NCBI GenBank assembly: GCA_951406725.2
Contig: OX597830.1
Span: forward strand, 16,740,001-16,804,000
DNA length: 64,000 bases
Origin: Octopus vulgaris
Lineage: Eukaryota
Direction: 5' to 3'
The position numbers and the translations under genes were made by a program. Positions within the stretch are counted from its first letter, which is position 1; every line of letters begins with the position of its first letter. Below, piece by piece: positions 1-64,000 of the stretch. Below the pieces are notes generated by a model. The model searched no databases and was not told where the DNA came from. It worked only from the letters and a program-made list of their open reading frames with translations.

Positions 1-210
1 TTTGTGTGTCTGTGCTTGTCCCCCCAACATCGCTTGACAATCGATGCTGGTGTGTTTACGCTCCCGTAACCTAGCGGTTCGGCAAAAGTGATCGATAGAA
101 TAAGTACTAGGCTTACAAAGAATAAGTCCTGGGGTCGATTTGCTCGACTAAAGGCGGTGCTCCAGCATGGCCACAGTCAAATAACTGAAACAAGCAAAAG
201 AGTAAAAGGG
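1..210 (+). mobile_element. tRNA-derived SINE family A, 3' half
   Basis: Matches the 3' half of the full copies at 20005-20388 and 29232-29654 (gcttgacaaccgatgctggtgtgtttacg...ggcggtgctccagcatggcc...aaaagagta tail). Confidence 0.85.
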
Positions 211-224
211 TATTATTAATTCTA

Positions 225-395
225 AGGCGGTGAGCTGGCAGAATTGTTAGTACGCCGGACAACATGCTTAGCGGCCTTTCGTCCGTCTTTACGTTCGGAG
301 TTCAAACTTAACTGAGGTCGACGTTGCCTTCCATGCTTTTGGGATTGACAAAATAAGTACAAGTTGACTTATCCCCCTCGCCTGAAATTTTTGTG
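225..395 (+). mobile_element. tRNA-derived SINE family B
   Basis: ggcggtgagctggcagaa head, gagttcaa B-box-like motif and gcctt(t)cat...aaaataagtac body. About 20 related copies in the window. Confidence 0.8.
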
Positions 396-550
396 TCCAC
401 CGAGCATCCATGACACACACACTCACATGTTCGCATGTACATCTAGGATCCTTTACAAAGATTCATTCTGTCACCTTTGCTCCCGTCAAGGTTTTACCTC
501 TGTACAAGGAGTTTTCCAGTTTGATGTATCACAGTTTTTGCTTAATATTC

Positions 551-600
<50 letters not shown>

Positions 601-1054
601 TGTGTGTGTGTGTGTGTGTGTGTTTATTTCTTATCATGCCGGGGCACTTGAAGAGTTTTAGCCGAACAAATCGACCCCAAGACTTTTTTTTTAAGTGAAT
701 ACTCATTCTGTCGGTCTCTTTTGCCAAACCACTATGTTACAGATTCGTAAACAAACCAACACCGGTTGTCAAGAGATAGATGGGGAACTATCTTGACACA
801 AAGACAAACACACACGCATATATCTGTAACATATGCGTGTGTGTTTGTCTTTGTGTCAAGATAGTTCCCCATCTATCTCTTGACAACCGGTGTTGGTTTG
901 TTTACGAATCTGTAACATACATACATAAATACGGATATATATATATATATATATATAACGGGAAAGTTTACGAAAATAAACAAAAGACGACGGCAGGTGG
1001 AGTACAAACAAACAAATGTATTAGTATGGCGCTCAGGAATAGAAATAGAACAAG

Positions 1055-1092
1055 TCTTTTACGTTTCGAGCCTACGCTCTTCTACAGAAAGA
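1055..1092 (-). ncRNA. Minimal type I hammerhead variant in a PLE terminal-repeat fragment
   Basis: Minus strand: UCUUU CUGUAGA A GAGC guag GCUC GAA ACGU A AAAGA. Stem I 5 bp, stem II 4 bp, palindromic stem III, A6 replaced by U. Same repeat as the 3' end of the PLE at 43982. Confidence 0.7.
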
Positions 1093-1348
1093 TACACAGA
1101 AAAAAAAACAAGGAGAATGTGACAGGCTTCCATCAATTTCCATCTACCAAATCCACTCACAAGGCTTTGGTCGGCTGAGGCTATAGAAGATACTTACCCA
1201 AGATACCACGCTGTGGGACTGAACCCGGAACCATGTGGCTAGGAAGGAAACTTTACCACACATCCACAGCTGTGCCTTTCTGTCTATCTAGTTATCTCCC
1301 CAGCCCTCACCCCCTCTCTCTCTCTTTCTCTTTCTCTCTCTGTATATA

Positions 1349-1457
1349 TTCAGTCAAGAACCGGATCATCCACGCAATTTCGGCTGATTAATCTTGAGAT
1401 TGCACCAATCTGGCCAGCCCCAAGGAAAAACTAAGTTAAGAGCATTAAATTCCTTGG
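1349..1457 (-). ncRNA. Truncated copy of permuted hammerhead family 1
   Basis: Collinear with 49600-49710. Core cut off after CUGAA. Stem I differs from the 49.6 kb copy by two compensatory pairs. Confidence 0.65.
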
Positions 1458-1535
1458 GAAAAAGCATCGAATGTATATGAAAACAAGGACGGAAAAACAG
1501 ACGATGTTACACGAATATAAATACAAAAATACAAT

Positions 1536-1536
<1 letters not shown>

Positions 1537-1625
<89 letters not shown>
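1537..1625. repeat. (AAT)n microsatellite
   Basis: Pure trinucleotide run. Confidence 0.98.
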
Positions 1626-1627
<2 letters not shown>

Positions 1628-1816
1628 TAACAGGCCATAACAACAGGCGTCTTTCGACTGGGGACGAATTGAATTCAGCTGGTGTGTGTGGAAATGAAGC
1701 CTTACGGCAGAGGAAGAATATCAATGTGGCAGTGACCACGGTCAGACGCAAAATGGCTAGCAGTCTGGCCTATCGGTCACGTAGGAAGAGAAGAGAGAGA
1801 AAAAGTGGAACAAAAG

Positions 1817-1987
<171 letters not shown>

Positions 1988-2353
1988 ATATATATATTGT
2001 ATATGCGGCATATAAGCTAAAAATTTTGTCTCAGATTTTAACCTAGGAAAAGCTGCTTCGGCTTATTTATCGGCCGCTCATGAATTGTTCTCGCGGATCT
2101 TTTAGGATGTATTTTTAAGTCAAAGAAAATTACTCGGTGGCCATCGTATATAGGAAAATCAATAATCAAGTAATTGGAGCGACGAGAATGTTACCATTCA
2201 AAAGATCGCAGATATCAGCAACACGCCTTTTAATGTTGTTAAATCAAATAAATAGAAAATCATTTTTAAAATCTGTTGTTTTCTCTATTTTGTTTCTTAA
2301 GACATTACGCATATACAAGTCAACATACATGCGAGCACACACATATACGTATG

Positions 2354-2390
<37 letters not shown>

Positions 2391-2643
2391 AAGTGGTTTC
2401 AAGGGATATATAATCCTGGCAGTTACCGTGTTAACTTTTAGGTCGGTTCTCAATGCTGACTATTCTCAGAGAATTTTGGTGTCAATTATCGATGCAGCTT
2501 CTTCAGGGTCCGTTGTTTGCTGCCGTTCGAAGATCATCTTCGAACGACAGCGAACAACTGTATAATAAAATTTGGATGTGTAGATCTCCGTTCTTCCGAA
2601 CTTTATTAATTTCAATAATATATATATATATATATATATATAA

Positions 2644-2684
2644 TCAGCCGAAATTGCGAGGATGATCCGGTTCTTGACTGAAGA
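2644..2684 (+). ncRNA. 3' half of permuted hammerhead family 1
   Basis: TCAGCC GAA ATTGC gaggat GATCCGG t TCTTGA CTGAAGA. Starts directly after a (TA)n tract and lacks the cleavage-site strand. Confidence 0.6.
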
Positions 2685-2779
2685 TTAGATGCTTCGAAAG
2701 ACCCGTCTGTGTTTTTTGTATCGTTTATTTGAATGTTTTGCGTTCTTTTCCCATTTTGTATTTATATATTCCGAAATAT

Positions 2780-2863
<84 letters not shown>

Positions 2864-3068
2864 CAGGGTTTACAAATAACACGGAAAAATAAACAAACAT
2901 TTACCAGAGTAGCAAAAATTCCCACAAGTAACAAGGATGTAACAGCCTATTTATAAAGGTAGAAACTCCAGGTTTAGGTGAAACGGTTTGTATAATATAG
3001 ATATATAATAAATAATATAGATGTATAATAAATGGAGTTAAACGCGGGTGTTATTCAAATTCTTTTAC

Positions 3069-3154
3069 TTCCGACATATGTTTCGAAGACAACATTGGTA
3101 TTATTCCAGAAGGAATAAAATGATGTAAAACAATGCAATCTTCTCATCAGGGAA
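3069..3154 (-). ncRNA. Type I hammerhead ribozyme, canonical core, extended stem II
   Basis: Minus strand: UUCC CUGAUGA GAAGAU...GUCUUC GAA ACAUAUGU C GGAA. GUC cleavage triplet and self-complementary stem III. Confidence 0.85.
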
Positions 3155-3307
3155 AGAAAAAAAACCAAACACATCAATCAGACATTTTAACCGAATGTGA
3201 TGACTACGCAGTCATTTTATTCCTTCTGGAATAATACCAATGTTGTCTTCAAAACTTATGTCGGAAGTAAAAGAATTTGAATACCCGCGCTTAACTCCAT
3301 TTATTTA

Positions 3308-3416
<109 letters not shown>

Positions 3417-3626
3417 TAATAATGAGGTGGCTAGCAAGACTTCTACCTAAACAGATATAAAATATTTAAAGAAAAGAAGGGTAAAGATTCTACTTGCTAA
3501 AAAAATTAAAGCGAAACCTGCAAAAAACCAAAACTTCTGCGATAAATACACACACGAGCAATGTAATGAATATCTTCAAAAATTGGCCTACCTTCAGGAT
3601 GGAATTTCAAGGTAGTCTGATACACA

Positions 3627-3688
3627 CCCCAATATCAATTGATTTCGTGCTGTGCATAAGAGACATACTTTGCAATCCTCAGTTGGGG
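3627..3688 (-). ncRNA. Type I hammerhead ribozyme at the apex of a long hairpin
   Basis: Minus strand: CCCCAA CUGAGGA uUGC...GCAc GAA AUCAAUUGAU A UUGGGG. Palindromic stem III. First stem II pair is a U-C mismatch. Confidence 0.75.
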
Positions 3689-3842
3689 TATGTATTAGAC
3701 TACCTTGCAATTCCATCCTGAAGGTAGACCTATTTTTGAAAATATTCATTACATCGCTCGGGTGTGTATTTATCGTAGAATTGGTGGATTTTATTAAGCT
3801 TTCGCTTTAGTTCTTTAGTAAGCGGCATATTTACCCTTCTTT

Positions 3843-3913
<71 letters not shown>

Positions 3914-4183
3914 AAATAAGAAAATGGAGAAATACATCTAAATCATCTATCAACTACCAGATAATACCCAATCACATACTTTATCAAACCACTACATAAA
4001 AATATATAACAAAACAGCGTACATGAATGAGTAATACAATACAATAAGTATAATCATTATAAGAGGATATAAATAAATAAATATAAATTTATATAAATAT
4101 ATATATACTAGCAGAATTGCCCGGCGTTGCTCGGGGCTGAATTGCTTGAAAGTACTGTTAATGATTGCACTGAATTATGATGA

Positions 4184-4705
4184 TTATTCAGGCAAATATT
4201 GATATAAGTTTACGGTGGGAGATAAGGACTTAACGATCAAACGTATGCCATTGCATTGTTTTGGGGGAACCAAATTTCTGATGAGCATTATAGGGGCACC
4301 AACTTTAAGTTTGAGAAAGTGTAGTGGTAGTCCGGGGTGCTCAAAGGAATTGAGTACCTCTATTGGATAGTTGATGACGTCCTCTGGGTCAGGAGTTGTA
4401 TCGATAGACTGATATACATAGACTTCCCCAGGAATGAGTTTTAGCATTTCATCATTAATATGGTGAACAGTTTTATTCCTCGGGGCCAGTATAGCCATTT
4501 TGCCAATCCAATCCATATTCTGATAATTAGCTTGTAGATCTGGGAACACTGCATCTCTGAGATCAAAAGGCGTCTTAACAATGGTACAAATGGAATCGAT
4601 GGCAATATTACCATTTTCATCCCCTGGTATTTTGCCTTCGCCAAGTGCAAGGAGGGTGTGAGGAAATGCTGCTGATGTGATATTACGTCGCATATGAGCA
4701 CGCAT
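4184..4705 (-). pseudogene. Helitron RepHel PIF1-type helicase fragment
   Basis: AILAPRNKTV...YPIEVLNS..PGLPLHFLKLKVGAPIMLIRNL..PKQCNGIRLIV, typical of the C-terminal part of Helitron PIF1 helicases. Truncated at both ends. Confidence 0.9.
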
Positions 4706-4951
4706 ATTGGTGTGAAGTTTGAGAGTTACTTCCCTTTATTTAAAAAAATATGCATTAAAATGGAAAAAATGATGGTAAATTATTTGTAAAATCATAGACT
4801 CATCGTAGACGCGCGCTAATACCCAGAAGGGCTCGATATGAATCACGACTATAAGATACCCGGTTTTGGTTAAACTGCATCGCAAAATGTGGGAGTAGTT
4901 AGGAATCTAAATCGGAGTAGACAGACACACAACCTTTCTTTTATATATAAA

Positions 4952-5462
4952 TATTTTCGTCCTAAAAAACTTTGTATGGATTGAATGGTTACCTCTATGG
5001 AAATATATACACGCACATTATACATACATGTGTGTATAGATGAATATATAAATACATTTAAATATCTATATACACTTTTGGGCGATCTTTCTGTTTCTTA
5101 GAGATAACTTTAGATCTTATTTTCGTCCTAAAAAACTTTGTATGGAGTGAATGGTTACCTCTATGGAAATATATACACACACGTTATACATACATGTGTG
5201 CATAGATGAATATATAAATACATTTATATATCTATATACACTTTTGGGCGATATTTGTGCTACTTGTATATACTTTAGATCTTATATTCGTCCTAAAAAA
5301 CTTTGTATGGAGTGAAAGGTTACCTCTATGGAAATATATACACACACATTATACATACATCTGTGATAGATGAATATATAAATACATTTAAATATCTATA
5401 TACACTTTTGGGCGATCTTTCTGCTACTTGGATATAGGTCTTATATTCGTCCTAAAAAACTT
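4952..5462. repeat. ~165-bp tandem repeat, about 3 copies, inside a Helitron unit
   Basis: cgtcctaaaaaacttt recurs at 4958, 5124, 5289 and 5448. Confidence 0.95.
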
Positions 5463-5501
5463 TCCTGTCACACACTCACGCACACGCACACACACACACA
5501 C

Positions 5502-5547
<46 letters not shown>

Positions 5548-7889
5548 ACACACACGTTAGCTTACAATTTTATTTATATATTTGCGTGTCTATGTGTGTA
5601 AAGAGGAAGTGGCAGAGTGAAAGAGTCACTCACTACAAAAAGTGAATTACTTTCACTTTATTCGTTGCACACTGTGTGTGTGTGTGCGTGTGCGTGTGCT
5701 GTAGCCCACACTAAGAAAAGCATTTGACTTAGACACCACAATGTGAGTTTTCTCTAAATTTTGCTTAATTGGGGTTGAAATTTTAAAAACTGGACCTGGC
5801 ACGACCCGATGCATTCTACTCTTAAAAATGCTAGGTAAATTGTAATTGAAGAAATCCTATATTGTAGATTTCTATAAGATACAAAGGGAGGCAGATAAAA
5901 TCTGCCTTTTATAATAAGACTAGCAGTATCGCCCGGCGTTGCTCGGGTTTGTAAGGGAAATAACTATATAAGCATTTTTAGAGAGTTATAGCCAAAAAAT
6001 GCATTAAAAATTGAAAAAAAATTAAGGTAAATATTTTTTAAATCGTTGACACATCGTAGATATTTTTAGAGAGTTACTTCCCTTATATAAAAGCGAAAAA
6101 AATGCATTAAAATGGAAAAATATGATGGTAAATTTTTTTTAAATCGTAGACTCATCGTAGACGCACGCTAATACCCAGAAGGGCTCGATATGAATCACGA
6201 CTATAAGATACCCGCTTTTGGTTAAACTGCACCGCAAAATGTGGGAGTAGTTAGGAATCTAAATCGTAGGAGACAGACACACAACTTCACTCTTATATAA
6301 AGATGCTTTTTTTTTTCAGTCATAGAGTTAGATTTATGAAGGTCTTCAGTAGAAAATCCTTCGAATTCTGACTCGCTGCTTGATATAATGAAATTCGTAT
6401 CCATTTTTTGTCAGAATTAAAAATTTTGAAAACACAATAGGAACAAATTTCGGAAAAAAATCTCCCATAATTCACGGAATTAAAATTACACTTCGATTTT
6501 TGTACAAAACTGTAGTTGAAGTGTTTACGAAGTATAATACGTGTTTTCACGAATGTACTAAAGAGATTTGCTCTGATATTCTCATTTAAATATGAATAGG
6601 TAAATTCGGGCGGCTTGGTAACTATATATAAGTGTCGTCTGTTTATACATAAACACTGTTTCATACTGCAATTATATATACATATATCTATATATAATAT
6701 TATATAATAAAATATATACAGAGTAAAATAAAAACCAATTTACCTTTTCTGTCCTCCGTGTGTCTTTGCAAATGTGTTGGAATGATAAGTGAGTTGTGTT
6801 TTTGCGCCTTTTTTACTAATAACAAACACACACGTGTTTGTATGTAGTTGTATGTGTATGTAGTTGTATGTAGTTGTATATGTATGTGTATGCGTGTGTG
6901 TGAGGAATGACACACACACACTCACGCACGCACACATGTACATCAATGCTTTCGGAGTGATATGTTAAAATATTGAGTTTTCTCGAATTTTGTCTTAATT
7001 GGGGGTGAAATTGAAAGAAATATATTATGGCATGAGCGAATGGAGTACTTTGAAAAATCTTAGGTAAATTCTAATTGAAGAAGTTGTGTGAGGATTAAAT
7101 GGTTATGTATTTATTTGTTTCTGTTTGCTGTGTTTTTTATTTTTTGAGTAGTGGTTTAAACACTTTCAGTTTAGTCTTCCTCAAATCAATCACTCTGTCG
7201 CTATTTACTTTCATTTTATTCGTTGCCCACTGTGTGTGTGTGTTTGCGTGTGGTGTAAACCAGACTAAGAAAAGCATTTGACACACACACCAGAATGTGA
7301 GTTTTCTGTAAATTTTGCTTAATTGGAGTTTAAATTTTAAAAACTGGACCTGGCATGACGCGATGCATTGTACTCTTAAAACTGCTAGGTAAATTGTAAT
7401 TGAAGAAATCCTATATTGTAGATTTGTATAACTCCCAAAGGGAGGCAGATAAAATCTGCCTTTTATAATAAGAGATATATATATATATATACTAGCAGTA
7501 TCGCCCGGCGTTGTTCGGATTGTAAGGGAAATAACTATATAAGCATTTTTAGAGAGTTATAGCCAAAAAATAGCAAAAAAATGCATTAAAAATTGAAAAA
7601 AAATTAAGGTAAATTTTTTTTTAAATCGTTGACACATCGTAGATATTTTTAGAGAGTTACTTCCCTTATATAAAAGCGAAAAAATGCATTAAAATGGAAA
7701 AATATGATGGTAAATTTTTTTTAAATCGTAGACTCATCGTAGACGCGCGCTAATACCCAGAAGGGCTCGATATGAATCACGACTATAAGATACCCGGTTT
7801 TGGTTACACTGCACCGCAAAATGTGGCAGTAGTTAGGAATCTAAATCGTAGGAGACAGACACACAACTTCACTCTTATATAAAGATGCT

Positions 7890-8215
7890 TTTTTTTTTCA
7901 GTCATAGAGTTAGATTTATGAAGGTCTTCAGTAGAAAATCTTTCGAATTCTGACTCACTGCTTGATATAATGAAATTCGTATCCATTTTTTGTCAGAATT
8001 ACAAATTTTGAAAACACAATAGGAACAAATTTCGGAAAAAAATCTCCCATAATTCACGGAATTAAAATTACACTTCGATTTTTGTACAAAACTGTATTTG
8101 AAGTGTTTACGAAGTATAATACGTGTTTTCACGAATGTACTAAAGAGATTTACTCTGATATTCTCATTTAAATATGAATAGGTAAATTCGGGCGGTTTGG
8201 TAACGAAAGGGTTAA
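7890..8215 (-). mobile_element. piggyBac-like left-end fragment captured in the Helitron
   Basis: Minus strand TTAA|CCCTTTCGTTACC (TTAA at 8212-8215), followed by an acidic start MDTNFIISSSESEFE(G/R)FSTEDL. A second copy lacking the tip is at about 6305-6622. Confidence 0.55.
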
Positions 8216-9197
8216 ACGGATGCATACATTTATTAATAACTATATATAAGTGTCGTCTGTTTATACATAAACACTGTTTCATACTGCAATTATATATACA
8301 TATATCTATATATAATATTATATAATAAAATATATACAGAGTAAAATAAAAACCAATTTACCTTTTCTGTATTGTTATAGCAATTCGACCGTCCGTGTGT
8401 CTTTGCAAATGTGTTGGAATGATAAGTGAGTTGTGTTTTGGCGCCTTTTTTACTAATAACAAACACACACGTGTTTGTATGTAGTTGTTTGAAATGTTTG
8501 TGTTTGCCACTCTCATATATGTATGTGTATGCGTGTGTGTGAGGAATGACACACACACACTCACGCACGCATATACATCAATGCTTTCGGAGTGAAATGT
8601 TAAAATATTGAGTTTGCTCGAATTTTGTCTTAATTGGTGGTAAAATTGAAAGAAATTTTTATGGCATCACCCACTGGAAGTACTCTGAAAAATCATGGGT
8701 ACACTCTAATTGAAGAAATTGTGTGAGGAGTAAATGGTTATGTATTTATTTGTTTCTGTTTGCTGTTTTTTTTTTAGTAGTGGTTTAAGGTACACTTCTC
8801 TCGTTTTATCGAATTAGTTTCACTTTAATCGCTGCAAACTTGCAAAGAGAAAGTCGTAGAAATGAGTGATAGCGTGAGTGAATGAGATCGCTCCCTTTTT
8901 TGTGTGTGTGTGTGTGCGAGTGCTGTAGCCCACATTAAGAGAAACATTTGACTCATACACCACAATGTGAGTTTTCTCTAAATTTTGCTTAATTGGGGTT
9001 GAAATTTTAAAAACTGGACCTGGCATGACCCGATGCATTCTACTCTTAAAAATGCTAGGTAAATTGTAATTGAAGAAATCCTATATTGTAGATTTCTATA
9101 AGTGACAAAGGGAGGCAGATATAATCTGCCTTTTATAATAAGAGATATATATATATACATACATGCGTATATATATATATATATATTTATTTATTTA

Positions 9198-9358
9198 TAG
9201 GTGCGGCTGTGTGGTAAGAACCTTGCTTCTCAATCACATGTTTCTGGGTTCAGTCCTACTGCGTGACACCTTCGGCAAGTGCCTTCTACTATAGCTTCGG
9301 ACCCACCAAAGCTTTATGAGTGGATTTGATAGACAGAAACTGAAAGAAGCTCGTCATA

Positions 9359-9436
<78 letters not shown>

Positions 9437-9655
9437 AGAGGGAGAGAAAGAGAGAAAGAGTTTGTGGTGTCCGCCTACCACCGCTTGACTGCTTGCATCC
9501 AGTAACTTAGCGCTTCGGGAAAAGAGACTGATAGAATAAGTATCAAGCTTTAAAAATAATAATAAGTAGTGGAGTCGATATATGCGACTAAAAATTCTTC
9601 AAGGCGGTACCCCAGCATGGCCACAGTTTAATAACCGAAACAAAAGATAAAAGAT
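9198..9655 (+). mobile_element. SINE family A, diverged, with internal (GA)n
   Basis: ggctgtgtggtaag head, accttcggcaagtg body, aaaagataaaagata tail. Confidence 0.8.
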
Positions 9656-9689
9656 ATATAATAAACCTCTCTCTCTCTCTCTCTGTTGC

Positions 9690-9982
9690 CCTTTTTCAAG
9701 CCTGGCCAGGCTCATGGGCCCGGTTTCCCGGTTTCTGTGGTGTATGTGTTCTCCCCTAGCTGGACAGGATGCCAGTCCATCGCAGCGTTACTGAAGAAAC
9801 AGTGAGAGAAAGTTGGGGCGAAAGAGTACAACAGGGGTCACCACTACACCCTGCCGGAGCCTCGTAGAGCTTTTATGTGTTTTCGCTCAATAAACACACA
9901 CACAACGTCCGGTCTGGGAATCGAAACCGCGATCCTCCGACCGCGAGTCCGCTTCCCTAACCACTGGGCCATTGCGCCTCCA
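9690..9982 (-). mobile_element. tRNA-derived SINE family C
   Basis: Minus strand ggaggcgcaatggcccagtggttagg (A box), ggtttcgattccc (B box), tail gaaaccgggaaaccgggccc. Relatives at about 11298-11588, 16375-16725, 25140-25455, 26637-27303, 41530-41805, 46621-46850 and 54307-54640. Confidence 0.85.
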
Positions 9983-11859
9983 GATATAATAAACCTCCGG
10001 TAATCAATCAAAATGCATTGACACTTTATTTAATAATTACTAAACAATTGTCGTCCCTTGGTACTAATGTTGTAGCATCTCGGTATGTAATGTATGAGCG
10101 CTTTCCTTTGCTTAGTTGAGATTCGAAACCGAATCTGAACAAAGCAAACGAAAGCAATCTCTGACAAGTAGTTCTGTTTATTTAAAATAAGTTCAGACTT
10201 GATAACTTAAATTTACAAAGCTCAGTTTTATTTACCAGTACATAGTACAGTCTTAAGTTTTGATCCATCCATGCCGTCCTCACCGATTCGAAGTCCAGCT
10301 TACAGTCATTGTTATTGCTGAACATTATGTCTGTCACTTGTACTAACCAAGTCATCTTCAGGACTGCACAATTCATCAATATAATAATTACCTGCAGCAC
10401 CAAGTTCACTTAGTCGAAGTTCGCGCCAATAGTTTTCGCATCATAATTTCATGAATCTATAATATTCTGCTTTAGTACATTTACACTTCACTGTAAATTC
10501 GTTCATATTCTTGAGATCGATCAGTTATACAATGCCTTCGGCTTATATGACAGTAGTATTGGTTTCAAACTTTGGTACGAGGCCAGCAATTTAGGAGGAG
10601 GGGGCTAGTCGATTACATTCGGTAATCTGGTACTTATTTTATCGACACCGAAAGGATGAAAAGTAAAGTTGATCTCGGCGGAATTTGAACTTAGAATGTA
10701 AAGACGGATAAGATGGCCGCTAAGGATTTTGTCAGGAGCTCTAACGATTCTGCCAGCTCGCCGCCTTATATGCCAGCAATATTAAAAACTAACATTTTCG
10801 GCCTAAAGATTTCACCCCGGCTTATACGCCGCATCGGTTTATATTCCACCACTTACGAAATATATACAACGTATGTACGTGTGTATGTGTGCGTGTGTGT
10901 ATATGCGCATGTGTGTGAGTGTGTGTATGTGTGTCTGTGTGTGTGCGCGGGCGTAGCCTGAGTAATTTTAAGATAAAAATATGACTAATGGAAACTGCTT
11001 ATTGTGTTTACGGCTCCTTTTAATTAATAATAGCCGGCTGATAGTATTGGTTTCTAATTGCGACACAAGACCAGCAAGATCTGGGGAGAGGGTAAGTCGA
11101 TTACACTGATTTCGGTGCTCAACTGGTATTTATTTTATCGATCCCAAAAGAATGGAAAGCAAACTCGACCTTGGCAGAATTTGAGATCAGAACATGAGGA
11201 CGGATGAAATGCCACTAAGTATTTTGCCCGTCGTGACAATGATTCTGCCAGCTTTCGGTGGCAACGTCTTGCTGAACAAACTACGATGTTTTGTTTGTTT
11301 GTTCCTTCTCGAGCCACACCTGGCTCATTTGGGCCGGTTTCCCGGTTTCCTTGGCGTATAGGTTCCCCACCTGGACGGGACGCCGGTCCATTGCAGGTGA
11401 GCAGCAAGAAGCAAGAGGAAAAACTGAGAGAAAGAGTCAACAGAAGTGCACCATTACCTTCTGCCGGAGCCGCGTGGACCTTAGGTGTTTCGCTCATAAA
11501 CACACACACATCGCCCGATCTGAGATTCGAATCCGCGATCCCTCGACCGCGAGTCCGCTGCTCTAACCACGAGGCCATGTGCTTCCACGATGTTTTGTTT
11601 ACAATAGTCAAACGTTTGTGCAGCACATAATTTCATTCCCTCCATCAGATCGACATTGCCAGCACAGGCGTACAATGTGCCTCACATCAGGCGTCGAAGG
11701 GATCACAAAGCAACATGTGATGAAGCGTTTTGCTCAAGAATACAAAACACGGCCCAGTCCGGGAATCGAAACCACAATCTTATGTGCAACACCCTGACCA
11801 CTAGGCCATACGCCTTCACATAAGTTAGCAATAATTGTTTGATAATACTTCTCGTGATT

Positions 11860-12665
11860 AAGGTCGCGAGCTGGCGGAACCTTTAGCACGCTGGGGAAAA
11901 TGCTTAGAGGCATTTCGTCCGAGTTCAAATTCCTTTCTTCATTTCGGGGTCGATAAAATAAGTACCAGTTGAGCACTGGGCTTGATGTAATCGACTTACC
12001 CCACAAAAAAAAAAAAAAAAATGATGGCTTTGTGCCAAATTTTGAAACTAACGTTACCCGCAATTAAGGTGGCGAGCCGGCAGAATCGTTAACATGTCGG
12101 CGAGAAGGCGGCGAGCTGGCAGAAACGTTAGCACGTCCGGCGAAATGCTTAGCGGTATTTCGTCTGCCGTTACGTTCTGAGTTCAAATTCCACCCAGGTC
12201 GACTTTGCCTTCCATCCTTTCGCACTGGGGTCGATGTAATCCCCTTGTCTGTCCTTGTTTGTCCCCTCTATGTTTAGCGCCTTGTGGGCAATAAAGAAAT
12301 AAGAATCGTTATCATGTCGGACAAAATGCTTAGCGGTATTTCGTCTGCCGTTACGTTCTGAGTTCAAATTCCGCCAAGGTCGACTTAGCCTTTCATCCTT
12401 TCGGGGTCTATTAAATAAGTACCAGTTACGCAATGGGGTCGATGCAATCGACTTAATCCGTTTGTCTGTCCTTGTTTGTCCCCTCTGTGTTTAGCCCCTT
12501 GTGGGTAGTAAAGAAATCGGTATTTCGTCGGTCTTTTCGTTCTAGGCTCAAATTCCGCTGAGGTCGATTTTGCCTTTCAAATAAGTACCAGTTGAACACT
12601 GGGATCGATCCAATCGATTTAGCTACTATCCCAAACCTGCTGGCCTCTGGCCGAAATTTGAAATC
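11860..12665 (+). mobile_element. Cluster of nested and tandem SINE family B copies
   Basis: Four or more partial repeats of cggtatttcgtctgccgttacgttctgagttcaaattcc...gtcgactttgcctttcatcc. Confidence 0.85.
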
Positions 12666-13219
12666 AATATTACCCGTAATGGTCAGTAGTTTCCTCGGTA
12701 TTTTTTGACTCTGGTATATTATGACAGGTATGAGCCATTGCTTGAAGAGAAATATTTATTATATTGTATTGCATTGTTTATTTATTTGCTGTTGTTATTA
12801 TTATTGTTGTTGTTGTTGTTGTTGTTGTTGCTTGTTATTTAATGTAATTGCTTCCATATTCGTGCGATGTAATTTAAAGTCTTAATTTGATTCGATCAAT
12901 TAGAACAGCTATAAACATATACTGGCCATTGCTGATAACCGGAGATTTCATTGTTAGTTTTGGAAATCGTTTGGAAGACAGAAGGTAGAAGTCTCCAAAC
13001 AACGACGTTCATTAATTCTGCCAAAGAGAATAATTGGTTGGTATCTTTAATAATCTAAGAGAAACGAACGACGGACGCGGATTGGTTGGTCTGACGAGGA
13101 TGGTGGTGGTGGTGTTGGCAGGGGCGGTGGTGCGATTTCTCTGATACTGGATTTGATTGTCGATCAACGGTAAAGTTTCTTGAAACCCATATCAGAAATC
13201 AAAACTGTGCTCTTTTAAT

Positions 13220-13388
13220 TTCTTCTTCTTTTTCTTCTTCTTCTTCTGCTTCTTCTTCTTCTTCTACTTCAGTCTTCTCCTCCTCCTCCTCCTCCTTCTT
13301 CTTCTTCTTCTTCTTCTTCTTCTTCTTCTTCTTCTTCTTCTTCTTCTTCTTCTTCTTCTTCTTCTTCTTCTTCTTCTTCTTCTTCTTC
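13220..13388. repeat. (CTT)n/(CCT)n microsatellite
   Basis: Direct observation. Explains the poly-K/E/R ORFs. Confidence 0.97.
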
Positions 13389-13423
13389 TGTGTGTGCGTA
13401 CATGTACAAACATGTTTGTGCAT

Positions 13424-13459
<36 letters not shown>

Positions 13460-13485
13460 GTATGCATATATGTATGGATGTTTGA

Positions 13486-13542
<57 letters not shown>

Positions 13543-13626
13543 AAATTTACAGAAAAACAAAAGACGAAGACAGGTGTATAAACAATAAACAGGTGTATTA
13601 GTTTGACGCTCGGGAAGGTGAAAAAG

Positions 13627-13664
13627 TCTTTTACATTTCGAGCCTACGCTCTTCAACAGAAAGG
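13627..13664 (-). ncRNA. Minimal hammerhead variant in a PLE terminal-repeat fragment
   Basis: CCUUU CUGUUGA A GAGC guag GCUC GAA AUGU A AAAGA. One stem III change. The fragment abuts (TA)n at about 13536. Confidence 0.6.
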
Positions 13665-14359
13665 AACACGAAGAAATAAAGAGAGAGAGAATAAAAAAAA
13701 ACTTTTGGAGTTAGCGGTCAATCATGGTATGTATGTGTGTGCATATACGCACACATACACACACATACACAGCCACACGAACGCACCCATCTATTCACAC
13801 CTATCTAAAGAAAAATAGGCTGGTATTTGTTAAGAGATGCATGCATACAGAATTTTTTAAAATTTGAAATATATTGAAATAGTATTGGTATAGCCTCCGG
13901 CACTTTAAAATTTTGATTTCAAATCCTACAGAGGTCAACATTGCCCTTGATTCTTTCGGGGCCAACAAAAAAGGGCCAATGAAGTGCATAGGTTGATGCT
14001 ATTGACTAAAGCCCCCACCCAAAAAAAAAGCCTGTCTTGTGCTTAAACCAGCACTCATTATTCTCTCTCAATAAAAGCTAAAAGAATAAACGAATAATCA
14101 TCAATGAAGGAGTGTATGAAATATTTCATTGAAAACCTGAAATTTAGGGGCTGTCTTTCGTTTTAGGTACATATACGAGTATCAGTAGGACTAATAATGA
14201 ATTCAAAATAATCTGGGAAAGTACAAAATAGACTTAGGAATTCCGTGCAAGTGAAACTTGTTAAATGCTATTGAAGTGAAATATTCAATATATATTGACT
14301 CTATATTCTTTGGTTAAATATATTCAAATTTATCTATTTATTCTTAGGAATAAATTCTT

Positions 14360-14496
14360 AGGCGTAGGAGTGGCTGTGTGGTAAGAAGCTTGCTTACCAG
14401 CCACATGGTTCTGGGTTCATTCCCACTGCGTGGCACCTTGGACAAGTGTCTTCTACTATAACCTCGGGCCGACCAATGCGTTGTGAGTGGATTTGG

Positions 14497-14528
<32 letters not shown>

Positions 14529-14693
14529 CGCGTATGTGTATATGTTTCCATCTACCAAATCTACCACTGACAAGGCTTTGGTCGGCCCGAGGTTATAGTA
14601 GAAGACATTTGCCCAAGGTGCCACGCAGTGGGAATGAACCCAGAACCATGTGGTTGGTAAGCAAGCTACTTACCACACAGCCAGTCCTACGTC
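14360..14693. mobile_element. Inverted pair of SINE family A 5' halves
   Basis: 14360-14497 is the near reverse complement of 14550-14693, around a (TA)/(TG) spacer. Confidence 0.85.
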
Positions 14694-14778
14694 TAAATGT
14701 TTAAGACATTAACATCCTACGCACATACATGCGTATACACACTTACGCACAAATATATTTGTGTATGTGTTTGTGTGG

Positions 14779-14827
<49 letters not shown>

Positions 14828-15459
14828 AGTGTGTGTGTGTATTTATGAATGTACGTATATACACGTATATACACGTTTACATATACATCACACACACGCA
14901 TTTACATATATACACAAATACATCTATACAACAATCCTTCCAACCGAAATACAAATACATCCTTTGATGCCTGTTTGTGTGCGTATGAGCGCGTATGTGT
15001 ATTATACAGAACATACATTGTTTAATATGCGTATTCATGTATGTGTATGTGTACTCACACACACACACCCCTCTTTCTTCCGCCAAGGAGAAAACAAACA
15101 ATGTACGTATGTGCTTCATTTCGTATGTTTTTGTGTGTACGTTAACTATTGTGTGTTTGGGTGTTTAGCATGAGTCTAAGTCTTGCACATGCGTACGTGT
15201 GCGTGTAAAAGTAAATACAGTAGCCCGTTCTTTTCGGTTTTCTTTTTCGTTCAGACAATTTGGTGACAAATTTTGTAATGTAATTTATTTCTTCAGGTTT
15301 CATGACTGTTTGAGAAATCCTTATATTGTCTTTATTGTTCTAATGAAAACAAAACTGTTTTGATATTTGTATGAAATTTATTCAGGCACAAGGTACAGTG
15401 CATGGAATGAAACATTTTGCATTCCAAATGTGTAGAAAAACGGAGTACGAAGCTTAGTA

Positions 15460-15823
15460 TCTCTCTATATATAAACGGCAAAATGTCTGTGTGCGTGTCC
15501 TTTATACAAATCCACAAGTATTCAGTTAGAGGGCTCGCACTTTCTATGGTCATTCAAAACTGTCCAAGGGTGGCCGTGCACATCTTTACATTTCCCCAGT
15601 CACCCCGCAAAGCCATTAAAAAAATCAATAGAAGTGACTTTTTTGTGAATTTTCTATCAAAACCCAATCAAAATGCCCGAAACTTGATACGCCAATTGAA
15701 TGCCAGCTAGCTGTATGTGATTGGTTGGAGATTTGGACAGTACTCGCATGTATGTGCGCACGCTCGCAGCTGTATATGCGTACACTAGCACTATGACCCG
15801 GCATTGCTGGGTCATAGTGCTAG
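15460..15823 (+). mobile_element. Non-autonomous Helitron
   Basis: A|TC start (tctctctatatataaacggc), GC-rich 3' hairpin and CTAG|T end. Confidence 0.8.
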
Positions 15824-15869
15824 TTATATATAAATACACACACAAATTCATACGCATTAATAATACATG

Positions 15870-15930
<61 letters not shown>

Positions 15931-16987
15931 TCAGTTGAAAATCTGCTTGAAACCAATAGAGAAAACTTGCAGTCGCTAATGTTTCTATTCGTACTAGCAG
16001 CTGATGATCCAAAGCGAGAATAAAATTCGGATATATCCGGTTAGGTCCGATTATATCCGTTAATTTTCGTCTGACTTATGTGCCTTTTTTTTTTTTTTAT
16101 GAGTGACCAAAGTCAGTTTTCTTTTAAGTAATAATAATACCGTTGTAACATCGATTAATAATAATATTGCGATAATGATACTAGAATCATACAGCATAAC
16201 TAACTAAATCTGTGAAGTGGTTTATTTCATTAGGCTTCATGTCTGTGTGAGAAATCATTATATCGTCTTTGTTGTTACTGTTGTTTAACCCAAGGCCAAT
16301 CCTGATTGAGTAAAACTACAATCAAATACATTTCAGTGGTGGGTATCCCATTTCTTTTTGGGATACCCAAGGTAGAGACCCTTTAGGTCATGAATGACCA
16401 CGGGATTGCACCTAGAAAGTTATCTTCCGAGACACAAGTCCTGACAAGGTTGTTTATGGAAGACCAGTAGTTGCCCATACAGTAGTTGCCCATGCATACT
16501 AGCCTCTCCTTTCCACGCCACTGATGTTATCCAAGAGAAAGACAAAGGAGCCGATACAGCTTGGCACCAGTGACAGTGCAACTCATTTCTACAGCTGAGT
16601 GAACTGGAGCAATGTGAAATAAAATGTCTTGCTCAAGAACGCAACACGCAGCCCGGTGCGGGAATCAAACTCACTACCTCATGAGTGTGAGCCCGACGCT
16701 CTAACCATTGAACCATGCACCTTTGCCGGAGTATCTTTACCATTTCTTTTTTCTTCGTTTTTTTTTTCTCTCTTTAAAGTTCTGGCTTCAGACATGTTGT
16801 ACAATGTATCCTTCCATTCGGAATTCACTAAGGTATGAACTATTTCCATTATATTAACTTAGCTAATGGCGATTACAAGAATACTGGAGTTTTAATGCAA
16901 ATCAAATCCCAAACCGAAACCTGCGAACTTCTTTAAGAGCATAGTCGATGTTTAGTTATTTTAATTGCGAATGTGACTCACTCGCAT

Positions 16988-17194
16988 AAAGGTTCCTGGC
17001 TTTAAGGGTGTCGCGAAAGGCATGGTTGGAGGCCCAACTTTCCGAGTTCTTTTACATGGTTTAGAAGAACCGAAGAACCGCTGCAATAGGTGTATGAATC
17101 TGAGAGGAGAGTATGTTGAAAAAAGTCATAATTAACTGACCCTCCTGTATTTTCTTTTGCCCCAAAACCAGGAACTTTTCAGCACCCCTTCGTA
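16988..17194 (+). mobile_element. Mariner-derived miniature element
   Basis: Residual TIRs (aaggttcctggcttt / aaaaccaggaactttt...cgta) and a C-terminal remnant FFLHGLEEPKNRCNRCMNLRGEYVEK. Confidence 0.65.
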
Positions 17195-17374
17195 TATCGC
17201 CTCTATGAATATATTGTCTGAATGATAAACCGATTCTGGCGAAATCCTGAATAAGGTGCTCTAGCGTAGCCATAGCCATAAAGGTGAAAAGCCTACTAAA
17301 GAACTAATAAGAAAGGGCTCAAGGATCACAAATTTTTCATATCGTTCCCTGTACTTGGTTAGTAATTATTGTAA

Positions 17375-17634
17375 TAAATAATAAATGCGCCCTTTTTAAA
17401 GCCTAGCCGGGCCTATAGGCCCGGTTTCCCGGTTTCTATGGCGTGTGTGTTCCCCAGTTGGACGGGACGCCAGTCCATCACAGCGTTACTCATTTTTGCC
17501 AGCTGAGTGGACTGGAGCAACGTGAAATGAAGTGTTTTGCTCAAGAACACAACGCGTCGCCCGGTCCAGGAATCGAAACCACAATCTTGCGATCATGATG
17601 CTGACACCCTAACCACTAAGCCACGCGCCTCCAC
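17375..17634 (-). mobile_element. SINE family C, full length
   Basis: Near-identical to 18020-18275 (+) and 23665-23927 (-). tRNA-like head and (TTA)n tail. Confidence 0.9.
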
Positions 17635-17999
17635 AGTAATTATTGTACCAACATCGAAATAAGGAAAAAAAAGCAATGTCGACACGAGCAGCATTTGAAC
17701 TTGGAATTTAAAAAGGATGTAAATTTGAGGAAGTGCGCTCAACCGGAAAGTCATTAGTTTTCGCTCGTTATCATTCCGTGCACTGCATTTGTCCCTTAAA
17801 TTATTTAAGTTTCTTCATGAATGCTGTACTTCAGTCTGGTGAACACTAATATTTGGGCTATTTGAGATTCTGGCAGTGTTCCATTTTTTTGTTCTAAACC
17901 TTGATATATTTAACTTTCTGTGATGCTTCCTTGTTTCTTAGACAGAATGCCGGAACTTGTTTTCACAGAACTAACAATTAAATGATTGTCTTTATAATG

Positions 18000-18275
18000 A
18001 GTGGAGGCACGTGGCTTAGAGTGGAAGCGCGTGACTTAGTGGTAAGGATGTCAGCATCATGATCGTAACATTGTGGTTTCGATTCCTGGACCGGGCGACG
18101 CGTTGTATTCTTGAGCAAAACACTTCATTTCACGTTGCTCCAGTCCACTCAGCTGGCAAAAATGAGTAACGCTGCGATGGACTGGCGTCCCGTCCAGCTG
18201 GGGAACACATAACCATTGAAACCGGGAAACCGGGCCCATGAGCCTGGCTAGGCTTTAAGAAGGGCGCATTTATTT
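18000..18275 (+). mobile_element. SINE family C, full length, duplicated head
   Basis: gtggaggcacgtggcttag repeated, then the body. Inverted relative to 17375-17634. Confidence 0.9.
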
Positions 18276-19243
18276 TATTTTTATCTTTATAATGATGCAT
18301 TACATTGTTTAAAGCGTCAGTGACATGTTTTGCATTAAACATCGGCGTAGATAAATATTTTGGATTTGTGTAGTTGTTGAACAATACAATCAAACCTAAA
18401 CAAGGAACTAGAAATTGGACAATTAATATTGGCTTCAAATTTTGGCACAAGCCAACATTTTCAGGAGGGGGATTAAGTCGATTACATCGACTCTAGTGCT
18501 CAGTTGGTACTTATTTTGTCAACCCCGAAAGGACGAAAGGCAAAGTCGACTCCGGCGGAATGTGAACTCAGAACGTAAAGACGAAAGAACTTCCGTAAAT
18601 ATTTGGCCCGATGAAGAATTGATATTGATTAGTGATATAGATGATTTGGGGAGGGTTATACTGTAAAAAAAAAAAATGCATGTACTGATTGTTAACTGAT
18701 CAATTAGTTAAATATTAATGAGATTATCATAAATTTTTCGTGCTGTTGCCCTTTCAATGATTTCAACCGTATTTTACATTTGATGAATTGATGGAAGAAT
18801 GTAGCACGGATGTTGCGTGTGGATGGAACCTCATGAATGCGACACAGGATGTAACTCAGGTATCAGTGGCGAGGCGGGGCTCGTGGGGTCAGAATTAACC
18901 CCCCCCCCACTCCATCCGTAATGTTTTTCGGTCTGTCCTACCATTCGATTTTATTATATTTTCTTATTTTTGTAACATTTTTAATGTCATGTTTTTGTAT
19001 AATCATTCGCTCATCTGACCCCAAAATCAGATTGTATTGTCCCGTCTATGTTGGCCCCTTGTGGGTCATAAAAATATCAGTTTTATATTTGGTGAATCTT
19101 TTATAGCTTCAACCAATTTGGTTCCGGTTGATCAAATTAAATTATATATACTCTACTTGCCGTATTGAGTACTTCTTCCGTTCGTTAGCATTAACATAAG
19201 TATGTATGATTGTATAAATGCATGTACGTGTATATTTATGTGC

Positions 19244-19276
<33 letters not shown>

Positions 19277-20004
19277 TGTATTATGTATGTATGTATGCAT
19301 TTATGTATGTATGTATGTATGTATATGCGCGTGTTTGTGTGCGTTGAAGTTTGAAATTTTTTTTTACTAGTGCTTTATAATATCCGGTTTCAGATATTTT
19401 CGCTAGGCCAGCAGTTTTGTGCGTGGATCCAAGTCGATTACATCGACCACGAAAGGATGAAAGACAAAGTCAGCCTCGGCGGAATTTGAACTCAGAACGT
19501 GGAGACGGACGAAATGCCGCTAAGCATATTTCCTGACGTGCTAACAACTCTTCCAACTCGCCGCCTTAATGCTTTTTAGTATTTATTTCATCTCTAATTA
19601 GCATTAATATTTTATTTTATTTTATTTTATTTTATTTTTAGTTTGGTACAATAGCATTCCAAGGTCTATTAACATTTCAAGTCTTGGTTTCATTTTTTGA
19701 ATGACGAGTTTTGTAGAAGTGTGGTCGATTAGGCGAAGAATAAAATAATCTAGACGTTCCTCCGTTAATGTGATACTCCCCCGAGGATCAACGGGCGCGC
19801 ACGAAGAAAACAAAAAAAAAATCACCCATTCATAATTCAGCTCAAAACAAATTAAATTCTGATTGCCGCCAGTGGAACAAAAGCAGGCTCGCGTCGTTCT
19901 AGTGGCAATTTTTCGCAGACATTGAACGCGCCCATCTTTCACGCTTGTACCTCTTGGTTTATGCTCACAGATAACTTTACACGACAACCAGCGAATGAAA
20001 GAAT

Positions 20005-20388
20005 TAGCTTGCTAACCAACCACATGGTTCCGGGTTCAGTCCCACAGCGTGGCATCTTGGGCAAGTGTCTTCTGCTATAGCCCCGGGCCGACCAATGCCA
20101 TGTGAGTGGATTTGGTAGACGGAAACTGAAAGAAGCCTGTCGTATATATGTGTATATATATATGCGTGTATATGTGTTTGTGTGTCTGTGTTTGTCCCTC
20201 TAGCATTGCTTGACAACCGATGCTGGTGTGTTTACGTCCCCGTCACTTAGCGGTTCGGCAAAAGAGACCGATAGAATAAGTACTGGGCTTACAAAGAATA
20301 AGTCCTGGGGTCGATTAGCTCGATTAAAGGCGGTGCTCCAGCATGGCCGCACTCAAATGACTGAAACAAGTAAAAGAGTAAAAGAGTA
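20005..20388 (+). mobile_element. SINE family A, nearly full length
   Basis: ggttccgggttcagtccc B-box region, CORE-like ggcatcttgggcaagtgtctt, internal (TA)/(TG), (gtaaaaga)n tail. Confidence 0.9.
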
Positions 20389-20539
20389 ATCAAATTTTTT
20401 TAAATATATAAAAGAAGCAACCATTTCTATATATAATTATCTACAAGCGAAAAATTCAGGTTAACTCCCCTCCACTACCACCACCTATCATTTTGTAGTT
20501 GTTCGTCCACTGCGGGGGATGCCTCTCCCTTTGCGACTT

Positions 20540-20741
20540 TCGAGATGCCACGAAACATTATGCAAAATTCGATGGCGTAGCTCTACAGCATTCCAGAAAG
20601 TGATTTCCAGAAATGTTTCCAGCAGTGGCAGGAACGCTGGCAAAGGCGAATACTTTGAAAGAGACTAAATCAAAATGGTGAATTTTTAAATATTATTTGT
20701 TCTTTGGCCAAGGGTCGGACACTTTTTGACTACATCTCGTA
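20540..20741 (+). mobile_element. Mariner transposon 3' fragment
   Basis: Translates IPESDFQKCFQQWQERWQ..GEYFERD*, followed by a TIR-like ggtcggacactttttgactacatctcg and TA. Confidence 0.75.
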
Positions 20742-20815
20742 AATGTGACCGCGTGTGTACCGTTGGCGATTTTTTTTCCTCTGTCTTCCCTTCTCTGGAT
20801 CTTTGCTTCTCCTAT

Positions 20816-20850
20816 GTTTCCGACGAAGAGCTCCGCCCGAAACGTTAAAC
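20816..20850 (+). ncRNA. Minimal type I hammerhead variant
   Basis: GUUU CCGACGA A GAGC ucc GCCC GAA ACGU U AAAC. U4 replaced by C, one stem II mismatch. The fragment runs into (TA)n at about 20950. Confidence 0.6.
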
Positions 20851-20964
20851 CCTCCTTCTTTCCTTCTTTCCTGAGCGTCCAATAATACTATATTTGTTCC
20901 ACGTCCTCGCATTGTTGTGTTTTTTTTTGTGCTTTCTTGTTTGGATTAACTATATATATATATG

Positions 20965-21041
<77 letters not shown>

Positions 21042-21067
21042 ACATACATATATGTATATATATATAT

Positions 21068-21157
<90 letters not shown>

Positions 21158-21655
21158 TGGTAATACATATACTAACAATACACACACGCACACATACACT
21201 ACTTATTGCAAGATGAACATTTTTGTTAGCCGATACTCTGAGTTTAACGTTTTTCGAATTCCACATTCTCAGTAAAGCAGTTACGATTTCCGAAAACCAA
21301 ACTTTCTACCATTACCAATACCGACGACAGCAACATTGGCAACAACAGCCAATATCTTTAACCCATTATTCTTAAGCTGAGTGTCCATGAGTAGAACTAT
21401 ATAAGGCAAGATTTTTCAGATATTTTGAACATAAGATATCTTTAAACTTCTCACCTAAAGATCCACTCCTGTAAAGACGAAATATAATTTAATAATTGGA
21501 TAAAACTCTACGATATCTATTGGGCACTTTTTTCTCCTTCCTTGTACAATAATTTGCTCCGTGAGTGTGTTTGTGTGTGTGTATCTGTATGCATGTGTAT
21601 GAATATATGCGTGTGTGCGTATGTGTGTTTATGTATGTACGTATATATATGTATG

Positions 21656-21723
<68 letters not shown>

Positions 21724-21735
21724 TATATATAGATA

Positions 21736-21775
<40 letters not shown>

Positions 21776-22984
21776 GCGCACATATATATATATATATATA
21801 TGTATGTATAAATGTATAAATACGTATACAAACACACATACATATATCTGTGTATTATGTTAATATATAGAAATATATTCATTCGTATGTATTTATATGG
21901 ATGAGTGTGTATATGATATATATATGTATGCATATGTATATATATATAATATATTTATATAAATATGTATGTATGTATGCATGTATATGCATGATTACAT
22001 ACATACATTCATACATACATACATACATACATACATACATACATACATACATACATACATACCTATATACATACCTATATACATACATACATTCATACAT
22101 ACATACATACATACACACACACACACTCACATATATATCCGCATAAATATATCTATATGTATATATATTTGGATACATAGTTACAGTTATATACGTGTAC
22201 GTGTACATACACATATATGAAGGGGAGATAGGGGGTGGGGGGAAAGAGTGAGAGTGCGTTGTGCGTGTGTGTGTGTGAGTGTGCATAGCTATATCCACCA
22301 CATACATTTTCAGAATTTACCTTACCAAACTGCGTAACGAAATGCCAAACACATTTTCTAACAACACAATTAATATTTCCGATAAACCAAACCAACTGCA
22401 ACGCCACCGTCGCCACCACCGTCACCACCACCACCACCACCACAAGTCCTCCATAAGTAGGACTATGTAAGGTAAGATTTTCAGTTATTTTCAACATAAG
22501 ATATCTTGAAGCCGTTCTTCCTAAAACTCCACACCCGTTAAGATGAAATATATTTTAATGAGTGTAGACATACACCGAAGAAAGAAAATATGAAATTGGA
22601 GGATGCAAGTGATGTTGCTGTCAAAATCTTTTTTGTAGTTGGGTTTTTTGCTTCAAATCGAATGATTTATCTTGATATCTGCAACTTATACGTGATACGT
22701 CCTAACACAGGTGCCTCTACGTGGTCGCTCGAGCTGCTAGACATAGCACCAAATCTATCTCAAAATCGCAAACTGTCGTGTTTCTATTTTTGGGGGGTTT
22801 TTTTGTCATTTCTTTTGAGGATATATTACATAGTCCGAGGTACAATATGTCTGAAATAAGACGTGATGGTCATTGCTGAGATGCTTTCGATCATACATCT
22901 GTTCAATCAGAGTAAACTTATGGTTAACCAACAATAACATATCAGAAACTAAGTGGTTTTTTCTTTTATTAAAATATATAATTA

Positions 22985-23250
22985 ATGTTCTGTTGTGTCT
23001 GGGGAGAGTCATTTTCTTTTTGTACCTTATAATATAACACACTCACCGGTAAAGTTTCCACTTATTTCTTATTTCTATTTTCCTAAAATTTTTGTTGAGT
23101 CTTACAACCTTTTCAATAGTCCTTTCAAACCTTTTCAAATAAGAAATAAGAAACCTTTTCAAATAAGAAATAAGTGGAAATTTTACCGGTGAGTGTGTTA
23201 AATCATAAGACACAAAAAGAAAATGACTCTCCCCAGAGACAACAGAATAT
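22985..23250. repeat. Inverted repeat, ~90-bp arms
   Basis: tgttgtgtctggggagagtcattttc...cacttatttcttattt is mirrored at 23161-23250. Confidence 0.9.
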
Positions 23251-24200
23251 GCTTCAACACACGAACTCACATAAAGAATCTTGCAAACCAAATCCAAAAC
23301 CAAATCAAATATCTGTCGGTTGAATCTACTCTCTGACCTACATACTTACACGTGTACATGTACTCTCTCACGTGAAAAGTAAGATTCTCTATTGGTACTT
23401 TTAAATGAAAAAATAGAGAAAAAATTTGGGGATGGTGCTGCCCTTCTTTGAGTGAAGTGTAAAAGAATTTATTCCAATTCCATCTTCTCAGAAACTCCGG
23501 TCCATGTAATTCATTTGTATCCTGTTTTTTTCTTTCTTTCTGCAGAGTTGTATATTTAGTACTGTCTAAGCAGGAACATTAAATCTATTAATCTCTGTAA
23601 TATTCAAGGCCCTGCTATATTTGGGGCATAACTCCTTTATTCAGCCAAGTTTTTATCTATATAATAATAAAAATAAATGCGCCCTTTAAAAGCCTAGCCA
23701 AGCTCATGGGCCCGGTTTCCCGGTTTCTGTGGCGTATATGTTCACCCCAGCTGGACGGGATGCCAGTCAATCGCAGCGTTACTCATTTTTGCAAGCTGAG
23801 TGGACCGGAGCAACGTGAAATGAAGTGTTTTGCTCAAGAACACAACGCGTCACCAGGTCCAGGAATCGAAACTACAATCTCACGATCATGATGCTGACAC
23901 CCTAACCACTAAGCCACGCACCTCCACTTTTATCTATATCTTTAACTTCTTTCAGTCATCAGACTGCGGACATGATAGGGCACTACTTTGACGGGTTTAG
24001 TAAAAAAAATTTTTTTTAAATGACCCCCACCCCGCCAGTAACTTACTTTTCAATCTGACGCTTGTTGCATCGATTACTTTTGTCGAACTGCTACGCTGCG
24101 GCGACATAAACAAACCAACACCGGTTGTCAACAAGTGGCGGTGGACAATCACTAACACAATGACACGCTCACACATATACATGCTTGCATACATACTTAA

Positions 24201-24284
<84 letters not shown>

Positions 24285-24878
24285 ATATGTGCATAAACAC
24301 ATATGCATGTATGTGTGTATTAGCAAACGAAACATGTGTAATGGTGAAGAAATAGTACTCAAAAATTTCCCAGTCTCTAGTTTAGATATTATTTTGAATT
24401 TCGATGTTTAAATGTTTGAAAAAGAAAGAGAAAGAAAAGAGGGAAAAAACGTGTTGGAAAGGAAGAAAAAAGAGAACTTGGAAATCTAAGAGACTGTTGG
24501 TTTTGAACTTTGTGCCAAATGTAAACAAAACGATGTGTCTTGAAAAAAACAAGAAAATCGAACAGTATTGTGTCAAATGTTAAATGATTGTTTTTCCAAC
24601 TCTGTATTATGTTTAAATGCAATTGATTGTTCTTCGAACTCTGCATGTGATTTGTCAACCTTTGTTTTGGAACGCTTTGATTTTGTTTTTGAAAAACAAA
24701 TTGTTAAATTACGCAACTTCCGCTGTGTCTCTTTCTTTTGCTGTCGTTGTGTTGGTTCCTGGCTGCGTTCGCCGCCTTCTCCCGCTTTAGGTGGTGGATT
24801 TCCAGTTTGCTGAGCGTCGTCGTCACGACTTAGGGCCAGTGGTGGACTCGTAAGGCCGTGGGCCCTGCGTGGCGGCGT

Positions 24879-24963
<85 letters not shown>

Positions 24964-25706
24964 GGTATATATATATATATATATATACATATATACAACG
25001 GGATTCTTTCAGTTTCCGTCTACCAAATCCGCCCACAAGGCTTTGGTCGGCCCAAGGCTATAGTAGAAGACACTTGCCCAAGGTGCCACGCAGTGGGACT
25101 GAACTCGAAACCATGTGGTTGGTAAGCAAGCTACGCAGAAAGTGAAGGCATATGGCTTAGTTGTTAGGGTATTCGACTCACTATCGTAAGGTCGTGAGTT
25201 CAATTCCCGGCAACGCGTTATGTCCTTGAGCAACACCTTGCTCAAGTCCACTGAGCTGGCAAAAATAAGTAGTACCTGTGTTTCAAAAGGTCAGCCTCAT
25301 CACATTATGTGTCACACTGAATCTCCCTGAGAGCTACGCTAAAGGTACGCGTGTCTGTGGAGTGCGCAGCCACTTGCACGTTAATTTCACGAGCAGGCTG
25401 TTCCGTTGATCGGATAAACTTGAGCCCTCGTCGTCGTAACCGACGGAGTGCCACTCTGCAGAAAATATTTTCCAGTAATTTCAACTCTTATGCATACCTC
25501 ACACAAATATAACATCTGCATACGGATTTGAAATACTGAAATAAGCAGATGTACTTCAAGAGGACACAGCTCGCTTTTAGCCCTACAGTGTGTGTGTGTG
25601 TGTGTGTAGTCACGAGCATACACCCTCTCGACCCCATTAATTTTTACCCAGCGAGTCCAGGATAGGACAGCTAGAGGGGAAAGATTTTCCTAGCACTGGG
25701 ATGGTA

Positions 25707-25742
<36 letters not shown>

Positions 25743-26209
25743 GTTAAGGGATTCGGAAAGGAATGAAAGCAAAGTACAGATCACACGGGATTTAGAGCTC
25801 AAAATGCTAGGAAAAATATACCGCAACGCCTTGTATCCGACGTTCCAGTGGCTACCGACTGACACATTTAAGTAACATTAATTTCTTCTGTTCAGTGAAT
25901 CTTTTAACAGTCGTTTTTCTTCGTAAAATCGTCTCCATAACTAAATCTCACGTCTTCTCGTTCAGAAACAACCATAGCTCGCGCGGCATTTCTTGTTTCT
26001 GCTTTTCGTTTTTTTTTTTTTTTGTTGCTTTTTATTGTTTTTTTTGTTTTTTTGCTGTTTCTTGTCATAGAAAGAAGGGTTTGTTCTGGAATGTAAAGAA
26101 GAACGAAAAAAAAAGTTTCTGTTGTTTGGCTTTAAATAAACAACAATGTCAAGGCTTGGGTGTCACTAGAAAGCTTGGGGATGATACATACACACACACA
26201 CACAAACAA

Positions 26210-26267
<58 letters not shown>

Positions 26268-26345
26268 GTATTATGTATATATATATGTATATATATATAT
26301 ATATATGTATGTATTATGTATATATATATATGTATATATATATAC

Positions 26346-26422
<77 letters not shown>

Positions 26423-27399
26423 AACTACGTATAAACCACTAAACTCTTCACTTTTTCACACGAATGTACAGCTATAGAATATTACTCATACCCGCATTTT
26501 CAAATAGACATGCATGTCAGAGTGTATACCTACGTACCCGAGTGGTTATGTGGGTGGATGTATATACATATATACACATATCTTCGCAATGAATGCGCAT
26601 AAAAGGTAACATACCATATATATATTACCATATATGTGCGAAAGCGCATGGCTCAGTGGTTAGAGCGCCGAGTTCACAATCATGGAGTAGTGAGTTCGAT
26701 TCCCGGACCGGGCTGTGAGTTGTGTTCTTGAGCAAGACCCTTTATTTCACGTTACTCCAGTTCACTCAGCTGTAAAAATGAGTTGTGATGTCACTGGTGC
26801 CAAGCTATATTGGGTTTTGCCTTTCCCCTGGATGATATCGGTGGCGCGGAGAGGGAAGTCCGGTATGCATGGCGACTGCTGGTCATCCATGAACAATCTT
26901 GCTGAGACTTGTGCATCGGAGAAGAACTTTCTGGATGCAATTCAATGGTCATTCATGACCTAAGGGGGTCTTTACCGTTTATCATATATGTTTGTTTGTT
27001 GTTTGTTCCTTCTCGAGCCATGCCTGGCTCATTAGGGCCGGTTTCCCGGTTTCCTTGGCGTATAGGTTCCCCACCGGGACAGGACGCTAGTCCGTTACAG
27101 GTGAGCTGCAAGATGCAGGAGGAAACAGTGAAAGAAAGTTGTGGCGAAAGAGTCAGCAGAAGTTTTATCATTACCTTCTGCCGGAGCCGCGTGGGGCTTA
27201 GGTATTTCGCTCATAAACATACACATCGACCGGTCTGAGATTCGAACCCGCGATTCCTCAACCATGAGTCCGCTGCTCTAATCACTAGGCCATGTGCCTC
27301 CACTTACCATATATGTACACATGAGTATATGAGCGGATACATAAAAGTTAAGAAAAAAAATTAATTTATCTCCATTGATTTCGACGATGAGTATCTAAG

Positions 27400-29230
<1,831 letters not shown>

Positions 29231-29231
29231 A

Positions 29232-29654
29232 TTTACTCTTTACTCTTTTACTCTTTTACTTGTTTCAGTCATTTGACTGCGGCCATGCTGAAGCACCGCC
29301 TTTAGTCGAGCAAATCGACCCCGGGACTTATTCTTTGTAAGCGCAGTACTTATTCTATCAGTCTCTTTTGCCGAACCGCTAAGTGACGGGGACGTAAACA
29401 CACCAGCATCGGTTGTCAAGCAATGCTAGGGGGACAAACACAGACACACAAACACACACACATACATATATATATATATACATATATACGACAGGCTTCT
29501 TTCAGTTTCCGTCTACCAAAATCCACTCACAAGGCATTGGTCGACCCGGGGCTATAGCAGAAGACACTTGCCCAAGGTGCCACGCAGTGGGACTGAACCC
29601 GGAACCATGTGGTTGTTTAGCAAGCTACTTACCACACAGCCACTCCTGCGCCTA
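29232..29654 (-). mobile_element. SINE family A, full length
   Basis: Minus strand ggcgcaggagtggctgtgtggtaag through the (gtaaaaga)n tail. Further copies at about 33083-33506, 38205-38610, 42520-42683 and 50315-51493 (split). Confidence 0.92.
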
Positions 29655-32615
29655 TATTATTGAATAGATAGGAGAATTTAGTTAAAAATACAGAAGATGT
29701 TGGTACACTGTAGGGGTTACAATAAGGATAACCCTTCTGCGATTGAGACCGAACGCTTAAAACAGAATGAAGTCCGCCAAAGGTATATATGAACCAGGAT
29801 GTAGTTTTAAACCAGGTGGCATGATGTGCCTGTCACCCAAATAAAAAGAGATGGACCGTCTATGTGATCTCTCGCTCTTCCATATACTATATTAGACAAT
29901 ATTAGAGACGTAACACCAGGCATATGACGATCTACTATCAACCAACAGAGTCTCAGTAGCATGGAAAGTAATTAATTAAGTGCTGGCTCATTTATATATC
30001 TAATGTCGGGTGCCGAAACGAGCTTCCAGTTTAATCGAAATTACACACTTCATGAAAAATTAAATTTTAAAAAAAAAAACGCCACCAGTGTTAATCCCAT
30101 TTCTTCTCACGGAATAGCATTGAGAATTTTGCTTACGTAAGAAATCCTTTTCATCACTCATTCCGCAATAAATATAAATAGTGATAATGTAAACTGATTC
30201 GACAACTTACTTTTGATTTCTGGTGGGAACATTTTGCCTTATTTTGGCAAAAACAAATCACCTCGAAATGTGAACATCACATCAACACATTTTTCTCACA
30301 CCTAATATAATAGGCCAAGGGTTGTAACCCTTGGCTTATTGCAAATGGTAAATAAAAGCTGTTTGGTATTTGTTTTGATTTCTGACGGGAATACGTGAAT
30401 TGATTGTCACTTCTTTGTAATGAATGAATGTTTTATGTTAGCTATAAAAAAAGCTCAAATCTTGTTTCTGTCATTATATCGTATAGTAGTAGGCCTATAT
30501 TAATATGCATACCTCAGTCTCTGAAGCAGAAAAAAATAAACTAATGTCACTTTTATTTCACGGTTGAATGGTTACACCCAGTTGTAAAACCGGTCTCCCC
30601 ACCACCCAACAGTATAGGTTCTTTTTTGAGTCGACGCAAGCATAGCCGAGTTGGCTTTTGCTTGTGGTGTTGAGGATTCGCTAGTTTGTGGGTGGTTCAA
30701 CTAATGCCAGATAAACATTGACACAAAAGATTAAAAAGAATTACTCTAGCATGGCTTCGGAAGTGAAAGTAAATATATATGACACATATTTTATAGCCTG
30801 CATCATGGCGTAGCTTGAGAATTTCCGGTGAATTAAACCCGATTTAACCACGTGGCCTTTTGAGATACCTTTAGCAGAGTCCACTCTGAAGCAAGCAAGC
30901 ATTTAGACTTGGGGTTTAATCAGATGATAACTTGATATCTTGAAGTACTTTTTCCTACTGCAGCAAGCTAAGAGTCGTGTTTTTTTTCTCTTCTTTTCTT
31001 TATTTTTTTTTTGTTTTTTGGTCTTTCTCGTTTCTCCTGCGAGTCTTCGAGGCACCACAAAGGTCATAGATGCACAACTTTTCTCTCCTCTTTTGATCAG
31101 GACATAAAAGATACTACATAACTCATTTCTCCCACCACCACTCACTGATACCAATAACACTCTCACGTGTTGACAAATACTTCAGAGACACCAAAGTATC
31201 GACTCCTATTTATCCCACCAGCCATTTTTCAAAAGGTGTTTCCTCACCACCCAACGCCCCACACCCACACCTCACACCACACCAACCGTTTCTTCTCATA
31301 ATAACGAATTACTGCACCAAACCCGATTAACTTCCTGGTGGGTTTCAGGTGTATAAATCATTAAATATCAACGTTTAGTCTTAAATCGAATCATAGATTG
31401 CCAACATCCAATCGATTGAAAAATCGAAGCAATCAAGTTTCTTACTTTAAAATGGTTATTCGGTATAATAGAATCAAGTCCACAGGCAAGCCAGTTTGTA
31501 ACACTCTGCAAGCATTTTATTGAAACAAGACAAGATAATGTCACAAAATTAACCAATCGAAGGGCGTTAATCTCTTTTAATTAACATTTGTTTCTATTCA
31601 GTTTTAATCCTAATTACATCATAGTTTACATATATTTTGTTAAATTGTAACTGCAATCCCAACATGTTATGTGAAATTTTAATTCTATTTTCTTGATATA
31701 TTAACATTTTGAAACGATAAAAAAAAATAAAATCAGATCAACAATGATATATCAAAAACAAACGGGTAGTAGAATCGATAATCTTTTTATTTAAACTTCA
31801 ATGTTTTCTATCTCACAAAATATCATTTCTGTTATATATATAAAGCGTCGGATTTTTAAAATTAATTTACGCAAGGAAACACTGTATTTTATTTGTAACA
31901 GAATAATGTTTTGAATCCGAGTTAACTCAGCCTCGTTTGAAGTTTTGTTTTTTTCTAATATTGATTTAATGGAAACTACATTTGGGCAAAAATGTTTACC
32001 TTTAGATGTCTTCTTTGCTATCGCATTATAACTGCAGAATCGTCTCGCTTTTCCATTCTCTCTCTCTCTTACTCTCTCTCTCTCTTTTCCATTCTCTTTC
32101 TTTTATATAATAAATATAGGAGGTGTATGATATATATTGCATATATATTATGTAACTACATTATTATGTATGTGTATAAATATATATGTATGTGTGTATA
32201 TATGTATATGTGTGTCTCTGTGTATATATATATATATATATATGCTTGTGTATCTGTTTGTGCATATATATACATATAGCATATACATACAAACCAATAC
32301 AAATGTGCTTGCGTACGTATGTACATATGTATGCGGATGTATGCGTGTGAGTATGTGTGTGTGTGTATGTATGTATGTATGTATGTATGTATGTATGTAT
32401 TGTGTGTGTATGCATGGTATGTATATAAATATATATATAGAGATATAGATATAGATACATCTATACACACACACAGACACACACGCACACACACACACAC
32501 AGAGAGGTTGAGAGTGGGGAAGAGCTATAAGGAAACGCGTGATTTTGCAAGACACATTTTTAGTCATAAGTTTACACATATCTATTTATCCAAAATGCCC
32601 CAGTTTTCTGACCAC

Positions 32616-32675
<60 letters not shown>

Positions 32676-33027
32676 CAGACAAACGGAGACAGACAGACAG
32701 ACAAATAGACAGAGACAGAGACAGAGAGAGACATGGGTGTTAAGCACAACATCTACTTTGCACAACGAAACTTAAAATGTCTGTTTACTAAAAACACACG
32801 CCGTCGGTTTACCTTACTGTTCTGTTTATCCAAAACGCTGCGTATTGGTTTTACATATAAGCTCAAACATACATACATACATATATACATTTATACATCC
32901 AGCACGTATACATACACACGCACACACAAGTATACACTCACACTTTATTAATGCATATTGCAGTAAGTGTGCGAGTATTGACACAGAAGTAGACGAACAA
33001 ATAAACATAAATCTTCATTCATATACT

Positions 33028-33085
<58 letters not shown>

Positions 33086-33292
33086 CGAAGGAGTGGATGT
33101 GTGTAAGTAGCTTGCTTACCAACCACATGGTTCTGGGTTCAGTCCCACTGCGTGGCACCTTGGGCAAGTGTCTTCTACTATAGCCTCGGGCTGACCAAAG
33201 CCTTGTGAGTGGATTTGGTAGAGAGAAACTGAAAGAAGACCGTCGTATATATGTATATATATATATATATATATGCGTATGTATGTGTGTGT

Positions 33293-33361
<69 letters not shown>

Positions 33362-33556
33362 TCCCCCATCCCAACATCGCTTGACAACCGATGCTGGTGT
33401 GCTTACGTCTAGGATTACAAAGAATAGGTCCTTGGGTTGATTTGCTCGACTAAAGGCGGTGCTCCAGCATGGCCGCAGTCAAATGACTGAAAGAAGTAAA
33501 AGAGTATGTATGTATGTATGTATGTATGTATGTATGTACGTATGTATGTATGTATG

Positions 33557-33748
33557 TAATTGAGGAAGGAAACAGAAATATAGACTTAGCACTAGTCCTT
33601 ATTCAGTAGAACAATTGTTTCGACCTATCCTGCCACTGTCTGTTATGGGTAGGATTTTGTGCATAACAGACAGTTGCAGGATGAGTCGAAACGATCGTCG
33701 GAATGAACAAAGACTTGTGCTAAATCTATCTTCCGTCTCTTTCAATTA
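33557..33748. repeat. Imperfect ~190-bp palindrome with hammerhead 3' halves on both strands
   Basis: Arms pair along their length. + strand GAA ACGATCGT C (33688-33699); - strand GAA ACAATTGT T (33621-33610). Confidence 0.75.
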
Positions 33749-34081
33749 TTTTGGTCCTATCTCTCAAAACTAGGGCTGAATTAAGATCCATAGATGCCCT
33801 AAGCACTTTAAAGATTTTGCTGCCCCCGTATAATGTATAATTCAAAATAAATAATAAACCATTAAATAAATTTTTATTTTTCAAAATGAGACAAAGATGG
33901 AAAGTAATGTTTATTTCCTATACTTATTTCTTTATTGCCCACAAGGAGCTAAACACAGAGGGGACAAACAAAGACAGAAAAAGGGATTAAGTAGATTACA
34001 TCGACTCCAGTACATAACTGGTACTTAATTTATCGACCTCGAAAGTTTGAAAGACAAAGTTGACCTCGGCGGAATTTAAAC

Positions 34082-34524
34082 GGATTTTTTCGGTTTGAAC
34101 GGCAGTTTTTAAAATAATTTCCACGTAACTAAACACTTTTAAACTTCGTATACTGGTAGAATGTGTTTATAAAACATCTTTTTCTCTCGGCTTTATTGAG
34201 AAAATTCTATAGTTTGTAAGATATTTGTTGTTTTTTCTTCTTCAATTTCTGCAATTTCAACCAATCAATGACGTCTATTGAGGTAAAAAAACATTCTGTG
34301 CCGTATGAATATGTCCCTTGTTTAAGAAACAGATTGGGTTTATTTACATTTCTGAAGAAAAAAGATACTCTCCCCCCCCCCACCCCTAACCCTAACTAAC
34401 CCTAACTAACTCTAACCCTAAAATAGAGATTGAAATGCAATAGATCGATACTAGGGTCATAATTATGGGTGACAATTTCATATGACACCGCTAGAAAAAA
34501 CTGCCGTTCAAACCGAAAAGATCC
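34082..34524 (-). mobile_element. MITE with ~29-bp TIRs, 8-bp TSD and internal telomeric-type repeats (Merlin-like), copy 1
   Basis: TIR GGAT(C/T)TTTTCGGTTTGAACGGCAGTTTTT. TSD ATTTAAAC on both sides. Inserted in a SINE B. Confidence 0.9.
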
Positions 34525-35113
34525 ATTTAAACTCACAACGTAACGGCAGAAGAAATACTGCTAAGTATTTCGCCCGGCGTGCTAACGATTCTGCTAGTTC
34601 ACCACCTTGTTTATTTTCTATACTTCAATTTTATTTATATTCGAAAAGTTTTAACCTACTCTTTTTAATTGTAAAGACTTTGATCAGATCCTCTCTATGT
34701 TACCATGAACACTTCGAAATTACATTTCTGCATCCATTTTCTTTTTTTTTTGTGTGTGAAAAATTCCCATACGTCGAAACTAAAATTAACGCTTGAAACT
34801 TGCTTTTGTTAAAATAAAACCGAGTTGTCTTATTTGGCAAGTTGAGATAATGGATATGAAAAACTAGCATTTCAAATGGAAGTTCTTGCGGAAGGCGTTC
34901 TATATAATCTGTCGCTTTTATGTGCTGATGTATACGGTTATTGTTGGCTAATGGGAAATTAGGTGAAGATGAAACTAAGTCTTCCGATATTTAGTTTAGA
35001 TAAAAGAAAGGATGATCCAGCGAGAGAGCTTCCACATGGTCGCTCGACTTCTCAGAAATGGTGACCAAATTTCCCTCAAATCACACCTATCCTTTTCTTT
35101 AATGCTAGGCTAC

Positions 35114-35398
35114 GTTAATGATTATAGCTCTGGATATAATATGTTAGACAAACAGTTAATGATTGTAGCTCTGGATATATGTTAGACAAACAGTTAACGA
35201 TTGTAGCTCTGGATATAGTATGTTAGACAAACAGTTAATGATTGTAGCTCTGGATATATGTTAGACAAACAGTTAACGATTGTAGCTCTGGATATAGTAT
35301 GTTAGACAAACAGTTAATGATTGTAGCTCTGGATATAGTATGTTTGACAAACAGTTAATTATTGTAGCTCTGGATATAGTATGTTAGACAAACAGTTA
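35114..35398. repeat. 38/41-bp minisatellite, 7 copies
   Basis: Unit gttaatgattgtagctctggatata(gta)tgttagacaaaca, contiguous, no spacers. Confidence 0.97.
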
Positions 35399-36861
35399 GG
35401 TTAATGTAGTATATATCTTTCGTTTACAAAAAGAAAGGGGGAAAAAAAAAGAAACGGATGGTATGTTTATGATTGTAACGCCCTTAATCATAGATCAGCC
35501 CGATTAATATGAAACTTGGGACTAAGCGAAAACAAATACTCATATTCGGAGTGTGCAAATTGCGATGCTAAACACACCTCGAATAAAAAGAAGAGAAAGA
35601 AAAACAATTGTATAAATACGATTTAATCATTTTATTTGCTGCACTTATTTTGGTATTTTTGATATAGATACAAAGGGGGTCGGTCTCGTACAGTGTTTCT
35701 CAATTTAACAAATACCAGGATCCCGACCCCACACTCTCACAACTGAAATTGTTTGGCCTACCCCTCCTCATTAATAATGAGGCGACAATATAGTTAGCGT
35801 TCATATGTTTCTTCGTTCGCTACGGTGTTTATTTTATCAAACATGGCAGTTTGATTGCTGCCTACTTTTCAACTTCACAGACACCTGACTACTTGTGAGA
35901 AACATTGATCTAATCGATTAAATCGACCTTACTAGTTGCCTAAACATGGTTATTAATTCGAAAATTAATAAATTTATTATAAGTAAACTACTACAACAGT
36001 TAGTACTGTGAGATCGTCTGCTGTATTAAAACAGCAGACGATCTCAATTGTCACTTCCCTCTTTGATTTCTCATACAGGCCTCTGCTAGAAATAGCAGCC
36101 AACTCTACCTGAAATCACCTCTACTCTCTTTTATAAGAACAAACAAAAGACTAACTGGATGATGTGATTCTCGATATATCTAGTAGGGAAAAGACTTGTC
36201 AGTCATGGTTGGGATGTCTTTTTAATCAGGCCAACTAAATCAGGGTCGACTTGTTGCTAAACAACAACGAAGAAGCCTCTATGCAGTGCTCACCCGGCTA
36301 GAAATAGCAACTAGATCTTCTTCATATTACGTGCTACAGCATGGTAGGAAACCTGGGGCCTTTGAAGCCCTTAAGTTTGGCTGTATAGAAGAAGTCTGGG
36401 TTTTACATTAAAAAACACACATTTCTGTTGTTTATATAGTATTAGATTTATTCAAATATTAAATTTTTTTTTTCAAAAAAGGTCATTAAAAGGTCACTCA
36501 ACATGTTTTTTTTAAACTTTAATATCTATAATTACATTTTCACAATATAAGTAATTATATTTACCCGTATATCTAATAAAAATATTTTTTAATGCCGCCA
36601 TATTAGATTACATTTAATTCAATGCTACTTCAAATATAAAAGGTTCTCGCTCCTGCGTTAACGTCTTTAGAAAATGAAGTATAAAAACATATTGGCTTAT
36701 ATAATTATAGATACCTTGAAGAAAAAGACAGCTGGAAAACGGTTGATTATAGTTCTGCTCAATCAAAGCTGTACTGAGGCATGAAGTCGAGCAGTTAGAA
36801 CATGGTCAGCACCTACTGTGGTCCAGACAGAGGAGAGGAACAAGACTCGTGAAAAAAGAAA

Positions 36862-37330
36862 GGATCTTTTCGGTTTGAACGGCAGTTTTTTCTAGCGGTG
36901 TCATATGAAATTGTCACCCATAATTATGACCTTAGTATCGATCTATTGCATTTCAATCTCTTTTAGGGTTATGGTTAGTTAGGGTTAGTTAGGGTCACTT
37001 AGGGTTAGTTAAGGTTAGGGTTAAGATTAGGGGTGGGGGGAAGGGTATATTTTTTTTTCAGTAATGAAAATAAACCCAATCTGTTTCTTAAACGAAGGAA
37101 TATTCATACGGCACAGAATGTTTTTTACCTCAATAGACGTCACTGATTGGTTGAAATTGCAGAAATTGAAGAAGAAAAAACAACAAATATCTTACAAAGT
37201 ATAGAATTTTCTCAATAAAGCCAAGAGAAAAAGATGTTTTATAAACACATTCTACCAGTATACGAAGTTTAAAATTTTTTTAGTTACCTAGAAATTATGT
37301 TAAAAACTGTCGTTCAAACCGAAAAGATCC
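36862..37330 (+). mobile_element. Merlin-like MITE, copy 2
   Basis: Same TIRs. Expanded ttagggttag tract. TSD degenerate (aaaagaaa/gaaggaaa). Confidence 0.9.
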
Positions 37331-37459
37331 GAAGGAAATCGAGAGGCCAACAGAAGTGGCATTTTGCGTCACATAAAGGCCAGCGGTGAACAAGAAACAT
37401 TTTGGCAAGCTGAAGGTTGCTGCTGTTTATTTAACTTAATTGTTGCAAGGGCAGCGGAT

Positions 37460-37762
37460 CAGAGGCGTAGCCAGGTTCTAAAGTTAGGAGGAGCGACCAC
37501 ATATAAAAAAGGCACTGTGACACTCAGTAACTAATGTTAAATTCATTTCTCTCATGTTACACGAAATACCTCATTAATTATAATATACGTAATTGTTATT
37601 CTACATTCATTAATTTCATGTTTCATTAACAATGACATTGTGTACAATTACTAATATAGGCAACTAAAGAGTTAAAAAGCATTGTTGAAAAGGCTCCGAG
37701 TTTGAAAAATGTGCTCGTGGGGGAGAGGTCACTACTCTTGCTCCCTATTAGCTACGCCACTG
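37460..37762. mobile_element. hAT-like MITE inserted in a SINE B head
   Basis: Termini CAGAGGCGTAGC / GCTACGCCACTG. Partial TSD (..cggat on both sides). Confidence 0.6.
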
Positions 37763-38923
37763 TGCCGGATTGGCAGAATCGCTACAGAGTCGAACAAAAT
37801 GCTTTGCAGTAATTATTCCAGTCATTTTAGATTCTGAGATCAAATCCTGATGAGGTCATCTTTACTTTACATCTTTCCAGAATAGATAGAATAAAGTAGC
37901 AGTCAGGTACTGGGGTCGATATAATCAACTATGCCCCTATCCTGCCGATGTCTTGGTCTTGTGCCTTCGTTAAGGATTGCTTGTTTTAGCTGTTGTTGCT
38001 GACTTGTTCCAGATGAGCACTGAACGAAACAGGCCTATAATCAAAGATGTTCTCACCATAAATATGCGCGCAGGCGTACACAGTGTGGTTAAGAAGCTCG
38101 CTTCGCAACCAATTGGTTTCGAGTTCAGTTCCACTGCACGGCACCTTGGGTAAATTTATTCTACTATGACCCCGGACCAACCAGTGCCTTGTGAGGGAAT
38201 TTAGCAGACGTAGGAGTGGCTGTGTGGTAAGAAGCTTGCTTACCAACCACATGGTTCCGGGTTCAGTCCCACTGTGTGGCACTATGGGCAAGTGTCTTCT
38301 ACTATAGCCTAGGGCCGACCAAAGCCTTGTGAGTGGATTTGGTAGACGGAAACTGAAAGAAGCCCGTCGTATATATGTATATGTATGTATGTGTGTGTGT
38401 ATATGTTTGTGTGCCTGTGTTTGTCCCCCCCCCAACATCGCATGACAGCCGATGCTGATGTGTTTACGTTCCCGTTACTTAGCGGTTCGGCATAAGAGAC
38501 CGATAGAATAAGTACGAGGCATACAAAGAATAAGTCCTGGGGGTCGATTTGCTCGACTGAAAGCAATGCTCCAGCATGGCCACAGTCAAATGACTGAAAC
38601 AAAGTAAAAGCGAGACGTAAACTCTGTGTGTGAGTGTACATACATACATACATACATACATACATACATACATACATACATACATACATACATACATGCC
38701 GTTTAACAACCGATATAGGCTTGTTTATGTCCCCGTAACTTAGCGGTTCGGCAAAAGAGAAAATACAATAAGTACCAGACTTTAATAAATAAGTACTGGG
38801 ATTAATTTGTTCGACTAAACCTTTCACGGCGATGCCCCAGCATGGCCGCAGTTCGAATGACTGAAACAAATAAAAGATAAAAGATAAAAGGATATATTTC
38901 CCAATGTGTTAGTGAGATTTGGC

Positions 38924-39352
38924 GGATCTTTTCGGTTTGACCGGCAGTTTTTTAAAATAATTTCCACGTAACTAAAAAATTTTAAACTTCGTATACTGGT
39001 AGAATGTGTTTATAAAACATCTTTTTCTTTTGGCTTTATTGAGAAAATTCTATAGTTTGTAATATATTTGTGTTTTTTTTCTTCAATTTCTGCAATTTCA
39101 ACCAATCAATGACGGCTATTGAGGTAAAAAAAACATTCTGTGCCGTATGAATATGTTCCTCGTTTAAGAAACAGATTGGGTTTATTTACATTTCTGAAGA
39201 AAAAAATATACCTTTCCCCCTAACCCTAACCCTAACTAACCCTAACCCTAAAACAGATTGAAATGCAATAGATCGATACTAGGGTCATAATTATGGGTGA
39301 CAATTTCATATGACACCGCTAGAAAAAACTGCCGTTCAAACCGAAAAGATCC
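38924..39352 (-). mobile_element. Merlin-like MITE, copy 3
   Basis: Same TIRs. Perfect TSD GATTTGGC. Confidence 0.92.
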
Positions 39353-39906
39353 GATTTGGCTACTATTTCTAGCATCTCAATTTTATTTTAATGTTATGAT
39401 AAAAAAAAATTGTCTGAAGCAGTTAGCCATTTCGTTTGGAATTTTTTTTCTTTCATATTTGCTGCGCTATTTATAGAAATATGATATTTTTTGGTAAGAA
39501 ATGCTGCTCCGTATTTTTTACCTTGCATAATTTAGTGTACACTGTCTTTTGGTATGTATTGGTACTCTACCGAAAAACATTACGTTTAAAATGAAAGCCA
39601 AAAGTAATAGTGAAACATTACAAATAACCGATATATTAATTTAGTTGTAAACACATTTCATGGCCGTTCTATTGTTATAAACAACATTTGCTTGAAATTA
39701 CAAAACAACCCGATGCAAATCGATTGGAAAATCTTTGAAGATATTTATATAAAACGAGCCGTCGAAATGAGCTTATTGTAAATATGTAGAATTTCGGCCA
39801 AACATGTGTCCTTGCGGTTGTGTGTGTGTGTGCGTGTGTGTGTGCGTGTGACAGTGTGAGTGTGTGTGTGTGCGTGTGTGTGTGTGTGTGACAGTGTGTG
39901 TGTGTG

Positions 39907-39950
<44 letters not shown>

Positions 39951-40464
39951 TGTTAGTGTGTGTGTGTGTTAGTGTGTGTGTGTATGTATGTGCGAGTGTG
40001 TGTGTGTGTGTTACTGTTTCTGTGTGTGTGTGTTACTGTTTCTGTGTGTGTGTGCGAGTGACTGTGTATGTGTGTGTGTGTTAGTGTGAGTGAGTGTGTT
40101 TGTGTGTGTGTGAGTGACTGTTTCTCTGTGTGTATGTGTGTGCGGTTGACAGAGTGTGTGTGTGTATATGTACGTGTGTGTGAGCAACTGAGTGTGTGTA
40201 TTTATGAGCGAGTGATGGAGCTTGGGTGTGCGTATATGTGTTTGTATGTGAGTGTGTGTTTATATTCGTTTGTGTGTGTGTGTGTATGCGTTTGTGTGTG
40301 TGTGTGTGTATGTGTGTGTGTGTGTGTGGTTTTCTTATTTTCCGGCTATTGGTTTTGATTTCACGCTTCTTCTAATAGTTGTCTGTTGGTTGAAGCTTGG
40401 AAGTCTTCACCCTTTGTTGTCATGGAAGGACGACGCTTGACGAGAAGAATCAGTGGAGCAACTA

Positions 40465-40870
40465 CACACCATCACCACCACTACACATACCACCACCACC
40501 ACCACCACCACCATCACCACCACCAACAGCAACAACAACAACATACACCACCTCACACGCTTACACCACCACCATCACAACTCACCACTACCACTACCGC
40601 CTTCATCCCACCATCACCATAAACCAACGCCACTCCTCTCCACAAACACCACTACACACCATCACCTACCCACCCCCTGTCACACTTCACGACCATCAAC
40701 AGTAACAGCAACATCACACACCTCCAGTACACATCTCCAGCAAACGCATATACCACCACCACCACCACCACCATCACCACCACCACCACCACCACTACCA
40801 CCACCACCATCACCACTACCACAAGACACACCGCCATCATTACCGCCATCATCACACCATCACCTCACAC
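40465..40870. repeat. Degenerate (CAC)n low-complexity tract
   Basis: Direct observation. Explains the poly-H/P/T ORFs. Confidence 0.9.
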
Positions 40871-41315
40871 CTATTTCTTTACTACCCACAAGGGGCTACA
40901 CACAGAGAGGACGAACAAGGACAGACAAACGGATTAAGTCGATTATATCGACTCCAGTGCGTAACTGGTACTTATTTAATCGACTCCGAAAGGATGACAG
41001 GCAAAGTTGACCTCGGCGGAATTTGAACTCAGAACGTTGCGGCAGATGAAATACCGCCAAGCATTTCGCCTAGTTTGCTAACGATTCTGCCAGCTCGCCG
41101 CCTTGTAGGCAAAGTCGACCTCGGCGGAATTTGAACTCACAACGTCACCACCACCACCACCATCATCACCATCACCACTACCACAACAGACACCGCCGTC
41201 ATTACGGCCATCATCACACCATCACCTTACACCTCCACACACCACTACCACCTCACACCAACACGCACCACCACTTCGTACCTACAGACCACATACGTAC
41301 ACACACACACACACA

Positions 41316-41364
<49 letters not shown>

Positions 41365-41867
41365 AAACATTCTTATGTTGACATCAACAAAAATGTTTTT
41401 AAGAAAGAAACAACGAAATGAAGCAACCAAATAACTCAACAACAAAACCGACAGGGTTCCTCGTACCTACCCTCGTTACACATTTCCCCCCACCACAAAA
41501 AAAAAGTCATTCACATGTCCTTGTTAAGTCGCATGGCTCAGTGGCTATTAGAAGCGTGTTGGCTTCTTGAGCAAGACACTTTATTTCACGTAACTTCAGT
41601 CCATTCAGCTGTCGAAATGAGTTGCGTCGCCACTGGTGCCAAGCGTTTGCCTTTCCCTTCGATAACATCGGCGGCGTGGACAGGAGAGGCTGGTCTGCAT
41701 GGGTGACTGTTGGTCTTCTACAAACAACCGTGCCAGGACTTGTGTCTCAAAAGGGAACATTCTAGGTGTAATCCCATGGTCATTCATGACCGAAGGAGAC
41801 CTTTACTCCTTTACTTCTTTGTTAAGGAGTTTTAAACTCTCTCCGGTGTTACTATTAAATTATTCTG

Positions 41868-42294
41868 GGATCTTTTCGGTTTGAACGGCAGTTTTTTAAA
41901 ATTATTTCCACGTAACTAAACACTTTTAAACTTCGTATACTGGTAGAATGTGTTTATAAAACATCTTTTTCTCTTGGCTTTATTGAGAAAATTCTATAGC
42001 TTGTAAGATATTTGTTGTTTTTTTTTCTTCAATTTCTGCAATTTCAACCAATCACTGACGTCCATTGAGGTAAAAAAAACATTCTGTGCCGTATGAACAT
42101 ATCCCGCATTTAACAGATTGGGTTTATTTACATTTGTGAAGAAAAAAAGATACCCTTCCCCCCACCCCTAACCCTAACTAATCCTAACCCCAAAACAGAT
42201 TCAAAAGCAATAGATCGATACTAGGGTCATAATTATGGGTGACAATTTCATATGACACCGCTAGAAAAAACTGCCGTTCAAACCGAAAAGATCC
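41868..42294 (-). mobile_element. Merlin-like MITE, copy 4
   Basis: Same TIRs. Perfect TSD TTATTCTG. Confidence 0.92.
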
Positions 42295-42486
42295 TTATTC
42301 TGCATTCATCAATTTGCTCTTCTGAATATAAAATTATTTACATTAGATGTAGCCCAGTGTTCCTCAATCATTTTTCTACCTTGGGACCTCTCTGATTCCT
42401 ATTTCACTTGGATGGACTCTCAAAACTATTTGCTGTTTAAAATCTATTATATTTTTGTAATTAAATATTTATAGGTGCAGGAGTGG

Positions 42487-42520
<34 letters not shown>

Positions 42521-42806
42521 GATGGGCTTCTTTCAGTTTCCGTCTCCCAAATCCACTCACAAGGCTTTGGTCAGCCCGAGGCTGTAGTAGAAGACACTTA
42601 CCCAAGGTGCCACGCAGTGGGACTGAACCCGCGACCATGTGGTTGGTAAGCAAGCTACTTACCACACAGCCACTCCTGCGCCTAAAAATACGTATATTTA
42701 TATGCATACGTGTATAACCGCCTGAAAGGCTGTGTTTCTGCCGATACATACGTACACATATATATACAAACATACATTTATACTTGCATACATATATGCA
42801 TATTCA

Positions 42807-42884
<78 letters not shown>

Positions 42885-43720
42885 TACACACGTGTATGTA
42901 TGTTTGCATGTATATATGCATTAAGGTTCTAGTTTTATTTTGAAATGTTTCACCCAAATCGAAAGAGTTGGTCAGAAGCCGAGAACCAACACTCTTTCAT
43001 CGGAAGCTTACATCAGCAATGTAATTATATAATTTTTATTTATTCATTTACTTATTTACTTATTTATTTATTTACATATTTATTTATTTATTTATTCATT
43101 CAAATTTCTCCTTCTGTTCTGCTTACAGATTGTTTTTGCAAAGTGCGCGCATGCTAATCACTTTCTTTGTCCGAAAATCCCAGCTTTTGGAAAGTATTCC
43201 TTATATATATATATAGTAGTAACGCCAAGTGCACCGTGTAATTGTAGATACAAATGTGAATTTTTAATCTGGGCAGAGAAGCTGTTCGTTCGACGCGGTA
43301 GTCCATATGAATATTCTCTTTCTCAATGATCTTGAAAGAAATGTTTGCATATGTGGGGCAACTAATTGCTGTAACTATAGCTAATTATACTTTTCTATTT
43401 CAAAACTGTACCAGGCCAGTTCTTCTTGCATTTAGTGGAAGTTTTGATAGGAATATTATACTAATATTCCTGGAATTTAAACATATGTACGCATATATTT
43501 GTCTGTCTGCCTGTATGTATGCTTGTAAGTATGTATGTATGTATGTATGTATGTATGTATGTATGTATGTATGTATGTATGTATGTATGTATGCATGTAT
43601 GTATATGTATGCTTATGTGTGCGCGTGCGTGTATATATATATATATAATATGAGGGAATATTATTCCAAACTTACAGTGAAAAATTCAATTTAGAAATAT
43701 TAAATCAAATTTCACAAAAC

Positions 43721-43859
<139 letters not shown>

Positions 43860-43981
43860 ACGCTAAGCTTTATGAAAATAGACGAAGGCAGGTTTACGGA
43901 AATAAACAAAAGACGAAGGCAGGTGGAATACAAACAAACAATTGTATTAGTATGGCGCTCAGGAAATATAAATGAAACAAG

Positions 43982-44019
43982 TCTTTAACGTTTCGAGCCT
44001 ACGCCCTTCAACAGAAAGA
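43982..44019 (-). ncRNA. Minimal type I hammerhead variant in the PLE 3' terminal repeat
   Basis: UCUUU CUGUUGA A GGGC guag GCUC GAA ACGU U AAAGA, just downstream of the endonuclease. Confidence 0.75.
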
Positions 44020-44059
44020 TACACAGAGAAAAAAAACACAGAAAGAAGGAGAGAAAAAA

Positions 44060-45753
44060 ATATGAGTGCAAAAGCTAGCATATAAGAGCGAAGAGAGAAG
44101 ATTAATTCCTGATCACAGCGCAAACGGGAATCCGGATGGCCTCTGTGTAAGGACAAACCGAACACAGACAGGTGTTGCAAGGAGTGACCGGTGGAGCGGA
44201 AATGGCGTGAGACCGGTGTGTCGTTCGCAAGGTGGATGTCACGAAGGTGTTCCGCGAACCGGTCAGCCAAGCGGCGTCCCGTTTGTCCGATGTACAGGGA
44301 ATGGCAGAGAGAGCAAGAGACGCAATAGATAATATTGCTGGAGGTGCAGGTGAAGGAATTGATGATGCGAAAGGGTGAGGAGGGTGGTGTTGGAGAGGTA
44401 AGGGCAAGTGCGGTAACGTGGGCGGGAGCAGGGGAACGAGCCAGGTTGGGAGGTAGGGTCAGGGAAGGAGCTATGGACCAAAAGGTCTCGAAGGTTATGG
44501 GCTCGTTTGAAAGAGGGGAGGGGTCGGTTAGGGAAGAGGTGTGAAGTGGACGGGTCGGACTGGAGATGACGGAAAACCCGAAGAATGGTGCGTTGGAGAG
44601 GTAGGGTCGTGGGGTGGTAAGTGAGGGGAAAAGGGATGCGGGAGACTACAGGGCGGGTTCGGGGAGAGAGAGCAGATACACGGTCCACGGAACGTGCTCT
44701 GGCAAGGGCGGTGTGGATAGTGGTGAGGGGGTATCCACGCAGGATGAAGTGGTGAGCCATACGTTGAGACTGAGTCTCAAAGTCATGGTCGTCACTACAG
44801 AGCCTACGTAGACGGAGGAATTGGGAATAGGGGATGGAAAGCTTGGTGTGTTCTGGGTGGGAGGAAGAGAAGTTGAGGTATGAGTGTGAGTCTGTGTGTT
44901 TGTAGTGAATGGAGGTGGTAAGAGTGGAGTGAAGAATGCTAACCGAAATGTCGAGGAAGGAGACAGAGGTGTAGGAGATAGTGGAAGTGAAGTGGAGGGC
45001 TGGATGGAAAGATTGAACAAAAGAGAGGAAGGAATCTAGATGTTCACGGGAGAGTGAGGTGGCACCGATAATGTCGTCAATGTAACGACCATATAGTTCA
45101 GAGTGGGACCAGTGAAATTAGAGAATATTTGGGCCTCAACATAGCCAACGAACAGGTTCGCACAGTTGGGGCCCATTCGCGTTCCCATGGCCACTCCCGA
45201 GACCTGATGGTAGAACTCGCCCGTGAACGAGAAGCAGTTAAGAGTAAGGACAAGTTCGGCCAGACGAATGAGTGTGGAGGTGTCAGGTTCAGGGTTGGAG
45301 CGGAGGTCAAGAAAGTGTTGAAGTGCCTGCAGTCCTTCGTGGTGAGGGATAACGGTATAGAGGCTCTGAATGTCCATAGTAAAAAGGATTTTGGAGGAGC
45401 CGGGAGGAAAGGAGAAAGAGTTGAAATGCCGGAGAGCATGGTTGGTATCGTGGATGTGGGAGGGAAGAGATGCCACTAGGGGAACAAGGACACGGTCGAG
45501 GTATTTAGAGATGAGCTCCGTGGGGCAGTTACAGGCGGAGACGATGGGGCGGCCAGGGTTGTTGGGTTTGTGGATTTGGGGGAGGAAGTAAATGGTGGGG
45601 GTACGTGGGGTTCGCACAATTAGGTTGGATGCGGTGTGGGGGAGACGGAAGGACGAGATGAGGTCGCGGACAGTAGAGGATACCGTCTGTTGGTAGCTAC
45701 GTGTGGGGTTAGAGGACAGAGGGGAGTAGAAGGAGGTGTCATTGAGTTGGCGG
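44060..45753 (-). pseudogene. PLE reverse transcriptase + GIY-YIG endonuclease, several frameshifts
   Basis: YFLPQIHKPNNPGRPIVS, LFTMDIQSLYTVIPH, GVAMGTRMGPNCANLF. YIDD at 45073-45084 in a shifted frame. IIY (44325-44333) ... YIG (44286-44294) QTGRRLADRFAEH. Confidence 0.95.
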
Positions 45754-45834
<81 letters not shown>

Positions 45835-45836
45835 TA

Positions 45837-46601
<765 letters not shown>

Positions 46602-46850
46602 GTTTTGTGAAACATGTATATGTGGAGGCGCAATGGCCTAGTGGTTAGGGTAGCGGTTTCGATTCCCAGACCGGGCGTTGTGTGTGTTTATTGAGTGAAA
46701 ACACCATGAGGCTCCGGCAGGGGGTGGTGATCCCTGCTGTACTCTTTCACCACTCTTTCTCCCACTCTTTCTTCTGTTGGCCTGCTCGCTGAGCCAGCGG
46801 GGTGACCAGTGATGTGTAACAACATCTGATGGTCTGGTCGGTCACGTGAT

Positions 46851-46916
<66 letters not shown>

Positions 46917-46951
46917 ATATATGTGTATGTATATATATATGGATGTATGTG

Positions 46952-47021
<70 letters not shown>

Positions 47022-47548
47022 ATATATATATATATATAAATTAGAAAAAAACACCTTTTATCAATTCAATAATGAAAAATTAAATTATACCATTTAGAAT
47101 ATATACATATATATAAAATATATACATATATATATATATATACATATGCGTGTATGTGTGTATTTGCGTGTGTGTATGTGTGAATGTATGTCTGTCTGTC
47201 TGTATGTATGTATAATGTAGGTAGGTAGGTAATAGGCGCAGTCGTGATTCTATGGTAAGACATTTGCTTCCCAACCACATGGTTCTGGATTCAACACCAC
47301 TACGTGTGTCTTCTGTTATGGCGTCGGGCCATAACAGAAGTCACACGCAATGTGCAAATATCTTCTGCTATGGCCTCGGGCCGATCACAAACTGTGAGTG
47401 TACTTCGTTGTAGGAAACTGGAAGGTCGTTGTATACACCCCACCCTGCTACATACACATATATATTAATCAATGAAATTCCAACTCAGTCTGATTTTCAT
47501 GTTTTATTATTTGCAGTTTTTACAACTTTACAATTTTACAATATTTAA

Positions 47549-47590
47549 ATAAACTAGTACTTTCATGCGTTGCGCAATCATCAGGTTTAT
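47549..47590 (-). ncRNA. Minimal type I hammerhead ribozyme
   Basis: AUAAAC CUGAUGA uUGCG caa CGCAu GAA AGUACU A GUUUAU. Canonical core, palindromic stem III. Confidence 0.85.
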
Positions 47591-47799
47591 GAAGTGACAG
47601 TCGTGTTTCACAATTGACAACTGTAGCGAAATGGTCGGATCTATCCATTAAATATCTTCCGATGGGCTCCAGCAGGCTGAATCTTACGAACTGTATTTTG
47701 ACCAATCAGCATATGGCTTAGATGTCACGGATTGGTGAGCGTGCCAAGTTCTAACTGTATTTCGATCAATTCTATTCAAACAAATATAGCCGCCTCTTC

Positions 47800-48280
47800 C
47801 TATAGAAGATGGTAAACTATAGAAGAGGAAAACGAAGAACAGGTCATACCATTTTTAGTGATACACAATCCGTGTCACTATAACGGTTTGACCTGTTCTT
47901 GTTTTCCTATCTTAAGCATTGCCAAAGCAAACTTGCCGCTCATTGCTTAAAGTAATGAATTAAAGGATATAATCACGGATCGGGCTATGATTCTAAGTGA
48001 GACAGCCGCAGAACTTGAAACAGTTATTAACAAAGGCAAAGTTTGACCTAAACAACAATGACGGATCATTCATTGTATCGAAATGCAATGATAATCGATG
48101 TGGTTCATACATACCGGTCAATATACCGGAAGAATATTTACAAATGCAGATATGAACTGCAAAAGCAGAAATTTAATTTACTACACCAAATGCCCGAATT
48201 GTGAAGAGATATACGTTGGTCAGATTAAAAATGCATTATAGAAACGTTCACGTGTGCTCAACAGCAAATTAGGGACCCTG
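47800..48280 (+). pseudogene. Decayed PLE C-terminal region (GIY-YIG endonuclease)
   Basis: Remnants PFLVIHNP, RQPQNLKQLLTKAKF, CNDNRCG and DMNCKSRNLIYYTKCPNCEEIYVGQ. Stops and frameshifts. Not in the ORF track. Confidence 0.8.
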
Positions 48281-49182
48281 ATGCCCGTCAGATACCTATT
48301 TCTTTACTACCCACAAGGGGCTAAACACAGAAGGGACAAACAAGGACAGACAAACGCTCAGAACGTAGCGACAGACGAAATACTGCTGAGCATTTCGCCC
48401 GGCGTTGCTAACGATTCTGCCAGCTCGCCCGTCAGATGCCTTTAAGCAACCATATGGCAACATGTGGTTAGAAAAATATTCCCTTGTGTAAAAAGTGACA
48501 GTCTTTTTATGAAATAGGTGTGCTTTTATAAACCTTAAAATACCAATTACATTTTCTGTCTTAGTTATTACATACCTTACGGCGGCGAGCTGGCAGAATC
48601 GTTAGCACAATGCTTGGCGACATTTCGTCTGTCTTTATATTCTGAGTTCAAATTCCGCCGAGGTTAACTTTGCTTTTCATCCTTTCAGAGTCGATAAATT
48701 AAGTATAAGTTGAGCGCTAGAGTCGATTTCATCGACCTACCTCCTCCCCTAAATTGCTGGCCTTGTACCAAAGTTTGAAACCATTATTACTACGTGTCTT
48801 AAGGCGGCAAGCTGGTAGAATCGCTAGCACGCCGGACAAAAATGCGCTTAGCGGTATTTCGCCCGTCTTTACGTTCTGAGTTCAAATGCCGCCGAGGTCG
48901 ACTTTGCTTTGCATCCTTTCAGGATCGATAAAATAAGTACCAGTTGAGCATTGGGGTTAATGTAATCGACTAGCCTCCTCCCCAAGAATGTCAGGCCTTG
49001 TGCCTACAGTAGAAAGGTTTGTTATTATATGTATATATATATATATATAGATATAGATATAGTTCAAATGTACGAAAAGCGAAAGAGAGAGACACAGGTG
49101 AGGGAACAACAAGCTGGTATATTTGTTTGACGCTTGGGAAAAATGGAGAAGTTTTTGACGTTTCGAGAGAAAAAAAACGGAT

Positions 49183-49239
<57 letters not shown>

Positions 49240-49328
49240 GGGAGAGTTTACGAAAAAAACAAAAGACGAAGACAGGTGGTGTACAAAACAAACAGATGTA
49301 TTAGTATAACGCTCAGGAATAGCAAAAG

Positions 49329-49366
49329 TCTTTTACGTTTCGAGCCTACGCTCTTCTACAGAAAGG
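49329..49366 (-). ncRNA. Minimal hammerhead variant in a PLE terminal-repeat fragment
   Basis: CCUUU CUGUAGA A GAGC guag GCUC GAA ACGU A AAAGA. Confidence 0.7.
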
Positions 49367-49583
49367 GACACAGAAAAAACAAGGAGAGAAACAAGGAGAG
49401 AGAAAAAATGTGTGTAATATGTACTTACATATAAGAGATCAAAGTGTACGTACGCCGCTATATGTTTTTATATATAAAAATTACAAAATGGGACAAGAAC
49501 GCAAAATATCCAGACAGCTAGGTGATACAAAAAAGGGGCAACAAAACCTCCAGATAGACGATACAAAGAAAACAAGGACGGGT

Positions 49584-49726
49584 CATTCGAAGTTTTCTTT
49601 CCTCAGTCGAGTTCCAGATTATCTTTGCAATTTCGGCTGGTTATACTCGAGATTGCTCCAATCTGGCCAGCCCCAAGGAAAAACTAAGCTAAGAGCATTA
49701 GATTCCTTGGAAGAAAGCAGCGAATG
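49584..49726 (-). ncRNA. Candidate non-circularly permuted (pseudoknotted) hammerhead ribozyme, family 1
   Basis: GGCUGG-CCAGAUU-gga-GCAAU-C-UCGAGU-auaa-CCAGCC-GAA-AUUGC-aaagau-AAUCUGG-a-ACUCGA-CUGAGGA. All stems fully paired. Confidence 0.75.
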
Positions 49727-50281
49727 TATACAAAAACAAGAACAGATATATATATATATATGTATATATATATATGAGTGTATGCATGTATATTATGTGA
49801 GGTTGTAGAAATACGCAGATTTGTGTCTGGGTACGTAGGAAAACTATTTGGAGAAGTTTAAAAAAGAAACTTCAAAATTCCCTGTTGACTTGTGGATATA
49901 TACTTTTATTGGAAAAGTCGACGAAAAAGATCTCTGATACAAAATCTTCAGTTGAAATAGTTTCCGGTCACCTTGTGTCTGCATATTTGGCTATGGATAT
50001 TCAAAGATCGTTATATGTGTTGTAGAAGCATATGTCACTCTAATGACGTACAGACGTCTCTCGAGACGGATATCATCTGACAATATCAAGCAATCATCAC
50101 ACGCGCGCGCACGCGCATACGCAAGCATACAAACACAATTACGTACACATATACTGAGCATGTGTGTTTGTATGGGTGTGTATGTATCTCTGCATGTATA
50201 TGCGTATGTGTAAACTACACATGTATTTATGTGTGCATACGTGTATGTGTGTGTATATGTGTGTGTGGATACGTGTGTGTG

Positions 50282-50312
<31 letters not shown>

Positions 50313-50488
50313 ATAGGCGCAGAAGTGGCTGTGTCGTAAGTAGCTTGCTTACCAACCACATGGTTCCGGGTTCAGTCTCACTGCGTGGCACTTTGGGCAA
50401 GTATCTTCTACTATAGCCTCGGGCCGACCAAAGCCTTGTGAGTGGATTTGGGAGACGGAAACTGAAAGAAGCCCGACCTGTATATATG

Positions 50489-50524
<36 letters not shown>

Positions 50525-50525
50525 C

Positions 50526-51081
50526 GTGTAATAAATAAAATATATGCATACATACAAACATATATGTATGTACCTACATCTACATGTATATATACATGCA
50601 TATATAAATATATATACGTGTGTACAGGACACCACAAATAGACGTAGAACTCAACGAGAAACGAAAAAGTAAAAACAGCATGGAACGGACCATTTTTTTA
50701 ACAACGAAAAAACAGAGTACAAGACAACTACACAAAGAAAAATCCCCTTCATCAGCTGTCCCTAGTTCAACTCCAGCGTGTTTCGAAGGTGAGGACAGAA
50801 CACGTCTCGTCACTGTCCTCACCTTCGAAACACGCTGGAGTTGAACTAGGGACAGCTGATGAAGGGGATTTTTCTTTGTGTAGTTGTCTTGTACTCTGTT
50901 TTTTCGTTGTTAAAAAAATGGTCCGTTCCATGCTGTTTTTACTTTTTCGTTTCTCGTTGAGTTCTACGTCTATTTGTGGTGTCCTGTACACACGTATATA
51001 TATTTATATATGCATGTATATACATGTAGATGTAGGTTCGTACATATATGTTTGTATGTACATATATTTTATTTATTACAC
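50526..51081. repeat. Long near-perfect palindrome, ~270-bp arms, 14-nt spacer (50799-50812)
   Basis: Arms are reverse complements (they give mirrored ORFs in the track). Inserted in the internal microsatellite of a SINE A. Confidence 0.97.
50744..50804 (-). ncRNA. Candidate non-circularly permuted hammerhead ribozyme, family 2
   Basis: CGUGU-U-CUGUCCU-ca-CCUUC-GAA-ACACG-(14 nt)-GGGACAG-CUGAUGA-A-GGGG. Confidence 0.7.
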
Positions 51082-51183
51082 TATTGTAAAACTGAGCGCC
51101 CTCGCGTCGATTCGATTCGATTCATTTCGTTTCGTTTCTTCTTCTTCTCTAAGGTGGTTTATATATATATATATATATGTGTG

Positions 51184-51276
<93 letters not shown>

Positions 51277-51510
51277 TTGTGTGTCTGTGTCTGTCCCCCC
51301 AACATCGCTTGACAACTGATGCTGGTGTGTTTACGTCCCCCTAAATTAGCGGTTCGGCAAAAAGAGACCGATAGAATAAGTACTAGGCTTCCAAAGAATA
51401 AGTCCCGGGGTCGATTTGCTCGACTAAAGGCGGTGCTCCAGCATGGCCGCAGTCAAATGACTTGAAACAAGTAAGAGTAAAGAGTAAAAGAGTGTGTATG
51501 TGTGTGTATT

Positions 51511-51541
<31 letters not shown>

Positions 51542-51767
51542 GGTGTGGTGTGTGTGTGTGTGTGTGTGTTACATTTAGCCACACATCAGAAACGAGATGA
51601 GAAGAAGAAGTGGGGAGGGGAAGCTAAGAAAGTAATAAAAACAAACTGTTTTCGTCTCGTGTCGACTTCGACTTCTTAACCAACCAATTCTTGATGCCGT
51701 CTGTTGATTCTTTCTTACCTGATTCTGTTTACTTCTGAATCTGTAGATGTGTAGGTATGTGTGTCAT

Positions 51768-52325
51768 GCTGGCTAACTGGCTGGCTGGTGTGCTGTCTGG
51801 CTGGTTGGTTGGCTGGTTGGCTGGCTGGTTGGCTGGCTGGTTGGCTGGCTGGCTGGCTGGTTGGCTGGCTGGCTGGCTGGCTGGCTGGTGTGCTGTCTGG
51901 CTGGTTGGCTGGCTGGCTGGCTGGTTGGCTGGCTGGCTGGCTGGCTGGTTGGCTGTCCGTATGTTGTTTTGGCGGTATGAATCTCTCTATTCCTATCTCC
52001 CTCGCTCTAACCTTTCTCTCTCTCTCCCCGTATCTCCCTCTCCCTTCCCCCCTATCTTTCTCTTCCTCCCTCTTTCCTTCTCTCTTTCTCTCTCTCTCCT
52101 CTCTTACCCCCTCTCTCCTTCTCTCTCCTTCTCTCTTTCTCCCTCTCTTTACCCCCTCTTCCCTTGTCTCTCCCAGTCTCTTCCCCTCTCTTCCCCTTTC
52201 TGTTCCCTTTTCTCTTCCTCCCTCTCTCCATTTCTCCCTTCTCTCTTCCTCTCTTTCTTCCACCTCTCTCTCTGTCCCCTCTCTACCACTCTCTATACCT
52301 CTTTCTTTTTTTTTCTTCCTCTCTG
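51768..52325. repeat. (GGCT/GGTT)n tetranucleotide tract followed by a CT-rich tract
   Basis: Direct observation. Confidence 0.95.
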
Positions 52326-52724
52326 TACAGACACAGAAATGAAACGCATTATCGTTTCTGCCTTCTACCTACCTGTTCAGGTGTTGTGTTTTAACTATAT
52401 GTTTAATGATCAAAGCTGAAGCTTCTAATTGTTCATCGTCTTTAACAATAACAACAACAACAACAACAACTTCAACATGCCAACACCAAAAAACTTCAAC
52501 TCGATCTTTCAACCTTCAAGAAACAGCAACCGATTCTTCTTCAAATCACATCCTTCAGTCTTGAAAAAGAAAATGAAGGACACGTTTCTTCCTTCAGATT
52601 TGAAACGCCAAACCAGTAAGGCTATGCACACGGCAAACTTCGTGAAGTTTTATTACGATTAGTACTTATACACACGACAAGCATCGTGAAGTTCAGAAAG
52701 TGTTATTAGTTATATACACGACAA

Positions 52725-53141
52725 AGGCAGCGAGCTGGCAGAAACGTTAGCACACCGGGCGAAATGCGTAGCCATATTTCGTCTGCCGTTACATTCTGAG
52801 TTCAAATTCCACCGAGGTCGACTTTGCCTTTCATCCTTTCGGGGTCGATAAATTAAGTACCAGTTATGCACTGGGGTCGATATAATCGACTTAATCCGTT
52901 TGTATGTCCTTCTTTGTCCCTTCTGTATTTAGCCCCATGTGGGTAGTAAAGAAATAGGTATTTCGTCTGCCGTTACGTTCTGAGTTCAAATTCCACCGAG
53001 GTCGACTTTGCCTTTCATCCTTTCGAGGTCGATAAATTAAGTACCAGTTACGCACTGGGGTCGACATAATCGAATTAATCCGTTTTTCTTTCCTTGTTTG
53101 TCCTCTCTGTGTTTAGCCCCTTGTGGGTAGTAAAGAAATAG
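52725..53141 (+). mobile_element. SINE family B with tandemly duplicated 3' part
   Basis: Full head, then the body twice (tatttcgtctgccgttac...gtaaagaaatagg). Confidence 0.9.
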
Positions 53142-53149
53142 GTTATATA

Positions 53150-53314
53150 CAGGGCCGGCTCAAGGTACCAACAATTCGGGCAGTCGCCTGAGGCGCCATG
53201 TGATAGGAGGCGCCAAGGAGGGCGTGACAAAGACAAGGAAATTTCCATGACCGTCAGCTTGTACACGCCGAAGTTCAGCTTGCCCGGGCGCCAGCAACCC
53301 TCGGGCCGCTCCTG
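53150..53314. mobile_element. Small hAT-like MITE
   Basis: Termini CAGGGCCGGCTC / GGGCCGCTCCTG. 8-bp TSD gttatata / gttttata. Confidence 0.6.
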
Positions 53315-53367
53315 GTTTTATATACATGACGGACATTATGAACTCGGGTAAGGGTTACTAGCTATAC

Positions 53368-53741
53368 TTACTTGTACTTGTGGCGACATTCACCCTGGGC
53401 GGGTTGAGTCGGCTTCTTCTACCACTCTCGAGGCATCTCGACCATGGCAGTGGAAGAAGTTTTGTGGGAATATGAATTTCACAAGCGGTCCCCAACAATC
53501 TCGCATGTAGAAACATCCTGTTTGCCGCAGGGACAGAACGACCGAGGAGCCGCCGGTTGCCGAAACAGACACTCCGAGGATTTTCACCAGAGCCCCGTCT
53601 ACCAGGTTGTGGCCCTAATACCACTCGGTGTCAGACCAATCCGCCTTGGGTGGCCCTACCAGGAACCGAAGTTCCCGACGGCATAGCTCTGACACTACCC
53701 GTTGCCAGCGTTCCCACCACGGTGAGGAGGGGATGGACTTT
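53368..53741 (-). mobile_element. Short non-autonomous element with RTE-type 5' and 3' ends
   Basis: TSD gctatac (53361-67, 53742-48). Tail caagtacaagtaa. The 5' part (agagctatgccgtcggg...cctggtagggccacccaaggc) resembles RTE-clade 5' UTRs from memory. Confidence 0.55.
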
Positions 53742-55390
53742 GCTATACACATGACGGACATGACGTGAAATCCAGTGAGGCTTACTACTTGCTATACGCA
53801 CGACGGGATTCTACACAGTTTTATTTCCCAAATTCTACTTTCTCCGTTTGGGTCAAAGCAGTCGTTGAGACGTGCATTATTTTAAAACAAATGCTGATGG
53901 TGTAGCGACGATGACGTCAAAACGTCATGATGCAGCGAAGAAATTATTAAGAAACAATATTTGCTTTGATTATTAAAATGGCCGTTTATTAAGTTGATTA
54001 TAATATTAGTGGTTACAATATAAAATTAATAACGTCGTCGCATCGTTGTGTGTACACAAGTTATTTATTTGTTGCAGTAAAATATTTTCTGTGAAGCCAT
54101 GGTTTATTATGTATGTTCCTAGTTTCTCTGAGTAGAAATACATACTAATAGTTGTCTTTATAATGAGAGAAAGGGATAATTCTATTCTCGCGCGTCACTC
54201 TTTGATTAAGGATCAGTCGATGATCTTGGTTTGGCGTTACACTTATCAAAGAAGTGGACTTAATATTTGGCGGTATATTCATAATTTTGGTATTTAGAGT
54301 AGGTCAGTGAAGGCGCATGGCTCAGTGGTTAGAGCGTCGAACTTACGACCGTGAGGTTGTGAATTCGAATCCCGGACCGAGCTGCGTGTTGTGTTCTTGA
54401 GCAAGACACTTTATTTCACGTTGCTCCAGTTCACTCAGCTGTAGAAATGAGTTGCGACGTCACAGGTGCCAAGATGTATCGGCCCCTTTGCTCTTCCCTT
54501 GGATAACATCGGTGGTGTGGAGAGGGGTGGCCGGTAAGCATGGGCGACTGCTGGTCTTCCATAAACAACCTTGCCCGGACTTGTGCCTTGTAGGAGAACT
54601 TTCTAGGTGCAATCCCAAGGTCATTCTTGACCGAAGCGGGTCTCCGGTTAAAGTAGGTCAACTTAGAACAATAGATTTTTTTACAGTATTATCAGGGTTA
54701 ACTACAGAATTCCCAGAAAAAGATCAGGGGTTCGACTTATTCACATTAATTTTTTAGTGCAGAGACGAGAAAACAATAGGTTTTAAGAATTGCTTGACAA
54801 TGTTGAGAAATGTGAATTTGGTTCGAATCTTCGCTTAGCTATTCTGTAGCTGCTCGCTACAATGCGATAGTTATAGCTGTAACCTTTTAGATTATAGATC
54901 TACTAAGTTAGGACAGAGCTTGGATTAAACAACACAGATGACAATGACTACTAAAATATGCACACAGCACCATATATTCGATTATTATCGATTTCATTGA
55001 TCTCCCAGTCACAGTTTTTGTGCAGACAAGGAAGGTACAGTGGGCGCATGGGTGCAGGAAATTTGTGTACCCGATTCTGGGTATTTCCTGGAATTTCAGA
55101 GAATGTGGAAGGCAAGCTTATAGCACAAGCGTCAGCAGTGATACGTGACAAGTTTTTAGCTGAATTCGATGGACTTTGAAAGGAAATCTGTTTTCAATAT
55201 CATGTTGTAAACATCTAATCTATAAGCATTTACTTAAAACCAAAATACATGTTTACATGTGATGCACCAGTAACAGAGTTATTACACAAATTAGAATGTT
55301 AACAGCCATCGATCGTCACCACCATCACAACTACCACCACAACAACCACCACCATCACAACCACCATCACAACCTTTAATAGAAAGTATT

Positions 55391-55763
55391 ATTACCTCCG
55401 CCTCAACGAAGGCGGAGGCATTGTTTTCAGTCGTATTTGTTTGTTTGTCCATAGACAAGGTATCTCAAGAACCGCTGGATGGATTCGGATGAAACCTTCA
55501 GGGATGTTTGGCCTTGTGACTGGTAGGAACTGATTAGATTTGGGAATCGATTCGGTACTGGACAAAGATCCTGGATTACTTTTCCTTTCTTTTTTTTTTT
55601 ACTTAATTTTTGAGAGCGGTCGGATTCATTTTTAATATTCTCGTTTGTGAAAACAATCGAGTTTATTTCAGGTATTCTCATTTTTAAAATGACCTCTGGT
55701 TAATCTTTGAGAGGATATTGGCGTTGCCTTGGCAGAGGTTTGCGCTCTCTGAGTGCTCTTGTT
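55391..55763 (+). mobile_element. Helentron-associated (HINE/DINE-1-like) element
   Basis: Subterminal IR acctccgcc / ggcagaggt, short (GTTT)n, 3' stem-loop gcgctctctgagtgc. Confidence 0.7.
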
Positions 55764-56044
55764 CTTATCATCATTCAAACGATAGCTTAACTGAGCGAGG
55801 CTTCGAAATCATTGTCAATAACGTTCGTTCTTATATAGGAATAATACATTTGTACTCTACAAAAGTATAAAGTAACCCATGAGATTAATGTAAAATTGTT
55901 TTTATTATAACTGTAAACACACACGCACACACACATATATATATATACAATTAGATGCGATATTTTGTCACAACTCATCTTCTAAGTTCGAGTCACCCAT
56001 TTACCTTTCGGTTTTTAACTGTTGTTTTATGGAGTATTTGTTTC

Positions 56045-56468
56045 GGATCTTTTCGGTTTGAACGGCAGTTTTTTCTAGCGGTATCACATGAAATTGTCAC
56101 CCATAATTATGACCCTAGTATCAATCTATTGCATTTCAATCTCGTTTAGGGCTTGGGTTAGGGTTAGGGGTGGGGGGGGAAGGGTATCTTTTTTTCTTCA
56201 GAAATGTAAATAAACCCAATCTGTTTCTTAAACGAGGGACATATTCATACGGCACAGAATGTTTTCACCTCAATAGACGTCATTGATTGGTTGAAATTGC
56301 AGAAATTGAAGAAAAAAACAACAAATATCTTACAAACTATAGAATTTTCTCAATAAAGCCAAGAGAAAAAGATGTTTTATAAACACATTCTACCAGTATG
56401 CGAAGTTTAAAAGTGTTTAGTTCCGTGGAAATTATTTTAAAAAACAGCCGTTCAAACCGAAAAGATCC
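56045..56468 (+). mobile_element. Merlin-like MITE, copy 5
   Basis: Same TIRs. TSD tttgtttc / tttgttta. Confidence 0.9.
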
Positions 56469-57268
56469 TTTGTTTATTTTCGTCTTTAACATTGTAGAAT
56501 AGATGATGTTATAAAGCCAAGGGTCCCTATAATATAGACAGATGCGTTTGACGCTCGCCAGATTTGAACTCAGAAGGTAAAAAAACAAAGTGTACTCGGT
56601 GCAACAAGATAGTTGGGCGTTTTATCGTGACTACCATAAATTATTTCATTAACGTAATAATTACAATTTTTAACAATTAATTACTTCTCAGTTTGAAATA
56701 ATTAAAGATTTGGGTTGAATGTTGTCGGCTAAAAATATTGATTTGTTTTCACTTCGAGAAAAAATAATGACAGCGGCGTGATGATGGCTGTGGTGGCGGT
56801 GATAACGGCGGCGGCGGCGACTGTTGTGATGAAGGTGCTGAAGGTGGCGGTCGGGGTTGTAGCGGTGGTTATTCTTGTCGTTGCTCTTGTGATGGTGGTA
56901 ATGGTGGCGGCGGCAGCGGAGGGAGCGGTGGTAGAGGCGGCGGCGGCATCAGAGCCAGAGGCAGTAACAGAGGTAGAAGAGAGGCGAGCTGGCAGAAACG
57001 TTATCACTCCGGCCGAAATGCCTAGCGGTATTTCGTCTGCCGCTACGTTCTGAGTTCAAATTCCGTCGAGGTCGACTTTGCCTTTCATCCTTTCGGGGTC
57101 GATTAAATAAGTACCAGTTACGCACTGGGTTCGATGTAATCAACTTAATCCGTGTGTTTGTCCTTGTTTGTCCTCTCAGTGTTTTGCCCCTTGTGAGTAG
57201 AAAAGAAATAGGTATTTCGTCTGCCGCTACGTTCTGAGTTCAAATTCCGCCGAGGTCGACTTTGCCTT

Positions 57269-58103
57269 TTATCGTTTCTTATTCCCGTTGTGTAGTAGTA
57301 CTGCCTTGAGACTTCTCTTGGATGAATCAATGAATAAGCGCCATTCCGCTGGAACATGCTCTTGGAACAAACAGCGAAATAACTCATCAGTGTTGTTACT
57401 GAAACAAAGTGGTCCATCAACAGAGAAGCATGAAGTCAGAACCCTATTTCTCTTCCTGAAATGAGTAATACAAACATCTTTCTTAGGCAGACACTTTTCT
57501 TGTAGGCGAGATGCTAATAGTTCAGCTTTATCCTTCGACAATGATAAGTCTCTAACTAAATCATTTAACTCTCCTTGAGAAAATTTCTGTGGTACGTCTT
57601 CATTTTCAATCGTGAAATCTGCTTCCACTTCGGTGTCTTCCACAGCAGTAATATTTTCTTCAGGAAATACATCTTCGTCAGACATCTGAAGGCCATTTTC
57701 TGGTGGTATTGGAATAGGAAGATTCTCATCGTTGTATGGTACTGGTCTTCGTGCTGGTTCCAAGTTGGGATACACAATCTTATGCTTTGTCTTTACAGTA
57801 AACCCACATACATTAATGTTGCAGAAATAACAGTCCATGAAATGATCCTTTGGCTCTCTCCATATTATAGGTATTGCAAACGGCATTGCTCTCTTCCTCT
57901 TATTTAGCCAATCCCTTAGTCCATTTGAACAAGCTGAGCAGATGATGTGCGGGGCCCTTATCTTGATCCCCGAGAGAGCAGCCAAAGTATAACTGGTAGA
58001 TCTTCTTGATTTCACTTGTGATGGCACGTTGCTGAGCTTTGGTGGTAAATGACCCACAGACATGACAAAATATATCAGGACTGTTCTTGCAATGCCTTGA
58101 CAT
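57269..58103 (-). pseudogene. Chapaev3-type transposase N-terminal half, one frameshift near 57955
   Basis: FCHVCG...DQDK/APHIICSAC...WREPKDHFMDCYFC zinc-finger region, ELNDLVRDLSLSKDKAELLASRL, and EWRLFIDSSKRSLKAVLLHNGN carrying the first catalytic Asp. Confidence 0.85.
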
Positions 58104-58639
58104 CCTGAGTAGAATTTGATGACGATGATGACTTGGTACCTTAAACAGAAAGTGAAATTTATGAAAATAAAAATTATGAAAACATAAAATTACAAAATGA
58201 ATACAATAGTTATAAAACAGAAGTCAGAATTTACCTGTATAAGACGTTTACGTGTAGCGCAACATAGAGGGGCTAAACATAGAGAGGACAAACATGGACA
58301 GACATAGGTATTAAGTCGATTATATCGACCCCAGTGCTTAACTGGTACTTAATTTAACGACCCCGAAAGGATGAAAGGCAAAGTCGACCTCGGCGGAATT
58401 TGAACTCACAACGTAACGGCAGCCGAAATACCTCTAAGTATTTCGCCCGACGTGCTAACGATTCTGCCAGCTCGCCGCCTTACGTGTAGCGATACTGCTG
58501 ATGGGAGTTATATACCTCTCTTATCTCATCAGAAAAACTGTGATAGAAGGAAACTGATTACATTTTTGAAATCTGCAGACAAAACCTACATATAAAATAA
58601 CATAGAATATCCCTGATGAAAATTGGCTGTTGACCAGTG
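57269..58639 (-). mobile_element. Chapaev3-like (CMC) DNA transposon, 5' half
   Basis: Terminus CACTGGTCAACA at 58639 next to TTA. A SINE B is inserted at 58260-58479 with TSD ttacgtgtagcg. Cut at 57269 by another SINE. Confidence 0.75.
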
Positions 58640-58644
58640 TTATC

Positions 58645-59049
58645 ATTACCTCTGCTAAGGAAGGAGATTTTTTCATCGGCGTTGGTTTATCCGTCTGTCT
58701 GTCTGTGTGCAAAATAACTCAAAAAGTTGTGAACGGTATTGGATTAAACTTGCAGGAAAAATTGGTAATGACACAAGGAACAGATTATGAAATTTTGGTA
58801 GTGACCCGGGAACTTTTATGGTTTCTTGAAGGATTTTTCATTTGTTATATTTACTTTACATGAAGTATTACAACGTTACGTTCTTTGATTATCTCCCTTG
58901 AAAATACATTCGTCGTTTCCACGTAACCTATGGTGGCGTTGCTGTTTCCAAAGTTTATTTTCGTTTCTCTATTAGTAATCTTACTTGCGTCTCTATCTTA
59001 GAATGAGCTGCTTGGCGGAGGTCTGCGCTCTCCGAGTGCTTTTCTAGTT
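58645..59049 (+). mobile_element. Helentron-associated (HINE/DINE-1-like) element
   Basis: attacctctgctaagg ... (GTCT)n ... cttggcggaggtctgcgctctccgagtgcttttctagtt. Confidence 0.75.
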
Positions 59050-59431
59050 ATTATTGTTATCACTGTTGTTGTTATGGTTGTAGTGCTGTTGCTGCTGAAT
59101 GAGGATAATACTTATGTCCTTATCGTTCATATTATTACTGTTATGATCGTTATTATTGTAGTGGTTGTTATTATGGTCGATATTGCCCATGTTTGTAGTT
59201 GTTGTTACTGTTGTTGTTATTTAGTTTCACATCAGCCATGATCAAGTAAATTATACCATGGCTTCCCTATCACTGGTCTCATATAGGCAATCTAGCGCAA
59301 TCGAAGGCTATACTTCGTTGATGAGATCTTATACGACAGAAATATGTCCAGAGTTGTCGCCCAGTACAAACTAAAATTGGATCAAATTAATAATAGTTAT
59401 TCAGCAAATGTCTTCTTCTTGGTATTAATTA

Positions 59432-60125
59432 ATAAATATTGGTTTCAAATTTTGGCATGAGGCCAGCAAGTTTGAGGCAGGGGGTAAGTCGATTAAACCT
59501 ACACCAGTGCTCAACTGGGACTTATTTTATCGACCCGAAAGGATAAAAGACAAAGTCGACTTTGGCGGAATTTGAACTTACGGCTGTTAGGACATTTTGA
59601 CCAGCGTGTTAACGATTCTGCCAGCTCGCCGCCTTCGTTAATTGATAAATATTGGTTTAAAATTTTACCACAAGGCCAGCAATTTCGGGTGGGGGGGGAT
59701 TAAGTCGATTACATCGATGCCCGTGCTTAATTGGTACTTATTTTATCGACCCCCTAAACCATGGAAATCTAAGTCGACTCTGGCGGCAGTTGAACTCAGA
59801 ACGTAGAGACAGGTGAAATATCGCTTGGACATTTTGCCCAGCCTGTTAGCGATTCTGCCAGCTAATCGCCTTCGTTAATTGATAAATATTGGTTTAAAAT
59901 TTTACCACAAGGCCAGCAATTTCGGGTGGGGGGGATTAAGTCGATTACATCGATGCCCGTGCTTAATTGGTACTTATTTTATCGACCCCCTAAACCATGG
60001 AAATCTAAGTCGACTCTGGCGGCAGTTGAACTCAGAACATAGAGACAGGTGAAATATCGCTAGGACATTTTGCCCAGCGTGCTAACGATTCTGCCAGCTC
60101 GGCACCTTTGTTAATTGATAAATAT
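59432..60125 (-). repeat. Three tandem SINE B units (~210-240 bp)
   Basis: gttaattgataaatatt junctions at about 59637, 59874 and 60110. Units 2 and 3 are nearly identical. Confidence 0.9.
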
Positions 60126-60858
60126 TACAAATTAATTAGCTAGTTTCTCTTACTATATTCAGTATGATAATCCTAATTATTGTCTTATCTGCTTGCAATT
60201 CAGCGTTTGTAGTCTTGCCATGGCCCTAGAGAAGGTAAACACTGTTGTACTAAAATAGCATTAATGATTTTACTTGGAAGTTCGTCTCTAGTGGTTGCTT
60301 GGACTGATCAGGTGGAGACATCAATTATCACAAGACGTATAGTATGCTTGACTAGCGAGGGATTCCTTGACGGCAAATTTGCGCGTGTATATAGGTGAAA
60401 GGTGTTGGGGGGAGAGAAAATGGGGAAAAGAGAGAGAGAGAGAGAGTGGAAGAGAAAGGAAGAGAAAACGATCGTCTGCGAGAAGTGTGGGGGGGAATGT
60501 GTGTGCGAGCGCGAGGTTGTGTCTATGAGAATGTGCAAGCGTCTGTGAAAGTGTATGCGCATGTGTGGTGGCTGTGTGAGTAGCTGTGTGTGTTGTTGTT
60601 CGTGTGTTTGTGCGCTTGCGGGTGTATGTGTGTATGTGTGTGTGTGTGTGTCTATGGATGCGGCTGTGTGCAAGCGAGAGAGAGAGAGAGACTGAGAGAG
60701 AGAGAGAGGGGGAGAGAGATTTTGTTTTATTTCTGCGTATGAGAATCGTGTGTGTACGTGTGTGAGGGAAAAGGAGTAGGTTTGTACGCTTGTGTGAGAA
60801 AGAGCGTGTGTGTCTGTGTCTGCGTGTAAGAGAGCGCGCGTGTATGTATGAATATGTA

Positions 60859-60924
<66 letters not shown>

Positions 60925-61224
60925 TGTATGTGTGCACGCGTGAGTACGTAGGCGTACATGCTAGTGTGAGTATGCATGCCTGCATGGATGTATCTGTGTT
61001 GCCTGTCCACTGTATGTCTGTGTCCGTGACCGTCTACGTGTATCGGTCTGTGCGTATATATTTGTGCATGTACATATGTCTATCACTGTGTGTGTGTGTG
61101 TGTGTGTGTGTGTATGAGTCCATATTGCTCTAACCATTTGTGTAAATGCGTTCGTATTTGTGTGTACACATGACTGTGTGTGTGTGTGTGTGAGTGCATG
61201 TGTGTGTGTGTGTATGTGTATATG

Positions 61225-61333
61225 TGTGTGTGTGTGTCTGCAAACTTGTCTGTTCTTGTGAGCGTACACCTTATCGTTATGTGTATATGCGTATGTGTGT
61301 ATACGTGTATGTGCATATCTGTCTGTTAGTGTA

Positions 61334-61365
<32 letters not shown>

Positions 61366-61480
61366 AGTGTGTCTGCAAACTTGTCTGTTCTTGTGAGCGT
61401 ACACCTTATCGTTATGTGTATATGCGTATGTGTGTATACGTGTATGTGCATATCTGTCTGTTAGTGTATGTATATGTGTA

Positions 61481-61512
<32 letters not shown>

Positions 61513-61660
61513 TGAGTGTGTCTACAAACTTGTCTGTTCTTGTGAGCGTACACCTTATCGTTATGTGTATGTGCGTATGTCTGACGCTGTGTGTGTGCGT
61601 GTGCTGACTTGTCTGTTGTTGCTGTGTATACGTGTATGTGCATATCTGTCTGTTAGTGTG
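61225..61660. repeat. ~140-bp compound tandem repeat in TG-rich DNA, about 3 copies
   Basis: caaacttgtctgttcttgtgagcgtacaccttatcgttatgtgtat occurs three times. Confidence 0.9.
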
Positions 61661-62215
61661 CGTAATTGTGTGTTTGTGTGCGTGTGTGTGTGTGTGCACA
61701 TTTGTATATCGTTATGTTTGTGTGCGCGTATCTGTCTGTCGGTATGTGTTTGTATCTGTGCACACATCTGCCGTTGTTTGTGTATGTATGTATGTGCGCG
61801 TGTTTTTGTGTGCGTGCATGTATGCATGCATATGTGTGTGTTGATATGTGAGTGAGCATGTGCGTTTGTGTACATAAGTCCGTCCATCTGTGTGTGTGTG
61901 TGTGTTTGTGTGTGTGTGTATGTCTGCTTATGTGTGCATATGTTGCTGTGTATCTTTGTACTGTCTGTATCTAATACATATCTCACTGTAGCTTTCAGTG
62001 TGTATGTGGATGTGTATGTGTGTGTGCTTGTGTGTGTGTGTGTGTGTTTGTATACGCGCGCGCGTGTATGTATTTGTCTTTGATTGTCCGTAGCCGTCTT
62101 AATAAATTCCAAAAACAATGGTAGAATCTATAGAATTAATAATGAATTTCAAAGAACTGATGAATTGTTTCAAATTTACATATTCTGTTCCTTTTCTTAC
62201 CATTTATTTTTACGT

Positions 62216-62325
<110 letters not shown>

Positions 62326-62459
62326 CTTTACTGCCCACAAGGGGCTAAACATAGAGGGGACAAACATGGGACTAAGTCGATTACATAGACCCCAGAGCGA
62401 AACTGGTACTTTATTTATCGACCCCGAAAGGATGAAAGCAAAGTCGCCAGAGAGAGAGA

Positions 62460-62650
<191 letters not shown>

Positions 62651-63171
62651 ATTCCTCTTTGTATTGTTATTGCTTACATGCAGGAATAATTTGCAGGTGC
62701 AGGTGCATTTTGCAGACTCTGATGCTTTCGGTTGTCAGAATGCAAGTGTCTAATTCGTAATTACGCAATTACAGTCTGTTCTTCGAAAAACAAATAAAAT
62801 AATTTTCAAAAAAAAAAACTTCAAGAACCTTGTCTGTGTTACGTAAGAACTACGACTCGCATATCTTGCTAGGAAAACATAAATACTCCCCCTCTCTCTC
62901 TAACATATTAGTCTTTCTCTGTCTCTATCTGTCTCACTTTCTCTCTCTCTGTCTCTCTCTCTCTCTACTCCCTCCCTTTCGTTCTTATTACTTTTCTCTT
63001 CCCATTTCTTTTTCTTTCTCTTTATCACATACACGTAGCTAAAACGTTGTTGTCATCTGTTAATCTGGTGTGTTTATAATGAGATTTGCGTACGTACGTG
63101 TGTGTGTGTGCATGTGTGTGTGTGTGTGCGTGTGCGTGTGTGTGTGCGTGTGTGTGCATGTGTGTGTGTGT

Positions 63172-63202
<31 letters not shown>

Positions 63203-63275
63203 CATGTGTGTGTGTGTGTGTGTGTGCCTACGTGCGTGTATTGTATTACCTTCTGTTTGCACGCTTTAAAAATGC

Positions 63276-63329
<54 letters not shown>

Positions 63330-63376
63330 GGGTGCATGCATACATACTTGCATAAATACACGCACACACACACAGA

Positions 63377-63431
<55 letters not shown>

Positions 63432-63499
63432 CATACAGAGAGAGTGGAGAGAGAGAATGTTACACAAGCAAGTTGACAGATAATGGGGACAGACTGACA

Positions 63500-64000
<501 letters not shown>

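Follow-up and report, generated by a model that had tools for sequence, protein, structure and literature searches.

The window analysed here, a stretch of 64,000 nucleotides of the Octopus vulgaris genome (NCBI GenBank assembly GCA_951406725.2, contig OX597830.1, positions 16,740,001 to 16,804,000 of the forward strand), contains an inverted repeat of which one arm begins exactly where a hammerhead-like ribozyme is predicted to cut. Does this arm descend from an RNA that had cut itself before it was copied into DNA, and does such a cut set the 5' terminus of the element to which the arm belongs? A sequence-only reading of the locus had proposed both, with the reservation that a single junction may be a coincidence. 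Our results identify the palindrome as an ordinary two-arm insertion of a Penelope-type repeat of 765 nt. We consider it quite probable that it consists of two inverted cDNAs of this repeat placed at one cut (TA)n target, and that the right arm was copied from RNA already cut by a predicted permuted hammerhead with a split core.

Structure of the palindrome

Positions in the element are numbered from the predicted hammerhead cut, +1 being the first nucleotide 3' of it and negative positions lying upstream. The arms of the inverted repeat occupy 50526-50798 and 50813-51081, with a 14-nt spacer between them. They are 100% complementary across 210 nt (50589-50798 and 50813-51022), and the distal ~63 nt (out to 50526 and 51081) differ by two 2-nt indels and two substitutions. 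The features of the locus are as follows.

50482-50523: (TA)n left flank, the target microsatellite
50526-50812, minus strand: left arm, a copy of the element that starts at -13/-14, crosses the predicted cut and reaches +273, the short 3' end; it shows 2 differences from the family majority
50799-50812, minus strand: spacer, i.e., native upstream bases of the left arm, including a stem III strand and the GUU triplet (50799-50801)
50812: CpG-type change or untemplated base
50813-51160, plus strand: right arm, a copy of the element that starts exactly at +1 and reaches +350, the tailed 3' end
50813-50819, plus strand: stem I 3' strand, the first bases past the predicted cut; pairs with 50849-50855, with compensatory changes across families
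50822-50834, plus strand: stem II 3' strand, GAAA and stem III strand (block G); the sequences with which they pair are located upstream and not present in the right arm
50850-50870, plus strand: stem I 5' strand and CUGAUGA core (50856-50862), along with one strand of a putative additional helix IV
51082-51160, plus strand: Penelope-type tail, on the right arm only
51161-51178: (TA)n right flank, followed by (GT)n; a target duplication is not discernible

Alignment bore out the earlier statement that the arms are complementary up to 50798 and 50813, and it also accounted for the spacer. In most other genomic copies fetched, the upstream bases ...GACGAGACGTGTT precede CTGTCC; on the minus strand, the spacer agrees with these native bases at 13 of its 14 positions. 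The spacer therefore belongs to the left arm, which reaches -13, or -14 if a CpG-type change known from other copies is allowed. The right arm begins, as had been noted, with CTGTCCT at the first nucleotide 3' of the predicted cut, its first base being exactly +1, after the predicted N-U-H triplet (GUU). It continues for 79 nt beyond the palindrome into the tail of the element, and the left arm ends at the short end. The upstream strand of stem II (see below) is absent from both arms and, consequently, neither of them is a complete ribozyme.

Over 204 nt the two arms have zero private substitutions, compared with 2-13 in other inverted pairs. Both carry one rare variant, present in 3 of 106 contexts, and the differences between them are skewed toward the distal part (p 0.014; values below 0.05 were obtained for 3 of 57 copies). 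The likeness of the arms, the shared variant and the distal skew fit a young insertion, and they also fit copying from arm to arm. Repeats that we take to be SINE-like lie on both sides of the insertion, at 50313-50478 (seen twice) and 51285-51480.

A non-coding repeat with two 3' ends

The majority sequence of 16 long copies is a non-coding monomer of 765 nt, and partial tandems of it have spacings of 744-834 nt. The first 26 nt of the arm have 273 exact matches in the genome and a 29-30-nt core has 476. Copies end at either of two 3' ends, a short one at +273 and a tailed one at +350, and (TA)n usually follows. In the window palindrome the short end is carried by the left arm and the tail by the right arm. 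The fetched loci contain 37 head-to-head candidates. Thirty of them are real inverted pairs; the other seven were discarded by eye as TA-only matches. Both 3' ends were examined in 18 of the 30 real pairs, two of which were unreadable, and all 16 readable pairs combine one short with one tailed end (p 2e-6, calculated from the 61:30 ratio of the sample). A one-sided tail, an inverted truncated copy, partial tandems and a microsatellite target are Penelope-like traits, and tandem non-coding monomers with one ribozyme each are a trait of non-LTR retrozymes; the element works like a non-autonomous Penelope-type retrozyme.

An ORF scan of 270 loci of ~2.4-10 kb revealed no reverse transcriptase (RT) or GIY-YIG ORF linked to this terminus. 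One ORF, beside locus L136, was considered as belonging to a parent element and was rejected, because it is part of an unrelated LINE on the opposite strand with its own repeated 5' start. At L271:272-3900 a LINE ending in (TAA)n, presumably of the R4/Dong type, adjoins a family B copy on the opposite strand, and a second, internally deleted copy comes next. The window also holds a broken Penelope-like RT/endonuclease fragment between (TA)n tracts (~43950-45760, minus strand), in which a YIDD motif was recognized by eye; two of its pieces have no Pfam match, and its terminus is unlike that of the element studied here.

The predicted ribozyme

The blocks of the predicted ribozyme follow the order site, GAAA, CUGAUGA (i.e., S-G-C). 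A CUGAnGA and GAAA core and an N-U-H triplet (GUU, GUC, or AUC) are present in all ten representatives, and a descriptor search of the fetched DNA yielded 102 matches versus 0 in a reversed control. The GUU triplet, which the window subfamily carries, is weaker than GUC. Stem I (5-7 bp) and stem III (5 bp) can be formed in 10 out of 10 representatives and their sequences differ among families A, C, D, F, and G, although these compensatory changes come from related copies and are not independent events. The better partner predicted for stem II is a strand 22-29 nt upstream of the cut, with 5-6 pairs in seven of the ten representatives and a run of 3 in three. In this upstream pairing five out of five pairs are Watson-Crick, and the pairing changes from GAAGG/CCTTC to GGCTG/CAGCC between families. 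In families A-D the strand after CUGAnGA offers two Watson-Crick and two wobble pairs, and in F and G a run of 1. Block C, which in type SGC is uninterrupted with the stem II strand directly after CUGAnGA, is thus split, and the element does not have the make-up of a canonical type I hammerhead. A plain type SGC reading was dropped because stem II pairs better with the upstream strand. The predicted cut is unaffected by how stem II is wired, since it is placed by stems I and III. A fourth helix after A9, rich in wobble pairs, is plausible.

An Rfam scan contained no hammerhead among the 150 matches listed out of 183, which were microsatellite-driven microRNA-type matches and one snoRNA, all below the gathering score. 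The designation "family 2" used in the earlier reading is its own label and is absent from Eckert 2023 (PMC10085705). Elsewhere in the window (~49590-49690, minus strand, predicted cut before 49650) there is an intact ribozyme of the unrelated family F, which is wired in the same way and retains its upstream stem II strand. Further diverged families with unchanged block order (L130:2790-2900, L134:410-520, L230, and L145) would be useful for a wider covariation set.

Distribution of the 5' ends of genomic copies

The first 100 of 329 exact matches to a 3' anchor (+155..+179) served as an unbiased sample, which comprises 96 arms after removal of four inner tandem duplicates. The number of 5' ends per base at risk is 0.0022 (24/10801) at +25..+154, rises to 0.0166 (24/1450) at +1..+24, and is 0.0018 (2/1125) at -24..-1 and 0.0022 (12/5530) at -130..-1. 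Of the 72 arms that reach +24, 24 stop within +1..+24, i.e., ~7.5 times the per-base rate on both sides. A position scan with 24-nt windows gave +1..+24 as the best one (p 8.8e-10; 0 out of 300 simulations); this width was picked after seeing the data, and with widths of 10-40 nt the best windows start at -2 to +7 (p 8e-7 to 2e-10). Ends exactly at +1 account for 1-2 of the 72 arms, both ambiguous.

Another set of 81 rows, for which the anchor starts at +8 and which does not include the window's own arm, was tallied by eye: 22 ends fall at +7, 14 at +8, 4 at +6, 1 each at +4 and +5, 3 at +2, and 5 at +1, the remainder being 20 at -21..-2 (19 after removal of one duplicate), 3 ambiguous rows, and 8 intact or internally deleted ones. 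Two of the five rows at +1 have a 1-nt overlap, and one of these is an internal deletion. Set against 0.95 ends per base (19 ends over the 20 positions -21..-2), five ends at +1 correspond to a Poisson p of 0.003, which implies that about four in five of the +1 ends would come from the excess. With a second filter 8 out of 55 rows start at +1, the window's arm included. The main peak lies at +7/+8 (36 of the 81 rows), with further peaks at +9, +11/12 and +18-20, and additional row listings show ends at +9, +11/12 and +17..+21. Most ends are found 6-20 nt downstream of the predicted cut and exact +1 forms a minor peak. Inverted junctions at +1, blunt or with a 1-nt overlap, occur at L022 and L232, and L042 has one at +1/+2. 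At one further locus (L090, G000:C7:15647472) an internal deletion ends at -1/+1, possibly through a template jump at the cut.

The expectation that truncation points would peak at CTGTCCT was, therefore, only partly borne out: they are non-uniform and exact +1 is enriched over the upstream positions, but a single sharp +1 peak has to be rejected. As for the reservation about coincidence, the five other rows that start at +1 are more than chance would give. The zone +1..+24 has the lowest A+T content and contains zero TA or AT dinucleotides, and for that reason we reject microhomology to (TA)n as what produces the zone, though individual ends are probably displaced by it by 1-2 nt.

Family F, which is unrelated in sequence to the family of the window element, provides a replicate. 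In the first 100 of 1065 filtered rows, tallied by eye, 83 ends lie at +1..+24, 12 at -21..-1 (2 of them ambiguous with +1) and 2 at +25, with 3 internal deletions; 6 ends are exactly at +1 and the main peak is at +10/+11. Three rows resembling duplicates of one insertion were left in this tally, and the filter yields no downstream background. A scripted count on 30 loci gave 26 downstream ends versus 3 (p 3e-5). In both families, 5' ends thus pile up in the 24 nt 3' of the predicted cut. The window itself contains a further member of the pile-up (~2641-2700, plus strand), a family F copy that follows (TA)n and is truncated at +8.

It is likely that the RNA cuts itself in the animal, at a position that we predict from sequence, and that the cut RNA is copied into DNA. 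The proposal that the right arm is a cDNA of cut RNA agrees with the pile-up of ends just 3' of the predicted cut in two unrelated families, but the idea that the cut defines the element's 5' end does not hold, as 47-48 of the 72 arms in the unbiased sample read through it. From the excess over background it appears that about a quarter or more of the templates that reached the ribozyme had been cut. Roughly a quarter to a third of the copies likely owe their 5' boundary to cut RNA, usually after trimming, and most copies read through. The cut is optional, and it appears as a step with a trimmed pile-up rather than as a single peak.

Alternative explanations

The pile-up could also arise if the RT stalls or drops off in knotted, uncut RNA, the +1 of the window junction being part of that spread. 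The fold is common to both families and their main peaks occupy an equal structural place, just 5' of the stem II strand, so that shared structure could place them; in the family of the window element, -24..-20 may also pair weakly with +3..+7. However, stops are expected at the 3' edge of helices, and the strongest barriers predicted by a nested-fold proxy, which ignores pseudoknots and tertiary contacts, lie outside the zone (~+36..+43, ~+76..+83, and -26..-18) and are without excess ends. With a background rate right upstream of the predicted cut and a local peak at +1 in both families, we regard stalling as unlikely. For the window junction itself, a cDNA extending to ~-24 may have folded back onto its own +7..+1 and primed the right arm (or the arms may have been homogenized later), in which case +1 would be coincidental. 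In DNA folding, a cDNA 3' end at -24 does align with +7..+1 apart from a single bulged base, the arms show no difference across 204 nt and both carry the rare variant, and snap-back junctions occur at low frequency in R2 insertions (PMC11331408). Also, at locus L062 (G000:C1:74013343 region) the overlap of the inverted junction coincides with the 6 nt of stem I, which is what a cDNA that ends at +1 would give by folding back on its own stem I; this junction is ambiguous with a start at +9. Such priming is, nevertheless, quite unlikely: it needs two separate small deletions where two cDNAs need one base change, the tail is on the right arm with none on the left, and the junctions of L022 and L232 begin at +1 and are joined to unrelated positions (+66 and -181, respectively), where pairing cannot act. 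It also leaves the genome-wide step unexplained.

If an internal promoter started transcripts at +7..+10, the pile-up would represent transcription starts, which would suit the sharp +7/+8 peak and the internal promoter described for Penelope (PMC8557442). This is very improbable, since the step tracks the predicted cut in the unrelated family F and ends are present at +1..+6. An extra G before the ends is a sign of cap copying, and in two row listings inspected by eye there was no excess of it. The 210 nt at 100% identity might, finally, be taken for an assembly or read fold-back artefact. No independent read across the junction was present in the listed contig pieces of four runs, which is uninformative either way. 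The symmetry, however, ends at the two canonical 3' ends of the element, the arms differ distally, the flanks differ, and the 30 real inverted pairs are of like kind. An artefact, which the earlier reading had named as a condition that would undo its claim, is hardly credible.

Proposed mechanism

Under the preferred reading, that of two cDNAs at one target, a Penelope-type RT/endonuclease would act in trans and start at two internal RNA sites (+273 and +350), with each strand of one cut (TA)n target priming one of the two cDNAs. Some templates would be cut linear RNA, on which cDNA synthesis runs off at +1, with 6-20 nt usually lost on joining, and others would be uncut multimers or circles that are read through. 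The left arm of the window palindrome may thus derive from uncut or circular RNA on which synthesis stopped at -13/-14, and the right arm from cut RNA by run-off at +1 without the usual 6-20-nt loss, after which the 3' ends of both cDNAs would have been joined almost bluntly. A broader proposition is that a hammerhead core opened by a fourth helix cuts in vivo, that a single enzyme complex uses two start sites to copy two RNAs, one cut and linear and the other uncut or circular, explaining the tail and the inverted copies, and that Penelope-type ribozymes set template 5' ends; for this we see the balance as even.

Comparison with known elements

In genomes of known organisms, Eckert 2023 (PMC10085705) found no RNA of this kind except for one bacterial GCS candidate. 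The octopus motif resembles type-SGC hammerheads in the block order site-GAAA-CUGAnGA, in stems I and III and in a cut predicted by analogy, whereas its best stem II partner lies upstream of the cut, its block C is split and it resides in a high-copy animal repeat.

Published Penelope-like insertions show inverted truncated copies and a tail on one side (PMC8557442), and the anole Penelope-like protein extends each of the two target strands, starting at two sites inside the RNA (PMC11167929). Like these elements, the octopus element has inverted truncated copies and partial tandems, two 3' ends and (TA)n targets, and it may carry a tail at one end (cf. PMC8557442, PMC11167929). It differs in its non-coding 765-nt unit, in a tail of ~77-79 nt compared to 30-40 nt, and in the strict rule of one short and one tailed end per pair. 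For the anole element, ribozyme cleavage is dispensable in vitro and RNA reads ending at the site were absent (PMC11167929); it mainly uses uncut RNA, a situation that is distinct from the genomic footprint of the predicted cut observed here. The supplement of Craig 2021 (PMC8557442) includes an octopus Naiad with a (TA)n preference and "HHR_half_core".

Animal non-LTR retrozymes (PMC7229834; bioRxiv 10.64898/2026.07.22.740005) are likewise non-autonomous tandem units with one hammerhead per monomer and a proposed Penelope-like origin. Their monomers are, however, ~300 nt long with a type I ribozyme (PMC7229834), whereas the monomers here measure 765-830 nt, the ribozyme is permuted with a split core, and dispersed truncated copies dominate. 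R2 elements with a 5' HDV-like ribozyme (PMC3774820, PMC11331408) are comparable in that self-cleavage sets the RNA 5' end and junctions without target homology are imprecise and, in many cases, slightly truncated. For R2 templates that have a ribozyme at the 5' end and lack target homology, truncation within 50 nt of that end is frequent (PMC11331408), and slight truncation without target homology near the ribozyme-made 5' end is also described in PMC3774820. The ribozyme class differs, and here most templates read through the site, the cut being optional. Outside subscription journals, the literature searched contained neither a split-core hammerhead nor a genomic 5'-end pile-up at a Penelope hammerhead, although the supplements of Eckert 2023 and of the bioRxiv retrozyme paper could hold related motifs.

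Implications

The role of hammerheads in Penelope-like elements has been called unclear (Craig 2021, PMC8557442). From the step in 5' ends that two unrelated families show at the predicted cut, it appears that cut RNA serves as a template in the animal and that a hammerhead wiring which we did not find in print is active. The combination of one short and one tailed end in inverted pairs is a direct genomic test of two-strand priming. If the broader proposition above is true, Penelope-type ribozymes would gain a shown role in setting template 5' ends.
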